From a virus, in IMG/VR virus record IMGVR_UViG_3300028920_000044, positions 45,195-109,194 of that record: a DNA stretch of 64,000 nucleotides; one strand, given 5' to 3'. Below the pieces are notes generated by a model. The model worked only from the letters and a program-made list of their open reading frames with translations. It ran no database searches and was not told the origin of the DNA. Positions within the stretch are counted from its first letter, which is position 1, and each line of letters starts with the position of its first letter. Position numbers and translations under genes: made by a program. Of the stretch, positions 1 to 64,000 are shown piece after piece.

Positions 1-791
1 ATACCTGATCCAAATTCAATAACAAACTTTCGAGAAGTCAATTTTCTTAAAAACACAGTCTTAGAAAAACTTTCTTCAAAATATTTCACATAATTAACAT
101 TATATTCTTCAAGAAGATTACTAGAATCATCCTTTCGTTTAACCCAAACACGAATATCACTAATGTGCCCTTCATCAATTTCAATTACATAAGGATAATA
201 TGTACCAAAACTATAATTAGGTAATGTCAGAAAAAATTCTTGAACCTTGAATTGTTGTACATCTTTAAATGGTGCAATAACTTCAGCAGTAGCAGATGGT
301 AATTGTTGTACATTACCTTCATTCGAAGTTATAATTGTGCTATATCCACTTAACGATTGCACAAATTTATATTTAGCATTTGTTATAAAATTGTATCCTT
401 CATTCTCAAAAACGATCGAAGAATCATCTCCTATAACTGCTTCTCTTCGTATAACACCATTAGGTAGCTTTGGTAATAATGCAAAATCAAATATTACACT
501 ACCAAACGCGTTAGAAGGAGTACCAAATGTTGGTAAATATCCATATGTAGCAGAGTGAAAATATAGATTCTCTGTTTCTTGTGCTGTGGCTACAAATGCT
601 TCTTTAAATAGAGAATCATAATATTGCTTTGCATCAAAATTTGTATGTCCAAGAAGATTTAATAAGAATCCAACAAAACCCAATTTATTAATCTGTAAAT
701 CATAGACTTGTAATTCACTCTTTAGTAACGTTGAATAATATTCTATGAATTCTTGTGGGCTTTTAAAATTTGTTACAGATATATCCGCCAT
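1..791 (-). CDS. Baseplate wedge protein, T4 gp6-like (partial, runs off left edge; not in ORF track)
   Basis: Hand translation from ATG at 791: MADISVTNFKSPQEF...GFVGFLLNLLGHTNFDAKQYYDSLFKEAFVATAQETENLYFHSATYGYLP, matching the gp6/BplJ N-terminal pattern (LL.LL....Y....EAF..TA.......A..GY.P); VFLRKLTSRKFVIEFGSG at the edge. Confidence 0.75.
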   Translation of the reverse strand, partial: MADISVTNFKSPQEFIEYYSTLLKSELQVYDLQINKLGFVGFLLNLLGHTNFDAKQYYDSLFKEAFVATAQETENLYFHSATYGYLPTFGTPSNAFGSVIFDFALLPKLPNGVIRREAVIGDDSSIVFENEGYNFITNAKYKFVQSLSGYSTIITSNEGNVQQLPSATAEVIAPFKDVQQFKVQEFFLTLPNYSFGTYYPYVIEIDEGHISDIRVWVKRKDDSSNLLEEYNVNYVKYFEESFSKTVFLRKLTSRKFVIEFGSG

Positions 792-815
792 TTCAACACC
801 CCGTTCAATCAAGGT

Positions 816-1685
816 TTAAATTTTATTAAATTTAGGGAATACTAAAGTATTAAGTTCATCTAATACCCAACTCTTTGTACCCTCTGAAACTACATATCCA
901 CGATATGCTGCACAAAAATAACTAAAAGGTAATGTAGTTAATTCGTTGCCTGTGCGTTGTCCTATCAACTCTTTTGATGGTAAAGCTTGAGGAAATAGAC
1001 CAATACATTTACCTACATATGTTATGTCTTTTAAATTTGGTTTATATTTGACTATATATATAGAAGCTGCATAATCTATTCCACCATATATTCCTCCGCT
1101 ATCTTGATGAAATTTGGTAATGTCTTGATTTAAATAATGAGGATGTGGTCTTATTTTACCTTCAATTATATCCCAAATATAATGAATCCATGCTTGATGG
1201 AATTTATATATTGATAGTTCAGAATCATCTATATATGTGACAGACACTTGCTCCGAGGTACTGAATTCAGTTGCAAAAGGAATTGCCCCACTTCGACTAG
1301 ATACTCGCTCTGAATTGACCTGTTCTTGAGGTGGTGTAAAATCAACAGCAGCAAACGTAACAAATTTTGTAATTCTATTTAATTCTTCACCTATTGAACT
1401 GTTCCCTTTGTATGTATGTTCACCGTGTTCACCAAACACTCTTTTATTACTAAAATCTTGATCTCTAGTAAGCCCACTTAAAGGAGGAGGGATCATGAAC
1501 ATAAACGTGTAACCGTTTATATCAGGATTGTATCTATGAAGCATTGTATCATAAAAAAATCGCATCAAGTCGCTATCTTCTTTAGATTCCCCAAATATAA
1601 TATCTATAACATTGACATTTGCTAATTGAGAATTACTATCTTTCGGTGGAACAACTGTTAGCGCCATAATATTCTCCATGACCAA
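816..1685 (-). CDS. Virion structural protein, possibly tail tube/tube-initiator-like
   Basis: 289 aa next to baseplate gene; GYTFMFMIPP, YAASIYIVKYKP and GLFP motifs reminiscent of jumbo-phage tube proteins. Confidence 0.4.
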   Translation of the reverse strand: MVMENIMALTVVPPKDSNSQLANVNVIDIIFGESKEDSDLMRFFYDTMLHRYNPDINGYTFMFMIPPPLSGLTRDQDFSNKRVFGEHGEHTYKGNSSIGEELNRITKFVTFAAVDFTPPQEQVNSERVSSRSGAIPFATEFSTSEQVSVTYIDDSELSIYKFHQAWIHYIWDIIEGKIRPHPHYLNQDITKFHQDSGGIYGGIDYAASIYIVKYKPNLKDITYVGKCIGLFPQALPSKELIGQRTGNELTTLPFSYFCAAYRGYVVSEGTKSWVLDELNTLVFPKFNKI

Positions 1686-1718
1686 TAGGGCCTAATGCGA
1701 TTACACATTAGGCCCTAT
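1685..1718 (-). terminator. Intergenic hairpin, probable terminator
   Basis: 13-bp perfect inverted repeat ATAGGGCCTAATG/CATTAGGCCCTAT just after stop of 1727..2989. Confidence 0.55.
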
Positions 1719-1726
1719 CAATTCTA

Positions 1727-2989
1727 TTAACTCCCGTATTGTCCACGGCATACAGTTTTGCTCATATTATAAATTAGACCATAAATCAATACATTTCGAA
1801 TTTGAATTCTTGTTACCTCACTATATCGATCATATACTTTAGTCAGGGCTTTCCCATCTGTATCTCTAAGATCATCATCAAAAATTTGTTTCAATAACAT
1901 ATTGCTAAGTTTCTGTATCTTTCGAGTATCCGGATTATTTTTACTCGAAATAATAACTTTCTTAACAATCGTTCTATAATTCGCTTTACAGATATCAATT
2001 TTATCAACAACATTGGTCCGCGAAAGAATTACACTAATTAAATCATATAAGATATCATGATATTTATGATTATGAATAGATTGAAGTATTGCTTTAATAG
2101 TAACCTCTTTAACTTTAAATGACTGATTAAAACTTTTAATTAACGTACTAGGATAAGAGGGATTTGGATTCATTGTGATGTAATCGGTTACGTCATTTGT
2201 TATTTCATCACGAATATGAACAGTAGAATATTGATCAAACCCTGGTTCATCATCACCCATACCAACGCTTGGGCTAGAAATAGACATGCCCATTTTATGT
2301 GCTTTCATATAAAGAGGCAATAATCCACCTTGTGCTTCGTTTTTACCCGTTGTTATATTTCTTCTCGGGTTAAACATAAAGATCTGATTAATGCGACTAT
2401 ACATTTGTTCGAATAATCGTTTTAATTTAAAAGAATTTCTTTTAATCTCTGGTCCATATTTGAATATAAGTTTAGGAACATGATAATCATGAAGTAAGCT
2501 GATAGGACTGTCATATTTAGATACACTATGCTTCTTAGTGATCATATGAGTTACAACATACTTCATGATTTTCTTGTCACAATATTTAATGTACCGTACC
2601 TTACGACCATTCCAAACTTTCATCAAGCAGCACATCATTGCGTTTTTGTATATGTGTTCTTTCTTTCCCATCAAACCATAATATGTAAGTAATAATAAAA
2701 TCTGATAATATGGGTCACTATGCATAGCATTCTTCATAGCGCCCATACCCCAATCTTTTTTATATGCATTGTAAACATCAATTTGATCAATACCAATTAT
2801 TTTGTATAATTTTAATACGCCTGCCATTGGAAGCGTAAACTTGAAACAATACCCTTCATCAGATGACATAGATTGGGAGAATGCGGTACTCACAAACCTC
2901 GAAATCTCTTGATACACCTGGCGTTCTATTCGCGGATCAGCATGAAATATTTGCTGTAGTTCCTTATGAAGTTTCGTTATTTCTGACAC
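1727..2989 (-). CDS. Hypothetical phage protein (420 aa)
   Basis: Long ORF, AGGAG upstream, no recognised motif. Confidence 0.75.
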   Translation of the reverse strand: MSEITKLHKELQQIFHADPRIERQVYQEISRFVSTAFSQSMSSDEGYCFKFTLPMAGVLKLYKIIGIDQIDVYNAYKKDWGMGAMKNAMHSDPYYQILLLLTYYGLMGKKEHIYKNAMMCCLMKVWNGRKVRYIKYCDKKIMKYVVTHMITKKHSVSKYDSPISLLHDYHVPKLIFKYGPEIKRNSFKLKRLFEQMYSRINQIFMFNPRRNITTGKNEAQGGLLPLYMKAHKMGMSISSPSVGMGDDEPGFDQYSTVHIRDEITNDVTDYITMNPNPSYPSTLIKSFNQSFKVKEVTIKAILQSIHNHKYHDILYDLISVILSRTNVVDKIDICKANYRTIVKKVIISSKNNPDTRKIQKLSNMLLKQIFDDDLRDTDGKALTKVYDRYSEVTRIQIRNVLIYGLIYNMSKTVCRGQYGS

Positions 2990-3018
2990 TTTTCATGCTC
3001 CTATTATGATGATAAAGA

Positions 3019-3741
3019 TTAAACACATGTAGCAATAATCTTTGCGAGATTATGCATCTTCTTCTCGAAAGATTCAACAAGATCAACTAATTTATCTTGG
3101 TCAAACACTCTCCCATAATCGACATTGTCAGTAAGATATTGAATCCGAGCCCAAGAACCAAAAGGAAAAGAAACATTTCTAAGAAGGTTCTCAATAACAG
3201 CAACTTTAATACCAAATTTGATAGCTTCATCTGTATCGGTACCGTCTGTAATTAATGCAGCGATTGTATCTTTCGACGTATCGTAATACCGTTCTTTTCT
3301 TTGTTCGTCGTTAAGTTTGTAAAAGTTACGATCCAAGTTCTCGTAAATAGCTTTTGACAAACGTCTTTGAGCTTTTTCAAGAGAGTCATCTATAATTGAT
3401 TCATTAATCCCTTTCCCATAAAACTCAGGAACGATATTAACAAACTCATAAATTTTTCTTACATTTGTAAACAAAGCACTCATAACGCCTTCGATTTGAG
3501 GATGCACACTCTCATCAAGCTTCTGAAATAGTTGATCATAGTACATCATATCAACTCTAATTTTTGATTCGAATGCAATTTGATCATAAGGTTTATAAAA
3601 CCCTTTACCCATATCCTTCTGCTTTGCAATTCGTTGTGCTTCTTCAAGAACTGTAACCCTTATACCTTTGCTCTCTGTAATCTTACTCAAAGCATCCCGA
3701 GATTCTCGCATAATATCCATCTGGGTATCTTCGGTAAACAT
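3019..3741 (-). CDS. Hypothetical phage protein (240 aa, helical)
   Basis: ORF with GGAGG RBS. Confidence 0.75.
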   Translation of the reverse strand: MFTEDTQMDIMRESRDALSKITESKGIRVTVLEEAQRIAKQKDMGKGFYKPYDQIAFESKIRVDMMYYDQLFQKLDESVHPQIEGVMSALFTNVRKIYEFVNIVPEFYGKGINESIIDDSLEKAQRRLSKAIYENLDRNFYKLNDEQRKERYYDTSKDTIAALITDGTDTDEAIKFGIKVAVIENLLRNVSFPFGSWARIQYLTDNVDYGRVFDQDKLVDLVESFEKKMHNLAKIIATCV

Positions 3742-3766
3742 AATATTTCCTCCATAAATGAAAATG

Positions 3767-6031
3767 TTAAATTCTGCCTTCTAACTCATTTCTCGTCATA
3801 TTCTCGACATAGGTCTCAAATGTACGAATGTTAGATTTATTGATTTGTGTCATATACTGAAGTTTATAGTATACTTGCCCACGCTTAGAATCTATGACAA
3901 TTAAATTTGGCACATCTAATCTTTGGTTAATAAATTTGACTATTCCCTTGACATAATTGTCTGTAACATTTAGCCCCTCCTCTACACCTTTAGATAACAA
4001 ATGGCGCCAAGACTTTGAAACAACTGCTGCATGTAACATCACAATCGTCTCAAGTGGTACTACTAATGTATAGTTTGGTAAATCCAAAGCATCATTAGCA
4101 ACAGTTTCAATTTCTATATCAATGTAATCGACATACTGACACACAGACCCCATCACAGCTACATAATATAATGTTCTAATAAAACTTTTAATATAACCCT
4201 TTGTCTGATTAATAAATTCTTCAACTGCTTCTATTAATTTATCTGGATCATCATGGTCTAATATATTTCGTCTTAATATTGCAATATTATCAGGTACACC
4301 TTGGGGGTTATATCTAAATTCTTGATGATATGTAATAACTATATTTTCAACAGCTTGATCAATTACTCTTTCAACTTTATCAAATATTGGTTTAGGGTTA
4401 TTAATAATTTTTCCTAATTGATATGCTAAACTTTGATGCATACTATCAAATTCTTCTCCAATATCGGTAGAAACTCGAGTAAACATGCCAAAACTTTCTT
4501 TAGTAATCATTGGATCACTAAGCATCACATTTTTTAAATCCTCTGTTCTTGATTCTACTTTTTGGATTGCTTTACCTAAAGTCTTTGTACATATTGACTT
4601 CATAAGTTTAGCTTTGTTTTCATCAACCCCGGCACCTCTAAAAGAGTTTTCAACAGCAGAGAATACTTCTCCAGTTATTTTCGCTATTTCCCCCATTAAG
4701 AACTTATCAAGCGTTTCTTCTTTTAACTTTTGATAATCAATAATAGATTCATGAGGATGTATTGTCATCAATAATGATTTCGTATACATATTGATATTGT
4801 AACCTAAATACGCCAAAAAATTATGAAGAACTAGATCGCTTAGTTCTCCCGCTTTTGGAGATAATGTTTTAACTGTTGATTCTATTTGTCCTGGGTTACG
4901 AGTCAATCCAAATTGTGATCGTAAAAGATTATCATTAAGCATAAACTTAAAGAAAAGCTCTGCCTCTTTTAGATTCCCTTGTACGACATTTAATATATCA
5001 AATTCCTTCACAGGTTTGAATGTATCTCGTGGCATATTAGTTGGTACAACTGTAGGTACACCCTCTTTTCCAGGCGAATAGAGTTCTTTTGAAGCTATTT
5101 GGTCTTGTCTAGATAATGGTAATCTTGATGGTATCCTAGGATCAATCCACGTTTTTCTCCACCGTTTTACGGTTTCATATGGTTTCCCTATGGCTTTCTC
5201 AAAACGATTTGATATTCTTCTACCAAAAGATTCTAATCCTTGTGCTATTTTAGGATGATCTGGAGCCAACCAAGAAATTAATCTGTCATGAAGTGTGTTT
5301 CTATCTTGTTCAGCATCAAACTTCGACATATTCGCTAAAAGATTCCAAGCTTCTTTCTCATCAAGACGTTTAATAACATTAAATATGTACTTAATATTTG
5401 TTTCACCTTGCGGCCCACCAATTGGTTTCTTTAAAGCAATCGCTGTGGTTAAGACGTATGCAAGAGTTAAAGAATCAATAGAGTATGCTTTAGTACCAAC
5501 AATTACAGGGACATCAATTAAATTTTCTAGCGTTATTAACTCAACAAAAGGATTCAATTTCTTTACCCTTGGTTCAGTTGCTAGATATCTTTTGATAATA
5601 GCTGTTTTCTCTCTAATCTTTTCCTGGAGTTTATATTCATCCATTCTTGGTATAGCAGAAGGTTCTTGCATCTGATAAGATTGATAACTTCCAGATCCGC
5701 CTTGTCCTAATGAAGATTGAGAGATTAAAGTTTGCACATCTGATGAATTTCCGTTTTCATCAGTTAAAGAAAAACTTTTCGAAGCACTCGCTACTATATT
5801 CAATGCATTGCTTACGAATATCTCCTTCAACATAGAAACAGCCATAAAGTTTCTCATCGTCTGTTCAAACTTCTGTAATCGCTTATCAAATAACATTGGG
5901 TATATAAATGTTAACTTAAATTGTTGGTCTATATCCTCTACACTGATGTTCTTAGCTCCTACATCAAAGGTCTTTACCTTTCTCAGGTTACGAGTTGCGC
6001 TTGAATAAAGCTGTCTTCCTGTTAAATTCAT
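3767..6031 (-). CDS. Large hypothetical protein (754 aa), possibly virion
   Basis: Long ORF with GAGG RBS; no motif recognised. Confidence 0.75.
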   Translation of the reverse strand: MNLTGRQLYSSATRNLRKVKTFDVGAKNISVEDIDQQFKLTFIYPMLFDKRLQKFEQTMRNFMAVSMLKEIFVSNALNIVASASKSFSLTDENGNSSDVQTLISQSSLGQGGSGSYQSYQMQEPSAIPRMDEYKLQEKIREKTAIIKRYLATEPRVKKLNPFVELITLENLIDVPVIVGTKAYSIDSLTLAYVLTTAIALKKPIGGPQGETNIKYIFNVIKRLDEKEAWNLLANMSKFDAEQDRNTLHDRLISWLAPDHPKIAQGLESFGRRISNRFEKAIGKPYETVKRWRKTWIDPRIPSRLPLSRQDQIASKELYSPGKEGVPTVVPTNMPRDTFKPVKEFDILNVVQGNLKEAELFFKFMLNDNLLRSQFGLTRNPGQIESTVKTLSPKAGELSDLVLHNFLAYLGYNINMYTKSLLMTIHPHESIIDYQKLKEETLDKFLMGEIAKITGEVFSAVENSFRGAGVDENKAKLMKSICTKTLGKAIQKVESRTEDLKNVMLSDPMITKESFGMFTRVSTDIGEEFDSMHQSLAYQLGKIINNPKPIFDKVERVIDQAVENIVITYHQEFRYNPQGVPDNIAILRRNILDHDDPDKLIEAVEEFINQTKGYIKSFIRTLYYVAVMGSVCQYVDYIDIEIETVANDALDLPNYTLVVPLETIVMLHAAVVSKSWRHLLSKGVEEGLNVTDNYVKGIVKFINQRLDVPNLIVIDSKRGQVYYKLQYMTQINKSNIRTFETYVENMTRNELEGRI

Positions 6032-6047
6032 ACTTTACCTCTCGTAG

Positions 6048-6947
6048 TTAACATCTGATATCGGCATATATTGTTGTTATCTCTTTCGAAAACTTAGGAT
6101 AAGTTTTCTTATAGTCTAATCGCATTTTATCTATTATATCACACATACGCTTTGAATCTTTCGGATAGCTTGACAGCGAAAAGAATGATTTAATACTATC
6201 CCAAGTTTTTTGTATCCAAGTGTGTGGTCTTGCTTTTCCACCAGTTAATTTATTAAACTTAAAGAACACCTTCGCTAAATCATCACCATATCCATATTTG
6301 ACTGCATATTCATCAGCATTCAATTCCCCCATATGATCAGCAAATGTTAAACTTCTAGAGAGAGCAAAAAGAGACAGAACAACAGGCAATAATATTAATG
6401 ATACTGCGGGAAAAACAATAACTCTTAAAAGGGTAAGAGCTCCAATCAATAGCCCCCCCTTCGCAACCTGGTTTACTAGAGTCGGAAGTAACATAGAAAA
6501 ATTAGCAGTGTGCTGATATATATGACCAATCTCATGCAATAATATCGCTGTAAGTTCTCTAGGTGTAAACATGTCTAATGTCTTCGTTCCAAATATAACA
6601 TATATTCCCTTAATATATCTTGGAGATTCTTCAGCCTTAAACTTCTCTGTTTTTAGCTTATTCTCTCCATCTTTCTTAAAAACCTTCGGTAATGTTTGAT
6701 TGTATTTTATAAATATACAAGCGTCATGCACATTTTCTTTGACTACAAAGTATACTGATTTTACTCCTGTAAAACTCTTTATATTTCTAACAAGGTCTAC
6801 TATTTGTTGTTTATCCTTAGTATTTTTTCTAATACTATCAAAGTTCTTATCGATATTCTTTAACACAGGGGATCTTACTTTAGCAGCTTCAAACATTATA
6901 TATTCAAAATTTCTATTGATATCTTCAATGATCAAATCAACATTCAT
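6048..6947 (-). CDS. Zinc metalloprotease (M48-like, HExxH)
   Basis: LTAILLHEIGH, hydrophobic helices, then ELNADEYA..YGYG, the typical M48/HtpX-like arrangement. Confidence 0.7.
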   Translation of the reverse strand: MNVDLIIEDINRNFEYIMFEAAKVRSPVLKNIDKNFDSIRKNTKDKQQIVDLVRNIKSFTGVKSVYFVVKENVHDACIFIKYNQTLPKVFKKDGENKLKTEKFKAEESPRYIKGIYVIFGTKTLDMFTPRELTAILLHEIGHIYQHTANFSMLLPTLVNQVAKGGLLIGALTLLRVIVFPAVSLILLPVVLSLFALSRSLTFADHMGELNADEYAVKYGYGDDLAKVFFKFNKLTGGKARPHTWIQKTWDSIKSFFSLSSYPKDSKRMCDIIDKMRLDYKKTYPKFSKEITTIYADIRC

Positions 6948-6966
6948 TGATATCTCCTATATTCGA

Positions 6967-7087
6967 TCCTGGCCCCATACCGGGTGGAGAGGTCGGATAA
7001 ACCCTGACGCCCAAGATGGCAAAACACAAAACCCGCAAATTAAAAAGGGTAATGTTAAGAAAGCGTCATACCGATACGAGACCAGGG
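6967..7087 (-). ncRNA. Candidate structured non-coding RNA / cis-element
   Basis: GC-rich intergenic segment; 7071-7086 pairs with 6968-6983 as a 16-bp helix only when G-U pairs of the minus-strand RNA are used; nested 8-bp helix 7061-7068/7005-7012 and two small GGGU/ACCC hairpins. Confidence 0.5.
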
Positions 7088-7089
7088 AA

Positions 7090-8055
7090 CTATTTAATGT
7101 CACATATCTTATAATAGTGACAAAAAAAGCATTTCTTTCGATTCACAAACTCATTATCACCAGGTGGTAAAGTATTGCTATCTAGAAACCCATTTATTTC
7201 TTTTATTTTACGCCGAATAAAATCGTAATAAGGTTCGGCATCAAAAGTATTCGTATCTAACACCATTGAAGTTATGAAATAAAATGGATTTCTTTTTGAA
7301 TTTAATTGTTTCTTAATAGAATCTACAATTTTAAGTGCCATAGAGAAATCATCAATATCACTTGCAGTGATATCATGTGCGAGATAAATAAACTGTAACG
7401 TATCTATATTATAATAGTCTAATGCTGGTTTATTTGATCTCGTTTTAATACTTTCATCTTTTGCTTCTGTAAGAAAATTCTCTAATACATACTTATAAGT
7501 CATTACTTGATAAAAGTCTGCAATTCTAGGTTTTTGATCTCTGATAATCTTTTGATAATCTTTATATGTACAACTTTTAATCTCTGCTAGGACATTAAAT
7601 CCCTTCAAATTATCTAATCTTCCACTAAATCGGATCGAAGGTATTTTTACAGATACTTCTGTTTCTGTAAATTGATCAGTTACTCCTTGAATGAAATCAT
7701 GACATGCACTTCCAAGTGTCGCTCGAAAAGATAGGGGTAACCACTTGTCCCCAAATGATTTAATAGGTGTTTTAGAAAGTTTATAAATAATTTGTCTGAT
7801 ACAATTATCTGCTACATCATATGCATTAATATTCGCGGCAACTTCGGCATAAACTCGATTCTTATTTTCTGCCTTTTCAGCTACTTCCCTTGAAAACACA
7901 GATACATCAAATGGTTTAGCTCGTTCACTAACTACAGGAACAGATTCTTCCTGTATAGAATCCTGTGTTTTAGATGCCTGAGATGCCGTGATTTTTCTTT
8001 CGCCTTCCTTGCCATTAATTAAATTTACTACGCTATTAAATTCACTCAATTGCAC
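7090..8055 (-). CDS. Cas4-like PD-(D/E)XK exonuclease with Fe-S cysteines
   Basis: N-terminal C (DNCIRQ), GSACH, GRLD...EIKS, Q...Y, and C-terminal CFFCHYYKIC. Confidence 0.8.
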   Translation of the reverse strand: MQLSEFNSVVNLINGKEGERKITASQASKTQDSIQEESVPVVSERAKPFDVSVFSREVAEKAENKNRVYAEVAANINAYDVADNCIRQIIYKLSKTPIKSFGDKWLPLSFRATLGSACHDFIQGVTDQFTETEVSVKIPSIRFSGRLDNLKGFNVLAEIKSCTYKDYQKIIRDQKPRIADFYQVMTYKYVLENFLTEAKDESIKTRSNKPALDYYNIDTLQFIYLAHDITASDIDDFSMALKIVDSIKKQLNSKRNPFYFITSMVLDTNTFDAEPYYDFIRRKIKEINGFLDSNTLPPGDNEFVNRKKCFFCHYYKICDIK

Positions 8056-8102
8056 GCCTCCAATGTTATATCTTCGTCGTTAGTATTAATATTACTTTTA
8101 AT

Positions 8103-8118
8103 ACTATTTCTATATAAA
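8103..8118 (-). promoter_or_regulatory. Recurring phage promoter-like motif TTTATATAGAAATAGT
   Basis: 16-nt exact match to 55046-55061 (+); about 50 nt upstream of the Cas4-like gene. Confidence 0.5.
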
Positions 8119-8130
8119 ACTAGAAGACAT

Positions 8131-8168
8131 AAATTTTCAGGGAGGTGACGAACCCTCCCCAAAAATTT
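8131..8168 (-). terminator. Hairpin, probable terminator
   Basis: GGGAGG/CCTCCC stem with A/T-rich flanks after gene 8191..8862. Confidence 0.45.
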
Positions 8169-8190
8169 AGAGTGCTACCTTCACACAGTC

Positions 8191-8862
8191 TTACTCTTCT
8201 TTCTTTTTCTTTCTACCGCGAAGTAACTTAGCAGCACCTATTGCTCCAGCGCCTAGACCTGCAGCGATAGCAACTTTACCACCATGCTCAGATCCAAATT
8301 TCTTAATGGCACTACCGGCATCATCAAGGGCTTCTTTAGTTTTATGAATACCTACTGCTGTTCGTGCTCCTGTTTTCATGCTCGTTGCTGGATTAAATCC
8401 TACAGCATTCATACCTCTGGCAACTTTTACACCAGGTTCAATACTACCCAAATTACTAAGATCTCTCTTTGCAACCCTACCAATCAGAGGCACATTCTTT
8501 AATTTTTTAGCAACGGATTGATATGTATCAATACTATCATCCGTACTTTTGAGGCTTTTACCCAATTCTTCTCTAGACGTGTTCTTAAACTTTTTATCAA
8601 TCTTAGCATACAGCTCTTTTCTCTTCTCAGCATCAGGAAAATCACTTTTTTCCTGAAGAGCAATGATCACACCTTCAGAATATTCTTTCGCTATACCAGA
8701 AATCTCTAAGACGAGATCTGTTGTTTTGTGTTCTTTAGCTTCATCGATCCAATTCGCTTTTTGTTCTGGAGAAGCGAGGATCCAAGCTAGAACATCTTCT
8801 CGTATTTCAAGACCCTTTAATGGATCTTTTTGGTTTGATGCAACAAATTGTTGATAGCCCAT
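8191..8862 (-). CDS. Putative internal head protein with C-terminal Gly-zipper/basic tail
   Basis: N-terminus MGYQQFV resembles T4 capsid-targeting sequences; N-terminal ~60 aa paralogous to 8894..9322; ends AAGLGAGAIGAAKLLRGRKKKK. Confidence 0.55.
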   Translation of the reverse strand: MGYQQFVASNQKDPLKGLEIREDVLAWILASPEQKANWIDEAKEHKTTDLVLEISGIAKEYSEGVIIALQEKSDFPDAEKRKELYAKIDKKFKNTSREELGKSLKSTDDSIDTYQSVAKKLKNVPLIGRVAKRDLSNLGSIEPGVKVARGMNAVGFNPATSMKTGARTAVGIHKTKEALDDAGSAIKKFGSEHGGKVAIAAGLGAGAIGAAKLLRGRKKKKEE

Positions 8863-8893
8863 AATTTTAATCTCCTCATATAATTTAATTTAA

Positions 8894-9322
8894 TTATTCA
8901 GCAGCGCCAGAAGGAGAACTAGCCGGAACACCAGCAACCTGTTCTCTTCGTAATTTTTTAGCCAGATTCAATGCACCCAATCCTTGTGCAATTCCGGCGG
9001 CGGCGGCAATTTTGCCTTTGTCAGACATCTGAGGATCATCATCACTCATATTGGTGGCAGCTTTAGGTTCACCAGCTGTGGTAGTAGGATCAATTTCTTT
9101 ACCTGCTTCATCACCAGATCCACCAGCTTCGGTATTCGGAACATTTGCAGATTCAGAGATTTCAAGAACGTATTTACTTGCCTCATCATCTCCCTTTACT
9201 TCTTGAATAACAGCTGCTTTCTCTTTTGGAGACATATTCTTCCAGGCTTCAACATCTTCTTCAAACGTCTTGACAGTCTGTCCCTTGCCTTCTAAATTGT
9301 CTATAAAATCTTGATAAGACAT
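8894..9322 (-). CDS. Putative internal head protein (paralog of 8191..8862)
   Basis: MSYQDFIDNLE N-terminus; EDV.AW...SP..KA..I.E.K shared with neighbour; GIAQGLGALNLAKKLRR motif. Confidence 0.55.
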   Translation of the reverse strand: MSYQDFIDNLEGKGQTVKTFEEDVEAWKNMSPKEKAAVIQEVKGDDEASKYVLEISESANVPNTEAGGSGDEAGKEIDPTTTAGEPKAATNMSDDDPQMSDKGKIAAAAGIAQGLGALNLAKKLRREQVAGVPASSPSGAAE

Positions 9323-9356
9323 ACTTTTTCTCCTTTGATATTCGTTGAATTTAGGT

Positions 9357-9689
9357 TTATGATTTCATTGCGGCCTTACGAGCGGCCTGTTTTCCTCTCA
9401 TACCATATTTGCGCATAACCTTCGTCTTAAACTTCTTCCATAATTTCTTGTACTTAATCATCTTTTTATAGTCGGTGTCATTCTTATCTTTGGCTAATCT
9501 TGCCGCCATTGATCCGCCTAATCTAGATAATTTCTCTTGTCTACCAACTCTTAGCATAGACATTTTTAATACTTCATTAATTGTATCATCATCCATAAAA
9601 TCAATACATTCAATTAACATATTTTTCAATTCTTCATCCGGTATATCTAATTCTAACAATTCTTGTTCGGACAATTCTGAATAATCCAT
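9357..9689 (-). CDS. Small protein, acidic N-terminus / basic C-terminus
   Basis: 110 aa; D/E-rich leader then K/R-rich LAKDKND..YKK..KYG region. Confidence 0.7.
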   Translation of the reverse strand: MDYSELSEQELLELDIPDEELKNMLIECIDFMDDDTINEVLKMSMLRVGRQEKLSRLGGSMAARLAKDKNDTDYKKMIKYKKLWKKFKTKVMRKYGMRGKQAARKAAMKS

Positions 9690-9702
9690 TTAACTCATCC
9701 TC

Positions 9703-10581
9703 CTACTTATATTGTCTCATATTCCTTGACTTAGTGATTTCATTTCGGGATTCAATCATTTTACTCTTTAACTCCTGTAATGCGTTTCTTTTCTTTACCT
9801 CATCTTTTGCAAAGACATAATCTAATAAATCATTAAACGAATCAAATCCAGCTTTTAGTTCTTTAAAATAATCATTACAAGCAGCAGATAATTGAAGTCC
9901 AGCGACGCTCTTTAACATATCATCAGGCTTAAGATTTTGAATTTGATCGAATCCTCCCGTATTTTTAAGACAAACAAAATAACTTTTAGAGAGAAGAGCT
10001 AATGCCTCTATCATGTATTTAACATAACATTTTTTAAGGCAATCCCCTTGCTTAAATGATTCGGCACTAGATACAACAGGTCGTTTACCACCAGTTGAGA
10101 AATAAGACCACATGCTTAAATCTTTTTCGTCAATATCACAAGCCTTATAACATTTTTTAGAGTTTTGTTGAATAATAGCATATCTGAATTTCCAATACCG
10201 CCCATGTTTAGAAAGAAACTTACCTATAGACTCTGAAACTTCACCTATCTTTTGACCCGCAGAGAAAATTGCTCTATTAATCCTATCACCGTATATAAAG
10301 AAAAACAAAGCAGAGATTCCACCAATGGCCATAAGCGTCAAAGGATCTACTTCTTGCAACACCTCTTCATTATATTGAAAATCGAAGTATGTTTTAAATA
10401 TCTGTTGCTGTTGAAGCAAGTTTGTATCGTATAGATGATCATAAAGATCTATATCAGTTTCCCTTAGTTCTTTAACTAATTCGTAGGTTTCATCAAAAAG
10501 TTGATCTTTTGTAATCTTGTCATGAAGGCGATTTTGGTCGATATATGCTTCGGCGATGGTTTTAAAAAATCGTACGTCCAT
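9703..10581 (-). CDS. Hypothetical membrane-associated protein
   Basis: 292 aa, one hydrophobic helix (LMAIGGISALFFFIY), several Cys. Confidence 0.7.
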   Translation of the reverse strand: MDVRFFKTIAEAYIDQNRLHDKITKDQLFDETYELVKELRETDIDLYDHLYDTNLLQQQQIFKTYFDFQYNEEVLQEVDPLTLMAIGGISALFFFIYGDRINRAIFSAGQKIGEVSESIGKFLSKHGRYWKFRYAIIQQNSKKCYKACDIDEKDLSMWSYFSTGGKRPVVSSAESFKQGDCLKKCYVKYMIEALALLSKSYFVCLKNTGGFDQIQNLKPDDMLKSVAGLQLSAACNDYFKELKAGFDSFNDLLDYVFAKDEVKKRNALQELKSKMIESRNEITKSRNMRQYK

Positions 10582-10608
10582 TTATAAGTTCTCCCTTTTA
10601 ATTAACTA

Positions 10609-10673
10609 AAAAGAGGGCGGGGTAATACGGAGGGTCAGATTCTACGTTTGGTTAAAACAACTACCCCACCCTC
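10609..10673 (-). terminator. Large-loop hairpin followed by U-tract after recA
   Basis: Minus-strand GAGGGTGGGGTAGT/ATTACCCCGCCCTC stem (G-U pairs) then TTTT. Confidence 0.55.
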
Positions 10674-10678
10674 AATAC

Positions 10679-12133
10679 TTATGTAGTCTGTTGTTCATCA
10701 AAAACAGGCTTATATCCCTCTTCAGTTGGTTGATTCTGATTTAGGAAAAAATCCTCACTAACTTGAGGAACTTCTTCTCCTTGTATCGCTGGAGCAGTAG
10801 GTTCTTCTGGGTTAAAATTTTGTAACGGATTTTCATTTAAAGTGTCAGTAACTACATTATGAATAGTTTCATCAATTACACATTGTTCCTTTGCATCATC
10901 ATACTCGCCCACTTCGCATCTAAAAATACCTTGAGTTATACGAGTATATACACTTACTTGTACTGCGAAATCAAACCACTGTTTAAATTCTGGATCTGTA
11001 TCATACTTCTCTTTTGCATTCTTTCTGTAAAATGAATTACTTTTCCATTTTTCAACTCCATTTTCATCAGATACTACAAGTTTTACTCTAGGTCCATCTT
11101 TCTTTATCATAAATAAAGAAGCAGGAGGAGCATTCTTATAAATCTTCTTTTCACTAGGGATTATCTCCATAAGAAAATAGAATTCAGACCAGAACTTACT
11201 TATGCCTGTCTTTTTATCGAACACACAGGTAACGGCATGTTGACTTGGTGCTAACTTATTTTTCTCAGTATACACATCCATAAACCAACCATCAATACCT
11301 ATTCCGTCAGCAGGTGTAATTAACTTCTTTTTACTAAGAAAAAGCCATTGTTGAGTCTTGTGTTGCAAAGCATAGATATTAGTAGCGGACTTGAAATCTT
11401 TAAATACACCAACAGACTTCTCAGATTGAGCATATGGCCCTTCAATCTTAAGATTCGCACGAATTTGATCAATACAAACAAATGTTACTCGATTGAATTT
11501 AATTTGGGGTCCATACTTATCTAAAAGAAAACTGACCTGTCGTGCTTTATTACCTATGATTGAATTAGGACTTTCTGCTTCTAACGCTTTGGGACCAGGT
11601 GTTGATGCAATACTATCCCAAATAAATGCAACATAAAACTCTTTCTCAAGCTTCTCTTCAAACACTTTCTTAATTGCAATTAATCGATCAATTAATTCAA
11701 ATATCCCATCAACATTTACAATGATAGGTTCATATTTAAATCGATTTTCATCTAATCCAAATATTTCAATTCTACTTTGTCTGAACTCGCTATTTTTATT
11801 ATTTCCTGATCCTTCTACATCTAGATAAACAACAACTGAGTTCGGATAAATCTTCTGGAATACAGAACTGAATTGAAACGCTAAAGTAGACTTCCCTGTC
11901 TCAGGTGTACTACTAAAGAGAATTGGATCTGATGAAACAATACCTCCACCTAATAAGGCATCAAGATGTTGAATACCAAAGGGAGTAACTATTGGATCTG
12001 GCGCCATTAAATGACCATATTCACTTAATATAATCTTATCAAATGCCTCTCCTAACTTTTCAGTTAGTCCTTCTTCCGCATTCTCTAAACTATCCAGATC
12101 CACTTTTTCTACTGATGTTTTTTTCCTCGCCAT
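10679..12133 (-). CDS. uvsX: RecA/UvsX-like recombinase
   Basis: TPFGIQHLDALLGGGI, Walker A variant STPETGKST, YLDVEG, WDSIA, IDQIR; acidic tail. Confidence 0.85.
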   Translation of the reverse strand: MARKKTSVEKVDLDSLENAEEGLTEKLGEAFDKIILSEYGHLMAPDPIVTPFGIQHLDALLGGGIVSSDPILFSSTPETGKSTLAFQFSSVFQKIYPNSVVVYLDVEGSGNNKNSEFRQSRIEIFGLDENRFKYEPIIVNVDGIFELIDRLIAIKKVFEEKLEKEFYVAFIWDSIASTPGPKALEAESPNSIIGNKARQVSFLLDKYGPQIKFNRVTFVCIDQIRANLKIEGPYAQSEKSVGVFKDFKSATNIYALQHKTQQWLFLSKKKLITPADGIGIDGWFMDVYTEKNKLAPSQHAVTCVFDKKTGISKFWSEFYFLMEIIPSEKKIYKNAPPASLFMIKKDGPRVKLVVSDENGVEKWKSNSFYRKNAKEKYDTDPEFKQWFDFAVQVSVYTRITQGIFRCEVGEYDDAKEQCVIDETIHNVVTDTLNENPLQNFNPEEPTAPAIQGEEVPQVSEDFFLNQNQPTEEGYKPVFDEQQTT

Positions 12134-12154
12134 ATAGTTTCGCCTCCAGACTAA

Positions 12155-12388
12155 TTACTTCTTTATTTTTTTTCTAATGACAACAGGTTCTTCTTCGATA
12201 TCTATAGTCTTGTTATTTTTAGAATCTTTTAATTTCTCTTTTTTAATAATAATTTCTTTCTCCGGTGTAGTTTTCTTTGCAACAGTTATATCAAGATCAT
12301 TTAATTCGGGAGGATAAGATTTCTTCCTAACCCGTCTTATAACTATTGACTCTGACTCTTTTAGTATATTACTCAAAGGAATCATCAA
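12155..12388 (-). CDS. Small charged protein with variant N-terminal tag
   Basis: MIPLSNILKE start; GAGG RBS. Confidence 0.6.
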   Translation of the reverse strand: MMIPLSNILKESESIVIRRVRKKSYPPELNDLDITVAKKTTPEKEIIIKKEKLKDSKNNKTIDIEEEPVVIRKKIKK

Positions 12389-12405
12389 TATATCCTCGTT
12401 TAAAA

Positions 12406-12657
12406 TTAGTATGCTCCCTGCGATCTTTCAACAGCAGTTGGGTTCTTTCTTCTTCTAAGGTCCCGGATTTGCATAATCTCTGCAGCTTTCTGTTTCTGTT
12501 CTGCAGCTTTCTGCGCTGCCAACATAACACCAGGTGGACCCATTCCTACTCTATACTGTCCTGTAGGATAACCCTTTCCTCCAATCTGTTTCGCTGTTCC
12601 CGTCATAAACGGTTCATAATGGCTCTGTCTTTCAAATAAATGTGATATAGCAATCAT
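12406..12657 (-). CDS. Small protein of MIxISxLFE-tag family
   Basis: MIAISHLFE start; ATGA overlap with upstream gene. Confidence 0.7.
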   Translation of the reverse strand: MIAISHLFERQSHYEPFMTGTAKQIGGKGYPTGQYRVGMGPPGVMLAAQKAAEQKQKAAEIMQIRDLRRRKNPTAVERSQGAY

Positions 12658-13178
12658 AGTTTGTATGCCTCATCTTCTTTTTCCATATCTCTCTGAACGT
12701 CTTCTGACAAGGGAATCTTACCTTGATGTTGACTTCTTTCATGGGCTATAAGATCCATGACTTGTTTCATTACTCCTACGAAATCCCCGTCATCTATTTT
12801 TTCGACTTTTTCATCAATCCTTCTTATATCAACCGAAACTAAATGATGCATCTTATAAATATTATCAGATATGTCTTTTAAATATTTAACTTTAACATCC
12901 TCATACTCCCGATTTACGCTATATAATCTAGCAATAAGTTCAATATTTTTAGCAATCGCCCCACGAACAATTCTTTGTTTCTCATTATCTTGTTTAACAG
13001 TATTTAAATATTGTTGCAAGAATTGTATATTACTATCAATATCTGCAATATGTCTCTGAATCTCTTGTTGCTTTAATTCTACACCTGTAATATGTTTTTC
13101 TAATTTTCTTTTTTGATCCGTAAAATCTGTTTCTATGAAATCATAACTGTCGAGTTCCTCGCCTTGTTGATCAGTCAT
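12654..13178 (-). CDS. Coiled-coil hypothetical protein
   Basis: 174 aa heptad-rich; coupled to upstream gene. Confidence 0.7.
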   Translation of the reverse strand: MTDQQGEELDSYDFIETDFTDQKRKLEKHITGVELKQQEIQRHIADIDSNIQFLQQYLNTVKQDNEKQRIVRGAIAKNIELIARLYSVNREYEDVKVKYLKDISDNIYKMHHLVSVDIRRIDEKVEKIDDGDFVGVMKQVMDLIAHERSQHQGKIPLSEDVQRDMEKEDEAYKL

Positions 13179-14458
13179 CAGTTATTATTCGCTCCTTCTG
13201 TTAAACATATTTCGATGAATTTTTTCATCTGTTGTATAAATGTTATTTGATCTATTTTAACATTTGATAGAGTAAACAGATTAATATATTCCCCTGATAA
13301 AATTGTCTTCGTAAAGTTCTCCGCCACTTTCTCTAATATCCCGTATATATAATAATCGTTAAACATATTCTTAAATGGCTGTACTAATTCTTCCATTACT
13401 GCTGTCTTAACCATCTTAGGTTTAATTAACATTTCGTTATACGGTTTCGAGTTTGGATTAATAATGTGAACACATTTAAGAAGTCTGTATATCGTCGGCA
13501 ATTTCTTGATCTTTTCTAGCGTTCCATTTTCTTCTATGTCATCATCATAAAACTTCATTAACTTGTATTCACTATTATTCAATACGAAACTATCTCTATA
13601 ACTACTAAAATATACGTCTTGAAATTGATTATCTATTATGACATTTTTAAATACTTTATAGTTATAACTTAATTGAGTCATAGTAGGTGATTTTTGATAA
13701 AATTTCTTTGTTTGAAGATCATATAATACATCACGATATATTCCAAGTCTTATTGGTATGCTTACCATATTATCTAAAGTTTGTTCAATCTCCCAGACAG
13801 AATCATATACCGTGTTGATCCTTTTCTCTTTCTTAAAATAGTAATTAAACACATATCTAAAACTACTCTTATAAAAAACTGTTATGTTATCTACATCGAG
13901 AGGGTTAAACTTCTTTAAACCATTACCTAAAAACTCATACAATACATCGGTCTTGATGACATCTTGATCTAAATAAAATGTGTTAATATGAGAATGTACA
14001 ACACCGTAAGACTTTCTGCAGATTTCGCTATAAACACTTTTAATCGTATTTTGAAGAAATTTATGAGCACTTGAGAGAATTCTTATTAGAATATAAATAA
14101 TATTAGGATATAATACTTTAGCACGATATTCAGGATATGAGAAATTTAGAAACTCATTGTTATATCGGTATAAACAATTAACAGTTTGATGTATTACAAA
14201 CAAATCCTGAACAATTTTAGATCTACTAGCTAATATTTGGAAGTGTGTAGCCTTTAATTTCTCAACATACTTTTTTAAAGTTCTAGATTTCAAGCAGTTA
14301 ATTGGCATACCAGGTTCCATCGTTTTTAGTTTCTCTAATTCATTATGCAAACATGTGTATAATGTTTTGTAAGATATCTCTAGTGTAATATCATTAGAAT
14401 AATTCGCTGGGTGCTCTTCGAAATCGGTAGATATTTGAGGTTGGGGCTCTGCTCCCAC
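13178..14458 (-). CDS. Hypothetical protein (426 aa)
   Basis: Long ORF, AAGGAG RBS, preceded by TATATAGAAAT motif. Confidence 0.75.
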   Translation of the reverse strand: MGAEPQPQISTDFEEHPANYSNDITLEISYKTLYTCLHNELEKLKTMEPGMPINCLKSRTLKKYVEKLKATHFQILASRSKIVQDLFVIHQTVNCLYRYNNEFLNFSYPEYRAKVLYPNIIYILIRILSSAHKFLQNTIKSVYSEICRKSYGVVHSHINTFYLDQDVIKTDVLYEFLGNGLKKFNPLDVDNITVFYKSSFRYVFNYYFKKEKRINTVYDSVWEIEQTLDNMVSIPIRLGIYRDVLYDLQTKKFYQKSPTMTQLSYNYKVFKNVIIDNQFQDVYFSSYRDSFVLNNSEYKLMKFYDDDIEENGTLEKIKKLPTIYRLLKCVHIINPNSKPYNEMLIKPKMVKTAVMEELVQPFKNMFNDYYIYGILEKVAENFTKTILSGEYINLFTLSNVKIDQITFIQQMKKFIEICLTEGANNN

Positions 14459-14507
14459 AGTTTTCTCCTTAAATTAGAAAATTTTATAATTAACAGTTAA
14501 GTATAAA

Positions 14508-14518
14508 ATTTCTATATA
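14508..14518 (-). promoter_or_regulatory. TATATAGAAAT motif copy
   Basis: 50 nt upstream of the 14458 start, same spacing as the copy at 8103-8118. Confidence 0.45.
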
Positions 14519-14575
14519 CAGTGTGAAATTTTTATAAAACAATTCTAGATCGGAAGTCTCACACAAACTTACTTA

Positions 14576-14716
14576 TTAGACAGTGGGAACCAAATATCTT
14601 ACATTCTTTGCTGCTATTTTATCTAAAGGTTCTAACATTTTAGCTAACCCTTTCACAGCAAATTCGCGAAAGTTCTCTTCAATTAATTCAGCATCGTATA
14701 ATGATGTTGATAACAT
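14576..14716 (-). CDS. Small protein (46 aa), not in ORF track
   Basis: MLSTSLYDAELIEENFREFAVKGLAKMLEPLDKIAAKNVRYLVPTV; GAGG RBS; fills the gap. Confidence 0.5.
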   Translation of the reverse strand: MLSTSLYDAELIEENFREFAVKGLAKMLEPLDKIAAKNVRYLVPTV

Positions 14717-14718
14717 GA

Positions 14719-15342
14719 TTACCTCTTTATAAACTTAGTTAAATAATCCAAGTTAAATCTTTTCCCTATATTAAGTGGGAAAGTTCGTTGAAATAGTCCC
14801 TGAGGTAATTTGAAGTAGCGTATGATTGGAACAATACACATACGACCAATCGTCTCATATGTTTTCTTAGTGTAGATATCTAAATTCGTATCACCAATAA
14901 TACAAATATGAATTGCTTCACTAGGATCAAATATTCTTTCTCTTAAAAATAACTTTGTTATATCATCCCATCCTGTGTCATCAAGCTTATTTACCTGACG
15001 TCTTGTCAACGGGTATTTAATATCAATAGGTCTAGTATTAAATATATAATAACGATTACCAATAAACTCACAAATGTAATGCCATGGTAAAAAGATAGTT
15101 GAGAATTTACCATAATTTTCTCTTACTCTTTTATACACTTCAATAAGATCCATTTTTGATGTGTCAACTCTAGGTCTAGGTCTTATAGGAAGAAATGGAT
15201 TATTATATGTGTCTTGTATTAAAAATCCCTGAGGTTTTGTTGTGAACTTATTCGCTACACTTGCGACATCTTTAGATATGTCTAATCTCTCAGGGACTGC
15301 TTCATGTAAAATCTTATACGTTTTATCAGAATCTACAAGCAT
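14719..15342 (-). CDS. Possible N-acetylmuramoyl-L-alanine amidase-like protein
   Basis: Start re-called to MLVDSDK (AAGG upstream); LPWHYICE and AIHICIIGD resemble Amidase_2 motifs. Confidence 0.45.
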   Translation of the reverse strand: MLVDSDKTYKILHEAVPERLDISKDVASVANKFTTKPQGFLIQDTYNNPFLPIRPRPRVDTSKMDLIEVYKRVRENYGKFSTIFLPWHYICEFIGNRYYIFNTRPIDIKYPLTRRQVNKLDDTGWDDITKLFLRERIFDPSEAIHICIIGDTNLDIYTKKTYETIGRMCIVPIIRYFKLPQGLFQRTFPLNIGKRFNLDYLTKFIKR

Positions 15343-15389
15343 AGTCGTTCCTTTATTTGATTGGGGAGAGTCACCCCTCCCCAATGGTA

Positions 15390-18300
15390 TTATCCTCCAG
15401 CACCAAGATCTACAAAAGTTCCAACACCATCTACCCAATCAACACCATCATACCATACAGGGATAGATATACCTGCTCTACTTGCTAGACTTCCAATAAA
15501 CCACATTTCACCAGTAACAGGTGAAGGAGGAAGCGAATCTGCGGTAGCTGCATAATTCCAACTCACACCACCAGAAGGTCTAGCAGCTAACTCATCCAAC
15601 GCACTTAATACTTCTATTGGAGAACCAGTCCAATCCCCAGACGTTGTTGGTATATAATTAATCTTAGACGCTTCTGCTACTGTTTGATTCACAACTGTTC
15701 CCGTCGAAGATGGATCAACTAATACCCCAGTACCTAGTGAGAATGGAACTGTAACTATAAGCGATCCACCATTCATTACAATAGCATCATTCGTGCTCGC
15801 ATTAATTACTGGATGAACAGCAGTGCCTCCAGAAGTACCATTAAAGTCTATTTGACCAGTAAAGAAAGCCAAGAAACTATCTAATACTGCAGCATTGTTT
15901 AACTGTAATGATATCGCGTTGTTTTGAGAATTATTTTGAGTTTTCCACTGACTTAACGTACCATGATCAACAGTAGCCGACATTCCTGCTCCAGTGTTGT
16001 TGAAATTTGTATCTTCTGCAATAACAATAGATCCTGCTCCAGTGTTGTTCATGTGCAAAGCAGGTTGCAATCCGGCAGAATTAACTTCACAGTTAATCAA
16101 ATTAAATCTTTGTGGATTTGTACCATAGAACTTAACAGTTGCATCAACAGATCCGCTACCAGAAATATCAATTCCACAAAATGATGCTACATTACCATCT
16201 GCTCCACCTGATGTATTACTTGTGCTATAACCTACATCACCATTAATAGTACAAATAGAATTCTTTTCAGGTGAATCACAAACGAAATGCATTCCTGCTT
16301 CAATTACTATATCCTCAGTATATGATCCTGGAGCAACAGATATTAATGTTTCTCCAGATACTGCTCCGATTGCAGCAGTGAGGGTTTTAAACGGTCTACC
16401 AAGCGAACCATCAGCAGTATATGAATCTACTCTATTCCCATCTACTTTCAATGTAGTTGTTATTGGATGATCGATTACACTAGAAGGATGAGTAGTAGGA
16501 TGCACATACGCAATCGCGTTATCTTCTATACCATTCAATTTAGTGAGAAGAGTATCTGTTAACGCATTAGTCTCCGATTCAGATTCATATGCAATTTTAA
16601 TTTCTGCACCAGTCATATCCGCGGTTGCACCATCTTCAATGCCTGATAATTTCGTTAAATTAGCATTAGTAAAAACATTCGTATCTGGATTTAATTCATA
16701 TGCAGCTTTAATTTCGACAGAAGACATATCACCAGAAGCACCAGTCTCAACACCATCTAACTTTAATTTATCAGCAGCGGACATAAACCCACCAGTAACT
16801 GTTGTTGCGGCAGAATGCAGATTACCTCCACCTCTTGTTCCGTGTTGAGAATCACTGAAAGGCATTACTGCCCAATTAACACTTAATTCAGAACTACCAT
16901 TAATCGATAAGCCTGTTCCTACTTTAGATACACCAGGAGTTGCTGCACTTGCAATAGGTATAGATATTTCGCCAGTTCCATCATCTACATTAACATTAGC
17001 TCCTGCGATTACTACACCCAAAGCAGAACCTTGTGCATGAGGTACAGATACTATACCACTCGCAACATTAAGATTATCACCAACCTGTAAAACACCCCTT
17101 CTAGTATCTGACCCTCTATATACATCTATTTCGGATATTTCAGGATCAACATCGATATTACCACCTGATTTAACAGATAGAACACCTTTATTACCATATC
17201 CACCTGTTTCTACAGCAATCTCATCTCCATCCATATAAGTGTTTCTTCCTGCTTTTACACCACCGAGAGTAACAGCAGTTGCCACTGGAAGAACGTAATT
17301 GTTAGAGTTGATTGCGATCGTATTTAATTTAGCTTTATCAGATACTGATATAAAACCTGCTTCAGATCCACTTACAAGATTATGTAAATTCCCACCACCT
17401 CTATCACCATGTGCAATATCATCAAATGCATAATTAAGACTTAGGATTCCACCACCATCTACATCTAACCCTGTTCCAACTTTTACACCACCTAGAACAG
17501 AATCTGTAGCAATAGGTAATGAATAAGCATTCGCTCCAGATTCAACACCACCTAATTTAGTCTTCTCTGCATCACTAAACTCATTAGTATTCGCATTCGC
17601 TTCATATGCAGTTTTAACTTGAAGATCTGTCATAGGTGACCAATCAACATCGGCAATCTTAGACCATTGAGATCCATTGTAAGCATACTGTGCCGATTTT
17701 CCATCTCCATCATCTTGGACTAATACACATTGTCCCGCCTGAGGTCCTGCAATAGCATCCCGAGCAGCTATATTAGCAACAGGGCTTAACCAATCCGCAG
17801 ATCCAAAAGAAGGAACATTCTGAATATGAGTCCAATCAATTCTATCAGACGCCCCTCCAGTTGCTATCAATTCTGTTTTCGACCAATAATCTGCCGTTGC
17901 TGCTTTACTATTCCAAGATGATTTTTCAGCATCACTTACAAATCTATGATCTAAATCTTGAACAATCATTACTGATGTATGAGTAGTTGGATGAACATAC
18001 GCATTAGCATTTGTTTCGACTGTTCCCAACTTTGCTTTCTCGGCATCATTAAATTCATTCGTATCAGCATTATTCTCATACGCAGTCTTGATTTCTACAT
18101 CAGTCATATCATCTGTTGCACCATCTTCGAGACCACCTAACTTAACTTTCTCTAAATCAGTAAATACGTTCGTGTTGATATTTGATTCATATGAAGTTTT
18201 AATATCAACAGGAGTCATATCTCCAGCCGTTGCACCATCTTCAACACCATCAAGTTTAGTCCTATCAGCGTCAGTAAATGCGTTAGTATCCACATTAATT

Positions 18301-19214
18301 TCATATGCGAGTTTTACTTCAGATGGCTCCATATCTGCTGATGCATTATCTTCAATAGCATTTAATTTATTTCTATAGTACTCGGTAAAATCATTCGTTG
18401 ATTGAAGAGTAGCACTCAATAGTTGGGTAGTTGGATTCATATTTAAACGATCCCCAACTTTTATTCCTCCAATCTCAGTTGGTGAAGCAACAGGCAATGC
18501 AACGGAAGGTCCTTCATTTGTTAATTGTATAAAGACTGATCCATCGTTTGAGTATTCCCATACATTAAGCGCTTCATTATATCTGAATACTGCATTATTT
18601 TCTATTCCTCTTTCAACTTCAATCCCCACATGGGAGGAAGGAGTACCAACATAATCTTTATTTAAAACAAAGACATCATTTATTGTTCCATTTATATCTG
18701 CTTTACTATCTAATAAATTATCTAATGCACCTTCACTAGCTCTACCATCTAATTCTTCTCTAAGCCCTTCAATGGCTTCAATAGGATGGGAGTCAGGATG
18801 ATTTCTATCTTCAATATCGACATGAGAATAGCTTGTTGACCCCCATAAATTCCTTAAATCAAACACTTTGTCGCCAGTTATCTTTGTATCACCCGCTTGT
18901 AAATACACGGCTGCGAGAGGAAATGCTTTCCTTTCTAGTACCGGTAATTCTGGATTGGTACTCGGTTCCCCCTCAATTAATAAAGCAGCACCGGTATAAT
19001 GTAAACATACTATTGTCCATTTCGCTCCCATTGTAGGCGCTGTGAATCCAGGCGATCTACCACCAACGAATTCGACCCATTGTTTGTTACTGAGCCAAAA
19101 TCCTCCTTCACTTATTTGAACAAACATATCCGGTTCAGATGAGGGCATAACCTTTAAAGAAGAAAAGAATGCACCTGTTCTTCTATATTTGTCACCATAC
19201 GGAGGTAAATGCAT
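15390..19214 (-). CDS. Long tail fibre / tail-associated protein (1274 aa)
   Basis: Repeated K.KL.G.EDGA..DM...EIK.AYE.N..TN.F.D units, LP.A....LGGVKVG units, H.H metal motifs, C-terminal beta-helix-like region. Confidence 0.8.
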   Translation of the reverse strand: MHLPPYGDKYRRTGAFFSSLKVMPSSEPDMFVQISEGGFWLSNKQWVEFVGGRSPGFTAPTMGAKWTIVCLHYTGAALLIEGEPSTNPELPVLERKAFPLAAVYLQAGDTKITGDKVFDLRNLWGSTSYSHVDIEDRNHPDSHPIEAIEGLREELDGRASEGALDNLLDSKADINGTINDVFVLNKDYVGTPSSHVGIEVERGIENNAVFRYNEALNVWEYSNDGSVFIQLTNEGPSVALPVASPTEIGGIKVGDRLNMNPTTQLLSATLQSTNDFTEYYRNKLNAIEDNASADMEPSEVKLAYEINVDTNAFTDADRTKLDGVEDGATAGDMTPVDIKTSYESNINTNVFTDLEKVKLGGLEDGATDDMTDVEIKTAYENNADTNEFNDAEKAKLGTVETNANAYVHPTTHTSVMIVQDLDHRFVSDAEKSSWNSKAATADYWSKTELIATGGASDRIDWTHIQNVPSFGSADWLSPVANIAARDAIAGPQAGQCVLVQDDGDGKSAQYAYNGSQWSKIADVDWSPMTDLQVKTAYEANANTNEFSDAEKTKLGGVESGANAYSLPIATDSVLGGVKVGTGLDVDGGGILSLNYAFDDIAHGDRGGGNLHNLVSGSEAGFISVSDKAKLNTIAINSNNYVLPVATAVTLGGVKAGRNTYMDGDEIAVETGGYGNKGVLSVKSGGNIDVDPEISEIDVYRGSDTRRGVLQVGDNLNVASGIVSVPHAQGSALGVVIAGANVNVDDGTGEISIPIASAATPGVSKVGTGLSINGSSELSVNWAVMPFSDSQHGTRGGGNLHSAATTVTGGFMSAADKLKLDGVETGASGDMSSVEIKAAYELNPDTNVFTNANLTKLSGIEDGATADMTGAEIKIAYESESETNALTDTLLTKLNGIEDNAIAYVHPTTHPSSVIDHPITTTLKVDGNRVDSYTADGSLGRPFKTLTAAIGAVSGETLISVAPGSYTEDIVIEAGMHFVCDSPEKNSICTINGDVGYSTSNTSGGADGNVASFCGIDISGSGSVDATVKFYGTNPQRFNLINCEVNSAGLQPALHMNNTGAGSIVIAEDTNFNNTGAGMSATVDHGTLSQWKTQNNSQNNAISLQLNNAAVLDSFLAFFTGQIDFNGTSGGTAVHPVINASTNDAIVMNGGSLIVTVPFSLGTGVLVDPSSTGTVVNQTVAEASKINYIPTTSGDWTGSPIEVLSALDELAARPSGGVSWNYAATADSLPPSPVTGEMWFIGSLASRAGISIPVWYDGVDWVDGVGTFVDLGAGG

Positions 19215-19237
19215 ATTAATTCTCCTTAAATTCTGAT

Positions 19238-19423
19238 TTACGCTTTAAATTTTCTATTATCATCAGGGCTATCAGTATCAACAGGATTACTTTTAAACTT
19301 GTTAACACCACCCTTAATTAATTTTGCAAATCTGTCCCAAAGCGGTTGTGCCCATTTAGGTTGAGGAATGAAACACCATCCCAGCATGAGACCAACAAAT
19401 AATACAAATGCTAATTCGATCAT
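19238..19423 (-). CDS. Small membrane protein
   Basis: N-terminal TM helix, GGAG RBS. Confidence 0.6.
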   Translation of the reverse strand: MIELAFVLFVGLMLGWCFIPQPKWAQPLWDRFAKLIKGGVNKFKSNPVDTDSPDDNRKFKA

Positions 19424-19432
19424 TATACTCTC

Positions 19433-19906
19433 CTACAATGCGTTCTTAATTATCTTCGGCAGATTTATCCACCAAGGTTTAAATCTTCTTGGATTATCAT
19501 CATAAGAAAAATCTGATACTACTCCAATTCGATGCATACCTCTATTACCTATACCATATCCAGCATAATAACCTTTATTTCTATTTATGCTTGATACTAC
19601 TTTCTTTATTTGCATCTCATCACTATCTGGCATACGAAAAATGAAATATGTAGGAACAGACTTTCCATCAGTGAATCCTTGGCAACTAGCCCTACCTTCA
19701 ATTCCCTCTATATTGTCTAATTGATTCAATGCCGAAGTTGGAATAATTTTATCTACTTTAATTCCTTTCCAAACTGTTTTAGTATGTTCAGCACAATGTG
19801 GGAAAATAAAAGGTGAATCACCTTTATGCAATATACTATATGCAAACATAGGCGCATTCGTTTTTTGATCATGTCTAAATTCAAATAAATAAGATATAGA
19901 TATCAT
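19433..19906 (-). CDS. MIxISxLFE-tag protein with SCxG motif
   Basis: MISISYLFE start; LDNIEGIEGRASCQG similar to the motif in 42951..43688. Confidence 0.7.
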   Translation of the reverse strand: MISISYLFEFRHDQKTNAPMFAYSILHKGDSPFIFPHCAEHTKTVWKGIKVDKIIPTSALNQLDNIEGIEGRASCQGFTDGKSVPTYFIFRMPDSDEMQIKKVVSSINRNKGYYAGYGIGNRGMHRIGVVSDFSYDDNPRRFKPWWINLPKIIKNAL

Positions 19907-19918
19907 TATAACATCCTA

Positions 19919-20539
19919 TTAAGCACCATATTGATTTGGTACTTGTCGTCCCATTTGAGTCCTATTTTTTAGCCGATCTTCTTCTTGAGGTCCTCTTCTA
20001 AGCAATCTATTGTCTTGATTCGTCACTCTAGGAACGTTTGCACTTCCAACACGAGGATCTGTTCCCATCGCTTTATACGCATCTGTTCGGCCAACACTTT
20101 CAGGTCTATTAGGTACAAATGGCACATTAGTTCTTGGAGCAACATTAGCCCCTGGTAAATTTTGGTTTCTTACTTCAGGAACATTAGATGGCGTACCAGA
20201 TCCACTATATCCTTGTCTATAACTACCTGCTGTTTCTTTAGCAGTGTCAACAACCTTTCTTGTACCTGCACCAACGGCAGTTGCTGTCTTTTGTAAAGCG
20301 GCATTCGGATCTTTAGCAGCATTTTTGATTGTTGTTATTGCTGGACTATCACCACGAATCATATTTCGGGCTTTCTCACCCAGTTTCTGACCCGTAGCCT
20401 CACCAGCAGCACCATATCCCATATCTTCACCACGTGAAGCAGCAAAGGCTAAAGCTCCACCACCTAAAGCAAGTTTACCCCAATTTCGTCTCAAAAACCC
20501 TTGCTCAGTTAACCTTATCATTTTATTCCTCTTTAACAT
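19919..20539 (-). CDS. Basic, low-complexity protein with Gly-rich helix
   Basis: WGKLALGGGALAFAA; N.P repeats; true start possibly MIRLTE. Confidence 0.65.
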   Translation of the reverse strand: MLKRNKMIRLTEQGFLRRNWGKLALGGGALAFAASRGEDMGYGAAGEATGQKLGEKARNMIRGDSPAITTIKNAAKDPNAALQKTATAVGAGTRKVVDTAKETAGSYRQGYSGSGTPSNVPEVRNQNLPGANVAPRTNVPFVPNRPESVGRTDAYKAMGTDPRVGSANVPRVTNQDNRLLRRGPQEEDRLKNRTQMGRQVPNQYGA

Positions 20540-20549
20540 ATAGTGTTAA

Positions 20550-20668
20550 TGAGCAATCAATAATCACAACCTGGAGAGGAGATTTGCACCTCCATGGGAG
20601 AGAATATTTTTTTAACAATTCTTGAATAATCCAATCAAACAATTTACCCTAGGATTATTGATTGCTCA
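20550..20668. repeat. 16-bp perfect inverted repeat enclosing 87 nt
   Basis: TGAGCAATCAATAATC (20550-20565) / GATTATTGATTGCTCA (20653-20668), spanning the whole intergenic gap. Confidence 0.75.
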
Positions 20669-20673
20669 AACCT

Positions 20674-20940
20674 TTAAATCCGAGTCTTTGTAATTCTGGA
20701 TAAAGGAGTATTAACGTACTGATAAGCTACCTCAGGATTTGGAGGAGCAGCCTTAGGATCTATCTTTCCCTCTGTCTTTCCAGGTCCAGTTAACTTATTC
20801 TTCTTAATCTCCTGGTCAATTTTATCTCCCATAGGAGAATCATCTTTATAAACCTTCATATCAGTTTGGACGCCTTGCTTCAGCATAACATCGCCAGTTT
20901 GTACATCCTCCTCATATAAAGTACCGAGAATACTTAACAT
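20674..20940 (-). CDS. Small protein, variant N-terminal tag
   Basis: MLSILGTLYEE; GAGGAGG RBS. Confidence 0.65.
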   Translation of the reverse strand: MLSILGTLYEEDVQTGDVMLKQGVQTDMKVYKDDSPMGDKIDQEIKKNKLTGPGKTEGKIDPKAAPPNPEVAYQYVNTPLSRITKTRI

Positions 20941-20942
20941 TG

Positions 20943-23900
20943 TTATTCCTCCTCATCTAATACTTTTCTAACTTGTTGAATTAATTCTCTCAATGTGTAA
21001 GGTTTATTAATGAAGCTTTTTGCTCCAGAACCAATTGCGTCGTTAATAGGACCATTAGCAGAATATCCGCTAGCCACAATGATTTTAGCAGTAGGTTCTT
21101 CAATAATAATTCTTTCTAATACTTCTGTTCCTCCTATATCAGGCATAATTAAATCTAGAATAACTAAATCAATTAATTCCTTATTATTATTATAAGTCTC
21201 CAACCCCGATATACCGTCACAAGCAGATAAGACTGTATAACCATACATTTCTAGAATCTTGGTCCCTACTTTCTTGATATCTTCTTCATCATCGATCATA
21301 AGGATAGTTTCTTTTCCACCTATAAGATCCTTAGTTAAATCTATGGATGTTTGTTTCATTTCTTCCCCATCACTAATAGGGATATACAATTTAAACTCTG
21401 TTCCTTCATTCAAATTACTATATACAGTTATATACCCACCATGACTTTGCATAATACCATACACAACGGCTAATCCTAAACCAGTTCCTTTACCTGGTTC
21501 TTTAGTAGTAAAGAAAGGTTCAAAAATTCGTTCTTGTACATCAAAACTCATTCCTTCACCAGAATCAACGATACATATTCTGATATAATTCCCTGGTGTA
21601 GCATCAGGATGTTTCTCACAGTAATATTCGTCTAATTCTACTACCTTCGTTGTGATCATTATATGGCCACCATGAGGCATAGCATCTTTGGCATTTATAC
21701 ATAGATTCGTTATTACTTGATTTAATTGAGTAGGGTCTGCCAAACCAAGTGGTAAATCTTCTTGAAGTTTTAACTTAATTTTTATCATAACTGGACCAGT
21801 TGCTGCACGATCGAGAAGCTTATGGGCTAATTTAATTTCTTCGTTAACATTAATAGATTGAAGTCTACTTTCTACTTGTCTACTAAATGTAAGCAATCGT
21901 TTAGCTAAATCTGCTCCTCGCATAGATGCAGTATACATCGCAGATAACTGGCTTTTGATATCTTCATGATCCTTCACCATAAGTAACTGTAAATTACCGC
22001 TTATGATTTGAACAATGTTGTTAAAGTCATGAGCAACACCACCAGCTAATGTCCCAACGGCTTCCATTTTAGAAGCTCTGCGTAATTGTCTTTCTTTTTC
22101 TAATAAAGCTTCTTGGGCTTTCTTCATACCAGAAATATCTTTAATTATTGAAAGAATATGATCCTCGCCACCTATCTTAATTACACTTGAAGAAACTAAA
22201 GCAGATTTTGAAACACCATCTTTTCCTCTCAACATGGCTTCCATACTATCAACATATCCTCGTTCTCCAAGACTTTCATAGAACTTATCTCTATCTTCTT
22301 GATCTGACCACATCTCTAATTCGATTACATCTTTTCCTATAGCTTCTTCTCTAGTGTATCCTGATTCTTTTGTGAATCCTTGATTAACATCAACTATAAT
22401 ACCACTATTAGCTTTAAGAAGGATTATTGGATCAGGACTTGTTGTAAATGCTAATCTAAATTTCTCTTCACTTTCTTCAAGAGATTTCGTCGCGTTATAG
22501 CTATAAGTAATATCTTCAAATGCAATAGCAATACGATCTCCAGGTAAACAAAATGCTTTTATTCTATAAACACCGTCAAGATGGTCAGAATGATATATAT
22601 AACCTTCATTCTCATACGGACCATTCTTTAAAACGCAAGAATTATAAAGCGCATTCTTTAAATCTCCTCCACCTGGCCATATTTCGTCAAAAGATTTACC
22701 TTGATTACTACCAATATCTATTCTTGTGATTAATTCAGCAGCAGGATTACCATCAATAAGTATCATTTCTAAGTTCTTGCATTCATAAATAAAAATACCC
22801 GATGGTACCGTCTCAAATATTTGAGATGCTGTCTGTAATTCATATTCTGCTTTAACCCGTGAAGTAATATCTTGACCAAGTGAAATAACACCTACTAACT
22901 CACCTTTATCATTATGAAGAATTGTGTTATTCCATTCGCAAGTTATAACATCTCCGGATTTAGTAAGATTATCATTCACAATATGGATCGGTAATGTTTT
23001 ATTTAATAAACTTTCAACAACATCTAAAAGTTGTAAACGCTCATGCTTTGGAATTAAGAAATCAAAGATATTGTTCCCAATTACTTCTTCTTTCGACCAT
23101 CCAAAGATTTTTTCTGCATGATCATTCCATTCTTTTATGTGAGTGTGTTCATCCCAAAATATAATAGCGAGAGGAGCAGTCTCGAAAAGAGTTCTATATC
23201 GCTCTTCACTTTCTCGTATAAGATATTGTGATTGTTTACGACCTAACGCAATACCGATACTCGCTCCAAGTCCTTCAAAAAACTCAATCATATCCAGAGT
23301 AAACATATTCCTTCGACGATCATTTAATTGTAGTAACCCTATATTTATTCCTTCTGGAGAAACTAATGGAATAAGACCAACTGACATATATCCTTCTGCA
23401 TTACACCTGTTACGAGTTTTAAGTTTGACACCTGTCGGTACACCATCGTCTTTTAATAATTCAACTGTGTTATTTGTCCAGAAACTACCACCAATTGTAA
23501 AGTGGGGTAGGTTAGAATCTGTCTCTCCGCAAATAATCATACCACACATACAATCTAAACAAGCTGTACCGTCCGAATGCCTGATTACATTACCTACTTC
23601 GTCCCGTGAACATATATGGGTTTCTTTTTGAACAAAGTCTTCATCAAATCCTTCAGTTACATAATAAGGATATTCATCATTATCTTGTAATCTAATAGCA
23701 ACAGCATCTAACCTAGTAAACCTTTTAATAAGAGTTAAAATCTTCTTAATAGTTAATTCAGCTTCAAATTCAGAATTAAGAATATCTAAGACATTTGAAG
23801 ATAACTCCTGTCTTTCCCGATAACGTACTACATCTGATATGTCAGAGACTATTCCCACAAATCCAATTACCTCATTGTTTTTATCTCGTTTATAATTCCA

Positions 23901-26021
23901 ATCAACTTGAACATCAAAAGTTCTTCCACCTTTAGTGATATTCTTACCTTGATAAGTCTTAGGATCTGGTTGATCTATTGGTAAACTTCTAAACATATCT
24001 TTAAGTTCGTCTTTATTTTTGTCGCCCACAAACTCCCATATGTAATGCCCTAATACTTCGTCTTTAGACATTCTCATCATTTTTATATAAGCGCTATTAA
24101 CATAAATAAGTTTACCATTAATATCTAATTCTTCAATACCGTATGGACTTGTTTCTACTAATACACGATATTTTTTCTCACTTTCAATCAAAGCTTTTTC
24201 CGCCAACTTACGATCTGTTACATTAATAAGTATCCCATCTATAACATCGTGTTCTTCGTTATATCGGGCAGACACTTCAAGAGCAACATCCGATCCATCC
24301 TTTTTAGTTCCTTTAATAGGAAGATTATCGATTCTTTTTACTTCTCTTAAATGATCTATAACGTTATTAATCTGTGTTTGATCAGTATATTTCCCCCAAC
24401 CGGTAAATTTATCAAAGAGATCTGTAGAATCATCATATCCAAGCATTTTTATATGAGCAGGATTAGCTTCTATTGTTTTACCGGTGCTGATTTGTATTTG
24501 AAACATACCTACCATGGACGTTTCATATATAGTTCTGTATTTTCTTTCACTATCTTCAATAATTTTTCGTTGAGCTAATCTATTTGTTATATCTCTAGCA
24601 AATGCAACTATATATTCAACTTTATCAAATACAACATAAGTAGCAGATATTTCGACAGGTATTTTACTACTATCTTCTCTTTTATGTGTATGTTCGAAAA
24701 TCAACCAACCTTTAGTTCTCATTTGGATGAAATGTTCTTTCCATTCCTTCTTTCCAAAATCACTAAAATGAATATCCCATACATTCTTTTTCATCAATTG
24801 GTCTTTAGTATATCCTAATTGACTACATGCAGTTTGATTCACATATACAAATCTTCCATTTTTATTTAACCAAAAAGCAGCATCTTTCATAGCGTGTACA
24901 GCAAATTTAGTGAATTTAAGAAGCTTCTCAACTTTTAATCGAGCAAGTCGTTGGGTAATAAAAGCAACAATAATAAAGAACTGTATTACTATTATTGTGA
25001 TACTTGGCCAAAAATATTTCTTATATTTATCATAAAATGATATTGGAGCATTTATTATAACACTGTCAACTGGTAATCTTTGTAAGTCTATATTACGATT
25101 CATTAAAACATTATAATCAAACATTGGGGTGTTTGGACTTTTAATTACAACGGGAATTGAATTAATATCGATTCCTGATAACACTTTAACTGCCATGTTA
25201 GCAGCAATCTCCCCCTGTTTAAATCCATTTATAACATATCCTCCAATTATCTCATTACTAACACCAACTTCAAAATCACAAACGGTATACATTGAAATAT
25301 CAGGCCTTAATTTTTTAACCATGCTCGTTACTTGTCTTAATGATAATATCTTACCATCAATAGAATGACTAAATAGATATTTAATTATTGCAGATCTAAC
25401 AGGCAACGACAATATCCATTTTTTAATCCCATCAATTGTCCATGTATGGATCCATGAAACATAACCGTCGAGATCGGAATTATTATCAAATATATCCTTA
25501 ATTACTGAGTTGTCCGGTAGTCGAGTATCAATAACTACACCAATATGAGTAACATCTGGTTGTAACTGGTTAATCACATATATAGTTTTTGTCAGATCAA
25601 ATTCTTCCATAACTCCAGTTACGTCTTTTACTTCTACAATATTAAACAATGGATTAATACCACAAAAAATAATAGGAGTAGATATATCTACATATGCTTC
25701 CTCACGATGATTTAATGCAAACTCTAATGCATTATTATCGGACACAATAATGAGATCAAATTTCTTGTTTTTATGTTTAATATCAACGACTTCATGAAGC
25801 AACGTTCTTATTTCATCATAATTATTTCTTTTTGTGTCTAAATATTCTATGTGTTCTATATGATGCTCATTGGCATCTAAAACACTATCAATACCCTCCT
25901 GAATCCTATCTGTCCAAGCAAATCCTTGATGGTAAGAGTGAATAATTAATATCTCACCAGCGTTTGCTGCCGAACATAAAAGGGCAAATGCGCACATTAG
26001 TAAGATTGTTTTTAGCTTCAA
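20943..26021 (-). CDS. Hybrid sensor histidine kinase (signal peptide, ABC-substrate-binding-like sensor, TM, multiple PAS, GAF, HisKA, HATPase, REC)
   Basis: ILIIHSYHQGFAWTD sensor; repeated SE.KYR..FE...DIT PAS units; GVAHDFNNI H-box; NLCINAKDAM; DSGEGM; FFTTKEPGKGTGLGL; LVILDLIMP receiver. Confidence 0.95.
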   Translation of the reverse strand: MKLKTILLMCAFALLCSAANAGEILIIHSYHQGFAWTDRIQEGIDSVLDANEHHIEHIEYLDTKRNNYDEIRTLLHEVVDIKHKNKKFDLIIVSDNNALEFALNHREEAYVDISTPIIFCGINPLFNIVEVKDVTGVMEEFDLTKTIYVINQLQPDVTHIGVVIDTRLPDNSVIKDIFDNNSDLDGYVSWIHTWTIDGIKKWILSLPVRSAIIKYLFSHSIDGKILSLRQVTSMVKKLRPDISMYTVCDFEVGVSNEIIGGYVINGFKQGEIAANMAVKVLSGIDINSIPVVIKSPNTPMFDYNVLMNRNIDLQRLPVDSVIINAPISFYDKYKKYFWPSITIIVIQFFIIVAFITQRLARLKVEKLLKFTKFAVHAMKDAAFWLNKNGRFVYVNQTACSQLGYTKDQLMKKNVWDIHFSDFGKKEWKEHFIQMRTKGWLIFEHTHKREDSSKIPVEISATYVVFDKVEYIVAFARDITNRLAQRKIIEDSERKYRTIYETSMVGMFQIQISTGKTIEANPAHIKMLGYDDSTDLFDKFTGWGKYTDQTQINNVIDHLREVKRIDNLPIKGTKKDGSDVALEVSARYNEEHDVIDGILINVTDRKLAEKALIESEKKYRVLVETSPYGIEELDINGKLIYVNSAYIKMMRMSKDEVLGHYIWEFVGDKNKDELKDMFRSLPIDQPDPKTYQGKNITKGGRTFDVQVDWNYKRDKNNEVIGFVGIVSDISDVVRYRERQELSSNVLDILNSEFEAELTIKKILTLIKRFTRLDAVAIRLQDNDEYPYYVTEGFDEDFVQKETHICSRDEVGNVIRHSDGTACLDCMCGMIICGETDSNLPHFTIGGSFWTNNTVELLKDDGVPTGVKLKTRNRCNAEGYMSVGLIPLVSPEGINIGLLQLNDRRRNMFTLDMIEFFEGLGASIGIALGRKQSQYLIRESEERYRTLFETAPLAIIFWDEHTHIKEWNDHAEKIFGWSKEEVIGNNIFDFLIPKHERLQLLDVVESLLNKTLPIHIVNDNLTKSGDVITCEWNNTILHNDKGELVGVISLGQDITSRVKAEYELQTASQIFETVPSGIFIYECKNLEMILIDGNPAAELITRIDIGSNQGKSFDEIWPGGGDLKNALYNSCVLKNGPYENEGYIYHSDHLDGVYRIKAFCLPGDRIAIAFEDITYSYNATKSLEESEEKFRLAFTTSPDPIILLKANSGIIVDVNQGFTKESGYTREEAIGKDVIELEMWSDQEDRDKFYESLGERGYVDSMEAMLRGKDGVSKSALVSSSVIKIGGEDHILSIIKDISGMKKAQEALLEKERQLRRASKMEAVGTLAGGVAHDFNNIVQIISGNLQLLMVKDHEDIKSQLSAMYTASMRGADLAKRLLTFSRQVESRLQSINVNEEIKLAHKLLDRAATGPVMIKIKLKLQEDLPLGLADPTQLNQVITNLCINAKDAMPHGGHIMITTKVVELDEYYCEKHPDATPGNYIRICIVDSGEGMSFDVQERIFEPFFTTKEPGKGTGLGLAVVYGIMQSHGGYITVYSNLNEGTEFKLYIPISDGEEMKQTSIDLTKDLIGGKETILMIDDEEDIKKVGTKILEMYGYTVLSACDGISGLETYNNNKELIDLVILDLIMPDIGGTEVLERIIIEEPTAKIIVASGYSANGPINDAIGSGAKSFINKPYTLRELIQQVRKVLDEEE

Positions 26022-26034
26022 ATAACACCTCCGA

Positions 26035-26403
26035 TTATTCGTCGAGTACTTCTCTAACGACTGTTTCTAACTCTTTTATATCTACTGGTTTCTGAACTAA
26101 TCTTTTTGCACCTAAACTCGAACCATCCTCATTAGATGAAGTAATATAACCACTTAAAACTATAACCTTCACTTCTGGATTTATCTGTGTTAGCAGCACA
26201 ATAGCATCTTCTCCTTCAATATCAGGTAAACGCAAATCCATAAGTATTAAATCGATGTTACTATAATTTTGTTCATAATATGATTTAGCAGATGTAAATT
26301 CATAAAAACAAACAGTTTTATAATTATACTTTCCTAACATCTGGGCCAATATATCACAAATAGGCTTTTCATCATCCAATATTAATATTGATTCTTTAGA
26401 CAA
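26035..26403 (-). CDS. Single-domain response regulator (REC)
   Basis: ILILDDE, LILMDLRLP, VLSGY, QKPV. Confidence 0.9.
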   Translation of the reverse strand: MSKESILILDDEKPICDILAQMLGKYNYKTVCFYEFTSAKSYYEQNYSNIDLILMDLRLPDIEGEDAIVLLTQINPEVKVIVLSGYITSSNEDGSSLGAKRLVQKPVDIKELETVVREVLDE

Positions 26404-26416
26404 ATCTAGATCCTCC

Positions 26417-27304
26417 TTAGAATAACGCTTCCAGTTTATCCTTTAATGTGAATCCTTTTAATGGATTTGGCGATCTAGGGATAGTTGGAATATCTGGTAC
26501 TTTGGGTAATTTATCAAAGTTGGTAATCTCATCAGCAAGCTTATTTTCTAATTTTGTTTTTTCTTCTAACAGTGACCCCATGTTAGTCTTCATTTTAGGG
26601 GTAACTCCAGGTACACCAGCGAATGGACCTATCTCAAACTCAGGTTCGCCAGTGATTTTTAATCCAGCTTTCGCAAGTTCACCTTCTATATCTACTACTG
26701 TCGGTAATTTACTTTGATCGACATTAGGACATCCTTGTAAACAATTAATCAGATTTAATATTTCATCAAGCAAATCTAAAGGAAGCATATCTTTTAACCA
26801 AGACAAAGCATCCATTAATGCTTTTTCGATAGGATCTAATATTGCATCAAGAGCTTTAGCAATCAATCCCAGAATAGCATCAAGTAATCTACTTGCTAAG
26901 TCTTTTATACCAGATAGATCGATTCCGCCTTTTCCTGGAAACCCAAAGTCAAATCCGCCTCCCAAACAATCAGCAAGATTCTGTAATGTGACATCGGATC
27001 CTTCTACTATTTCCCCATTTAATACCTTATCAATCATACCTTTAGCAGCATCTTTCATTCCATCCGATGCATTATTAGCACCATTTTTAGCATCATCAGG
27101 ATCTGACAAACCCAGATCACCTAATCCTGCAAGTTCAAGCAATTTTCTTTTAGCGTCTTCAAGAGCTCCACCTTTAGCTCTATCTAGAATGTTTTTTAAC
27201 TGTCTTTGTTTTTGACCTAATATATCATTCGCAGTCCTACAAGCTCCTTCGCTTGTAAGTTGTGGAACACCACCTATTAATTCTAAGTCAGGCATAATAT
27301 TCAC
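26417..27304 (-). CDS. Hypothetical helical protein near baseplate spike gene
   Basis: 295 aa ORF, Leu/Asp-rich amphipathic helices. Confidence 0.65.
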   Translation of the reverse strand: MNIMPDLELIGGVPQLTSEGACRTANDILGQKQRQLKNILDRAKGGALEDAKRKLLELAGLGDLGLSDPDDAKNGANNASDGMKDAAKGMIDKVLNGEIVEGSDVTLQNLADCLGGGFDFGFPGKGGIDLSGIKDLASRLLDAILGLIAKALDAILDPIEKALMDALSWLKDMLPLDLLDEILNLINCLQGCPNVDQSKLPTVVDIEGELAKAGLKITGEPEFEIGPFAGVPGVTPKMKTNMGSLLEEKTKLENKLADEITNFDKLPKVPDIPTIPRSPNPLKGFTLKDKLEALF

Positions 27305-27306
27305 CT

Positions 27307-27537
27307 TTAATCATCGTCATATCCCGGTTCACCAATGTTTTTGACTGTGTCTACATCATCCCCAAATTTAGCAATAGCGTCCATCTTTGCTTTTTTAGTT
27401 AGTTTCATATGTATATCAATCATAGTTTTCAATGGGTCATCTGCTTTTTCAAGTACACTTGCTAAAGGAAGACGGTAAACTATCTTTTCAGGCTTTTTGC
27501 CTGAATTAAATGTTATTTCGTAAACTATTTCATCCAT
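27307..27537 (-). CDS. Small hypothetical protein
   Basis: 76 aa, overlaps upstream stop. Confidence 0.6.
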   Translation of the reverse strand: MDEIVYEITFNSGKKPEKIVYRLPLASVLEKADDPLKTMIDIHMKLTKKAKMDAIAKFGDDVDTVKNIGEPGYDDD

Positions 27538-28624
27538 TTACACTACCATAGCCCCCGTCAGGTTTTGTAACATCGTCACATTTCTTACCTACTGCGGTAT
27601 CACTATCATATTCTTCCGTTTCTTTTGGACCTAAATCAATTACTTCTGTTTTAGGTTGAGCATCTTCGGCAACTTTTGAGACCTTTGCTTGTTTCTTATT
27701 CGCTAATCCACTTTGTATATTAACACCACCAGCACCATCTATATTCACAGAACTATCACTATAAATATTACATGTTCCTGTAACAGAAATATTACAATCT
27801 CCGTCAACTTCAAGAGTCATATCGTCTACAACAGATATATCATAACTACCTTCTATATTATCAATTTTATCACCAACAGTTGTAAGATGATGCTCTCCAT
27901 GAACATTTTCTTTACGATCCTTATAAACGATTTTATCTTCATTTTGAACAACATTAACTGTTCTATTACCACCAACTGCTAGATCTTCATTTTCTGCAAT
28001 ATTAGCTTTTCTATTCTTCTTAACGAGAAGACTTTTATCTCCATCAATCTGTTTATTATCATCAAGTTTTATACGAACACGACGATTGTCCCTAGTCCAA
28101 ATATGAATGCCTGATTCATCTATTCGATAGACTGTTCTTCGTTCTGGACTCTCATCACGATTATATACTAAATAAATAGTGTTTGGCTCTTTTTCAGTCT
28201 CTTCATTAACATAGAATATGTTAAATTTTTTTGGTGTCTTAAATATAATATATTGTTCGTCCCTATCTAGAACTGCAGGTTTAACTGTTCTTCCATCTTG
28301 AGCTTCATTATCGGTATTATCATCAGCATCAGAAATTATACGATTAATGTACCCAGAACTATAATCATTACTATAAAATTTGACTATTACTTTGGTACCT
28401 GCATGTAAAGGATAATAGCTGCCATATTCCCCATTGTCTGATGGTGTGATCCTCCAAGCATGAACTTGGTTCTTACACCATATTCCTTTATCTTCAGTAA
28501 GATGTTGCATTATCTCAGGCAAGTGAACTTTATAACGACCCATTTGTCTAGGGTCTGGTTCGCCTAAAATAGTACCAATAAATTCTTTCTCAATGAGGGA
28601 TTCTAAAATATCTAATTCGCTCAT
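27530..28624 (-). CDS. Baseplate hub/central spike, T4 gp5/VgrG-like
   Basis: OB-fold DPRQMGRYKVHLP...PLHAGTKVIVKF; C-terminal 8-residue V.G(D/N) beta-helix repeats; start re-called to MSELDIL. Confidence 0.8.
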   Translation of the reverse strand: MSELDILESLIEKEFIGTILGEPDPRQMGRYKVHLPEIMQHLTEDKGIWCKNQVHAWRITPSDNGEYGSYYPLHAGTKVIVKFYSNDYSSGYINRIISDADDNTDNEAQDGRTVKPAVLDRDEQYIIFKTPKKFNIFYVNEETEKEPNTIYLVYNRDESPERRTVYRIDESGIHIWTRDNRRVRIKLDDNKQIDGDKSLLVKKNRKANIAENEDLAVGGNRTVNVVQNEDKIVYKDRKENVHGEHHLTTVGDKIDNIEGSYDISVVDDMTLEVDGDCNISVTGTCNIYSDSSVNIDGAGGVNIQSGLANKKQAKVSKVAEDAQPKTEVIDLGPKETEEYDSDTAVGKKCDDVTKPDGGYGSVNG

Positions 28625-28628
28625 AGTA

Positions 28629-28967
28629 TTATCCTTCGTATGCACCTAATTCTTTTAATATCTCATTAACCTTTTCAGCGATAACATCTTCATACTGTAT
28701 ACCAATCTGATAATCTCCTCCGGCACCACCTGCAGTTACAGGTACCTTCTGACACCACACTACTTTAGCTGCAAACAAGTGATGTGTGCCTTCAAGTGAA
28801 AACTGTATCATATCATCCACTTGAAATAATTGATCGACCATCAATGACATACCTCCATGGCATATATTTGAACTTTTAGCCACTCTTATAGACGTGCCAT
28901 CTCCAAAAACATATGTCACATCAATAGCATACTGATATCGATCAACTTCTCTTCTATCATCACTCAT
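28629..28967 (-). CDS. PilZ domain protein
   Basis: Start MSDDRREVDR (AGGAG RBS); RxxxR plus NICHGGM; AKVVWC; IGIQY. Confidence 0.8.
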   Translation of the reverse strand: MSDDRREVDRYQYAIDVTYVFGDGTSIRVAKSSNICHGGMSLMVDQLFQVDDMIQFSLEGTHHLFAAKVVWCQKVPVTAGGAGGDYQIGIQYEDVIAEKVNEILKELGAYEG

Positions 28968-29093
28968 GAAATATTCTCCTAATATGATCAAAGAGTTCGA
29001 TGTCAATCCATCCAAAATCATTTGCCACAAGTAATAACATGATTACTATACTAATAATTAAAACACTTGATACTACTTGATAAGTGGTTTGCT

Positions 29094-29675
29094 TCATTGT
29101 ACACCCTCTGCTCTCTCCATCTTTATCTTATCTATTTCTATTTGAACCATTTTGCTCAAGTATTTTTTTAAAGACTTCCAACATTCTCTATCATTATTCT
29201 CTGGATCAATACCTTTTTTATGTTTATCACCATCATTAGCTTTCCATCCGTCATCTTTACTAGGTATCAATGAATAGTTACCTTCTGTCTTATTAGGGAT
29301 AAATACGAAACAACCATTATTCTCTCCACTAAATCGACTTAATTTTTTATATTGGCCTTTCACAATATGACCAGCATAACCACTTACTAATTGACACCGA
29401 AAGTAAAATACTGGGTTCTCCCAGTCACCACCAGCTTGATGTAACCTACAATTAAACTTGCATTCTGTATGATCCCATTGATTCTGTGGAATAATTATTA
29501 TTTTTTCCTGTCTATGATAAGTATCATCATTTTCTTGATCGAACCATATTTTAAAATCTTTCTTAGCTTGGACAGTTATATCTCTCCACATTCTACTTGC
29601 TAATTGATCATAATGAAAGAACTGTGGTTTAAGTTTCTTTATTGCTTCATATAAATAAATCATCAGAGACACCAT
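29094..29675 (-). CDS. Hypothetical phage protein
   Basis: 193 aa; AGGDWENPVFYFRCQ conserved-looking block. Confidence 0.7.
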   Translation of the reverse strand: MVSLMIYLYEAIKKLKPQFFHYDQLASRMWRDITVQAKKDFKIWFDQENDDTYHRQEKIIIIPQNQWDHTECKFNCRLHQAGGDWENPVFYFRCQLVSGYAGHIVKGQYKKLSRFSGENNGCFVFIPNKTEGNYSLIPSKDDGWKANDGDKHKKGIDPENNDRECWKSLKKYLSKMVQIEIDKIKMERAEGVQ

Positions 29676-29879
29676 TCAGAAGTCTGTTAACTCTTGTAAC
29701 TTCTTTCCTAATTCGCGTACACAGTTATTATCATATGGATACATAGTGATTTGTACTTCTCCAAGACTTAACACTAATACTTTTCTATGATCTACAGTCT
29801 CTCGTATCCAAGCTGATAAATCATGGAAACCTATATTATTGTTTCTCTTACCAGATACTCTTATTTCCATAATGATCAC
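29676..29879 (-). CDS. Small hypothetical protein
   Basis: 67 aa, abuts neighbours. Confidence 0.55.
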   Translation of the reverse strand: MIIMEIRVSGKRNNNIGFHDLSAWIRETVDHRKVLVLSLGEVQITMYPYDNNCVRELGKKLQELTDF

Positions 29880-30367
29880 ATTTGGAAGATTGTCCCTCCA
29901 GCTAAACCGCCTTTGGTAATTTCTTCTTCAGTCTTCCATCTCCTAAGTATTCCTTTAATTTTAGAAACAACATATCCAAGAGATATCCCACCAGCAATAG
30001 CACCTAATAATGCTAACGCAATCGCAGGTCCTAAAGTTAACCCAGCCATCCCAGCCTTTGCAGTGGCAACTAGACCGCCAGAAACAGCACCAGCAGCACC
30101 TCCTTGAATCCAACCAATTCGTTGTCCTACTTTCTGAGATGCTAAAAGATATGCTCTAACTTTAGGGTCATCTAAAAGAGTTGTCATTTCTTGTCTTTCA
30201 AATGTTTTTATTTTACCCTTCTTTACAATCTTTTGGCTTAATGTTATAAACCTTTTAATTGTAGGGTCTTTAATCATTCGATTCATTTCTGGGACCTTAG
30301 GAACTTCAGATTCAGCAATAACCTCTTCGCATATTGCAAGTCCTAAGTAATAATGATTACTATCCAT
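29876..30367 (-). CDS. Glycine-zipper membrane protein
   Basis: GGAAGAVSGG...LLGAIAGGISLG. Confidence 0.65.
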   Translation of the reverse strand: MDSNHYYLGLAICEEVIAESEVPKVPEMNRMIKDPTIKRFITLSQKIVKKGKIKTFERQEMTTLLDDPKVRAYLLASQKVGQRIGWIQGGAAGAVSGGLVATAKAGMAGLTLGPAIALALLGAIAGGISLGYVVSKIKGILRRWKTEEEITKGGLAGGTIFQM

Positions 30368-30368
30368 T

Positions 30369-30872
30369 TTAATATCTCCTAGTATTCACTTTAGGTACAT
30401 TCCTATGTGTATTAGCGAAAGCCATTCCAGGAGGAACATTCTTATTCATTTGATTGAGGCCCGTTGCTGATGCTTTATCTCCAAATTGCCCTACACTTTT
30501 ATTCTGTCTCATTTTGTCGATATTAAAACCAACATTCTGACTTTTATCAGGCATACTCATAAACGCCCCACGACCTCTCAAATCAGCCCTCCTTATATTT
30601 ATTTTTTTTGCTAGAGGTATTTGAGTCTGGTTAATAGGAACTTGGAATTTAGCTCCGCCACCTTTTAATGCTTGAACATTAGATATTACTTCCGACATAT
30701 TAATCATTGTCTTCCTCTTATTTTTTAAAAGAGTAGTTGTACTATTACCGGATCTAAGATTCCTATCTATAATCTTTTGATAACCTGGGGAAACCACACC
30801 TACCGGTGGTTGGGCAGGTGTGGCGCTCCAAGTTTCTCTGAAATAACTAACTAGAGAAATCATTTGTATCAT
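30369..30872 (-). CDS. Basic hypothetical protein
   Basis: MISLVSYFRE variant tag; N/K-rich. Confidence 0.6.
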   Translation of the reverse strand: MIQMISLVSYFRETWSATPAQPPVGVVSPGYQKIIDRNLRSGNSTTTLLKNKRKTMINMSEVISNVQALKGGGAKFQVPINQTQIPLAKKINIRRADLRGRGAFMSMPDKSQNVGFNIDKMRQNKSVGQFGDKASATGLNQMNKNVPPGMAFANTHRNVPKVNTRRY

Positions 30873-30875
30873 CCA

Positions 30876-31487
30876 TTAGGCCTGTGCAGCCTCTTCAGCA
30901 GTTTTAGCTTCTTCTAATTTTTTCCTTGCAACTTCAACGGCAGATTTTAAAGGTGTTTCATCATCACCCTGTTGCATATCTGCTAACGCCTGTTCTGCTT
31001 CTTCTAAATTCATCTCAGCGACTTCACGATCAACTCTGAGTTCCGCTAACTCTTTAACTTTCTTTTTTGTAATTGGTACCTCTTCTGCTGGGGGTGGTTC
31101 CGGAATCGGAGCAGGTTCTGGAGGAATTGGAGTCGTAGCAACAGCTTTCGCAACCTTTTTAATAGCTTCAACAGCTTTCTCAGCATAATCAGCAGGTCGT
31201 GATTTAATTGCACCTTTTAAAGCATCAATACCAGCTCTTGAAATCATAATAGATTTCTTCGGAGCAAGTCTACCCCAAATCGCTACACACTCAGATTCTT
31301 CTCCAGTCATACCACATATAGCAGTTTGCCAATGAGCATCTGGGTTATCGAGAATATTGCTAAGTTCATCTACTCCTGCTTCCGACAACAAAACTTCCCG
31401 GTTGTTGAGTACAACTCCTGCGGCTAAAACTATGCAACCTTTTGATTGTTCATGAGTTAATGCACAAATACCATCTCTGTAATCCAT
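30876..31487 (-). CDS. Hypothetical protein, Cys N-domain plus Pro linker and coiled coil
   Basis: Duplicated C..T.E.S.C..L unit; PEPAP linker. Confidence 0.7.
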   Translation of the reverse strand: MDYRDGICALTHEQSKGCIVLAAGVVLNNREVLLSEAGVDELSNILDNPDAHWQTAICGMTGEESECVAIWGRLAPKKSIMISRAGIDALKGAIKSRPADYAEKAVEAIKKVAKAVATTPIPPEPAPIPEPPPAEEVPITKKKVKELAELRVDREVAEMNLEEAEQALADMQQGDDETPLKSAVEVARKKLEEAKTAEEAAQA

Positions 31488-31511
31488 AATACTTCTCCTT
31501 AACGTTTAATT

Positions 31512-31682
31512 TCATTTGAGAAAGTCGATAATAAAATCAAATTCTCCATCATGGTACAAATCGCGACACATGTACCATATAGCTATCAACATAATAATTA
31601 ATGCAATAATGTCAGATATCCATTTCTTTTTACCAATTTTTTTATAAATCTTTTCTAACTCACGCTCTCGATCTTTGTTCAT
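31512..31682 (-). CDS. Small single-TM protein (56 aa), not in ORF track
   Basis: MNKDRERELEKIYKKIGKKKWISDIIALIIMLIAIWYMCRDLYHDGEFDFIIDFLK fills the gap. Confidence 0.55.
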   Translation of the reverse strand: MNKDRERELEKIYKKIGKKKWISDIIALIIMLIAIWYMCRDLYHDGEFDFIIDFLK

Positions 31683-31683
31683 T

Positions 31684-32673
31684 TTAATACATCTTTGGTA
31701 TCGCCTTTGTATCGAAGTCTACCTTATTCAGATATTTAATCATTGCTGCTTCGACAGTTTTATGTAACTTGTCTGAAATCATAGCAGTCCTTGGAAACAA
31801 CCCTGAAGGATATCTAGCTAGAACAATGAATCCAATAAAAAGATCTAATGAACCTATAAGACTGTAAAACCCTGATGTTGAAAGTATTTTTAAAAGATTC
31901 ATAATAATATTATTAGGGCTACCTGTATAAATCTTGAAATCAACTAATAGTTTTCCTACATCTTGTATTGTACTGTATTTAGATGTCGCCTCTAATTTAG
32001 GCACCATTTCATTTAAAACTTCTTGATCGACAATTTTAGTGTAATTTCTTTTAAGGAAACTAATAGCAGATAGATGTCGCTGTTGTAGATAATGACGGTG
32101 AAATATATAGATACAAACTATCTTGATCACCTCTTTTTGCTTATCATTGTATACAGCGCCCTTTCCTAACGATCTTAGAAATATTTGATTTAAGTAAAGT
32201 ACTAGATTTCTATGGAGTTCTTTATCTTTCTGAATCTCATCTTTATGTGATAGAACTCCAGCTCGTATAAGGCTGTAGTATACAGCATAAATACAATCGT
32301 CAATTCTTTGGGTTTCCCCTGTATTTAAATCAATTTCTAGATCACTTGAATCTATAACAATCCCAGCAACTTTATCCGTCTTGTTTAATAAAAGTCTACT
32401 GAATATAGCGGGTGTCTTTGATTTAGATATCCCTATAAATACTAACCCTTTATTAAACACAAAATCAACCATTCGTTTAACGTTATTACCGGATAGCTTT
32501 GACAAGAATAATTTAAAATCTTCATTGAATCTTACATAAATTTTTTTATTTTCTTCATCCTTATCAAACCAAACGATATTAAATTCTTCTCTTTTTAAAG
32601 CATTATTGACCGGGGAAAAAGCGTAATGCTGAACCGGAAAGCTGTTAGTCAACTTCTTGGATGGTTTTATCAT
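31684..32673 (-). CDS. Hypothetical protein (329 aa)
   Basis: Long ORF, AAGGAG RBS. Confidence 0.75.
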   Translation of the reverse strand: MIKPSKKLTNSFPVQHYAFSPVNNALKREEFNIVWFDKDEENKKIYVRFNEDFKLFLSKLSGNNVKRMVDFVFNKGLVFIGISKSKTPAIFSRLLLNKTDKVAGIVIDSSDLEIDLNTGETQRIDDCIYAVYYSLIRAGVLSHKDEIQKDKELHRNLVLYLNQIFLRSLGKGAVYNDKQKEVIKIVCIYIFHRHYLQQRHLSAISFLKRNYTKIVDQEVLNEMVPKLEATSKYSTIQDVGKLLVDFKIYTGSPNNIIMNLLKILSTSGFYSLIGSLDLFIGFIVLARYPSGLFPRTAMISDKLHKTVEAAMIKYLNKVDFDTKAIPKMY

Positions 32674-32738
32674 CGAACAGACTCCTTTTAGTTTTTAATA
32701 TTTACCAATAATATATAGAAATATTACTAATGAGTTAC

Positions 32739-33080
32739 CTAGTAACTTAATAGACTTTCTATTTGGTACCGATAAGGTGCTATTATAAGTCTGTCGACGA
32801 ATCTTTCAGGAACAAACTCAAAAATAGACTTTACATTGTTTACTATAAGAATGACTTGATAAATGTATGGTTCACCATATTGATCATTACAAAACACCTC
32901 AGGCCGCATGAACCATTTCTCAATATTAAATATTATGTAGTCAGAATTGTCTTGAAGAATTTCAATGTTATTAAAAAATACATTCTGATGTATTGGCTTT
33001 TTGAATTCATTAATCATCCTAGTTTTGATACTCGGGAAAGATCTAAAGTATTTGAGTAAATCAGTTTCTTGGTTTTCCAT
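32739..33080 (-). CDS. Baseplate wedge T4 gp53-like (LysM-like)
   Basis: RPEVFCNDQYGEPYIYQVILIVNNV matches RPE.....YG......IL..N. Confidence 0.7.
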   Translation of the reverse strand: MENQETDLLKYFRSFPSIKTRMINEFKKPIHQNVFFNNIEILQDNSDYIIFNIEKWFMRPEVFCNDQYGEPYIYQVILIVNNVKSIFEFVPERFVDRLIIAPYRYQIESLLSY

Positions 33081-33112
33081 TTTATTTTACCTTATTAACC
33101 AGAAAGGAGAGA

Positions 33113-34366
33113 GTGGCTATGGTAAGTGAAGAGTTAGCAAAAAACAGTATGCCGTTAAATGATGTTGTAAATGATCTAATGGTTTTCAATTGTGTGTTAC
33201 AAACGGCAGGTGACCAGTTTGCTTTAAAGAGAGGTGGCGTCGCTATCCCTTATGTCATCAGCCAACCTGGTGCTGGTAAAACAGCATCATTTGTAGATCT
33301 TTGTATGCGTCTGGGATGGGGATTAATCGTCGTACATCTTGCTATGAAACCTATAGAAGAACTCGGCGGTATTCCAGACTTTAGAGACATTGAAATCAAT
33401 GGAGAGAAGTTTCCAGGTACGGTATGGTCTATTCCTGACCTAATCGGACAATTATACCAAATGGAAGCAAAGAACCTCCCCGGTGTGTTTTTATGTTTCG
33501 ATGATATCCACCTTTGTGGTTCAACATATCTAGGATTAATGCAAGAGTTCTTTACAGAAAGAACTATGCGTGGATACAAAGTCCCAGACAGTGTTGCAAT
33601 TTGTCTGTTTGGTAACAGCACAAATAAAGCGGGTGCTAAAGTTCTTTCATCTGCAATAACAAATAGATGTTGTATGTTACCCATTGTAGCAGATTATGAA
33701 TCATGGAGAAAGAATTTTGCACTTGGTAACTTAGCAGAAACCCCAAAGTTGGGATTTGACCCTGCGAAACTTAGATTGTTAGCCCAACAAATTACTCGAG
33801 TTCACCCTGCAGTTACTTCGTTCTTAGGAAGAGATAGCTATGCTAAATTCTTTCATGAAGAAGAACAAGTGGACTCTCCTTGGGCCAGTCCTCGATCTTG
33901 GACTAGATTTTCTAATTGGCTTTTTGCCTATGAGCTTGTCCATGGAAGAATCATGGAGGATCATTACGCATTATATTTGGGAACTGGGCATGTTGGGAAA
34001 GAAGCAGCTAGCGAGTTTGTGAAATATTATAAGATCTTTTCGAAGTTTGATATTCCACATATACTCAATACTGTTGATGCTTACATACTTCCTACATCAC
34101 CAGTTGATCAATATGCGTTAGCATATGCGGTTACAAGTCACTACTGTAATGATAAGAACCGCAAGAATATTGTTGGAAGCTTCGCTAAATTTATTCTCAA
34201 ATATTTTGATAACCTACCAGATTTAGCATTAATGGTCGTAAGAGAAATTCTTGATACTGAGAATATCGTCAACAAGAGAACTCTCTATATTGATCTCACA
34301 ACAGAATTAAACGCTCTACGTCCTGGCGTAACGTATAATCTTCTCAAAGATGTAAATGATGCGTAA
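33113..34366 (+). CDS. MoxR-like AAA+ ATPase
   Basis: SQPGAGKT Walker A, LGGIP, LCFDD Walker B, LSSAITNR, SPRSW. Confidence 0.85.
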   Translation: MAMVSEELAKNSMPLNDVVNDLMVFNCVLQTAGDQFALKRGGVAIPYVISQPGAGKTASFVDLCMRLGWGLIVVHLAMKPIEELGGIPDFRDIEINGEKFPGTVWSIPDLIGQLYQMEAKNLPGVFLCFDDIHLCGSTYLGLMQEFFTERTMRGYKVPDSVAICLFGNSTNKAGAKVLSSAITNRCCMLPIVADYESWRKNFALGNLAETPKLGFDPAKLRLLAQQITRVHPAVTSFLGRDSYAKFFHEEEQVDSPWASPRSWTRFSNWLFAYELVHGRIMEDHYALYLGTGHVGKEAASEFVKYYKIFSKFDIPHILNTVDAYILPTSPVDQYALAYAVTSHYCNDKNRKNIVGSFAKFILKYFDNLPDLALMVVREILDTENIVNKRTLYIDLTTELNALRPGVTYNLLKDVNDA

Positions 34367-34375
34367 GGAGAATTT

Positions 34376-35725
34376 ATGAACCCACTTGTCGCTAAGAAAG
34401 TACAGAACGCACGAATAAAGTTATTTAAAAAATCTGACGGTCTGAATTTCTTTGGTGCATGTTCTTATATGTTTGACTGGGACATTCATTCAATGCCCGG
34501 GAGAAACGCAGAAGGATATGTACTATTCAACAAAGATACTTTTAAACATGAGGATGGAACTATCCATGTTAACCTAGATATGGTCATGCTAGACAATTAT
34601 ACTCATATAAATTTAGCATACATTGTGTGTCATGAATTACTCCACATACTTGGAAAACACGGTGTCAGAAAAGGTCAAAGAGACCATGACATCTGGTGTG
34701 TAGCTTGTGACCATACAGTTGAACGAGACCTGAAAGCATTAGCAACCTCTATCGTACCTTATGATAATTCATATCATATGTTCGATGAATTACATAGATT
34801 GAAAAATAATTGCACAGTCGAATTTGCCTACGATTGGATCCAGAAACAAATCAAATTAGGAAACATTAAAGTAATCAGAATTCCAGGGGGAATGATTGGT
34901 GTCAGTGGATCCGGCGGTGACTTCTTTGTCAACCCTCAAGTCGGTGGAGTCGATCAAGATAAAATTAAAAGTAATGATCAAAAGATAATTTTAACAAATG
35001 AAAAGATTGTTGCTGAAGCTCGAGCTTTACATCAAACGATGAAAGCGAAAGGTAATCAGAGTGGAAATCTGACTTCATATTTAGATAAACTACTCGCAGT
35101 GAAAATCCCTTGGGATGTTTTATTAGAAAAAGCGATCAAAACAAATGTCATACTTAAACCTAATGAACGAACATGGAGAAATCCTAACAAGTACTTTCGA
35201 GCATTAGGTTATATTCTACCCGGTACATCTTCAACAGAAGACCGAGAAGGAGTAGGTGTGATCATCTATGCAACCGATAGTTCCGGTTCAATGTCAGATG
35301 AAGAATTGAAGAAGTGCTCTAGTGTAACAGATCAAAGCTTTCAATTCTTTCGAGAGGTTTGGTTGTATGTGCATGACACGACAGTTAAACAGAGGAAGAT
35401 ATTTACAAAAGATGATCGTTACATGTTCATGAAATTCCTAAAGAACGAAGGTTATAAAGGAAGAGGTGGAACAAGTCACGAGGATGTATTTGAAAAGATC
35501 CAAAAACAAGCATGGGAGAACGATCAAGTTAAGAACGATTTATCTATGGTAATATGCCTAACTGATGGTTGTTCTGATATTGAAACAATGATTAAGAAAA
35601 AAGAATATCGATGGTTAAAGACAATACCAACCGTATTCGTTATATCAGGAGGGTATAACCTAAACATCGAGCAAGACAACATTAAAGTAATTTATATGGA
35701 CGGTAGAGATCCAGGTGAGGATTGA
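34376..35725 (+). CDS. Metallopeptidase-vWA protein (DUF2201-like)
   Basis: VCHELLH..H..R..R; DSSGSM MIDAS; GRGGT; LTDG. Confidence 0.85.
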   Translation: MNPLVAKKVQNARIKLFKKSDGLNFFGACSYMFDWDIHSMPGRNAEGYVLFNKDTFKHEDGTIHVNLDMVMLDNYTHINLAYIVCHELLHILGKHGVRKGQRDHDIWCVACDHTVERDLKALATSIVPYDNSYHMFDELHRLKNNCTVEFAYDWIQKQIKLGNIKVIRIPGGMIGVSGSGGDFFVNPQVGGVDQDKIKSNDQKIILTNEKIVAEARALHQTMKAKGNQSGNLTSYLDKLLAVKIPWDVLLEKAIKTNVILKPNERTWRNPNKYFRALGYILPGTSSTEDREGVGVIIYATDSSGSMSDEELKKCSSVTDQSFQFFREVWLYVHDTTVKQRKIFTKDDRYMFMKFLKNEGYKGRGGTSHEDVFEKIQKQAWENDQVKNDLSMVICLTDGCSDIETMIKKKEYRWLKTIPTVFVISGGYNLNIEQDNIKVIYMDGRDPGED

Positions 35726-35744
35726 TATTGTCCGTGATAACAAC

Positions 35745-35793
35745 GGTGGCCGAACACTGGTTAATTCCGGTGCTCGGCCTCCATTATTTTTTT
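35745..35793 (+). terminator. Intrinsic terminator between convergent genes
   Basis: GGTGGCCGAACACTGG/CCGGTGCTCGGCCTCC stem followed by T-run. Confidence 0.7.
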
Positions 35794-35808
35794 TATGTAT
35801 ATATAGGT

Positions 35809-36033
35809 TTAACGTTTGCGCAAAGTATATCGCGGAACCTTATAACCCAACTTACCGCTAGGTAGTCTTTTAGGTTTATACCTATTATAAAGTCTACCTT
35901 GTTGTTCGACCTTCTTTTCAGACTCTTTAGGATTCAAAGGTTTAATCTTTGATCCTTTTTTTGCTATGTTTGTTGAAAGAGAAGGTATAGCTTTTGGATT
36001 TCCTCTTAGAGCAAATTCTAGTATTGATATCAT
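35809..36033 (-). CDS. Small basic protein (MISILE tag)
   Basis: Same start as 54118..54309; K/R-rich. Confidence 0.65.
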   Translation of the reverse strand: MISILEFALRGNPKAIPSLSTNIAKKGSKIKPLNPKESEKKVEQQGRLYNRYKPKRLPSGKLGYKVPRYTLRKR

Positions 36034-36045
36034 TGTGCCCTCACT

Positions 36046-36261
36046 TTAAAGTAAGGCATCTAGTACATTAAATGCGTTATCTGCACTACGAGCTTCATTA
36101 GGATATTTGCTAGCTTCAGAAGAAGAGATATTGTGTTTCTTTAAAAACTTTTCATACGCGCGTCTTCCTTTTTTTCTAGCAATGAACATCTTTATCCTTC
36201 GTTTAATATTCGTCAGAATTCCCACTCTGATCGCTTCACGTATTATCTCTTCATTTTTCAT
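36046..36261 (-). CDS. Small basic protein
   Basis: Likely start MKNEEII within ORF 36046..36279. Confidence 0.55.
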   Translation of the reverse strand: MKNEEIIREAIRVGILTNIKRRIKMFIARKKGRRAYEKFLKKHNISSSEASKYPNEARSADNAFNVLDALL

Positions 36262-36278
36262 AATAACCCTAAGACACA

Positions 36279-36312
36279 ATGGGGCACATATATATAATCA
36301 TATGTACCCCAT
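36279..36312 (-). terminator. Hairpin after 36320..36646
   Basis: ATGGGGCACATAT/ATATGTACCCCAT stem, G-U on minus strand. Confidence 0.5.
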
Positions 36313-36319
36313 CATGTGT

Positions 36320-36631
36320 TTAAAGATAATCGTTAATTCCACCTTCTTGGAGAGCTTCTCCATCAGGAACCAACGCAGACTGGGCATGAACAGCTTCGTT
36401 GATGAAGGTCATTGTGGCAACCTCAGAGAATAAACGAATATTTTTGTAGGTCTCCGGCAGATTGGCGCCCACGAACTCATCAAAATGCTCAAGGACGAAA
36501 GCCTTCAGCGTTTTACCATAATCATAGGTAGCAGCAACAGCCTCTTCGATAAGGTCATTATTCTGCTCCACGAAAACCTGCATTTCTTCACTTTCCAGGA
36601 TAGTTTCTACATAACTCTTTTGTTCTGACAT
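36320..36631 (-). CDS. Acidic protein, possible head scaffold/core-like
   Basis: Start MSEQKSY after GGAGG; very Glu-rich. Confidence 0.6.
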   Translation of the reverse strand: MSEQKSYVETILESEEMQVFVEQNNDLIEEAVAATYDYGKTLKAFVLEHFDEFVGANLPETYKNIRLFSEVATMTFINEAVHAQSALVPDGEALQEGGINDYL

Positions 36632-36693
36632 TTGAAATTCCTCCAATTTATTTATTTGGTTGGTTGTTTAAATTGTTCTAATTATAAATACGA

Positions 36694-37364
36694 TTAACCA
36701 GGGGCTTGCTGACGCTTTCTACGAAGTTTGCTAAGGGCCCATCCACCTAAGAGAGCTCCACCAGCGGCTGCGGCCATTCCTGCAGGATTATCGTCCATAC
36801 CCTGACGAAGACCTTTAGACATTGCTCCCGCTTTTTCTGAAGCATATTCACCAGCAGCACCAATTTTCTTACCTGCTGCGCTGAATCCTTTTTGGGCTGT
36901 ACGTTCAAGAGATTTACCAAATCCTTCATCTCTAAATGCTTTCTCGGCACCTTCTCGACCACTTCTGGCACCCATCTTAACACCAGCAGCTCTAGCTTGA
37001 GTCATTTCTGCAGGACTATATCCACCACCAGCGCTAACCATTCCACGTTTAACTGAGTCTCTAGCGCCTCTATACCAATCGGCAGGATTATACCAAGCTT
37101 CGCGTAAGCCGTCACCAGCCCACCCAATTTGCCCCGACAAAAGGTGGGCTACTCTTTTTTTCCTTCAGGTTCTCCAACAGCTTCCATCAAGAACTTTCGA
37201 GAAGCATCAAAATCCGCTTCACTGATAAGTCCTTCTACCTCTGTACCCGGTTCACCTGTCTTTGTCTCCACTCCTTCTTGAATAACATCAGCGCCATCCG
37301 GTTCTTCCATGATGTTAGCCACGGACTCTTCGATAATCTTATTGACATCGTAACTCATATTCAC
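36694..37364 (-). CDS. Two ORFs (37149..37364 and 36694..~37155) probably joined by -1 ribosomal frameshift; acidic leader plus basic Gly/Ala-rich body
   Basis: A_AAA_AAA heptamer at 37161-37155, downstream ORF open in the -1 frame, 8-bp stem AGCCCACC/GGTGGGCT 4 nt downstream. Confidence 0.65.
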
Positions 37365-37398
37365 TTCCTCCTAGTTTCATTTATATGAACCTTGGTTA

Positions 37399-38040
37399 TT
37401 AAGCAGCGGCAGTAGCAGCTTTTCCTCTTTGTTTAAATCTATTCATAGTTGCTTTAGCCTCTCGCTTCTGACCACGTTTAATAACATGATCTGTACCCAT
37501 TTTAACAGATTTATCCCATACACCTTTAACATTGGTCATGCCTGCAGCAATAGCGGACTTAATACGATTTACAGCATTTCCACCCATTTTCTTAGCACCG
37601 GCATATCCTTTCGTCATCTTAGCACCCAGAGCTTTAGCTCCATATTTCGCTCTTGCTGACTTCAGAAATGCTCCAGCCTTCTTCTTACCACTCTTGAAAG
37701 ATTTACCAAGATCATCCATTCTATCCCTAAAAGATTTTTTACCACTGTATCCTCTTGGCACCTGATGTACTCCTTTAGCTTCAAGCATTAAATTCTCGTA
37801 AAAAGAAGCAGAGTAAGCCATGTAAGGAGCAAGTACTGTTGACAGATGTTCTTCAAACACTTCATCAACATTGTCAGATTCAAGCATTTCGATATATTTC
37901 TCGATTGCTTTTTCTACATATTCACCTTCATACATAGATGCATCAATTATAGCACCTTCGAGAACTTGATCTAACATAATTTCATCTTCGTTCTCAACAA
38001 ACAAAACCAATTCGGTATTATCTTTAAACATTTTAATCAT
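37399..38040 (-). CDS. Acidic-leader/basic-body protein (putative internal head protein)
   Basis: About 85 aa D/E-rich ending ENLMLE, then K/G/A-rich. Confidence 0.65.
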   Translation of the reverse strand: MIKMFKDNTELVLFVENEDEIMLDQVLEGAIIDASMYEGEYVEKAIEKYIEMLESDNVDEVFEEHLSTVLAPYMAYSASFYENLMLEAKGVHQVPRGYSGKKSFRDRMDDLGKSFKSGKKKAGAFLKSARAKYGAKALGAKMTKGYAGAKKMGGNAVNRIKSAIAAGMTNVKGVWDKSVKMGTDHVIKRGQKREAKATMNRFKQRGKAATAAA

Positions 38041-38057
38041 CCTCCATTGAATTTAAG

Positions 38058-38777
38058 TTATCTTAATTTTTTTGCCGTGAACAATAACGCTTTACCTCTA
38101 GCACTTCGACGTATCCCTTTTCTTTTTAAAGCTCTTTTATTTTGTACAGCCTCTTTAAGTTTAGCTCTCTTATTCTTCATATCAGTACTGTTAACTAACT
38201 TCTCATATGCTTTCTCTGATTTTTTATGTTGTTTGTAAGCCGCCTTATGTGCTTTAACTGCAGCCTTTAATTTTACTCCAACATACTTTTTAAGCTTCTT
38301 TACTGGTTTACTTGATTTAATCTTTTTACCTATTGAATCTTTAATAGCCTTCTTTATATTAATAATACCAAGTTTTCTTTTAATAATATTAGACTTCGAT
38401 AATTTCTTGATATCTTCTTTGGCTATTTTTTTCGCCTTTTGTCCATCAATCTTTGACTTCTTCTTCTTAATTTTAGGGACATTGGCTTTAGTATTTTTGT
38501 AATCATCGGCTGATGCCGAATGCTTATTAACTATGCTAGCTACTTTCTTCGCCATTCCTTGATCATCAATCTCTTCATTCCAATTTTTCTCGAACAATAT
38601 CGATTCAAAAAATAAAAGATTTTGAGACAGATATAAATCAAGTCTTTCAAACACAAACGATTCTAACTTAGTACCATCATCAGCACTATTAGCATATTTT
38701 TCAAGAGCTGTAATAACATCATCATTTTCGTAAAAAACAAGATCACTAAGAGACTGTTTTAATAGAAATTCTAACAT
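38058..38777 (-). CDS. Acidic-leader/Lys-rich protein (putative DNA-binding head protein)
   Basis: Leader ends FESILFE; histone-like Lys-rich remainder. Confidence 0.65.
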   Translation of the reverse strand: MLEFLLKQSLSDLVFYENDDVITALEKYANSADDGTKLESFVFERLDLYLSQNLLFFESILFEKNWNEEIDDQGMAKKVASIVNKHSASADDYKNTKANVPKIKKKKSKIDGQKAKKIAKEDIKKLSKSNIIKRKLGIINIKKAIKDSIGKKIKSSKPVKKLKKYVGVKLKAAVKAHKAAYKQHKKSEKAYEKLVNSTDMKNKRAKLKEAVQNKRALKRKGIRRSARGKALLFTAKKLR

Positions 38778-38791
38778 AGTAAGTTCCTTAA

Positions 38792-39472
38792 TTACACATA
38801 CTTATAAGTTTGCCCAATTGCATGCTCGTCTTTTTCTCTCTGCTTTCGTGCTGCTCTAACTGCACCAGGCTTATCAAGAAATCTTTGTCCTGAAGACTTA
38901 AGGTATTTCGACTGCAACTTTCTTCCACCACCAACAAGTCCTGCTCCTGCAGCTCCTGCAGCTTGAGCGCCACCTCTTAATAAACTTCCAGCAGCTTTCC
39001 CATAAAGACCAGTTTGAACATAAGCCTTAGCTCGTTTCAAACTTGTTCCTGTGTTTTTAAGTCTATCTTTCGCCCATCCTAGCTTTTGATCTGCATTTTT
39101 ATTCAACGTCTTACTTTGTGCTATTCTCTTTGTTCCAATTCGTTTTAACCTTCTAGCTCGCCACATACTTAACTCTATTATATTACCATATATAGCGGGA
39201 TAGTTAGAGTATTTCTGTTCTTCTAAAACTTTAGTGATTGCATAATTAAGTAATGAACCCTCGGTAAATATGCTAGCAGGATCAGTATCATCATAGATAG
39301 AAGCATTCTTTACTATATATCCACTGATTGCTTCAACAATAGCTTCTTTGTGTTTTGAGGTTAGTTTTCCTTCGATCATGGAAATGAACTCATCACCTAA
39401 GTATACACATCCATCCATAATCGACTCATACATAATTTGCTCATGTAATGGGTAATTGTTTTCCATAATCAT
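38792..39472 (-). CDS. Acidic-leader/basic-body protein
   Basis: Leader ends NIIE; K/R/G/A-rich remainder. Confidence 0.65.
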   Translation of the reverse strand: MIMENNYPLHEQIMYESIMDGCVYLGDEFISMIEGKLTSKHKEAIVEAISGYIVKNASIYDDTDPASIFTEGSLLNYAITKVLEEQKYSNYPAIYGNIIELSMWRARRLKRIGTKRIAQSKTLNKNADQKLGWAKDRLKNTGTSLKRAKAYVQTGLYGKAAGSLLRGGAQAAGAAGAGLVGGGRKLQSKYLKSSGQRFLDKPGAVRAARKQREKDEHAIGQTYKYV

Positions 39473-39475
39473 TCC

Positions 39476-39688
39476 TTATTTAGGTCTACCGTCTATCACT
39501 TCAGTCGGTACTATATCCTCAAAGTATTTATTTACTCGATCAACTTGTCGTTCCTCATCAGTTGCAAGCCAGTCTTTCTTTATAGGTTCCTTAACCCAAC
39601 CTTCATTAAGACGTCTTAATCGTTTAGCTACACCTAAAGCACCCAATCCTGCTGTTATACCAACTATCTCCATTTCGTTTAACGCCAT
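39476..39688 (-). CDS. GITAGLGA-family small membrane peptide
   Basis: GITAGLGALGVAKRLRR. Confidence 0.65.
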   Translation of the reverse strand: MALNEMEIVGITAGLGALGVAKRLRRLNEGWVKEPIKKDWLATDEERQVDRVNKYFEDIVPTEVIDGRPK

Positions 39689-39702
39689 GTTTTGTCTCTC
39701 CT

Positions 39703-39972
39703 TTATATTACAGTGCCTATAGCTCCAGCAGCAGCTCCAGCAGCAGTAGATATCGCTAAATCTCTACGAGATTTCTTTTTCTCTTCTGGAGTTTTCTTAT
39801 GTTTAGATTGAGTTAATTTAGATGCTGCTGCACCACTAAGACCCCATACGGTTGCTTGTTTTAGAGCTGCTTTAGCACCACCACCTTTTACAGCAGCATG
39901 TAAAGCATTCTTTAATTGTTTGACTGGTATGTCGTCTATATTAATTTCAAATAAATGTGCAACAGGTATCAT
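39703..39972 (-). CDS. MIxISxLFE-tag protein, Gly/Ala-rich
   Basis: Start re-called to MIPVAHLFE (AAGGA upstream). Confidence 0.65.
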   Translation of the reverse strand: MIPVAHLFEINIDDIPVKQLKNALHAAVKGGGAKAALKQATVWGLSGAAASKLTQSKHKKTPEEKKKSRRDLAISTAAGAAAGAIGTVI

Positions 39973-39976
39973 TATA

Positions 39977-40123
39977 TCAGTCCTTGTCACTTGCCTGTTT
40001 ACTTTCAACAATTTTTTCTTGATTAGAAGGGGTATCGCTCGTTTCTTGAACCCTTCGTAGTTTCTTAGCGAAATTCATCGCTCCTAATCCTGCTGTTATT
40101 CCGGTTAATTCTATGTTTGTCAT
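39977..40123 (-). CDS. GITAGLGA-family small peptide (48 aa), not in ORF track
   Basis: MTNIELTGITAGLGAMNFAKKLRRVQETSDTPSNQEKIVESKQASDKD; GGAGAGG RBS. Confidence 0.7.
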   Translation of the reverse strand: MTNIELTGITAGLGAMNFAKKLRRVQETSDTPSNQEKIVESKQASDKD

Positions 40124-40139
40124 ACCGCCTCCTCCATTA

Positions 40140-40868
40140 TTATTTCTTTGCTATTGTTGGTTTCCCAGCTTTAGCTTTCTTCCAATCGTCATATCTATTC
40201 TTTGCTCCAGCAGCTTTAAGACCTTTCGCTGCCGTGCGATTTACATGATATGCTCCCTTTGCACTATGCAATGTAGTTCTAATTCTATTCATTACTCCTG
40301 ACTTATCTATTGCATTTCCCATTTTCGCAGTAGCCCCAGATGCCGCTTTAGTACTCGATACCATAGCTTTACCAGCTTTCTTCATGGTCTTCTTTGCTTT
40401 ATCCATACGCCAATCAGCAAATTGTTGTCCTCTTTTCTTGCCTAACCCTTTCATAATCCCTCTTCTAAGAGCACCACCAACTCGCATAGGAGCTCTTAAC
40501 ACAGCCCCAAGTTTACCACGTAACCGATTAGGATCTTGTAAACCTTTAGATAAATCCCTTCTTGCTTGATACAGAACTTGCCCCGCTTTTTTTGAATATT
40601 CTTTTCCAGCTTTACCATAATCAACAAGTTCATTAATAATAGATTGTCCTGTTTCTACAACAATATTAGCTTCATTTATATTCTCAATTATAGCATGACC
40701 AGTTAAATAATCACTATAATCACAAAAAAATTCAATTAATTCATTGTCTTCACTAGATCCAATAAGATATCCAGCATCCTCATACATTGCTTCAGCAAAT
40801 TCAATATCTTCTTGAAGTATGACTCGATTCATTCCTAAAGAAATTGCAGCCGTTAGCTGTTGGCTCAT
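40140..40868 (-). CDS. Acidic-leader/basic-body protein
   Basis: Leader ends SIINE; K/R/G/A-rich remainder. Confidence 0.65.
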   Translation of the reverse strand: MSQQLTAAISLGMNRVILQEDIEFAEAMYEDAGYLIGSSEDNELIEFFCDYSDYLTGHAIIENINEANIVVETGQSIINELVDYGKAGKEYSKKAGQVLYQARRDLSKGLQDPNRLRGKLGAVLRAPMRVGGALRRGIMKGLGKKRGQQFADWRMDKAKKTMKKAGKAMVSSTKAASGATAKMGNAIDKSGVMNRIRTTLHSAKGAYHVNRTAAKGLKAAGAKNRYDDWKKAKAGKPTIAKK

Positions 40869-42304
40869 AACATAGTCCCCTCATTTATTGCAATATTCAA
40901 AGCTGCACAACTCTGCTTTGTAGGTTCCTCTTCGACAAATTGAATCATTAATGGATTGATTAATGATGGTTTAAAATCAGTAGTCCACTGTCCTGGTGTT
41001 ACTTCGAAACAAACCTTATTTGCTTCTTTATCATATGATAAATAAGGATAGTTTGAAACCAAGTTACCTTTTGTTGTTATGAAGTTATACTTATATCCTC
41101 GTTTAAGCTCAAAGTCTCTTATATCAAATGAAACACAAAATACAACTCGATCTTGAGTTATTTGAGGAGATATGTCATCAGGATCATACACTATAAATGT
41201 TCGTTTAATGAATGTCTTTGGTTTATCAAATAAATAGGTTTTTTGATTGCTCTTTAAATAAATGGGGCCAACTACTGATCCTCTACGAATATTCTCATAT
41301 TCAGCATCTACATAATATTTAATACCATTTGAGAGTCTAACCCATACAGGAATACCATTCTCGACAATCCAATCACCATCAATTGGACCATCAGCCACTA
41401 CATAGTTAAACCCAGAAAATTTATCAATCCATACTAAACGCCCTTGGTCATCAACTATCCATCTTCCCTGAGAAGTTGGATTCTTAGGAATAGGCGACCC
41501 TAAGTCTCCTTCTAAATTCGTTTCTCTGAAAGCGTTAAACAGCTTTTGCATAGGATAGTCAACGATTGGTTCATGACCAAATCGACTATAATGTAAATTT
41601 ATTGTCTCCGTTATTTCTGGATCAATATCATTAAAAAGATACATAGGCATCTGAGTTAAAAAATTAACCTCCATATTAACCGGAAACGACCTAGTACTGG
41701 CGTCAGTAATCGAAGTACTAATACTCTCAAGACGTATGTGTGGCTTGTAACTCATGGAGTAACAATACTCAACTTGGCCCTTATTTTCGTTTAGTTTCGT
41801 AAATAAGTTAATGATCTTATGCCCATTATTTTTTATCCCAAGGGTTTCAAGATATTGGTATGGTATCTCTAAGAAGGAAGTGTACTCAAGAAATTGAATA
41901 TACTTATTGACTGGAAGATACCGTTTAATCATAAACTCGATATCCTTTGCCTGTAATTGCGACTCACAATTAATTATTATAGTTATAGAACTTTGAACAT
42001 GTTCTTCTTGCAGCTTTACCATTCGTCTGTTTTCAGTATTATATAGCGCTACGTGTTGCATTTTATTTTCTGGACCAAATTGTTGAATTACATTTGGTCT
42101 TTCAGCGAATATATAATGATCATCATTAAGCGTTACGATGCATGCAGGAAATTCAAAATTCGGCTTGTAATCTTTATCTACGGCAAAGGATCGATTAGCA
42201 ATATTGAAGTCATACGATTTAATTGTATTATTACCGAATATGTGCTTATCAAACATCGTACGAACAGATAATAGCAAATCTGAATAATAATTGTGTATTT
42301 TCAT
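40865..42304 (-). CDS. Hypothetical virion protein (479 aa), possibly neck/tail-completion
   Basis: Long ORF; FPACIVTL and internal duplicated G.W.V...G..VW unit. Confidence 0.6.
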   Translation of the reverse strand: MKIHNYYSDLLLSVRTMFDKHIFGNNTIKSYDFNIANRSFAVDKDYKPNFEFPACIVTLNDDHYIFAERPNVIQQFGPENKMQHVALYNTENRRMVKLQEEHVQSSITIIINCESQLQAKDIEFMIKRYLPVNKYIQFLEYTSFLEIPYQYLETLGIKNNGHKIINLFTKLNENKGQVEYCYSMSYKPHIRLESISTSITDASTRSFPVNMEVNFLTQMPMYLFNDIDPEITETINLHYSRFGHEPIVDYPMQKLFNAFRETNLEGDLGSPIPKNPTSQGRWIVDDQGRLVWIDKFSGFNYVVADGPIDGDWIVENGIPVWVRLSNGIKYYVDAEYENIRRGSVVGPIYLKSNQKTYLFDKPKTFIKRTFIVYDPDDISPQITQDRVVFCVSFDIRDFELKRGYKYNFITTKGNLVSNYPYLSYDKEANKVCFEVTPGQWTTDFKPSLINPLMIQFVEEEPTKQSCAALNIAINEGTML

Positions 42305-42316
42305 ATATACTCTCTT

Positions 42317-42721
42317 TTATGCTGCCCGTCTTTGAGGGAATACAGAAGCCATAATTCCAGATTTTGTAGTCCTAGGTTTTCTACCTTTAATAACCGTAAA
42401 ATCTTTTCTTCGAGTATCAGGAACATTTGTTTGCCGTACAGATTTTTCAATCTGTTTTTGAGCTGCAGCTGTACTATCAATAGTATGTTGCCTAGATAAT
42501 CTATCACCAACAGCGGCTTTCATATTAGTAAGATTCGATGATGCTTCCATACTTCTAAGTTTATGCTTCAAGTTCTTTTGCATACCTGGTAAATATTTCT
42601 TGACTCCACCACCGAAACTTGAATCTAAATCCTTAGCTAATCCAACATTAAGGCGAGCTTTATTTTTACCATACTTTTCGACTTCTGATGAAAACCTTTC
42701 TATTAAAGGTGTATTGTACAT
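42317..42721 (-). CDS. Basic hypothetical protein
   Basis: 134 aa, GGAG RBS. Confidence 0.6.
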   Translation of the reverse strand: MYNTPLIERFSSEVEKYGKNKARLNVGLAKDLDSSFGGGVKKYLPGMQKNLKHKLRSMEASSNLTNMKAAVGDRLSRQHTIDSTAAAQKQIEKSVRQTNVPDTRRKDFTVIKGRKPRTTKSGIMASVFPQRRAA

Positions 42722-42729
42722 ATATTCTC

Positions 42730-42954
42730 CTAACGCAGCTTATTATTCATAACTGCGGCAGCTCTCAAGAGGGCTGGATTTCTCGAAGGTAATGTTGTAG
42801 GCATTACTTCTTTCCTTCGAAAAGGTCTCTTCAGCAGTTGGGCTCCAGTGTGCGCAACATCTCTGAAACTAGGAACACTCATCTCATCAACATTATAGTC
42901 TTCATTTTTAGAAAAATTTAACGGGTCGTTAAACAAATACGATACAGGTATCAT
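42730..42954 (-). CDS. MIxISxLF-tag small protein
   Basis: MIPVSYLFND. Confidence 0.65.
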   Translation of the reverse strand: MIPVSYLFNDPLNFSKNEDYNVDEMSVPSFRDVAHTGAQLLKRPFRRKEVMPTTLPSRNPALLRAAAVMNNKLR

Positions 42955-43688
42955 TTTAAGTCTTCCTCCATTAATTCAGATAATAATTTAATTTTTTCAA
43001 ATATTTCATTCTGATATTCAGTACGGTACCTTACTCTAAACTCAAAATAAGTTTTTTGTATATCAGGCCAATGTCCATAATCAAATGACAATGATACTTC
43101 ATATACCATCTTTTCAAAATCGTACTCCTTATAAAGTATTTCTAAATTCTTATCAAATGATTTACTTAAAGAATGCAAACAATCTAGATTATCTGCTGTA
43201 AATAAAACATAAAGAGTACCACTATTTTGATGTCCATGCCCTTCACACGATGAAAATGTTGTTATTCCAGGAAACATATTAATAGTAGCACATAAAGGAG
43301 CAACCTCTAGATCAATTCCTATAGAATCTTCAAGACCTCCACCACATTGATCACCCTTTCTTGTACTTACATGTGGTAAAAGATTCTTCAATACTATCAA
43401 TCCTTCTTCTGGGCAACCTAAATCTCTTAGATCCTTATATTCTAATTCATAGCATTCTAAATATGCAACTACAAAATTAAAGAGAGTTTCACCATTTAGA
43501 CTTCCATAAGGACCAATCATCATAAAATTTTTATTCTTCCTAACTCTATCAGTCTTTACATTTAAACTATTTAATTCTTTAATGTCAATAAGATAATAAT
43601 TTATTACTTTTGATAAATGTTCAATATCAATCAGATATTCGTCCTGTTTGAGAACTATATTGTAGCTGTACTTGTATATCTCTATCAT
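42951..43688 (-). CDS. Protein with T.SSCEGH motif (TYW3-like fold, function unknown)
   Basis: ID.EVAPL...IN..PGITTFSSCEGH. Confidence 0.6.
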   Translation of the reverse strand: MIEIYKYSYNIVLKQDEYLIDIEHLSKVINYYLIDIKELNSLNVKTDRVRKNKNFMMIGPYGSLNGETLFNFVVAYLECYELEYKDLRDLGCPEEGLIVLKNLLPHVSTRKGDQCGGGLEDSIGIDLEVAPLCATINMFPGITTFSSCEGHGHQNSGTLYVLFTADNLDCLHSLSKSFDKNLEILYKEYDFEKMVYEVSLSFDYGHWPDIQKTYFEFRVRYRTEYQNEIFEKIKLLSELMEEDLK

Positions 43689-43842
43689 TTAAAATCCTTA
43701 TATTAGATAGTATTTCGTTACGTCTATCGCATCCTGAGCGTCGCTCTTTGCCTCCACGAACAAAATAAGTGAGATCCAAAAATTTTCTTCTATTCTCTTG
43801 CCTCCGTCTCTCCGATATTCCCTTCCGTTTTTGGGTCTTCAT
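43627..43842 (-). CDS. Arg-rich ERR/DRR-repeat small protein
   Basis: ERRRQENRR...ERRSGCDRR; overlaps both neighbours. Confidence 0.5.
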   Translation of the reverse strand: MKTQKRKGISERRRQENRRKFLDLTYFVRGGKERRSGCDRRNEILSNIRILNDRDIQVQLQYSSQTGRISD

Positions 43843-44152
43843 CTGGTAACCTTACGCCTAAGAACACAGCTAACCTTCTTCTAATTTCGTTATCAATTGT
43901 CGTTGAATTAAAGTAAATACCAATATCAAATACCCCATTCGCTATTTCTTGACATCTAAGTGCAGTTGATTTAAAATTTGCATCTCCATCAGGTAATTGT
44001 AGCGTCGTGTCTAATTCAGTTAACCGAGGGATATCTCGACTTGATGTACAACTTAATCCACCCATACTTATGTTCTTGGTCTGACAGTATACACCATCAA
44101 GAATCACTGTTAATACTTCATTCTTCCTCACAGCCGTTCTATTATCAGACAT
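43790..44152 (-). CDS. PilZ domain protein
   Basis: DNRTAVR; TKNISMGGL; LRC; IGIYF. Confidence 0.85.
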   Translation of the reverse strand: MSDNRTAVRKNEVLTVILDGVYCQTKNISMGGLSCTSSRDIPRLTELDTTLQLPDGDANFKSTALRCQEIANGVFDIGIYFNSTTIDNEIRRRLAVFLGVRLPDEDPKTEGNIGETEARE

Positions 44153-44156
44153 GTTA

Positions 44157-44339
44157 TCACCTAAGGCTAGAGTATCTACTCAATACTTTATTTTGATATA
44201 TTGTAAATAATCCTTTTTTCTTCTCTCTCTTTACTGGATCAGGTTCCTTTTTAATGGCATCAGCCATTGCAGGAATTACTTTTGTAGGCTTACTTAAATT
44301 AGCTGCTTTACCATCAAATATATGACTAATTGAAATCAT
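44157..44339 (-). CDS. MIxISxLF-tag small protein
   Basis: MISISHIFD. Confidence 0.65.
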   Translation of the reverse strand: MISISHIFDGKAANLSKPTKVIPAMADAIKKEPDPVKREKKKGLFTIYQNKVLSRYSSLR

Positions 44340-44803
44340 TATGACACACTCCTCGCAAATGTTTTAGCGACATCTCTCGCTTTCTCATCTGTTTTAATAA
44401 TAAACGGTTTGCTTATTCTATCGAATCCACTTGTTTTATTAGTAATCTTATCACCTATACCAAAAGAAGCAATAGCTCGATGACTCCATCCAAACCATTT
44501 ACCACTCGCCGCTTTACCGAATGAATCTACTGAACTGTTCATAGTTTGTCTTTCTCCTCTAATTCCTAACCACTGAGGATAAGTCGACAATGGATGCCCT
44601 TTAGAGTCTTTTGGTACATTCTTAACAGTTCGATCTTCTGGTGCAATTTTAGTAACAAAATATTGATTGCGTTTAAACTTCTTCATCCTATTTGTTTTAG
44701 GATTAAAGTCTTTAACCTTCTTTTTCTTTCTTTTAACAACAGCATATTCACCAGATTTAAGATCTGGCTTTTTATCTTCAAATAACCAAGATATAGTAAT
44801 CAT
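44339..44803 (-). CDS. MIxISxLFE-tag protein with WxGWSHRA phage domain
   Basis: MITISWLFE; KWFGWSHRAIASFGIGD...AKTFARSVS. Confidence 0.7.
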   Translation of the reverse strand: MITISWLFEDKKPDLKSGEYAVVKRKKKKVKDFNPKTNRMKKFKRNQYFVTKIAPEDRTVKNVPKDSKGHPLSTYPQWLGIRGERQTMNSSVDSFGKAASGKWFGWSHRAIASFGIGDKITNKTSGFDRISKPFIIKTDEKARDVAKTFARSVS

Positions 44804-44812
44804 CGTTTATCC

Positions 44813-45151
44813 TTATGCCGCGCTTTTAGTAATTCTAGGCATGTTAGTTTTACGCCTTTCAATACCTTTATATGGTTTAACTTTAAGGGTCTTAGGCTCC
44901 AATTCTTTCCTTGCCCTTCGTATCATATTTGTAGCTCCGCCAATAGCAGCATTACCGAATCTCATCATTTGTGTTCTATGTTTAGTTGGAACCATACTAG
45001 GATCTGCACCAGCTGCAAATCCAGACACTCTCCTACCTTCCTTAGACATAACATTAGAGATCCCTAAGTAATCATTTCTCTTTTTAAAAGTTTTAATCTG
45101 TGCTTTGGCGCTAGGACTATATTTCTCAAATAACCATCCTACTGTTATCAT
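44813..45151 (-). CDS. MIxISxLFE-tag basic protein
   Basis: MITVGWLFE. Confidence 0.7.
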   Translation of the reverse strand: MITVGWLFEKYSPSAKAQIKTFKKRNDYLGISNVMSKEGRRVSGFAAGADPSMVPTKHRTQMMRFGNAAIGGATNMIRRARKELEPKTLKVKPYKGIERRKTNMPRITKSAA

Positions 45152-45252
45152 AATATATCCTTATAATTAATTACAAACTTATACCTTTTAAGATCAACTA
45201 AATTTAATCCTATAGTGGGAATTGCTTCAAATAACCAAGATATTGATATCAT
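45148..45252 (-). CDS. 34-aa MIxISxLFE-tag peptide, not in ORF track
   Basis: MISISWLFEAIPTIGLNLVDLKRYKFVINYKDIL; AAGGA RBS; ATGA overlap with next gene. Confidence 0.65.
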   Translation of the reverse strand: MISISWLFEAIPTIGLNLVDLKRYKFVINYKDIL

Positions 45253-45255
45253 TGT

Positions 45256-45807
45256 TTATCCTTTAGCATGATCAAACTTAACAAGTTTGAAGAACTCTTG
45301 ACCTGTCATACGTGGTTTAAGTTTTCTTGGATCAATTTCAACAGAGTTATATCCTTTGCCACCCTTTTGTACCTTCTCCATAAAAGAATATACTAATCGA
45401 ATTATTTGATCTATATTATTAAATGGCCCACGTATACCTCTAAATTTAGCAAATGAATGTTCGAAATACATCCACTTATCAATTTGCTTATACGCTACAA
45501 ATGAATGACAACTGGTATAATATTGCTGTATGTGAATTAATTTATGTTCACGATTCCATTTCTTAAAGAAGTAATGTTCAAACCATGTCTGCTCGTAACA
45601 TGTACCTATCTTATATTTATACACTTCTTCAGGAGTAGCTATAACACATTTATTCCACCAAAGATCAGGATCGTCAAAATCAGTATACTTTTTATGGTTC
45701 TTATCCATCCAACCATATTTGATACGATCCATCCATTTTAATAATTCTTCTGGAGTCTTGATATCTAGCATATTCAGCATCTCAAATAAACATTGGATAG
45801 GTATCAT
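45256..45807 (-). CDS. Transglutaminase-like (Cys-His) protein with N-terminal tag
   Basis: MIPIQCLFE; PEEV...KIGTCYEQ; HSFVAY; WMYFE. Confidence 0.65.
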   Translation of the reverse strand: MIPIQCLFEMLNMLDIKTPEELLKWMDRIKYGWMDKNHKKYTDFDDPDLWWNKCVIATPEEVYKYKIGTCYEQTWFEHYFFKKWNREHKLIHIQQYYTSCHSFVAYKQIDKWMYFEHSFAKFRGIRGPFNNIDQIIRLVYSFMEKVQKGGKGYNSVEIDPRKLKPRMTGQEFFKLVKFDHAKG

Positions 45808-46205
45808 TGTTTGTCCTTCGCTTCTCTTGCTCTATTTATAAGTCGTTCAGCATCTTCTATATCACCTATTGCTCGTCTAAATACATCTAGAAATATTGAA
45901 TTAACATGCTGATCAATCTTATAGCTTTTCTTACCAACATTATTCTCTATTAAAGAAGAAACAATTCCCTTTTTATAAAAAGCAATAAATGAAGCTCTTA
46001 TACAATTCACTGCAACATATTGTGCCATTGTTGGCATACAGGAGTTTGATAATTGCTTTTCTTTATTCGCACACTTATCAATATACTTATCAATATATTT
46101 CGAGTAGAACTGTTCTAATTTCTGAGTTTCACTGTTCGCTGGAATAGCTAAAGACATAAGAGAAATGAATATAAAAAACACTGATATATCTATTAACTTT
46201 AACAT
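45804..46205 (-). CDS. Exported hypothetical protein (signal peptide), resembling Desulfobacterales proteins
   Basis: N-terminal signal helix; YIDKYIDKC..K...A.F...K..I...L.E.NVG.K.YKI. Confidence 0.55.
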   Translation of the reverse strand: MLKLIDISVFFIFISLMSLAIPANSETQKLEQFYSKYIDKYIDKCANKEKQLSNSCMPTMAQYVAVNCIRASFIAFYKKGIVSSLIENNVGKKSYKIDQHVNSIFLDVFRRAIGDIEDAERLINRAREAKDKQ

Positions 46206-46230
46206 TTCTCAATCCCTCCAGTCAGTTGAT

Positions 46231-46554
46231 TTAGGCCCCTGCAACATTTGTTTTCTCGTCGTAATTTGCATTCCCCACAAATTTATCTGCGTCTTTATCG
46301 ACATCAGACTCTCCAGATAATTCTGGATCTACTTTAGCATTATCAGCGGTAATACTACCACCTTGAAAATGTTGCGCAATTCTTTTCTTTGCTACACTTG
46401 ATAAATTGATAGGAATATTCACAGCAGGATATTTAGAAGTATATCCCCTTTTAGTGAATTGAAATACGTCATTTTCTCCTATCCTCCGAAGTCCTTTCAC
46501 TAGGATTAAAGCACCTAACCCTGATGAAATTCCCAAAGCTTCTAATTTCGTCAT
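46231..46554 (-). CDS. GxxxGLGA-family membrane peptide
   Basis: GISSGLGALILVKGLRR. Confidence 0.65.
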   Translation of the reverse strand: MTKLEALGISSGLGALILVKGLRRIGENDVFQFTKRGYTSKYPAVNIPINLSSVAKKRIAQHFQGGSITADNAKVDPELSGESDVDKDADKFVGNANYDEKTNVAGA

Positions 46555-46558
46555 AAGC

Positions 46559-47611
46559 CTACTCCTTTAAAGATTCAAGAAAATCATTAAAATCATTAAA
46601 ACCATACAATACATCAAATGCAGCATCCGCACATTCTTCATCATACAGTATACCTCTGTTTTTATTTATTTCATCTAACGCTACCGCAACTCCAAGAGCA
46701 GGCCTATATGGTCTATGTGTTGACATCGATTCGATTACATCACTAACAGCAATAATCTTGGATGAAAACAAAATGTCATCACCTTTTAATCCTTGTGGGT
46801 AACCAGACCCATTTATTCTCTCGTGATGTTGATGTACTATTTCAGAAACATCACAAGGTAACAGATCTTTAAATGGAATGTTTTTAATTATATCGTATCC
46901 TACATCTGAATGGTCTTTAATCAAAGCAAACTCATTCTTACTCAATTTTGATGGTTTAGTCAAAATATCAGAAGGTATAGATATCTTACCAATATCATGC
47001 ATTAAGCCAGCAATACGAACACAATCAACTCTATCTTCTTTTAATCCAAGAATCTTAGCCATTTCAACAGATAATTGTGTAACCCTTTCTTGATGTCCCG
47101 CAGTATAAGGATCTCTAGCTTCCGTTACTTTGGAGAGAGTTCTAATTGTTTGATCTAATACATTAATTACTTCTTGAGTTTTTTCTTTCACTTCTCTCTC
47201 TAAATTTATCTTATAATTCTCTTGGTGTACTAAGAGTTGATATTTTTCAATACAATTATTGACGGTGTGCAGTAACAAATCAAAATTAACCGGTTTCATT
47301 AAATAATCACAGGCACCATGTCTAAGAGAATCTACTATATCCTGCATTGAACCAGCACCAGAGAACATAACAACTTGGTGTTTTGGATAATCACTTTTAA
47401 TAAGTGCCAAAAGTTGAACACCAGTCAATCTTGGCATATCAATATCAGTAAGCGTTACAATTGGCGTATATTGATTAAATAATCTTAAACCTTCCTCCCC
47501 ATCGTTTGCTGTAATGACTTCGAACCCATTCCCCTCCAAGAAATGTTTTATTGGTTCTACTACCAACGGTTCATCATCAATCAAAAGAATCTTAAAGGGT
47601 TCATTCATCAC
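46559..47611 (-). CDS. Response regulator with HD-GYP domain (c-di-GMP phosphodiesterase, RpfG-like)
   Basis: REC (LLIDDE, TDIDMP, MKP); EARDPYTAGHQERV; MHDIGK; HHERINGSGYPQGL; HRPYR. Confidence 0.93.
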   Translation of the reverse strand: MMNEPFKILLIDDEPLVVEPIKHFLEGNGFEVITANDGEEGLRLFNQYTPIVTLTDIDMPRLTGVQLLALIKSDYPKHQVVMFSGAGSMQDIVDSLRHGACDYLMKPVNFDLLLHTVNNCIEKYQLLVHQENYKINLEREVKEKTQEVINVLDQTIRTLSKVTEARDPYTAGHQERVTQLSVEMAKILGLKEDRVDCVRIAGLMHDIGKISIPSDILTKPSKLSKNEFALIKDHSDVGYDIIKNIPFKDLLPCDVSEIVHQHHERINGSGYPQGLKGDDILFSSKIIAVSDVIESMSTHRPYRPALGVAVALDEINKNRGILYDEECADAAFDVLYGFNDFNDFLESLKE

Positions 47612-47985
47612 ATTAATACTCCATCTAATATTTTGTCTATTTGATCAAATTCCCAATGGGGGATTCGCAATAATCCCATACCCTTTTCTTCAATATAGGA
47701 GTTCTTAATTTGATCATTAATTTTAGTTCGTTCGTGAACATATTTAGCTTTATATCCTTTATTTACTGGATCGTAATGGTGCTCACCATCGAATTCAATT
47801 AATATATTATGGTCTGGTAAATAAAAGTCAAATCTTAATGGCTTTCTTCCTGTTCTTCCAAGACAATCTTTAAATGTCTTTTCCATCTCAAATGTCACTC
47901 GACGTTGTTCAAGTGATTGTGCAATCTTTAGTTCTCCTTTTGAGACTTTCTTGCCCTTATAATATCTTCTCTTTTTAGGCATCAT
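47608..47985 (-). CDS. Vsr/DUF559-like endonuclease
   Basis: SKGE..I; LRFDFYLP; ILIEFDGEHH; D..KN.Y; LLRIP. Confidence 0.8.
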   Translation of the reverse strand: MMPKKRRYYKGKKVSKGELKIAQSLEQRRVTFEMEKTFKDCLGRTGRKPLRFDFYLPDHNILIEFDGEHHYDPVNKGYKAKYVHERTKINDQIKNSYIEEKGMGLLRIPHWEFDQIDKILDGVLM

Positions 47986-47991
47986 ATACCT

Positions 47992-48297
47992 CTAAATATT
48001 CAAACATGTTTCTAAATCCATTCTAACACTCGATGTCGGAGAAAGAGGATCAAACTTAATTGCAGTCGAATACTCCCTTTTATCCAGTTTAACACACCGA
48101 TTACAAAGCCCCGTAAGGTTAATATCACCCGAAGGTAAACTTAAAATGATAGTTAATAATGATCCTTTTTCGATAAATTTATTAGTTCGACACATTACTC
48201 CACTCAAACTAATATCTTTTGTTTTGCCAAGAATTTGGTCATTTATTTTTATATTTAATTCTTGACATGCTCGGTTAAAGAATCTTTGATCATTCAT
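47992..48297 (-). CDS. PilZ domain protein
   Basis: Start MNDQRFFNR (GAGGA RBS); TKDISLSGV; RC; AIKF. Confidence 0.8.
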   Translation of the reverse strand: MNDQRFFNRACQELNIKINDQILGKTKDISLSGVMCRTNKFIEKGSLLTIILSLPSGDINLTGLCNRCVKLDKREYSTAIKFDPLSPTSSVRMDLETCLNI

Positions 48298-48322
48298 TTT
48301 TCCTCTTTTGCACCTTAAAGAT

Positions 48323-48649
48323 TTAAGACTTGACAGCGTGTCCTTCTTCGACAAGAAGTTCATTAATGTTGGTTTCATCGACCACTAATATACCCAACAC
48401 CCTACCGTATTTACCTCTTTTATCTAACTTGGTTTGAATTGTGAATTTCTCCGGTAACAATTCTTTAAGACGATGTTTAGCGGCAAGCCCTTTCATCTTC
48501 TGAACATCATCCCTTGTTCTTACTTCAGGAGCATTAATTCCGAATAAACGAATTCGACTCTTATAATGCATATCAAAACCTAAATCAATAATAACATCAA
48601 CGGTATCACCGTCAATTATTCTATCTAATTTACAACTATACTCATACAT
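48323..48649 (-). CDS. Thermonuclease (SNase-like)
   Basis: IIDGDT, IRLFGINAPE, KYGRVL, NELLVEEGHA. Confidence 0.9.
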   Translation of the reverse strand: MYEYSCKLDRIIDGDTVDVIIDLGFDMHYKSRIRLFGINAPEVRTRDDVQKMKGLAAKHRLKELLPEKFTIQTKLDKRGKYGRVLGILVVDETNINELLVEEGHAVKS

Positions 48650-48658
48650 CCTTTCACC

Positions 48659-49372
48659 TTATACGTGCGCAAATTTAAGTTTACTAGATTGTTTAGCAGC
48701 CTTTTTGGCAGCTTGTTTCTTTTCAACCATTCTGGCATTGCGTTGTAATTGAAGTGCGGCTCTATCCATTTTTCTTGATTTAGCCGCTTCACTTCCAGCT
48801 TTTTTAGCTACAGAATAGCTTTTTGTACTTACTTTTGAATTAGAACTCCCATCTCTTTGTAACTTCTTATTTAGAAATGCGAGTCGAGTGGCAGCCTTCC
48901 CATGTCTTATAGCTTTATTTGCATGAATTCCCGCCTGGTCTTTAATCTTTTCTGCATGCTTCCTAACTATCTTTCTTCCAAGTTTTGTGCCATATGCAAT
49001 TCTTCTTACACCTTTAACAATAGCTCTACCTACTTTATTTTTACTCATACGATGTGTTAACTTTCGAATTTCACTATGCCGTTTTCCGCCCCAACGTCTT
49101 TCTTGATCTGTGCCCATATCTGCTGCATCTTTAAGATCTTTTTCGATTTGTACTTGTTCACTTCCTGAAAATTTATCAGATTTAGAAATACCTTCCCATA
49201 CAATAGAAAACTCTCTATCAAAATAATTATCTATTTCAGTGATATTATCAGTATCGAGAAAACGCAATACATCTTCAAGGAATGATTCACCATATTTATT
49301 TATACAACACACTGTAATATCTTCAATGATTTGTTCATCAGTGTCAACAAACAAATTTGATATTGTAATCAT
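48659..49372 (-). CDS. Tagged acidic-leader/basic-body protein (paralog of 49386..50129)
   Basis: MITISNLF; shared DEQ.IED.T..C..KYG..FLE and GRA.VKGVRR.AYGTKLGRK. Confidence 0.75.
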   Translation of the reverse strand: MITISNLFVDTDEQIIEDITVCCINKYGESFLEDVLRFLDTDNITEIDNYFDREFSIVWEGISKSDKFSGSEQVQIEKDLKDAADMGTDQERRWGGKRHSEIRKLTHRMSKNKVGRAIVKGVRRIAYGTKLGRKIVRKHAEKIKDQAGIHANKAIRHGKAATRLAFLNKKLQRDGSSNSKVSTKSYSVAKKAGSEAAKSRKMDRAALQLQRNARMVEKKQAAKKAAKQSSKLKFAHV

Positions 49373-49385
49373 ATCAATCTCCTAA

Positions 49386-50129
49386 TTATTTCATTGCAAG
49401 CAAGGGGACATTGCGTTTAGCTTGAGGTTTCATTCTTTTTGTGTTCCCTTGTTTAGCTTTTTGCTTTTTCTCAATAAAGTCAGCGTTTCTTCTTAACTGA
49501 TGTGCTTGTCTTAATTTCTTCGATGCTTGATGAGCATATACTCCAGCGTTACGGCCATGTGCATCAGATGCCATATTATAGGACATAGCAGCACCAAGAT
49601 TCCCAAGATTCCCAAGGGTTGTGTTCTTTGAAATACCTTTTGCTCTTAATGCAGCTCTTAATGACTCTTTCCCATGCTGACCAGCTTTAGTCATTTCTGG
49701 TGATGCCATCTTATCAACAACATCTGCATATTTCCTAACAACTTTTCTTCCTAATTTAGTTCCATATGCTACACGCCGTACTCCTTTAACAACCGCTCTA
49801 CCAATTTTACTTTTACTCAATTGATTCGTAATCTTTCTAATACCTCTTCTTTTACCAGTTAAAGACTCACTAGCTTTTCGTCCAGATTTAATTGAGTCTT
49901 TAACATTCTTTCTTACTTCCCTTTTATCCTCATCATCAAATTCTTCTACTTCAAATAAAGCATTATACTCTTTATCAAAATATTCTTCCATTTCTGTCAT
50001 AATACCAGATTCGAAGAAAGGAATAATGCTTTCGAGAAAACAATCGCCGTATTTATAAAAACAATGTATAGTAAGATCCTCTATTAATTGTTCATCAGGA
50101 TCTATAAATAACTCTGATATTGGAATCAT
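49386..50129 (-). CDS. Tagged acidic-leader/basic-body protein
   Basis: MIPISELF; tandem paralog of 48659..49372. Confidence 0.75.
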   Translation of the reverse strand: MIPISELFIDPDEQLIEDLTIHCFYKYGDCFLESIIPFFESGIMTEMEEYFDKEYNALFEVEEFDDEDKREVRKNVKDSIKSGRKASESLTGKRRGIRKITNQLSKSKIGRAVVKGVRRVAYGTKLGRKVVRKYADVVDKMASPEMTKAGQHGKESLRAALRAKGISKNTTLGNLGNLGAAMSYNMASDAHGRNAGVYAHQASKKLRQAHQLRRNADFIEKKQKAKQGNTKRMKPQAKRNVPLLAMK

Positions 50130-50139
50130 AATAATATCC

Positions 50140-50478
50140 TTACTTTTTCTTCCTTGGAGTAACTACAAATATAGTTTTACCTTTATTATCTTTAAGCTTT
50201 TGTCTAATATCAGCAGCAGTATCTTTGTAAGATTTAGCTTTTATACCTAGGTTGTTAGAATATTTTATTGCTCTTTTTCCACCACCTTGGAATTTCCCAA
50301 TTTTCTTTGCACCATAGGAAAGTCTTTCAGCCCCCTTACCCATCTTTTCTCGAACTTTAGCCCAATCTTTCATTACACTCCGACCTAATTTAGAACGATA
50401 AGGCACCATACTTAATCCTCTAGTAATTGAAGTTCCAATTTTGAACTTTGATTCGAATAAGTAAGATATTGCAATCAT
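50140..50478 (-). CDS. MIxISxLFE-tag basic protein
   Basis: MIAISYLFE; Y.SKLGR.V shared with the two paralogs. Confidence 0.7.
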   Translation of the reverse strand: MIAISYLFESKFKIGTSITRGLSMVPYRSKLGRSVMKDWAKVREKMGKGAERLSYGAKKIGKFQGGGKRAIKYSNNLGIKAKSYKDTAADIRQKLKDNKGKTIFVVTPRKKK

Positions 50479-50885
50479 GATTTAATGCCCTGTTTAATAT
50501 GTTTTGACTTTAAAAAATCAGAAAATGACTCTAACTCCATTATAGGTAATATTTTCTCCATATCATCGTGCCATTGATAAATGTAACCATTATCAGTATC
50601 TAACAATATTTCATCACTACCAACAGAGTGTATTGCTATATAACTCTCTGGTAATTCAATGCTGTCTCGTAATATCTTTGTATAACCTATTACGGAAGGA
50701 ATGTCTTTGCCTTGGTCACCTTTCCATGATCCGTAGATAGAAAGATTCTCTTCATCAATAGCACCATGCCACTTAATAAATTTTTTATAGTCCCCAGGGA
50801 GTCTAACATTAAGAGATTCCTCTATTTTTTTTACTGCTCCAGCATGAGGTACTATTTTCCCGAATAAATGTTTTATCGTAATCAT
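50475..50885 (-). CDS. SMI1/KNR4 (SUKH) family protein with N-terminal tag
   Basis: IEESLNVRLPGDYKKFI; LPESYIAI; SFSDFL; starts MITIKHLF. Confidence 0.8.
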   Translation of the reverse strand: MITIKHLFGKIVPHAGAVKKIEESLNVRLPGDYKKFIKWHGAIDEENLSIYGSWKGDQGKDIPSVIGYTKILRDSIELPESYIAIHSVGSDEILLDTDNGYIYQWHDDMEKILPIMELESFSDFLKSKHIKQGIKS

Positions 50886-51133
50886 TTCTCTAATTTTGAT
50901 AATAGTTCCATTTTGCCCGAATCAGCGCTCTTTTGAAATCTTAATACAACAGTTTTACCAGATTTCGCTCTAAACTTTTTAGATCGAATAAGAGGCCTAC
51001 CAGTATCTGGATCTTTCGCAGCTTCGGACTCTTTTGGTTTATCTTTCGGTTCATAATGTGTATAACCACCAGATTTTGTTTTCTTACCTGGTTCGAATTC
51101 CTGCTTTTCAAATAAATTACTTACGGGTAACAT
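50882..51133 (-). CDS. MIxISxLFE-tag small protein
   Basis: MLPVSNLFE. Confidence 0.65.
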   Translation of the reverse strand: MLPVSNLFEKQEFEPGKKTKSGGYTHYEPKDKPKESEAAKDPDTGRPLIRSKKFRAKSGKTVVLRFQKSADSGKMELLSKLEK

Positions 51134-51467
51134 AATTACCTTTTCCTTCTAAGAATTCTTCTAATAATAATTTATCTTCATCAAGTATACTTTCTTTTTT
51201 GAAACATAATGCTGTGTGGTACACGCCACAATTAACATTTAATGTTCGTAAAGTAGTAGCTTCAATGAAAATACTTCTATCAGGTAGTTTTAATTCAATC
51301 TTATAATCTGTAATATCTTCAAGTATTTGGTTCACGGTCGCGTAAAGCCCACCCATACCTATATTGGTAGTTCGTCCACAAATTTGACCATTGATTATTA
51401 TATCGATTGATTTTTCTACCCGAACATGTCGGCGATTACCTAGAACCGCATTAGTAACTACTAGCAT
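51117..51467 (-). CDS. PilZ domain protein
   Basis: NRRHVR; TTNIGMGGL; LRT; ALCF. Confidence 0.75.
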   Translation of the reverse strand: MLVVTNAVLGNRRHVRVEKSIDIIINGQICGRTTNIGMGGLYATVNQILEDITDYKIELKLPDRSIFIEATTLRTLNVNCGVYHTALCFKKESILDEDKLLLEEFLEGKGNYVTRK

Positions 51468-51471
51468 TTTA

Positions 51472-51699
51472 TTAGAATCTAAATAAGTTATTTGTTAACC
51501 CAGGGAATCTGACATGAAGCCAAATAGCTAAAGTAGCAACTAACCATATCCAGCCCATGACTGCTATTGTAAATATTGACCAAAATCGTCGTTTAGTTTT
51601 GTATAAGAACCGTAGCATAAATCCCATTTGAGGAGGCATATTCGGAATGCGCCTATCCCATGGACCACTACGCCGTTCTTTAAATCCTTCATCACTCAT
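51472..51699 (-). CDS. Small membrane protein with ERRSG..DRR motif
   Basis: ERRSGPWDRR then one TM helix. Confidence 0.65.
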   Translation of the reverse strand: MSDEGFKERRSGPWDRRIPNMPPQMGFMLRFLYKTKRRFWSIFTIAVMGWIWLVATLAIWLHVRFPGLTNNLFRF

Positions 51700-51717
51700 T
51701 AATATTCCTTTGGATAA

Positions 51718-51765
51718 GACACTCCCAAGGAAAGGAGATCACCATGAACAAACCCTGGGAGTGTC
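51718..51765 (-). terminator. Large-loop hairpin
   Basis: GACACTCCCAGGG/CCTTGGGAGTGTC stem on minus strand. Confidence 0.55.
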
Positions 51766-51776
51766 CGCCACCCACC

Positions 51777-52292
51777 TTATCCGAGTTCTTTACCGAACCC
51801 AGCTGCCGCTGCTCCATCAACACCTAATTGACTATCATTAAATGCTTGACCAGTCGGTTTAATCTGCGAAGCAGGAGCAAACCCCTCTTCTGCACGATGT
51901 CCACCTACACTCGGCGAATCTTTCTTCTCTGCAATCATAAAATGTATGAAAGTACCATCATCACTGTACACCTCTACTGATCCATCGGCTGCTTCATATT
52001 CGAAGGTCAATCCATCCATGTCACCATCGCCGCCACGAGCAGCCTCAGCAGCATCCATATCAGCAACATCTTCACGATGAGGAACATCAAGAGAAAGCAT
52101 TTGATCTGCTACACGATCAAAAGCATCTCCATGATAAGGCACACATACCAACCAATCTGTTACATATTCCCCAACCCTCTTCATCACAACACATTTCGGG
52201 CTTTTAAGTACTGCATCAAAAAGAGTTCGGGCTTCTGCAGGATCGTTAACTTTGTGAAGTACTTCTAATTTAAACTTAGCCATGATCATCAC
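51777..52292 (-). CDS. Acidic hypothetical protein
   Basis: 171 aa, AAGGAG RBS. Confidence 0.7.
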   Translation of the reverse strand: MMIMAKFKLEVLHKVNDPAEARTLFDAVLKSPKCVVMKRVGEYVTDWLVCVPYHGDAFDRVADQMLSLDVPHREDVADMDAAEAARGGDGDMDGLTFEYEAADGSVEVYSDDGTFIHFMIAEKKDSPSVGGHRAEEGFAPASQIKPTGQAFNDSQLGVDGAAAAGFGKELG

Positions 52293-52316
52293 TCCTTATA
52301 GAATTTTTAATGTTGT

Positions 52317-52691
52317 TCAGCCATCAATTTCAAAATGGTCAATTTTTCTTTCTTCTTTCTCATTAATAAAATTATCAATCTTCTTTCGAACACCCATATC
52401 AATACTACTAAAATAAATGCCTACTTCATAATTATCTTGTTTAATTTTCTCACAACGAACGACAACTCCATCAAATATAACATCATCATCAGGAAGATTA
52501 AGGGTTAATCTTAATCTAGTCATTTCACTTATAGGTTTAGTCATTGTACAGCTAGCACCAACACAACTCAAATCCTTTGTTTCCCCGTGAATATCGTGAG
52601 ATGCATCTTCAGGAATTATCTTGAACTTAATTGGAGCTTTGACTCTTTTACTTCTTCGTCTTTCACGTATTATAACTTTTTCTTCAGTCAT
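52317..52691 (-). CDS. PilZ domain protein
   Basis: ERRRSKRV; TKDLSCVGA; GVVVRC; VGIYF. Confidence 0.9.
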   Translation of the reverse strand: MTEEKVIIRERRRSKRVKAPIKFKIIPEDASHDIHGETKDLSCVGASCTMTKPISEMTRLRLTLNLPDDDVIFDGVVVRCEKIKQDNYEVGIYFSSIDMGVRKKIDNFINEKEERKIDHFEIDG

Positions 52692-52701
52692 TTGTAACCA
52701 C

Positions 52702-53283
52702 CTAAGTTTTGGTAATTTGAACCCTTTTAAACCAACCTCGGCAATACTTTTCCTGAGTAGGGCTTTTCTTCATATAATTTAAATAATGACTAGCCTGTAA
52801 AGTATTCATAATTTTAAGTAGTAATTCATCCGAATCAACCCTCAAATATATGCTTAAGTTCATCATAGTAGTTGGTCCTAATTGTCCATCATCAGACATA
52901 TCGGGAAATAGTTTACCGTTACGATTTAGAAAATTAAGACTTCTCTGAAGAAATTTAACTGACCGTTTAATACCCATATTAACTCCGGTATCAAACATTT
53001 CTTCACCAAGATCTTGGGAAGGTAAATCATCCCCTTGGAATGGATCCCAATAATGATGTTTATAAAAATTTTGAACCATTTGTTGAATTGTAGCCAACCT
53101 GTCTAGATTTTTAGGGAAGTTAGGTGCTTGTTTAGTACCATCAATAATCTTCCATCCTTCCCAACCAGGATGGAATCTTCGCGCAACACCCTTGTAAGTT
53201 TCCCCACCAGCGTCATCAGGGTCGTGAACATATCCGCCTTCATGCCCCATCGTCTTATCATACGCGTTCTTGAAATTGGCCAT
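52702..53283 (-). CDS. Endolysin, glycoside hydrolase family 108 with PG-binding_3 domain
   Basis: HEGGYVHDPDDAGGETYKGV; FDTGVNMG; DGQLGPTT; Q.KY..GW..R. Confidence 0.9.
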   Translation of the reverse strand: MANFKNAYDKTMGHEGGYVHDPDDAGGETYKGVARRFHPGWEGWKIIDGTKQAPNFPKNLDRLATIQQMVQNFYKHHYWDPFQGDDLPSQDLGEEMFDTGVNMGIKRSVKFLQRSLNFLNRNGKLFPDMSDDGQLGPTTMMNLSIYLRVDSDELLLKIMNTLQASHYLNYMKKSPTQEKYCRGWFKRVQITKT

Positions 53284-53515
53284 CCTCTTTATCCTTTTCT
53301 GAATCTAACCCTTTTGTGAAACTAACATATTCTTTTAGTTCTTGTTGTTTATCACTTAGGAAACCTTCAATACATTTCCTACAATGAACCTCATTATTAA
53401 GAACAACAATATCACTAGCCTCTAGTGAACCGTGTTCACGATTACATCTTATCGTCACTCCTGTGCTCACTTGATTTTTCCTCTCCAGGTTGTTTTGCTT
53501 GTTCTTTCTCAACAA
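53258..53515 (-). CDS. Small putative Zn-binding protein
   Basis: C...H and HCRKC; overlaps neighbours, start uncertain. Confidence 0.45.
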   Translation of the reverse strand: MLRKNKQNNLERKNQVSTGVTIRCNREHGSLEASDIVVLNNEVHCRKCIEGFLSDKQQELKEYVSFTKGLDSEKDKEDGQFQERV

Positions 53516-54113
53516 CCTTCATTCTTGGTTCGTTATCAACTTCTTCTACATGATTCTTCTTAGTTATTTTATCTCTCTTCCATAACAACGTAAATAGGTT
53601 ACACATGAGATCATCAGGAAGAACAAATTTACTAAATTTTATTTCTTCTGGTTCTCCAAATATGCTGTATATAAACTCGGAACAATAAAGATTTTTATTA
53701 TCACATTTGAAATCGTAATCATATCCAATCTTTTGTTCATGTAATTCTTCAGCTTTCCCTATTGCGGGTTGAATTAGATTATTATTTTTACATCGAAGAA
53801 TACCAATATCGTCACATCTCATAAATGTTAGTATGTCTTCTTTTGTGATCCCCTTACCTAACATATGAATAACGTCATCATCACCCGAATAGAAAGCTGC
53901 ATGAGACCAATATCCTGGTACAAGAAGGCTACCAATATAATGACTGTAACGACGAAGCAATACATCACCAGGTTCAAGAATACCAAGAATCTCTCTCATA
54001 TGATGACCTTTGATTTGGTAATGAGAATCACCAAACAATATAATACCACCAAAATAGATTCGTATATCTGCGGCCCATGCTATAAGTTTATCTTTAAATC
54101 GTTTCTCTGCCAT
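53442..54113 (-). CDS. Permuted papain-like NlpC/P60 (YiiX/YebB-like) enzyme
   Basis: PGDVLL, GYWSHAAFY, YDYDF, LYCSEFI, LPDD. Confidence 0.8.
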   Translation of the reverse strand: MAEKRFKDKLIAWAADIRIYFGGIILFGDSHYQIKGHHMREILGILEPGDVLLRRYSHYIGSLLVPGYWSHAAFYSGDDDVIHMLGKGITKEDILTFMRCDDIGILRCKNNNLIQPAIGKAEELHEQKIGYDYDFKCDNKNLYCSEFIYSIFGEPEEIKFSKFVLPDDLMCNLFTLLWKRDKITKKNHVEEVDNEPRMKVVEKEQAKQPGEEKSSEHRSDDKM

Positions 54114-54117
54114 ATTG

Positions 54118-54309
54118 TTACTCCTTTGGTAAAGATTTAATCGATTTAGCTTTTACATCAAGATCCTTTCTATCTTTTACCTTATCTCTTAATAATGCCA
54201 TTGCTGGTAACAATGTACGAGTATTTAATCTTTTTCTTAAAAATAATTCTTTACCTTTTTTATTACCTAATCCAACAATAAAATCATATTTCTCTAATAT
54301 ACTAATCAT
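54118..54309 (-). CDS. Small basic protein (MISILE tag)
   Basis: GGAG RBS; same start as 35809..36033. Confidence 0.6.
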   Translation of the reverse strand: MISILEKYDFIVGLGNKKGKELFLRKRLNTRTLLPAMALLRDKVKDRKDLDVKAKSIKSLPKE

Positions 54310-54317
54310 GTTAACTC

Positions 54318-55022
54318 CTACCGGGCTTTACACATTTTAAAATTATTCCCATCTCTCTCAACATAAGTACGATTATGAATCCAATCTCCGGTATTAATAT
54401 AATCACATTCTCTTATATCTTTTGGATCAGAATCTCGAAGTACTATTTTAGGTAAATGAGTATGTCCCATAACAAGGTATTCAAAGTCTTTCTCATACTT
54501 CGACACCATGTGCTTTTCCATATCAAGCACTAGAGCATTATATTTCTTATGTTGCCTCTTGGCTGAGATCGAATGATACAGATTTCGGGTGTATGCTAAT
54601 AAGTTAACTCCTAATCTCTCTAGGAACCATCTGATAGGGTATACAAGTTTGGCCATCCAGAAATGTCTCGTTATCAATTCGTCAAATTCTTGACCATGAA
54701 CGAATAAAGTATCACCATCTCGAAGAAATTCAAAGATCCTACACATATCAAAAATAGAATGCATTTGTGTTATGTCTGGATCGTGGTTACCTCTAATAAT
54801 TAGCATAGAACCACGTTTTGCACGTTGATTTATTTCATTGATTAAATGTCCATAGTTGCTTTTAATAACATCTACCGGCGCTTCCCAGGTGTCTATAATA
54901 TCACCAAGTATAATTATTCTATCATATTTGGCATCATTAAGAAGTCTTAAAATTATAGCTTCAGAATTAAATAAAGGATTACCTAAATGTAAATCAGATA
55001 AATATAAATCCATGATCGGCAT
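54318..55022 (-). CDS. Calcineurin-like metallophosphoesterase (LpxH/UDP-2,3-diacylglucosamine hydrolase-like)
   Basis: SDLHLG, GDIID, GNHD, HG, GHTH, NTGDW. Confidence 0.85.
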   Translation of the reverse strand: MPIMDLYLSDLHLGNPLFNSEAIILRLLNDAKYDRIIILGDIIDTWEAPVDVIKSNYGHLINEINQRAKRGSMLIIRGNHDPDITQMHSIFDMCRIFEFLRDGDTLFVHGQEFDELITRHFWMAKLVYPIRWFLERLGVNLLAYTRNLYHSISAKRQHKKYNALVLDMEKHMVSKYEKDFEYLVMGHTHLPKIVLRDSDPKDIRECDYINTGDWIHNRTYVERDGNNFKMCKAR

Positions 55023-55045
55023 ATTCCATTTTTATTTTCATAAAG

Positions 55046-55067
55046 TTTATATAGAAATAGTTATAAT
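55046..55067 (+). promoter_or_regulatory. Promoter-like element upstream of RAMP gene
   Basis: TTTATATAGAAATAGT followed by TATAAT, about 50 nt before the ATG. Confidence 0.5.
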
Positions 55068-55116
55068 ATGGGCAATAATGCCCAAGAGCGAAAACCTTAA
55101 TAAAGGAGATTGTACA

Positions 55117-56067
55117 ATGGTAGAAAAGAAACAACCAGCGGCTAAGGCAAAGAAAGACCAACCCCAGATTGAAGTAGGTAGCGAAACAACTGGATACTGG
55201 GATTATTATTCTATTTTATTTCGTCTTCGCAGAACGATGCTAGGTACTTGTACCGAGGCATCAATAATGCAGGAACACGTTATTCAAAAGGCTCGCAAAC
55301 AAATCAAAAAGGCTAATCGCCTTGGCGATCGTATTGTAAAGTCTATTGACAAGTTCAAAGGAGATGCTATCTCCGAAGACAAAGAAATTGAAGAGGTCAA
55401 GAAGATTATTATGGCATTCGCAGAATTGACCGCGAAACCACTTAGTATGAATCTTCCGAACGATCTCAAATCCTTGCTCACCATGGCGAAGGAAGTCAAA
55501 AAAGATTACGACGAACTCGTTGCAAAAGGTGAACAAGCAAAGTTCACAGTCTTCATGAAAGAACCGAAGAATGGTGATCCCAATACACTATGGCCGGTTA
55601 TTAGTACCCATATGATTTTAGGGAATCTCAAAGAGAATCTCAAAATCATTTGCAACAACGGAGACAAAACAATATTGTCTACTAAAGTCTCCATCGGTGA
55701 AACTATGGCGTTAGATGTCAAAGCTATCGAAGAGTTTATGACTCCCAACCTAGACATTATGCGCCATCCGGATGGTAAACCTCTTATTGAGGAACGACCC
55801 ATATCGTTTAACCGTATGGGGAAGACCGAAACGGCAATTGCTGCTTCTGAACAGTTGCCTAAACTTGCCACATTCGGTTGTAAACTTCGTATCCGTAAAG
55901 GTAGCCCTATTAATGAGACTGCCCTTAGGAAACTTTTTACTTACGGTAAAAACAATGGATTAGGAGCTAATCGTGGTGCTGGTAATTTCGGCTCCTATGA
56001 TTACAAACTGGAGAAACTACCCAACTTCGTTGAAACTGTCGAAGGACACGAAGACGGGTGGAGATAG
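55117..56067 (+). CDS. Stand-alone RAMP (Cas7/Csf2-like) protein, 316 aa
   Basis: AAAGGAG RBS and ATG at 55117; first strand YSILFRLRRTMLGT; FTVF...PVISTHMILGNLKE; ERP; ASEQLP; C-terminal Gly loop YGKNNGLGANRGAGNFGSY. Confidence 0.75.
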   Translation: MVEKKQPAAKAKKDQPQIEVGSETTGYWDYYSILFRLRRTMLGTCTEASIMQEHVIQKARKQIKKANRLGDRIVKSIDKFKGDAISEDKEIEEVKKIIMAFAELTAKPLSMNLPNDLKSLLTMAKEVKKDYDELVAKGEQAKFTVFMKEPKNGDPNTLWPVISTHMILGNLKENLKIICNNGDKTILSTKVSIGETMALDVKAIEEFMTPNLDIMRHPDGKPLIEERPISFNRMGKTETAIAASEQLPKLATFGCKLRIRKGSPINETALRKLFTYGKNNGLGANRGAGNFGSYDYKLEKLPNFVETVEGHEDGWR

Positions 56068-57798
56068 GCGCTATGAACTCATACGAATTAAGGCGTACTA
56101 TTGGTCTGGTTCATTTCGCTTATGTGACGTGAAGGTGGCGTAAACTGACATGAAGTCTGATTTCGTACTGGTTCTGTATATTACCGTACTGTGTAATATT
56201 ATCATGTATAGTTGAGGTGTGATGTCTTAACGTACAATTGGCTGATATAATGTACTGATGATGTATTCCGAGATAAAGTAAACTTTCGGGTGTCATTATG
56301 TGCGACGACATACTCTTTTATGCTGTCACGTTATGGTCGCATGTTATACAATGCGATGCAGTAATGGTGTAGTTTTATGGCATGGAGTGAAGTTAAGTAA
56401 AGGTGATGTATGATCTTATCCAGCATTGTGCCGTAGTGGTCAGGTGGCGTTATACGTCATAGACTAATGTGCGACACAGTAACGGTTATGTAATGTGTTG
56501 TCGACTTACGATTCGTGGAGTTGTGTCAAGTCTTGGTTATATGGTCTGTCATCTATTCCTGACTGGCGTTGTAACAGCTTTGCTCGGTCTCGTTGCGTCC
56601 CGCTAATAAATAAATAAAATAAAGTAAGGTGAGAATCCTTATTAGCGAATGTATTGGTATGATACAATTTTACCAAGTAGGCTTGAGTTGAGTTATGTAC
56701 GATGATGGTCCCATCCCGTATTGTAGGTTTCCACTTTGTTTCGTCCTGGCAACATGGAGTTGTTTGATCTGCCATTATATGGAGTAGCGGTGGACTGAAT
56801 TACGCTCAACTTAGGCGTTGTAACAGCAAGGTGCAATGAAATTTACTATTGTGAAGTTCTGTATGGGTGAAATAGTATGAACCGTAGTTGTGGTGGGTTA
56901 AGCTATCACAAAGCAGGGTTTGATGATGTAAAGTGGCGGTAAAAGTAAAGTCCAATCAACCTATGTAATGTGCAGTGTCCGGTAAACTGTGATTACATGA
57001 ACTTTTGTTTGCTACGAGTTGAGTCAGATAAGCTCATGTAATTTATCGTATTGGTGAAGCGTTATCAACTACAATGCTATTTGGTGGAGGTCCAGTTTTG
57101 CCTTTATGTGGTAGAATTGTGTGGGCTGTTGTTTTGGTGACAATAAATAATATGACATAAAGTAAAGTGGGGAAGTCAACCCAACGTCATCAAAACAATT
57201 CCTTGGTACAGTTGTATCAATTAGCCTGAAGTTTCATGTCGGTATTGTTCTGTCCATTAATGTTCAATATTGTAATGTTCAATATACTCAAGTATTGGTA
57301 CAATGTCGTAAACTGGAGTGAATCGCAGTACCAGTGAACCGAACTCAAGCAATGTTTCGTTCTGGTGAACTGAAGTGTACTCACGTAACGTCGGGGTACT
57401 ATGATATAAATCAGAGTAAGATGTCGTTCTGGTTTGATACTGCAAAAAGCAAAATGCCCTGAGGCTTGATTCTGTTAAATAGAATTACGGTATAATATAA
57501 TATCGTAGGATAGCCTGAAACTTCATGTAGGTAATGTCATGTCTCATACCATGAGTTCATGTGCCGTTCCGGTAAGACATCCTAAAGTAGAATGTGATGA
57601 TGTAAAGGCTGGGTGACGCAATATTGGCTGACGTAGATGTATAGGTCTAGCATTGTTGGCTCGAATATGGTGAAATAGAGTAATGGTTGGGTCGCGTTGG
57701 CTCGTGTGAAGTTTCTTGAGGTAACGGTGGACTACGGTCAACTGATGTAATGTCGTTCCGGTAAAGGTAAAACACCATATCGTATTGTGTAGTCCCAC

Positions 57799-58101
57799 CG
57801 GTAGCGTATCACGCTGTGAGCTCCAGTAAGGGTTTAGTTAACCATAGTGAGTTTGGGTTGTGTGACGGTAACGTCCAATATCATCTGGTCCATCACCGTA
57901 CTGGTGAGGTGGTTTGCGATTATGTATTATTATGTGATGCTTTGTTTTGGTGAAATGATTTATCATAAGTCATATTACCGTTTAGTGATGGCAATGTCCT
58001 ATATCGCCTGATCTAGTATTGCACTGACTCGGTAGCGTATCACGCTGTGCGCTCCAGTAAGGGGTTTAGTTAACCATAGTGAGCTTGGATTGTGTGACGG
58101 T
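57799..58101 (+). repeat. Dispersed ~71-nt direct repeat inside the tract
   Basis: 57799-57869 and 58030-58101, 3 substitutions and 1 indel. Confidence 0.9.
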
Positions 58102-59602
58102 TTAATGAAGTACAGCACTGTTACATATCGTATTGGTGGGACTATGTTAAGTCAACCGACGTGTCATTATGGTATTGTACTGCCCAGTAGATCACTATGA
58201 ACTTCCGTTTTGGTCCGGTAGACTATCATGTTGTAAAGTACTGGTATAACGAAGTACCCTATAATCGGATATGGTTATGTAGTGGCTATGTGTCATAGCA
58301 TAACATATCATTATGTAAAGCTATGGTTCGGTTATGTGCAACTTTGTTCGCTCAATTTCAGTGCAGTCGGGGTATCATAAACTCAAGTGTCCTGGTCTAG
58401 AGTAAAGCATTGGTTATGTTGCGCTGGTAAACTGTTGTACTATTTTATCGGGTATCGTTCTGGTGGACTAATCTACCGAGCCGTATCGTGAAGTCACGGT
58501 GCTGTCAATCACTATGAACTACTATAATGTGGAATACGGTGACGGTTGAATGCAATGGAGTTTCCTACCCTTACATTAAGTAATGGTCAGGTGAAACTTT
58601 GTATCATGTGATGATGCGATGTGAAGACTTTGTTGCGTCCGATGCAATAGTATTCAGTGGTATTCTGTAATGGTAATCTAGACTTGGCTAAAGTATTGTT
58701 TCATCATGGTCTAGGTATGCTGAGCTGAATTACGATGTCGTTGGATAAAGTAGTATGTAGTAAAGGTCTAGTCTACCCTACTGTTGTGGTGCGGTCAATC
58801 TGCGTAATGTAATATATTGTGCAGGTGAGGTGTGTTGTTCTACCTTGGAGTTAAGTGTAATGATGTCGCGGTATGGTGAATTAAAGTATGTCATTGTTCA
58901 GTGACGGTATGGCGATGTGTCTTGTTATAAAGTACAGTAATACATCGTCAGGGTTCAACATTGCATCTTACAGTGATGTCCGGGTATGCTTCTGTTGTCA
59001 TCATATCGTACGATGACGTATGGGTATGCTGAATCAAAGTGTCGTTTACCTAAAGTACCGTTGGGGTAAGGTGTTTTCATGTTCCGTAGCATGGGTTGAA
59101 GTTGCGGTATGGTTACATCAGTTATGATGCATTGAAGTTGCGTGGCGGTACGATAAACTGAAGTAAGCTGAGCTAAGGTCGGGGTATGCTGAATTCAAGT
59201 GAAATGATGTAAACTGATGGTACGATTCTGCTATGTGGCATAATATAATGTTTTGTGTAGGTCCAGTTGTATGGAGTTATATGCCGTTATGGTCTGATAC
59301 GATGAATCATGATATAATACCGTAAGGGTGATGTGAGATATCGTTCAATTCAGTACTGGCACGTATCGTTGGGTTCTGTCCACTAGAGTTATGTAATGGT
59401 GAAATTATGTCAGTCTAAGTGCATTGTTATAGTGTGCGCTTTTGTAAAGTAGAGGCAGGATAACGTAACCCGAAATACAGTATGGTTTCATACAGGTGAT
59501 ATAAAGTCAGCTAACGTTGTGTATAGTATCGTATTATGGTGGCAACGTTACATTCATTATTGTACTGTGGTGTTAGGGTGGAATTATGTGGGCTGAGGTT
59601 TC

Positions 59603-59770
59603 GTAGGGTTTCGTAGTGGTACGCTAAAGTTTACTATTGCCCATTCTCGTAAACTGATGGTAAAATTAGCTAACGTTGTATATACTGTAGGGTTTCGTAG
59701 TGGTACGCTAAAGTTTACTATTGCCCATTCTCGTAAACTAATGGTAAAATTAGCTAACGTTGTATATACT
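59603..59770 (+). repeat. 84-nt tandem duplication inside the tract
   Basis: 59603-59686 and 59687-59770 differ at one base; a diverged partial copy lies at 59502-59539. Confidence 0.9.
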
Positions 59771-59951
59771 ATCGTACTATGGAACGGCATCATAAAGTTA
59801 CGCCAGCTAATGTGCAGTCGAGTCCTGGTTGGATTAAGTTGGGTGTAATATTGTCATGGTTCGATATAGCTTCATTGACTCGGGTTATGGCCTAGTTCAA
59901 TTTACTCGGCTACCGTATTGCTAGGGTGAACTGTGATATCGCAGACTAAGC

Positions 59952-60000
59952 GTGGCTAGACAGTCTTTTATAGGTTGTCTAGCCACAACCTAATTTTTTT
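59952..60000 (+). terminator. Terminator closing the RAMP/array unit (probably bidirectional)
   Basis: GTGGCTAGACA/TGTCTAGCCAC stem, T-run at 59994-60000. Confidence 0.7.
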
Positions 60001-60001
60001 A

Positions 60002-60220
60002 TTAAACAATTGACCACGGAATGCCTAATACAATCACTATTAATATCAATACCAATATTATAATTGCAGGTATATAAAACTTCTTAAGGTAATAATATTT
60101 AGATCCTTCTTCTTGTGTCTTTAGGATCTTTAATTCTCGACCAATATGTAAGAGCAACAAAAGTACCATTCCTCTTATTATTATTTCAAATACTTTAACA
60201 GTTGTTTCTTCTGGGCTCAT
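60002..60220 (-). CDS. Small two-TM membrane protein (holin-like topology)
   Basis: Two hydrophobic helices, 72 aa. Confidence 0.55.
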   Translation of the reverse strand: MSPEETTVKVFEIIIRGMVLLLLLHIGRELKILKTQEEGSKYYYLKKFYIPAIIILVLILIVIVLGIPWSIV

Positions 60221-60236
60221 ACCCTAACCTATTCTC

Positions 60237-61160
60237 TTATCCTGCTACGCTTTTTTGCCTATGCATTGTTAATATACACCCTATATGATAATCATGATCC
60301 CCATCATCTATATTAGTGTCAACAGTGACTCTTACTCTCATTCCATGACCTATTTTATCAGTATCTGAAGTCTTAAGTTGTATAGCATTATCTCCAACTA
60401 ACTGAATATGATTAGCGAATCTAGAGAACGTTATTTCCATCGTAAAGATATTATAATTACCATCACCTGCCGGCATTGGACGAATATTCTCAAACAATTT
60501 AGTTGTTGAATTCCAATCAGTGTCCCAATACGCAGGAGGCTTACCAAATTGTGGATCTCCCGCTTCAGGAATAAATATCAAACCAGGAGTAGTGGGGTCG
60601 GTTAAATCCTCATTAATATCTACATTGCTTGCTCCACCTGCAAGAGCAGAAGGCAAAACAATATAAGGTGCAGCTGGATTAACAAAATATCCCGTGCCTG
60701 TGTTTGCATCCGGGGTCGTCGTTACAATTCTAGGAACAATCTCTACTGTTATTTCATCAAATTCACAATTTTTCCAACTTAGATAACCTTCATGAATATA
60801 ACTAAGATTTTCAATAGTATTAAAATCTAGATACTTAACATGCTGTAAACCATCCGCAATGTGATGATTAAATGAAAGTTTTTCTCCACCACCAACAAGT
60901 GCAATATTACTTGGGTCATCCCCTCGACTTGTAAAATGTACTTTAGTACCTAACGGTCTTGATGTTTGATGTACCCTCATTTTACCTGAAGTATCTCTTT
61001 TTTCTTCCTCAGTTAATGTATCGACAATAGATATCTTAGTTGAATCTATTTCATGACCTGAATTATTAGGACAAGCAACAGGTTCTATCTCGCCCCATAT
61101 TTCGTAATACATATTCTCTGTATTACACCATACTCTATATTTGTTAAGTGTAGTGGGCAT
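60237..61160 (-). CDS. Putative virion/tail-associated protein
   Basis: 307 aa, beta-rich, YRVWC..E...CP.N..H; downstream of tail fibre. Confidence 0.55.
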   Translation of the reverse strand: MPTTLNKYRVWCNTENMYYEIWGEIEPVACPNNSGHEIDSTKISIVDTLTEEEKRDTSGKMRVHQTSRPLGTKVHFTSRGDDPSNIALVGGGEKLSFNHHIADGLQHVKYLDFNTIENLSYIHEGYLSWKNCEFDEITVEIVPRIVTTTPDANTGTGYFVNPAAPYIVLPSALAGGASNVDINEDLTDPTTPGLIFIPEAGDPQFGKPPAYWDTDWNSTTKLFENIRPMPAGDGNYNIFTMEITFSRFANHIQLVGDNAIQLKTSDTDKIGHGMRVRVTVDTNIDDGDHDYHIGCILTMHRQKSVAG

Positions 61161-61210
61161 ACTATATCTCCATTAGTATTTTAGCCATGCAAGCCAAGCA
61201 ATAGTAAAAT

Positions 61211-61906
61211 CTACGAAACACCGCTTGGTAAATTCTCAGGTACTGTTCCAGAAAATTGAATCATAAAGAAACTTACATAAAAATCACAACCATCATTCTC
61301 AGACTTTCTTCCTTGTAACTCTAGAAGTGCTTGTTCTGCTGGCCATCCTGTAGTCACTGGTTGTGAGAATACCTTCCAAACTTTTTTCTCAGAGTGCATC
61401 CTAATCCAATCAAATACTACTTGATTATTAGTTGAATCAAAAACTCTGAGATCAAAATATTTATCATTATCATCTTTAGAATATATAACTGCCTGAACTC
61501 CAATAGGAGTACCTAACTGATTTGTTCCTCTGAATATAAAATGAGTGCTTGGTGTCCAACTATCTCCAGCAAATTTAAAAAAGTTTTTATTATATGAACC
61601 AAAGCTAAGAGTAAGATCTCCTGCCCCACCTTCACCAGCTTCTGGAACACTACTAGGATCTACTCCACCTGAAAGTAAACCAGTATGGGCCGCAATAATA
61701 GCATCTAATTCTGTTTCTTCATCTTGAGTTAATGCATCATTAAACCATACCTCACAAATATCTTCATCGAGATTAGTATCAATATGATGAAGTTCTGTTG
61801 TTATAATAGTGGATGCCTGAATTTCTTCTTGTAGTATTGTAATGTCTACTTTATGATTTATTACAAAATCATCATATATCGAATAAGCATAATCGGTTAA
61901 AGCCAT
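61211..61906 (-). CDS. Putative tail fibre-associated protein
   Basis: LQEEI...F..AL...EETELDAIIAAH motif common in fibre-associated proteins. Confidence 0.55.
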   Translation of the reverse strand: MALTDYAYSIYDDFVINHKVDITILQEEIQASTIITTELHHIDTNLDEDICEVWFNDALTQDEETELDAIIAAHTGLLSGGVDPSSVPEAGEGGAGDLTLSFGSYNKNFFKFAGDSWTPSTHFIFRGTNQLGTPIGVQAVIYSKDDNDKYFDLRVFDSTNNQVVFDWIRMHSEKKVWKVFSQPVTTGWPAEQALLELQGRKSENDGCDFYVSFFMIQFSGTVPENLPSGVS

Positions 61907-61922
61907 GTCAATTCCTCTATAA

Positions 61923-63998
61923 TTATGATGGTACCTTCCAGATTTCTAATCTAGCTCGACGAATTGATGCTGTATCGCCAAGATTACTACAACACCAATC
62001 AAGATCTACTGTATGATTTCCAGCGGATAAGTTCTCATATTTAAACCCACTTGCAGGATGCCATTGATCACTACCTGCATCTTTAGGTTCCCACTGGTGT
62101 TCCATAATAGTGGTCGTATCATCAATTTGAACTTGCCCTCTAAAATCATTAGATCTATTGTTGTATTGCCATTCATAATACCAACTAATTCTATATTTAC
62201 CACCAACTAGACCAGTAAGAGTCAATCTTACTTTTTGTTGGTAGGCATTATTGGTAGTCTGTTGCAATGTCTCTGATGATGTTTCAAACAATTCTTCAAA
62301 TACACCATCTTGTCCATCGACACCGTCAGCACCATCTTGTCCATCTGCACCTGCAGGACCCGTATCACCTGGTTCCCCTTTTAATCCTGTGAAAGGACCA
62401 AAATCAAACCATACACTTCCATCATACATTATGACGTGTTTTGACATGTCCCCATTGAGAGGAGCAGGTAGCGTTTGATTAGATCTATTATCATCTAAAA
62501 CAAGAAAATAATAAAGATCCGTTGAAGATGCTCCAGACGTTGTTTCAATCGACGTTATTTTTGCTTCATCTAAATCATCATATTCATCAACCTGAAAAGC
62601 TTCTCCTTGGGGACCTTGGGGACCAGTTGCGCCATCTGCACCATCCACACCATTAGCCCCATCAGCTCCGTCAACACCAGGAATACCTTTGATTCCCTGA
62701 AGTCTTTTAATATTAAGAACTAGATTAGGTTGACATGTCACTACTGATGTATTTGCTCTCATTAATTGAACTGTGATATAATCTCCATTATTCAAATAAT
62801 AAGGAAATGATGCTTTTAAATCTTGTATCTCTGTCTGATAAAAATCCCCTGTTACTTCACTTGCAGGAATAGAAGTTGTGCCATTAACTTGTATTCTACC
62901 ATATACAAGAGTCATAGTTGTTGCTACTAATGATTGGAAATAAAAATCTATATCATACCAACCATCTTCATAAACATATATTCTCTCAGTATTGGTATCA
63001 TCATGTTTGATAACTGTATCATCGGTTTCTGCTTCAGTTGTATCTAAAGTTACATCGCCCCAAGTCGTACCTATATTATAGGTTGTTGATCTACGAGCGG
63101 ATACTAAATTGATTAATGTTACATCTCCAGCAGGACCTTCAACACCTTTTATATTTCCTATTAATACCCATGACCCACTTTGTTTCTCATACACATCACT
63201 GGTATTAGTATTTAGATAATAATCACCATTCTCTCCAGTTGCTCCCGCAGGAATACCTGCTCCATTGTACCAAACAGAACCTGAAGGACCTGGTAACCCT
63301 GTATCACCCTTTATTGAATCTACTTTATATACTTCTAAATCCGATTTAAGTATAGCAGACGGATCACCAGAAGATATTACTTGAACTGATATCCACTCAT
63401 TAGCATTAAAATATTCAACTACTTCATTAGATAATTCATCTGTTATTCCACCTTGATTAACATTAGTTAATATATGTGAATTATCACATTCTGAAGCTGG
63501 TAAGAACACTGAATCATTTTTATTTATTCTTGCGTTCAATGTACTATTCACATTAGTTGGTGGAGTACCATTAGGAGGTATGCTATACATAATATTATAG
63601 GCTACTCTATAATACCCTGCCTCATTGAAATAAATCCTATCTTGATTTGCTACGCTATGACTTAATCTAGAAGGCTCAGTTTCTGAGTCCTTTATTGGAT
63701 ACACTATATCTTGCCAGGTCGTAGGAAATGTAGTATATGTGTTCATTCGAACTCGACAATGAACCATAGCTGGTTGTCCAAATAATTCATACTTCTTATA
63801 TGCGAGTATATTTGGATCCCATACATATGCTGCTGCTGTATCATTTGCAATATAGAGTTTGCCTGCTATACCCGTAGCCGGGAAACTAGATGATGAATTA
63901 TAGAAGTAACTATCTGTTATCTTTACATTACCTACACCATCACCAATCCATAAATCTTTAGTATCGAGGGAGACAGCAGGCTCCCCTCGTTGAAGGGA
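61923..63998 (-). CDS. Tail fibre with collagen-like repeats (5' end beyond window)
   Basis: Frame stays open to the window edge (GEPAVSLDTKDLWIGDG, Mtd_N-like); G-X-Y repeats (GADGANGVDGADGATGPQGPQG); C1q-like beta domains. Confidence 0.8.
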   Translation of the reverse strand, partial: SLQRGEPAVSLDTKDLWIGDGVGNVKITDSYFYNSSSSFPATGIAGKLYIANDTAAAYVWDPNILAYKKYELFGQPAMVHCRVRMNTYTTFPTTWQDIVYPIKDSETEPSRLSHSVANQDRIYFNEAGYYRVAYNIMYSIPPNGTPPTNVNSTLNARINKNDSVFLPASECDNSHILTNVNQGGITDELSNEVVEYFNANEWISVQVISSGDPSAILKSDLEVYKVDSIKGDTGLPGPSGSVWYNGAGIPAGATGENGDYYLNTNTSDVYEKQSGSWVLIGNIKGVEGPAGDVTLINLVSARRSTTYNIGTTWGDVTLDTTEAETDDTVIKHDDTNTERIYVYEDGWYDIDFYFQSLVATTMTLVYGRIQVNGTTSIPASEVTGDFYQTEIQDLKASFPYYLNNGDYITVQLMRANTSVVTCQPNLVLNIKRLQGIKGIPGVDGADGANGVDGADGATGPQGPQGEAFQVDEYDDLDEAKITSIETTSGASSTDLYYFLVLDDNRSNQTLPAPLNGDMSKHVIMYDGSVWFDFGPFTGLKGEPGDTGPAGADGQDGADGVDGQDGVFEELFETSSETLQQTTNNAYQQKVRLTLTGLVGGKYRISWYYEWQYNNRSNDFRGQVQIDDTTTIMEHQWEPKDAGSDQWHPASGFKYENLSAGNHTVDLDWCCSNLGDTASIRRARLEIWKVPS

Positions 63999-64000
63999 AG

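What the first reader, a model, noticed from the sequence alone, without database searches (positions are those of the whole stretch)
37110..37165. Probable -1 programmed ribosomal frameshift in a head-protein-like gene
Minus-strand RNA reads GGA AAA AAA GAG UAG with an in-frame A_AAA_AAA heptamer (37161-37155) two codons before the stop. Four nt later a perfect 8-bp stem AGCCCACC/GGUGGGCU begins, and its loop (UUGUCG) could pair with downstream UGACGG as a pseudoknot. The -1 frame is open from the slip site through 36694 and lacks a convincing RBS/ATG of its own. The fusion (about 223 aa, ...GEPEGKK-RVAHLLSGQIGWAGDGLRE...) recreates the acidic-leader plus basic-body design of neighbouring genes. 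This is not a recognisable tail-chaperone locus, the usual site of phage frameshifts.
Basis: partly seen in the sequence, partly recalled or inferred. Interest (0 to 1): 0.7.

Follow-up and report, generated by a model that had tools for sequence, protein, structure and literature searches.

The report
Conserved -1 frameshift in phage gene
An uncultured marine-sediment phage and its relatives can only make one 221-residue protein if the reading frame moves back one base at a run of seven A's; the trick is textbook, but this gene family was not known to use it.

Summary
On the minus strand a 69-aa acidic leader ORF (37358-37149) ends GGA AAA AAA GAG TAG. The -1 frame is closed by TGA just before the A7 run and then stays open for 153 codons to 36694.

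The A7 run is real DNA. Contigs assembled from three further sequencing runs, each from a different study, carry it unchanged.

The layout is conserved. All 8 leader lineages (58-78% identity) end (G/A)KK, one codon, stop. Every body homologue is called short. In the three lineages with DNA, three features are kept: GGAG 10 nt upstream, the A7 run, and a GC hairpin 5 nt downstream.

One lineage (L004) has no ATG, GTG or TTG for 34 codons after the slip site. That stretch is still under purifying selection in the -1 frame.

A distant relative (P0024, 256 aa) carries leader and body in one ORF, joined at the homologous point.

Best reading: a dnaX-style programmed -1 ribosomal frameshift (about 0.66). 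Transcriptional slippage gives the same protein (about 0.17). The proposed pseudoknot and the "head protein" label are not supported, and the protein's function is unknown.

This is a new member of a known kind. The scan has noted similar acidic-protein/basic-tail frameshifts in other large phages.

The parts
37367..37372 (-). Shine-Dalgarno AGGAGG of the leader ORF, 8 nt before ATG 37358
   Evidence: ACTAGGAGGA is invariant in the window, L002 and L004.
37149..37358 (-). Zero-frame leader ORF of 69 aa. It is acidic and ends ...GEPEGKKE followed by TAG.
   Evidence: There are 8 lineages of 67-75 aa. The first 17 residues are almost invariant, and all end (G/A)KK-x-stop.
37172..37175 (-). Internal SD-like GGAG, 10 nt upstream of the heptamer. 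It is a candidate 5' stimulator, as in dnaX.
   Evidence: invariant and at the same spacing in the three lineages with DNA. A functional role is inferred, not shown.
37165..37167 (-). TGA stop in the -1 frame, immediately 5' of the slip site. It limits where the frame change can occur.
   Evidence: Conserved in L002 and L004.
37155..37161 (-). Slippery heptamer A_AAA_AAA (Lys-Lys in the zero frame)
   Evidence: Identical in L002, L003 and L004. Bridged unchanged by contigs of 3 other studies.
37149..37151 (-). Zero-frame stop TAG, the second codon after the heptamer. Its G is the first base of the conserved stem.
   Evidence: The stop sits one codon after KK in all 8 leader lineages.
37117..37150 (-). 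Stimulatory hairpin. The conserved core is GCCCACC (37149-37143) / GGUGGGC (37124-37118). It has an upper stem UUUGU/GCAAA and lies 5 nt (core) after the heptamer.
   Evidence: Free energy is -16.9, -17.8 and -14.3 kcal/mol in the window, L002 and L004. Seven pairs are invariant and an eighth is U-A or U-G. The distance between the arms is 18 nt in all three. No informative covariation.
36694..37155 (-). Body read in the -1 frame: 153 aa plus stop. It is basic and Ala/Gly/Lys-rich and ends in a Gly/Ala hydrophobic segment followed by KLRRKRQ.
   Evidence: In the start-free part of L004, dN/dS in the -1 frame is 0.19-0.33.
37138..37140 (-). TTG, the only start-like codon near the junction. It lies inside the hairpin and has no SD.
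   Evidence: Present in the window and L002, absent in L004. This is the site of the reinitiation rival.

Best explanation
One mRNA gives two proteins. Ribosomes start at ATG 37358 behind a strong AGGAGG and translate the acidic leader. With the two Lys codons of A_AAA_AAA in the P and A sites, the GC-rich hairpin 5 nt downstream sits at the mRNA entrance. The GGAG 10 nt upstream can pair with the anti-SD of 16S rRNA. A fraction of ribosomes slip back one base, and both tRNA-Lys re-pair perfectly on AAA.

Ribosomes that do not slip read GAG and stop at TAG, releasing a 69-aa acidic peptide. Ribosomes that slip read AGA GUA GCC... and make a 221-aa protein made of leader, basic helical body and a C-terminal hydrophobic-plus-basic segment.

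Shown: the signals, their conservation, the coding signature of the -1 frame without a start codon, and the natural fused homologue.

Inferred: that the shift is ribosomal, its efficiency, and that both products are used. The likely purpose is a fixed ratio of free leader to leader-body, as with lambda G/GT or dnaX tau/gamma.
For: - In-phase A_AAA_AAA inside an overlap of only about 17 nt between the -1 frame TGA and the zero-frame TAG.
- The A7 run is real: contigs from 3 other studies, plus 3 related metagenome loci, have the same run.
- All 8 leader lineages end KK-x-stop. All close body homologues are 112-148 aa, and none is fused among proteins of 85-273 aa. No fused form turned up among longer proteins.
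- The leader/body split also holds in deep lineages, judged from shared contig lengths: P0013 with P0015, and P0025 with P0016.
- L004 has no ATG, GTG or TTG for 34 codons after the slip. In the 27 aligned codons of that stretch, dN/dS is 0.33 and 0.19 in the -1 frame and 0.9-3.8 in the other frames.
- P0024 (256 aa; cluster mate P0026 lies on a 114.8-kb contig) matches the leader profile at residues 1-59 (hhalign 97%, E 1.2e-10). It matches the body profile at residues 131-253 (97%, E 3.7e-11). Its junction ...SEGK|LNHLS... corresponds to ...PEGKK|RVAHLLS... here.
- The three-part layout (SD-like motif, slippery Lys-Lys site, downstream hairpin) is that of E. coli dnaX (PMC5389563). The 5-nt spacer lies within the 5-9 nt range given in PMC5009743.
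- The hairpin is in the top 0.1% of local folds on this strand.
Against: - No RNA or protein data exist, so neither product has been seen.
- In E. coli, A_AAA_AAA is much less shift-prone than A_AAA_AAG (PMC5009743).
- The hairpin arms encode conserved residues (Ala-His-Leu and Trp-Ala), and three sequences give no covariation. Structure and protein constraint therefore cannot be separated.
- The fold is not unusual against shuffles of the local GC-rich sequence (z -0.4 to -1.5).
- An extra A added by RNA polymerase would give the identical protein.
- A TTG lies 8 nt after the stop in the window and L002. Several relatives' gene calls start at the aligned position.
- The host and its tRNA-Lys are unknown.
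Confidence: 0.66

Rival explanations
1. Transcriptional slippage. RNA polymerase (host or phage) stutters on the T7 template run and adds one A. A share of mRNAs then carries A8 and encodes the same 221-aa fusion in one frame.
For: - The product...GKK-RVAHL..., is the same as from a ribosomal slip.
- A-runs are known slippage sites, and many IS elements use them in place of ribosomal frameshifting (PMC5009743).
- The conservation evidence does not separate the two mechanisms.
Against: - Seven A's is short for efficient slippage by bacterial RNA polymerase. From my own knowledge, the natural cases named in the review use longer runs.
- A conserved hairpin 5 nt downstream and a GGAG 10 nt upstream have a role in ribosomal frameshifting and none known in slippage.
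- The run is exactly 7 in all three lineages with DNA, never 8 or more.
Confidence: 0.17
2. Two separate proteins by termination-reinitiation. Ribosomes finish the leader at TAG, open the hairpin, and restart at the TTG 8 nt downstream (37140). Leader and body are then made as coupled but unlinked proteins.
For: - TTG is present at this position in the window and L002.
- Gene calls P0002-P0004, P0015 and P0016 begin at the aligned residue.
- A start codon hidden in a hairpin next to the upstream stop is a classical coupling layout (own knowledge).
Against: - L004 has no start-like codon until 34 codons later, and the P0005 and P0006 gene calls likewise begin only at that internal Met. The intervening codons in L004 are still under purifying selection in the -1 frame.
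- There is no SD before the TTG.
- Coupling does not explain the invariant KK/A7.
- P0024 is translated straight through the homologous junction and keeps His-Leu there.
Confidence: 0.1
3. Not a recoding site: an assembly or homopolymer error, or a recently broken, decaying gene.
For: A single contig with a frame break at a homopolymer is the usual signature of such errors.
Against: - The same A7 appears in contigs of 3 other studies and in 3 diverged loci.
- The split is kept in 8 lineages down to 58% leader identity.
- Both halves are under purifying selection.
Confidence: 0.02

Closest known systems
E. coli dnaX (tau/gamma) -1 programmed frameshift cassette
   Same: Three-part signal on tandem Lys codons: an SD-like motif about 10 nt upstream, an A-rich heptamer, and a stem-loop a few nt downstream (PMC5389563).
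   Different: - The heptamer is A_AAA_AAA, not A_AAA_AAG.
- In dnaX the shift truncates the protein (gamma). Here the shift is needed to make the long product, and the unshifted product is a 69-aa peptide.
- The genes are unrelated, and this one is in a phage.
Phage lambda G/GT tail assembly chaperone frameshift
   Same: A phage late-type gene pair in which a conserved -1 slip near the end of a short ORF makes a minor long fusion. This presumably fixes a ratio between the two products.
   Different: - The locus is not between a tail tube gene and a tape-measure gene. No ORF longer than 479 aa lies within 11 kb on either side.
- No homology to the chaperone.
- The slip site and stimulators differ.
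Head-gene frameshifts: T7/T3 gene 10A/10B, Lactobacillus phage A2 gp5A/5B, Listeria phages A118/A500/PSA
   Same: These are phage frameshifts outside the tail-chaperone locus that give two versions of one protein (PMC5009743; PMC10885494, ref. 41).
   Different: - Those add a C-terminal extension to a complete capsid protein.
- Here the zero-frame product is only a leader, and the protein has no recognisable family or proven virion role.
IS3/IS1-family orfA-orfB -1 frameshifts
   Same: A short upstream ORF and a long downstream ORF in the -1 frame with no start of its own. An A-rich heptamer with a 3' structure joins them, and the fusion is the main functional product (PMC5009743).
   Different: There is no transposase, no inverted repeats and no mobile element. 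The gene is a syntenic member of a phage gene array.

Membership tests
Programmed -1 ribosomal frameshift site (dnaX/IS3 type) | X_XXY_YYZ heptamer in phase with the upstream ORF | tested here: met
   GG A_AAA_AAA at 37161-37155, in phase. Same in L002 and L004.
Programmed -1 ribosomal frameshift site (dnaX/IS3 type) | Stable RNA structure 5-9 nt 3' of the heptamer | tested here: met
   Hairpin of -14 to -18 kcal/mol with a 5-nt spacer in three lineages. Top 0.1% of folds on this strand. No covariation is available.
Programmed -1 ribosomal frameshift site (dnaX/IS3 type) | The -1 ORF codes for protein and has no initiation signal of its own | tested here: met
   No SD. TTG occurs only in some lineages and is absent in L004. 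dN/dS is 0.19-0.33 in the -1 frame.
Programmed -1 ribosomal frameshift site (dnaX/IS3 type) | Signals and split conserved in relatives | tested here: met
   8 leader lineages end KK-x-stop. DNA signals are invariant in 3 lineages.
Programmed -1 ribosomal frameshift site (dnaX/IS3 type) | Both products are made, with a trans-frame junction peptide | not testable with these tools
   No RNA run was listed and no proteome exists.
Transcriptional slippage site | Long homopolymer (usually 8-9 or more A/T) without a need for 3' RNA structure | tested here: inconclusive
   The run is 7 in all lineages and comes with a conserved 3' hairpin. The properties of the polymerase involved are unknown.
Tail assembly chaperone G/GT | Sits between the major tail protein and the tape-measure gene, with homology to chaperone families | tested here: not met
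   No PHROG or Pfam hit. Neighbours are small acid/basic proteins, with no long tape-measure-like ORF nearby.
Phage head-internal / prohead-core proteins with cleaved acidic propeptide | Homology to known core or internal proteins, or presence in virions with protease processing | tested here: inconclusive
   - Only the charge layout is shared: first 70 aa have 18 D/E against 7 K/R, the rest 14 against 24.
- No BLAST similarity to the neighbours and no family hits.
- Searches for the T4 protease and gp23 families found nothing, but the controls did not ring either.

The most novel reading that the evidence does not exclude
The frameshift is an obligatory ratio device. The body can only be made fused to its leader, and the free acidic leader is made in excess. 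Its N-terminal 17 residues are invariant. The free leader would act as a detachable chaperone, neutraliser or targeting peptide for the basic, possibly membrane-active, body. On this reading the site is one instance of a recurrent, convergent design in large uncultured phages: an acidic protein plus a basic tail added by a -1 slip. Other windows of this scan also noted that design.
Probability: 0.3. Interest if true: 0.6.

Novelty: new member of a known kind. Interest (0 to 1): 0.45.

Why it matters
- **Annotation.** Gene callers split this gene in every lineage. They report a 69-aa ORF and a 112-148-aa ORF with arbitrary starts, so the real 221-aa protein is missing from protein databases. 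Recognising the site corrects the annotation of a whole family from marine-sediment phages.
- **A clean natural case.** It adds a dnaX-like three-signal cassette in a phage gene outside the tail-chaperone locus.
- **Testable biology.** Relatives with a fused and with a split version both exist, which allows a test of why a phage would put a leader/body junction under translational control.
- **Limits.** The mechanism itself is textbook, and the protein's function is unknown.

Tried and rejected
**Searches for homologues and DNA**
- blastn of the locus against 50,697 phage records: no match.
- tblastn of the body and of P0024 against the same records: no match.
- PHROGs and Pfam on the leader, the body, the fused relative and the neighbours: nothing meaningful.
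- IMG/VR scans with the body, the profiles, P0024, the leader profile and a DNA pattern for the cassette: no relatives.
- GTDB genome scan: none.
The DNA of P0002, P0003, P0005, P0012-P0016 and of the fused P0024/P0026 could therefore not be read. Covariation in the hairpin, and the state of the slip site in the fused form, remain untested.

**Expression**
- No RNA holder was listed among the sequencing runs.

**Structure and function**
- ESM Atlas on P0024 and on the 479-aa upstream neighbour: best scores 0.79-0.80, uninformative.
- AlphaFold model of P0024: all-helical but mean pLDDT 57, too weak for a fold search.
- Alignment A6, which mixed leaders and bodies, was misaligned and was not used.
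- T4 prohead protease and gp23 families in the contig: no hit, but the controls did not ring either, so this says nothing.

**Readings rejected**
- A sigma-70-like site with an extended -10 lies inside the body ORF (37115-37087). It arises from Trp-Tyr-Asn codons and is lost in L004, so it was treated as chance.
- A plus-strand terminator reading of hairpin plus T7: 4 nt separate the stem from the T-run, no plus-strand gene is nearby, and the scan called no terminator.

Full report
**What is there**

The window is the last 64 kb of a 109-kb IMG/VR phage contig (CheckV completeness 41%). It comes from marine sediment. On the minus strand a strong AGGAGG precedes ATG 37358, and a 69-aa acidic ORF follows (MSYDVNKIIEESVANIM...GEPEGKKE). 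It ends GGA AAA AAA GAG TAG, with the stop at 37151-37149.

The seven A's (37161-37155) are in phase as A_AAA_AAA. The -1 frame has TGA at 37167-37165 and is then open for 153 codons down to 36694. A frame change that joins the two ORFs must therefore happen within about 17 nt, and the only shift-prone sequence there is the A-run.

Five nt after the run the core stem GCCCACC/GGUGGGC begins. In the window an extra A-U pair makes the spacer 4 nt. With the upper stem UUUGU/GCAAA the hairpin folds to -16.9 kcal/mol. GGAG lies 10 nt upstream of the run. The joined product has 221 residues, 68 from the leader and 153 from the body.

**Is it more than chance or error?**

The genome is 35% G+C. The 50 nt after the run fold to -21.4 kcal/mol, matched by only 0.1% of 1729 windows on this strand (mean -5.7, sd 3.1). 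Against shuffles of the locally GC-rich 81 nt, however, the z-score is only -1.46. The structure is therefore unusual for the genome but not for its local composition.

Logan contigs of four runs were laid on the stretch. X1 may be the source of the window. X2, X3 and X4 come from three other studies, and each bridges the run without a single difference or gap. Contigs cannot show rare variants, but A7 is clearly the dominant form in the DNA.

**Relatives**

The body has five diverged homologue clusters besides its own, at 68-76% identity. All were called as short proteins of 112-148 aa. None is near 220 aa, although proteins up to 273 aa were searched.

The leader has seven, plus the L004 copy, at 58-78% identity and 67-75 aa. 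Every one ends (G/A)KK, one codon, stop. A search among longer proteins with the leader found no fused form (weak evidence).

Three metagenome loci supplied DNA, and L002 and L003 are identical here. In L002 and L004, TGAAGGAAAAAAAG, the TAG two codons later, GCCCACCU and GGUGGGC are invariant. The distance between the arms is 18 nt in all three, and GGAG keeps its 10-nt spacing. Gene order around L004 is the same as in the window, and the four neighbouring acid/basic genes are intact single ORFs there.

**Why a frame change and not two genes**

In L004 the -1 frame has no ATG, GTG or TTG for 34 codons after the run. Yet it encodes ...AHL...WAGNGLDEAIYNPADWW..., which is like the window sequence. 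For the 27 aligned codons of that stretch, dN/dS in the -1 frame is 0.33 (window against L004) and 0.19 (L002 against L004). In the other two frames it is 0.9-3.8. That stretch is translated, and only ribosomes coming from the leader can reach it.

A profile search over 1.84 billion representatives found distant bodies, again short. It also found P0024 (256 aa). Its cluster mate P0026 lies on a 114.8-kb contig.

- P0024 residues 1-59 match the leader profile (hhalign 97%, E 1.2e-10).
- P0024 residues 131-253 match the body profile (97%, E 3.7e-11).
- Its sequence runs ...SEGK-LNHLS... where the window has ...PEGKK | RVAHLLS....

So leader and body form one polypeptide in a relative, joined at the homologous point.

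In deeper split lineages, leader and body clusters share the same longest contig: P0013 and P0015 at 11,661 bp, and P0025 and P0016 at 65,241 bp. This suggests the split is old.

**Mechanism**

The layout is the three-signal design of E. coli dnaX: an SD-like motif, tandem Lys codons in a heptamer, and a downstream hairpin. [quoted passage not shown] The 5-nt spacer lies within the 5-9 nt range quoted for such sites (PMC5009743).

I therefore favour a ribosomal -1 slip (0.66). Four caveats apply.

- A_AAA_AAA is much less shifty than A_AAA_AAG in E. coli (PMC5009743).
- The stem arms encode conserved Ala-His-Leu and Trp-Ala, and three sequences give no covariation. The three synonymous positions inside the core stem are, however, unchanged in all three.
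- Transcriptional slippage adding one A would give the very same protein (0.17).
- In the window and L002 a TTG lies 8 nt after the stop, inside the hairpin. Some termination-reinitiation cannot be excluded there (0.10), but L004 shows it cannot be the general route.

It gains a mismatch in L002 and is absent in L004.

**What the protein is**

This remains unknown. There are no Pfam or PHROG hits, no relative in 50,697 phage records, and no informative Atlas hit. The AlphaFold model of the fused relative is all-helical but of low confidence (pLDDT 57).

The fused protein shares with its four neighbours only the charge layout, an acidic first 70 residues and a basic remainder. It shows no detectable sequence similarity to them. 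The most conserved part of the family is the C-terminus...DNPAG + Gly/Ala-rich hydrophobic stretch + SKL(L)RRR. 'Head-protein-like' is thus an untested idea.

**Comparison and novelty**

Phage frameshifts outside the tail-chaperone locus are known: T3/T7 gene 10, phage A2, and Listeria phages (PMC5009743; PMC10885494). A library search for frameshifting together with prohead-core or internal-head proteins found no paper holding both.

Earlier notes of this scan describe similar -1 slips that add basic tails to acidic proteins in other large uncultured phages. I did not test them. This case is a well-supported new member of a known kind. Its unusual points are that the unshifted product is only a short leader, and that a natural fused relative exists.

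Noticed in passing
window 20943-26021 (-): A 1692-aa hybrid sensor kinase (several PAS domains, GAF, HisKA, HATPase, receiver) sits inside the phage contig among virion-type genes.
   Followed up: no
window 39476-39688 (-) and 39977-40123 (-): Two small ORFs (70 and 48 aa) begin with ...GITAGLGA(L/M)xxAK(R/K)LRR.... This is the same motif that ends the frameshifted body family (GAGLGALGLSKLLRRR in distant relatives). The two ORFs are paralogous to each other (BLAST E 4e-9).
   Followed up: partly
window 33113-35725 (+): A MoxR-like ATPase and a DUF2201 metallopeptidase/VWA gene form the only plus-strand pair in this region. The pair is syntenic in L004.
   Followed up: no
window 37087-37115 (-): A sigma-70-like site with an extended -10 (TGGTATAAT) lies inside the body ORF. 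It arises from Trp-Tyr-Asn codons, is kept in L002 and is lost in L004.
   Followed up: partly
window about 35794 and about 60000 (-): An A8 run and an A7 run are each followed by very stable hairpins (-27.9 and -23.2 kcal/mol). The first lies between convergent genes and is likely a bidirectional terminator.
   Followed up: no
L004 4011-4016 and 4057-4062: In L004 only, GUCUAG directly after the A-run can pair with CUAGAC 3' of the hairpin. This would enclose the hairpin in a longer helix.
   Followed up: no
window 7090-8055 (-): A 321-aa ORF has a weak PHROG hit annotated 'CRISPR/Cas system associated' (E 1e-11).
   Followed up: no
window 36320-36646 (-): The gene just downstream encodes a 108-aa purely acidic protein with no basic body, a free-standing 'leader-like' protein in the same array. 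It is conserved in L004.
   Followed up: no

What the first reader, a model, noticed from the sequence alone, without database searches (positions are those of the whole stretch)
55046..60000. Solo Cas7/RAMP-like gene plus ~3.9-kb pentanucleotide-periodic RNA tract: candidate non-CRISPR RNA-guided system
Seen: a plus-strand island in an otherwise minus-strand region. It runs promoter motif, strong RBS, one 316-aa protein with RAMP hallmarks (N-terminal strand ...MLGT, PVIS..MILGNLKE, terminal GLGANRGAGNFG loop), then immediately a ~3.9-kb ORF-free tract and a hairpin terminator. The tract is built of 5-nt units with a semi-fixed triplet (mostly NGT/NAT) and two variable bases, with occasional 1-nt register shifts, e.g. 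ggt-at-ggc-ga-tgt-gt-ctt-gt-tat-aa-agt-ac-agt (58906-58938). There are no CRISPR repeats, cas1/2/5/6 or nuclease next to it. Established: Cas7-family RAMPs polymerise on RNA with a fixed nucleotide step per subunit. Inference: each 5-nt unit binds one subunit and the variable dinucleotides encode a gapped target, giving a single-protein programmable system, perhaps against competing phages or host genes. From memory, unverified here, this resembles recently described viral VIPR-type loci with GGY/NN units. This one is more degenerate (NRT/NN) and very long, so it may be a divergent or new subtype.
Basis: partly seen in the sequence, partly recalled or inferred. Interest (0 to 1): 0.95.

Follow-up and report, generated by a model that had tools for sequence, protein, structure and literature searches.

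The report
Phage VIPR system, ~100-guide array
A marine-sediment phage carries a small Cas7-like protein gene followed by 3.9 kb of five-base-repeat guide RNA genes; this is an unusually large example of the VIPR RNA-guided DNA-silencing systems first described in 2026 preprints, not a new kind of system.

Summary
The tract 56068-59951 has no ORF over 89 aa and a period-5 signal of z 14-16. It parses into pentamers NN-N-G/A-T (T 88%, G 56%).

About every 36-46 nt, one six-base unit ending in GGT shifts the register by +1. This cuts the tract into roughly 95 units of 6-9 pentamers.

The 316-aa protein models as a RAMP (top PDB matches Csm3/Cas7). Its glycine loop aligns with the GxGDWR loop of the founding Vipr protein of phage SUSP1. 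Most homologous loci with enough flanking DNA carry the same co-oriented, staggered array. No accessory gene is conserved.

Two relatives (77-79% identical protein) also have 3.65-3.9 kb arrays. Conservation between arrays comes in unit-sized blocks. In shared units the NN bases are more conserved than scaffold positions 2 and 3. NN composition matches sense codon positions 1-2.

I found no target above chance and no RNA data. The verdict is a new member of the published VIPR kind (staggered, YNNNG-type array), notable for its size. This scan has already found VIPR loci on other DNA.

The parts
55040..55116 (+). Upstream region of vipr, with a TATAAT-like box (about 55062-55069) and the ribosome-binding site AAAGGAG (55103-55109)
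   Evidence: Read directly. The promoter scan is not above chance, so the promoter is inferred only.
55117..56067 (+). vipr gene: a 316-aa stand-alone RAMP (Cas7-like) protein. G-loop GLGANRGAGNFG at residues 281-292; inserted helical segment at about residues 49-136.
   Evidence: No Pfam or PHROG hit. AF2 model pLDDT 76. Foldseek top PDB hits are all Csm3/Cas7/Cas7-11, E 5e-6. The top BFVD hits are three phage/viral proteins, one of them named a RAMP protein, E 6e-11 to 1e-6. Profile links: A1 vs A2 E 1e-45; A2 vs SUSP1 Vipr E 2e-5 over the G-loop region.
56068..59951 (+). vrRNA array: about 95 staggered units. Each unit is a hexamer ending in GGT, followed by 5-8 pentamers NN-N-R-T. Unit lengths are mostly 36, 41, 46 or 31 nt.
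   Evidence: Co-oriented arrays of the same build stand next to homologs in more than 50 loci.
56576..56655 (+). Non-periodic island 1 inside the array (AT-rich, contains ATAAAGTAAGGTG). Conserved in both close relatives.
   Evidence: Function unknown; possibly an internal promoter or leader (inference).
57132..57238 (+). Non-periodic island 2. Its core, about 57140-57200, is 94% identical to relative L019, which is more conserved than the flanking genes. It shares ATAAAGTAAAGTG with island 1.
57420..57500 (+). Non-periodic island 3, with TTGATT...TATAATATAAT (promoter-like)
   Evidence: Inference only.
59603..59770 (+). Tandem duplication of an 84-nt block (two guide units, 99% identical). 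It is polymorphic in nature.
   Evidence: family D2. A contig of run X3 joins 59656 to 59741, skipping 84 nt, at depth 13.
57799..58101 (+). Two-unit block (57799-57869) repeated 232 nt downstream (58030-58101) at about 95% identity
   Evidence: families D3, D4.
59953..60002 (+). Intrinsic-terminator-like hairpin (GTGGCTAGACA ... TGTCTAGCCAC) followed by a T run; end of the transcription unit

Best explanation
This is a VIPR (Viral Interference Programmable Repeat) locus of a large marine-sediment phage.

Proposed mechanism: the vipr gene and the 3.9-kb array are transcribed on the + strand, from upstream of 55117 (and possibly from internal islands) to the terminator at about 59990. Vipr protomers bind the RNA one per five bases. 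Each holds the N-R-Y triplet and presents the two following bases (NN). A full GGT preceded by one extra base recurs every 31-46 nt. It resets the register by +1 and so delimits about 95 separate guides of 6-9 NN (12-18 specifying bases). By analogy with the SUSP1 system, each Vipr-guide filament binds double-stranded DNA whose sequence reads NN-x-NN-x (one skipped base, usually the codon wobble position) and blocks transcription. The most likely targets are genes of competing phages or other mobile elements in the same host.

Shown here: the RAMP fold, the array anatomy, the gene-array co-conservation, the modular turnover of units, the stronger conservation of NN than of scaffold positions 2-3, and the codon-like NN composition.

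Inferred: transcription, processing at the +1 sites, DNA binding, silencing, and target identity.
For: 1. Periodicity and anatomy.

2. Fold: Foldseek top hits are all Cas7-family RAMPs. The three significant BFVD hits are phage/viral proteins, one named a RAMP protein.

3. Link to the founding Vipr: the SUSP1 locus was recovered from KT454805. Its G-loop GVGDWRPRFG aligns with the family's GLGAWRGSG (hhalign E 0.013 directly; E 2e-5 and prob 77% through the related 200-aa family A2, which matches our family at E 1e-45).
- R179 (contacts Y3) corresponds to the invariant R286.
- D177 (reads G1) is A/Q/S/P across this family, which fits the unconserved first scaffold base (G 12-49%) in their arrays.

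4. Co-occurrence: 15 of 16 IMG/VR loci and 41 of 56 metagenome/genome loci have a period-5 tract beside the gene; most of those without one have little flanking DNA. All parsed arrays are co-oriented and have +1 slips every 22-50 nt (91 in one short array).

5. Relatives: L018 and L019 (79% and 77% aa) carry syntenic 3.65 and 3.9-kb arrays. Ends of conserved blocks lie within 4 nt of a slip in 55% of cases, against 23% +/- 4.5% at random.

6. Mismatch rate in shared units, by position: NN 15-16%, T 14%, position 2 21%, position 3 32%.

7. NN composition fits sense codon positions 1-2 of the phage's own genes (-3.854 bits per NN, against -4.04 to -4.21 for the other frames). The same holds in 10 of 14 relatives, including a 66%-GC one.

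8. The published VIPR description fits: it lists YNNNG repeats and staggered arrays.
Against: - No RNA data exist for this phage, so transcription, processing and protein binding are untested.
- No guide has a target match above chance.
- Sequence similarity to SUSP1 Vipr is confined to about 48 C-terminal residues (prob 77%).
- The conserved W of the G-loop, which stacks on G2 in SUSP1, is N in this subclade.
- There is no 3' tail/pseudoknot, ribozyme (Rfam blank) or vap gene. How guides are delimited and how silencing is reinforced is therefore conjecture.
- Units of 12-18 specifying bases are shorter than the 9-16 repeats of SUSP1 guides.
Confidence: 0.82

Rival explanations
1. Same machinery, but the guides are aimed mainly at host chromosomal genes (host takeover) rather than at rival mobile elements.
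For: Guide 58323 (10 NN) matches 20 of 20 bases, wobble-aligned and antisense, at the conserved ...HRADCEKAYEI motif of a 750-762-aa protein in two Bdellovibrionales MAGs. From memory this motif resembles RelA/SpoT; the protein was not run against any family library. The guide also matches a Draconibacterium gene. NN composition is codon-like.
Against: About one 20-base chance hit is expected in the 596-Gb collection, and two independent hits were seen. The host is unknown, and the phage's HD-GYP gene gave no host signal. Published natural VIPR targets are satellites, prophages and viruses.
Confidence: 0.1
2. The tract is not cut into guides. It acts as one or a few long Vipr-coated RNAs: for example a sponge or decoy that soaks up a rival phage's Vipr protein, or a structural ribonucleoprotein.
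For: No processing signal other than the +1/GGT unit was found. Orphan and decoy vrRNAs are known in the SUSP1 world.
Against: - The array sits beside its own vipr gene in more than 50 loci.
- Units turn over as cassettes bounded by the +1 sites.
- NN bases of shared units are conserved more than scaffold bases, which a pure sponge would not need.
- A concatenated pseudo-protein reading gave no colinear match, so the tract is not a recoded long gene.
Confidence: 0.06
3. The periodic tract works at the DNA level (bent DNA, a protein-binding array, an origin or a packaging element), and the RAMP gene next to it is coincidental.
For: A 5-nt period is half a helical turn, so such DNA could in principle be phased.
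Against: The pattern is strand-specific and always co-oriented with the RAMP gene in more than 50 unrelated phage contexts. It has a terminator at its end. It matches the published RNA consensus.
Confidence: 0.02

Closest known systems
VIPR systems with staggered vrRNA arrays and YNNNG-type repeats (bioRxiv 10.64898/2026.04.26.720920, fig. S18 legend and type-classification methods)
   Same: A phage-borne lone RAMP gene; an adjacent co-oriented 5-nt repeat array with conserved G-Y and variable NN; units offset by one base, so that one guide ends where the next starts; no CRISPR repeats and no cas1/2.
   Different: - Size: 3.9 kb and about 95 units here. I could not see the paper's figures or tables, so I cannot say which of its seven types this clade belongs to, or whether arrays this long are listed.
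- No conserved vap gene here.
- The preprint states that only the ribozyme-type and single-vrRNA systems were confirmed by sRNA-seq, so the staggered type is still untested.
Type II VIPR of Escherichia phage SUSP1 (KT454805: vipr 28474-29061, vap1 28031-28471, four vrRNAs)
   Same: One protomer per pentamer is expected. The G-loop motif GxGxWR aligns. Scaffold GGT / NN. Phage-encoded.
   Different: - SUSP1 Vipr is 195 aa; this protein is 316 aa, with a 75-residue helical insertion and a Lys-rich N-terminus.
- SUSP1 guides have 9-16 strict GGY repeats plus a conserved about 40-nt tail with a pseudoknot, each about 100 nt, four per locus.
- Here only the first triplet of each unit is a full GGT, the rest are N-R-T, there is no tail, and there are about 95 units.
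- The G1-reading Asp is Ala here, and the G2-stacking Trp is Asn.
Cas7-family RAMPs of class 1 CRISPR effectors (Csm3, Cmr4, type VII Cas7, Cas7-11)
   Same: RRM core, glycine-rich loop and thumb hairpin; best structural matches; polymerise on guide RNA with a fixed step.
   Different: CRISPR Cas7 uses a 6-nt step on a contiguous spacer flanked by repeats and works with other Cas subunits. This locus has none of those.
Earlier VIPR finds of this scan on other DNA (e1-5739050, e1-5731806, e1-5350111)
   Same: Lone RAMP plus a GY-NNN staggered array in uncultivated large phages.
   Different: Those arrays were 0.8-2.7 kb. This one and its two relatives are 3.65-3.9 kb.

Membership tests
VIPR (Vipr + vrRNA) | Stand-alone RAMP protein with an RRM core, glycine-rich loop and thumb | tested here: met
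   AF2 model pLDDT 76. The best PDB matches, including 47 at E <= 1e-3, are Csm3/Cas7/Cas7-11/type VII Cas7; best E 5e-6. The significant BFVD hits are three phage/viral proteins, one named a RAMP protein.
VIPR (Vipr + vrRNA) | G-loop residues that grip the scaffold bases (SUSP1 D177-W178-R179 within GVGDWR) | tested here: met
   hhalign aligns SUSP1 GVGDWRPRFG with the family's GLGAWRGSG. R is invariant (R286). W is present in most of the family but is N in this subclade. D is replaced by A/Q/S/P, which fits the unconserved G1.
VIPR (Vipr + vrRNA) | Sequence homology to a founding Vipr over the whole protein | tested here: inconclusive
   Direct profile versus SUSP1 Vipr: E 0.013 over 31 columns. 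Via intermediate family A2: E 2e-5, prob 77%, 48 columns. phmmer of SUSP1 Vipr against 235 family representatives: best E 1.4e-4.
VIPR (Vipr + vrRNA) | Adjacent non-coding array of 5-nt repeats: a conserved GGY-type triplet alternating with variable NN | tested here: met
   Period-5 z 14-16. Consensus NN-N-R-T, with a full GGT at unit starts. This corresponds to the YNNNG variant named in the preprint.
VIPR (Vipr + vrRNA) | The gene-array association is conserved among homologs | tested here: met
   15 of 16 IMG/VR loci and 41 of 56 metagenome/genome loci. All 54 parsed arrays are co-oriented with the gene.
VIPR (Vipr + vrRNA) | vrRNAs are expressed, processed and co-purify with Vipr | not testable with these tools
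   No RNA run is listed for this phage. The runs that hold it are DNA contigs only.
VIPR (Vipr + vrRNA) | Natural targets obey the 1-nt skip rule (NN-x-NN-x) | tested here: inconclusive
   Skip 1 was no better than skips 0, 2 or 3 in the phage's own genome, 80 related loci or a 210-kb candidate phage. Nine collection scans gave only chance-level numbers of hits; a reversed decoy gave 4 hits against 10 for the real guide.
VIPR (Vipr + vrRNA) | Accessory vap gene in the operon (typical, but not universal) | tested here: not met
   Clustering of neighbour ORFs across 76 loci finds no conserved partner besides vipr itself.
VIPR type II (SUSP1 clade) | About 100-nt vrRNAs with 9-16 strict GGY repeats and a conserved 3' tail/pseudoknot | tested here: not met
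   Units are 31-46 nt and share no element besides the GGT hexamer. Rfam gave no match.
CRISPR-Cas | Repeat-spacer array and cas1/cas2 or other effector subunits | tested here: not met
   No repeat family apart from recent unit duplications. Neighbours are an endolysin, a phosphoesterase, tail fibre genes and unknowns.

The most novel reading that the evidence does not exclude
In this clade the '+1 hexamer ending in GGY' may be a protein-read punctuation mark that replaces tails and ribozymes. Vipr would nucleate at each full GGY, and adjacent filaments would be out of register, so the long transcript resolves into about 95 independent short guides. Units are gained, lost and duplicated as cassettes: block ends coincide with slips, and an 84-nt two-unit duplication is polymorphic in nature. 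This phage lineage would then maintain a CRISPR-array-sized, evolving guide library without Cas1/Cas2, which implies an unknown way of making new guides from coding sequence.
Probability: 0.3. Interest if true: 0.7.

Novelty: new member of a known kind. Interest (0 to 1): 0.45.

Why it matters
VIPR is only months old as a concept. By the preprint's own account, its staggered arrays have not been tested experimentally.

This locus and its two relatives offer a natural library of about 95 guides behind a single protein gene, with no accessory gene. That makes a compact test bed for three questions: how guide boundaries are set without a tail or ribozyme, how relaxed the scaffold can be (N-R-Y instead of GGY, with matching changes in the G-loop), and how guide repertoires evolve.

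Three comparative signals support the published code independently, from sequence alone, in a distant clade:
- units turn over as cassettes;
- NN bases are more conserved than scaffold positions 2-3;
- NN composition equals sense codon positions 1-2.

None of this changes the basic picture.

Tried and rejected
**Tools and databases**
- Pfam, PHROGs, the phage GenBank set and PDB sequence searches gave nothing for the protein.
- Rfam gave no match in 54500-60500.
- The sigma-70 promoter scan was at chance level.
- No RNA holder was listed.

**Self-targeting and related DNA**
- No excess of skip-1 matches in the 109-kb record or in 80 related loci.

**Collection scans with single guides**
- 59401: 0 hits.
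- 56487: one 20/20 hit, in a 1099-aa gene of an unrelated 210-kb phage. It is not wobble-aligned, and no other guide hits that genome. There were 0 hits in GTDB genomes.
- 56890: 10 hits, all wobble-aligned. Seven lie on the LSNLFIFPT motif of phage GT1-type glycosyltransferases and three in a 178-aa unknown protein. The reversed decoy gave 4 hits. The paralogous guide 57569 gave 28 scattered hits, none in a glycosyltransferase.
- 59222: 5 hits, including a Gp23-type capsid gene, at or below the chance number.
- 58323: 3 bacterial hits, including the HRADCEKAYEI motif of two Bdellovibrionales MAGs; about 1 hit is expected by chance.
- The phage's own record has no homolog of any of these genes.

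**Other ideas tested**
- The idea that the whole array is a recoded long gene: no colinear protein match.
- Paralogous 'allelic series' of guides: 9 pairs against 4.3 (max 8) in shuffles, so not claimed.
- Host prediction from the HD-GYP gene: homologs are spread over many phyla.
- W-versus-N in the G-loop as an explanation for weak G2: the four N loci have G2 0.50-0.66, but the W loci span 0.38-0.95, so not claimed.


Full report
**What is there**

The window is the right-hand 64 kb of a 109-kb virus record with 35% GC. Its neighbours include an endolysin and tail-fibre genes. Public runs that hold the stretch are marine-sediment metagenomes.

On the + strand, between minus-strand genes, lie four elements:
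- AAAGGAG plus an ATG at 55117;
- a 316-aa ORF ending at 56067;
- 3.9 kb without any ORF over 89 aa;
- a perfect 11-bp hairpin with a T run at 59953-60002.

**The tract**

Base-identity autocorrelation peaks at lag 5 (z 13.7-16.4 against shuffles) and at lags 10 and 15. It also peaks at 31/36/41/46 and at 67-87, that is 5k+1 and 5k+2.

I ran a five-state Viterbi parse with trained emissions. It gives a pentamer with composition A/G-rich, N, N, G 56% / A 24%, T 88%. It places 104 single-base insertions, typically 36, 41, 46 or 31 nt apart. In 68 of 102 cases the pentamer after the insertion ends in GGT or GGC. The preceding pentamer also has a stronger G-T (75% / 92%).

The tract is therefore a string of about 95 units. 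Each unit is one hexamer NNN-GGT followed by 5-8 pentamers NN-N-R-T.

Three short stretches are not periodic: 56576-56655, 57132-57238 and 57420-57500. The first two share ATAAAGTAARGTG. The second is 94% identical in a relative whose flanking genes are only about 78% identical. They may be internal promoters or leaders, but I could not test this.

**The protein**

There is no Pfam, PHROG or PDB sequence hit. A word-indexed search found 91 unnamed metagenomic homologs. A profile search found 866 clusters at 50% identity.

With a 36-sequence alignment, AlphaFold2 gives pLDDT 76. Foldseek against the PDB returns only Cas7-family RAMPs at the top: Csm3, type VII Cas7 and Cas7-11, with best E 5e-6. 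Against BFVD, the three significant hits are phage/viral proteins of 194-252 aa, one of them named a RAMP protein.

**Comparison with published VIPR**

Three 2026 preprints describe VIPR:
- a phage-borne lone RAMP (Vipr) coats vrRNAs made of GGY/NN pentamers, one protomer per repeat;
- the NN bases pair with DNA that skips every third base;
- binding silences transcription of competing elements;
- seven types exist, with alternative consensus NNNGG, YNNNG and NNNNG, and with 'staggered arrays' in which one vrRNA ends where the next begins, with a 1-nt offset.

N-G-Y/NN is the YNNNG variant, and the +1 slips are the stagger.

I recovered the founding locus from KT454805. It has a 195-aa Vipr with H17 and GVGDWRPRFG, flanked by GGT-NN arrays.
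- hhalign aligns that G-loop with the family's GLGAWRGSG (E 0.013).
- A related family of about 200-aa proteins (A2) matches my family at E 1e-45, and SUSP1 Vipr at E 2e-5, prob 77%.
- The Arg that holds Y3 is invariant here.
- The Asp that reads G1 is A/Q/S/P in the whole family, whose arrays indeed do not conserve G1 (G 12-49%).
- The Trp that stacks on G2 is Asn in this subclade.

The protein is longer than SUSP1 Vipr mainly through a helical insertion at about residues 60-140.

**Conservation of the association**

15 of 16 IMG/VR loci and 41 of 56 metagenome/genome loci have a period-5 tract next to the gene. Most of the rest lack flanking DNA. All 54 parsed arrays are co-oriented with the gene. 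They have G2 0.38-0.95 and Y3 0.63-0.99. Their +1 slips have a median spacing of 22-50 nt, with one short array at 91 nt.

No other gene is conserved beside vipr, so this clade appears to lack a vap gene.

**Comparative evidence for the code**

The two closest relatives (79% and 77% protein identity) have syntenic arrays of 3.65 and 3.9 kb.

- Similarity between arrays is patchy, in blocks of 35-55 nt that reach 88-95% identity, above the 70-79% of the flanking genes.
- Block ends fall within 4 nt of a slip in 55% of cases, against 23% +/- 4.5% at random (max 39% in 2000 trials). The units are therefore the cassettes of turnover.
- About 34 of 83 guides have an ortholog with >=85% NN identity.
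- Within aligned blocks, the mismatch rate is 15-16% at the NN positions and 14% at T. It is 21% at scaffold position 2 and 32% at position 3. The NN bases thus carry conserved information, and the scaffold tolerates N and R.
- The NN dinucleotide spectrum fits sense codon positions 1-2 of the phage's own long ORFs almost as well as it fits itself (-3.854 against -3.812 bits; other frames -4.04 to -4.21). Sense positions 1-2 are also the best frame in 10 of 14 relatives, including a 66%-GC one. This agrees with the published finding that skipped bases fall on wobble positions. It could also partly reflect RNA or protein constraints.

**Population data**

The array is nearly identical in three sediment samples. 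An 84-nt tandem duplication of two units is missing from the contig of one run. A low-depth contig skips 253 nt near the other duplicated block. Arrays therefore change by unit-level duplication and deletion.

**Targets**

No target was established.

- Nine collection scans gave hit numbers compatible with chance, and one reversed decoy gave 4 hits against 10 for the real guide.
- The most suggestive matches are a glycosyltransferase motif (guide 56890), an HRADCEKAYEI motif in two Bdellovibrionales MAGs (guide 58323) and a 20/20 hit in an unrelated 210-kb phage (guide 56487). I report them as leads only.

**Verdict**

This is a real VIPR locus of the staggered, YNNNG-type class. It is a new member of a kind published in 2026, and this scan has already met the kind on other DNA. 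Its distinguishing feature is scale: about 95 guides, conserved as a large array in three related phages. It also provides clean comparative support for the code.

Noticed in passing
window 56073-59932 (16 sites, e.g. 56140, 57308, 59153, 59649): The heptamer RTRAACT occurs 16 times, against 3.6 +/- 1.8 in phase-preserving shuffles, and always in the same pentamer phase (pentamer RAACT, with C replacing the scaffold G). Its distance to the +1 slips varies from 0 to 34 nt, so it is not a unit delimiter. The meaning is unknown.
   Followed up: partly
window 56600-56632 and 57140-57200: Two non-periodic islands in the array share AATAAATAA...ATAAAGTAARGTG. The second (…GACATAAAGTAAAGTGGGGAAGTCAACCCAAC…) is almost identical in L018 and L019, and is more conserved than the protein-coding flanks. 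They may be internal promoters, leaders or processing elements.
   Followed up: partly
window 54318-55022 (-): The divergently transcribed neighbour is a metallophosphoesterase / SbcD-like protein (PHROG 7339 E 1.4e-5; NinI-like phosphatase E 2e-4). It is syntenic in L019 but is not a conserved partner of vipr across the family.
   Followed up: partly
L097:3096-4367, L099:320-1609 and five other IMG/VR contigs: Guide 56890, read antisense, spells (P)(F/L)S(N/K)L(F/L)(I/M)(F/L)PT. It matches 18/18 bases, wobble-aligned, at the LSNLFIFPT motif of phage GT1/GT4-type glycosyltransferases in 7 contigs. The number of hits is not above a reversed decoy.
   Followed up: partly
L143:2322-2350, L144:1587-1615 (Bdellovibrionales MAGs): Guide 58323 matches 20/20 bases, wobble-aligned and antisense, at the HRADCEKAYEI motif of a 750-762-aa protein. 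From memory this motif resembles RelA/SpoT; the protein was not run against a family library. About one such hit is expected by chance in that collection.
   Followed up: partly
P0001 residues 1-25: A Lys/Ala/Gln-rich, low-confidence N-terminal extension is present in this subclade and some relatives but absent from most family members.
   Followed up: no
L006-L016 group (e.g. L008:8614-11115): The distant subfamily (23-33% identity) has three + strand genes downstream of vipr that are conserved in 6-9 loci. They may be accessory (vap-like) genes of that subfamily.
   Followed up: no
L023, L024, L029, L031, L035, L005: In several relatives a period-5 array lies upstream of vipr, or on both sides, as in SUSP1.
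   Followed up: no
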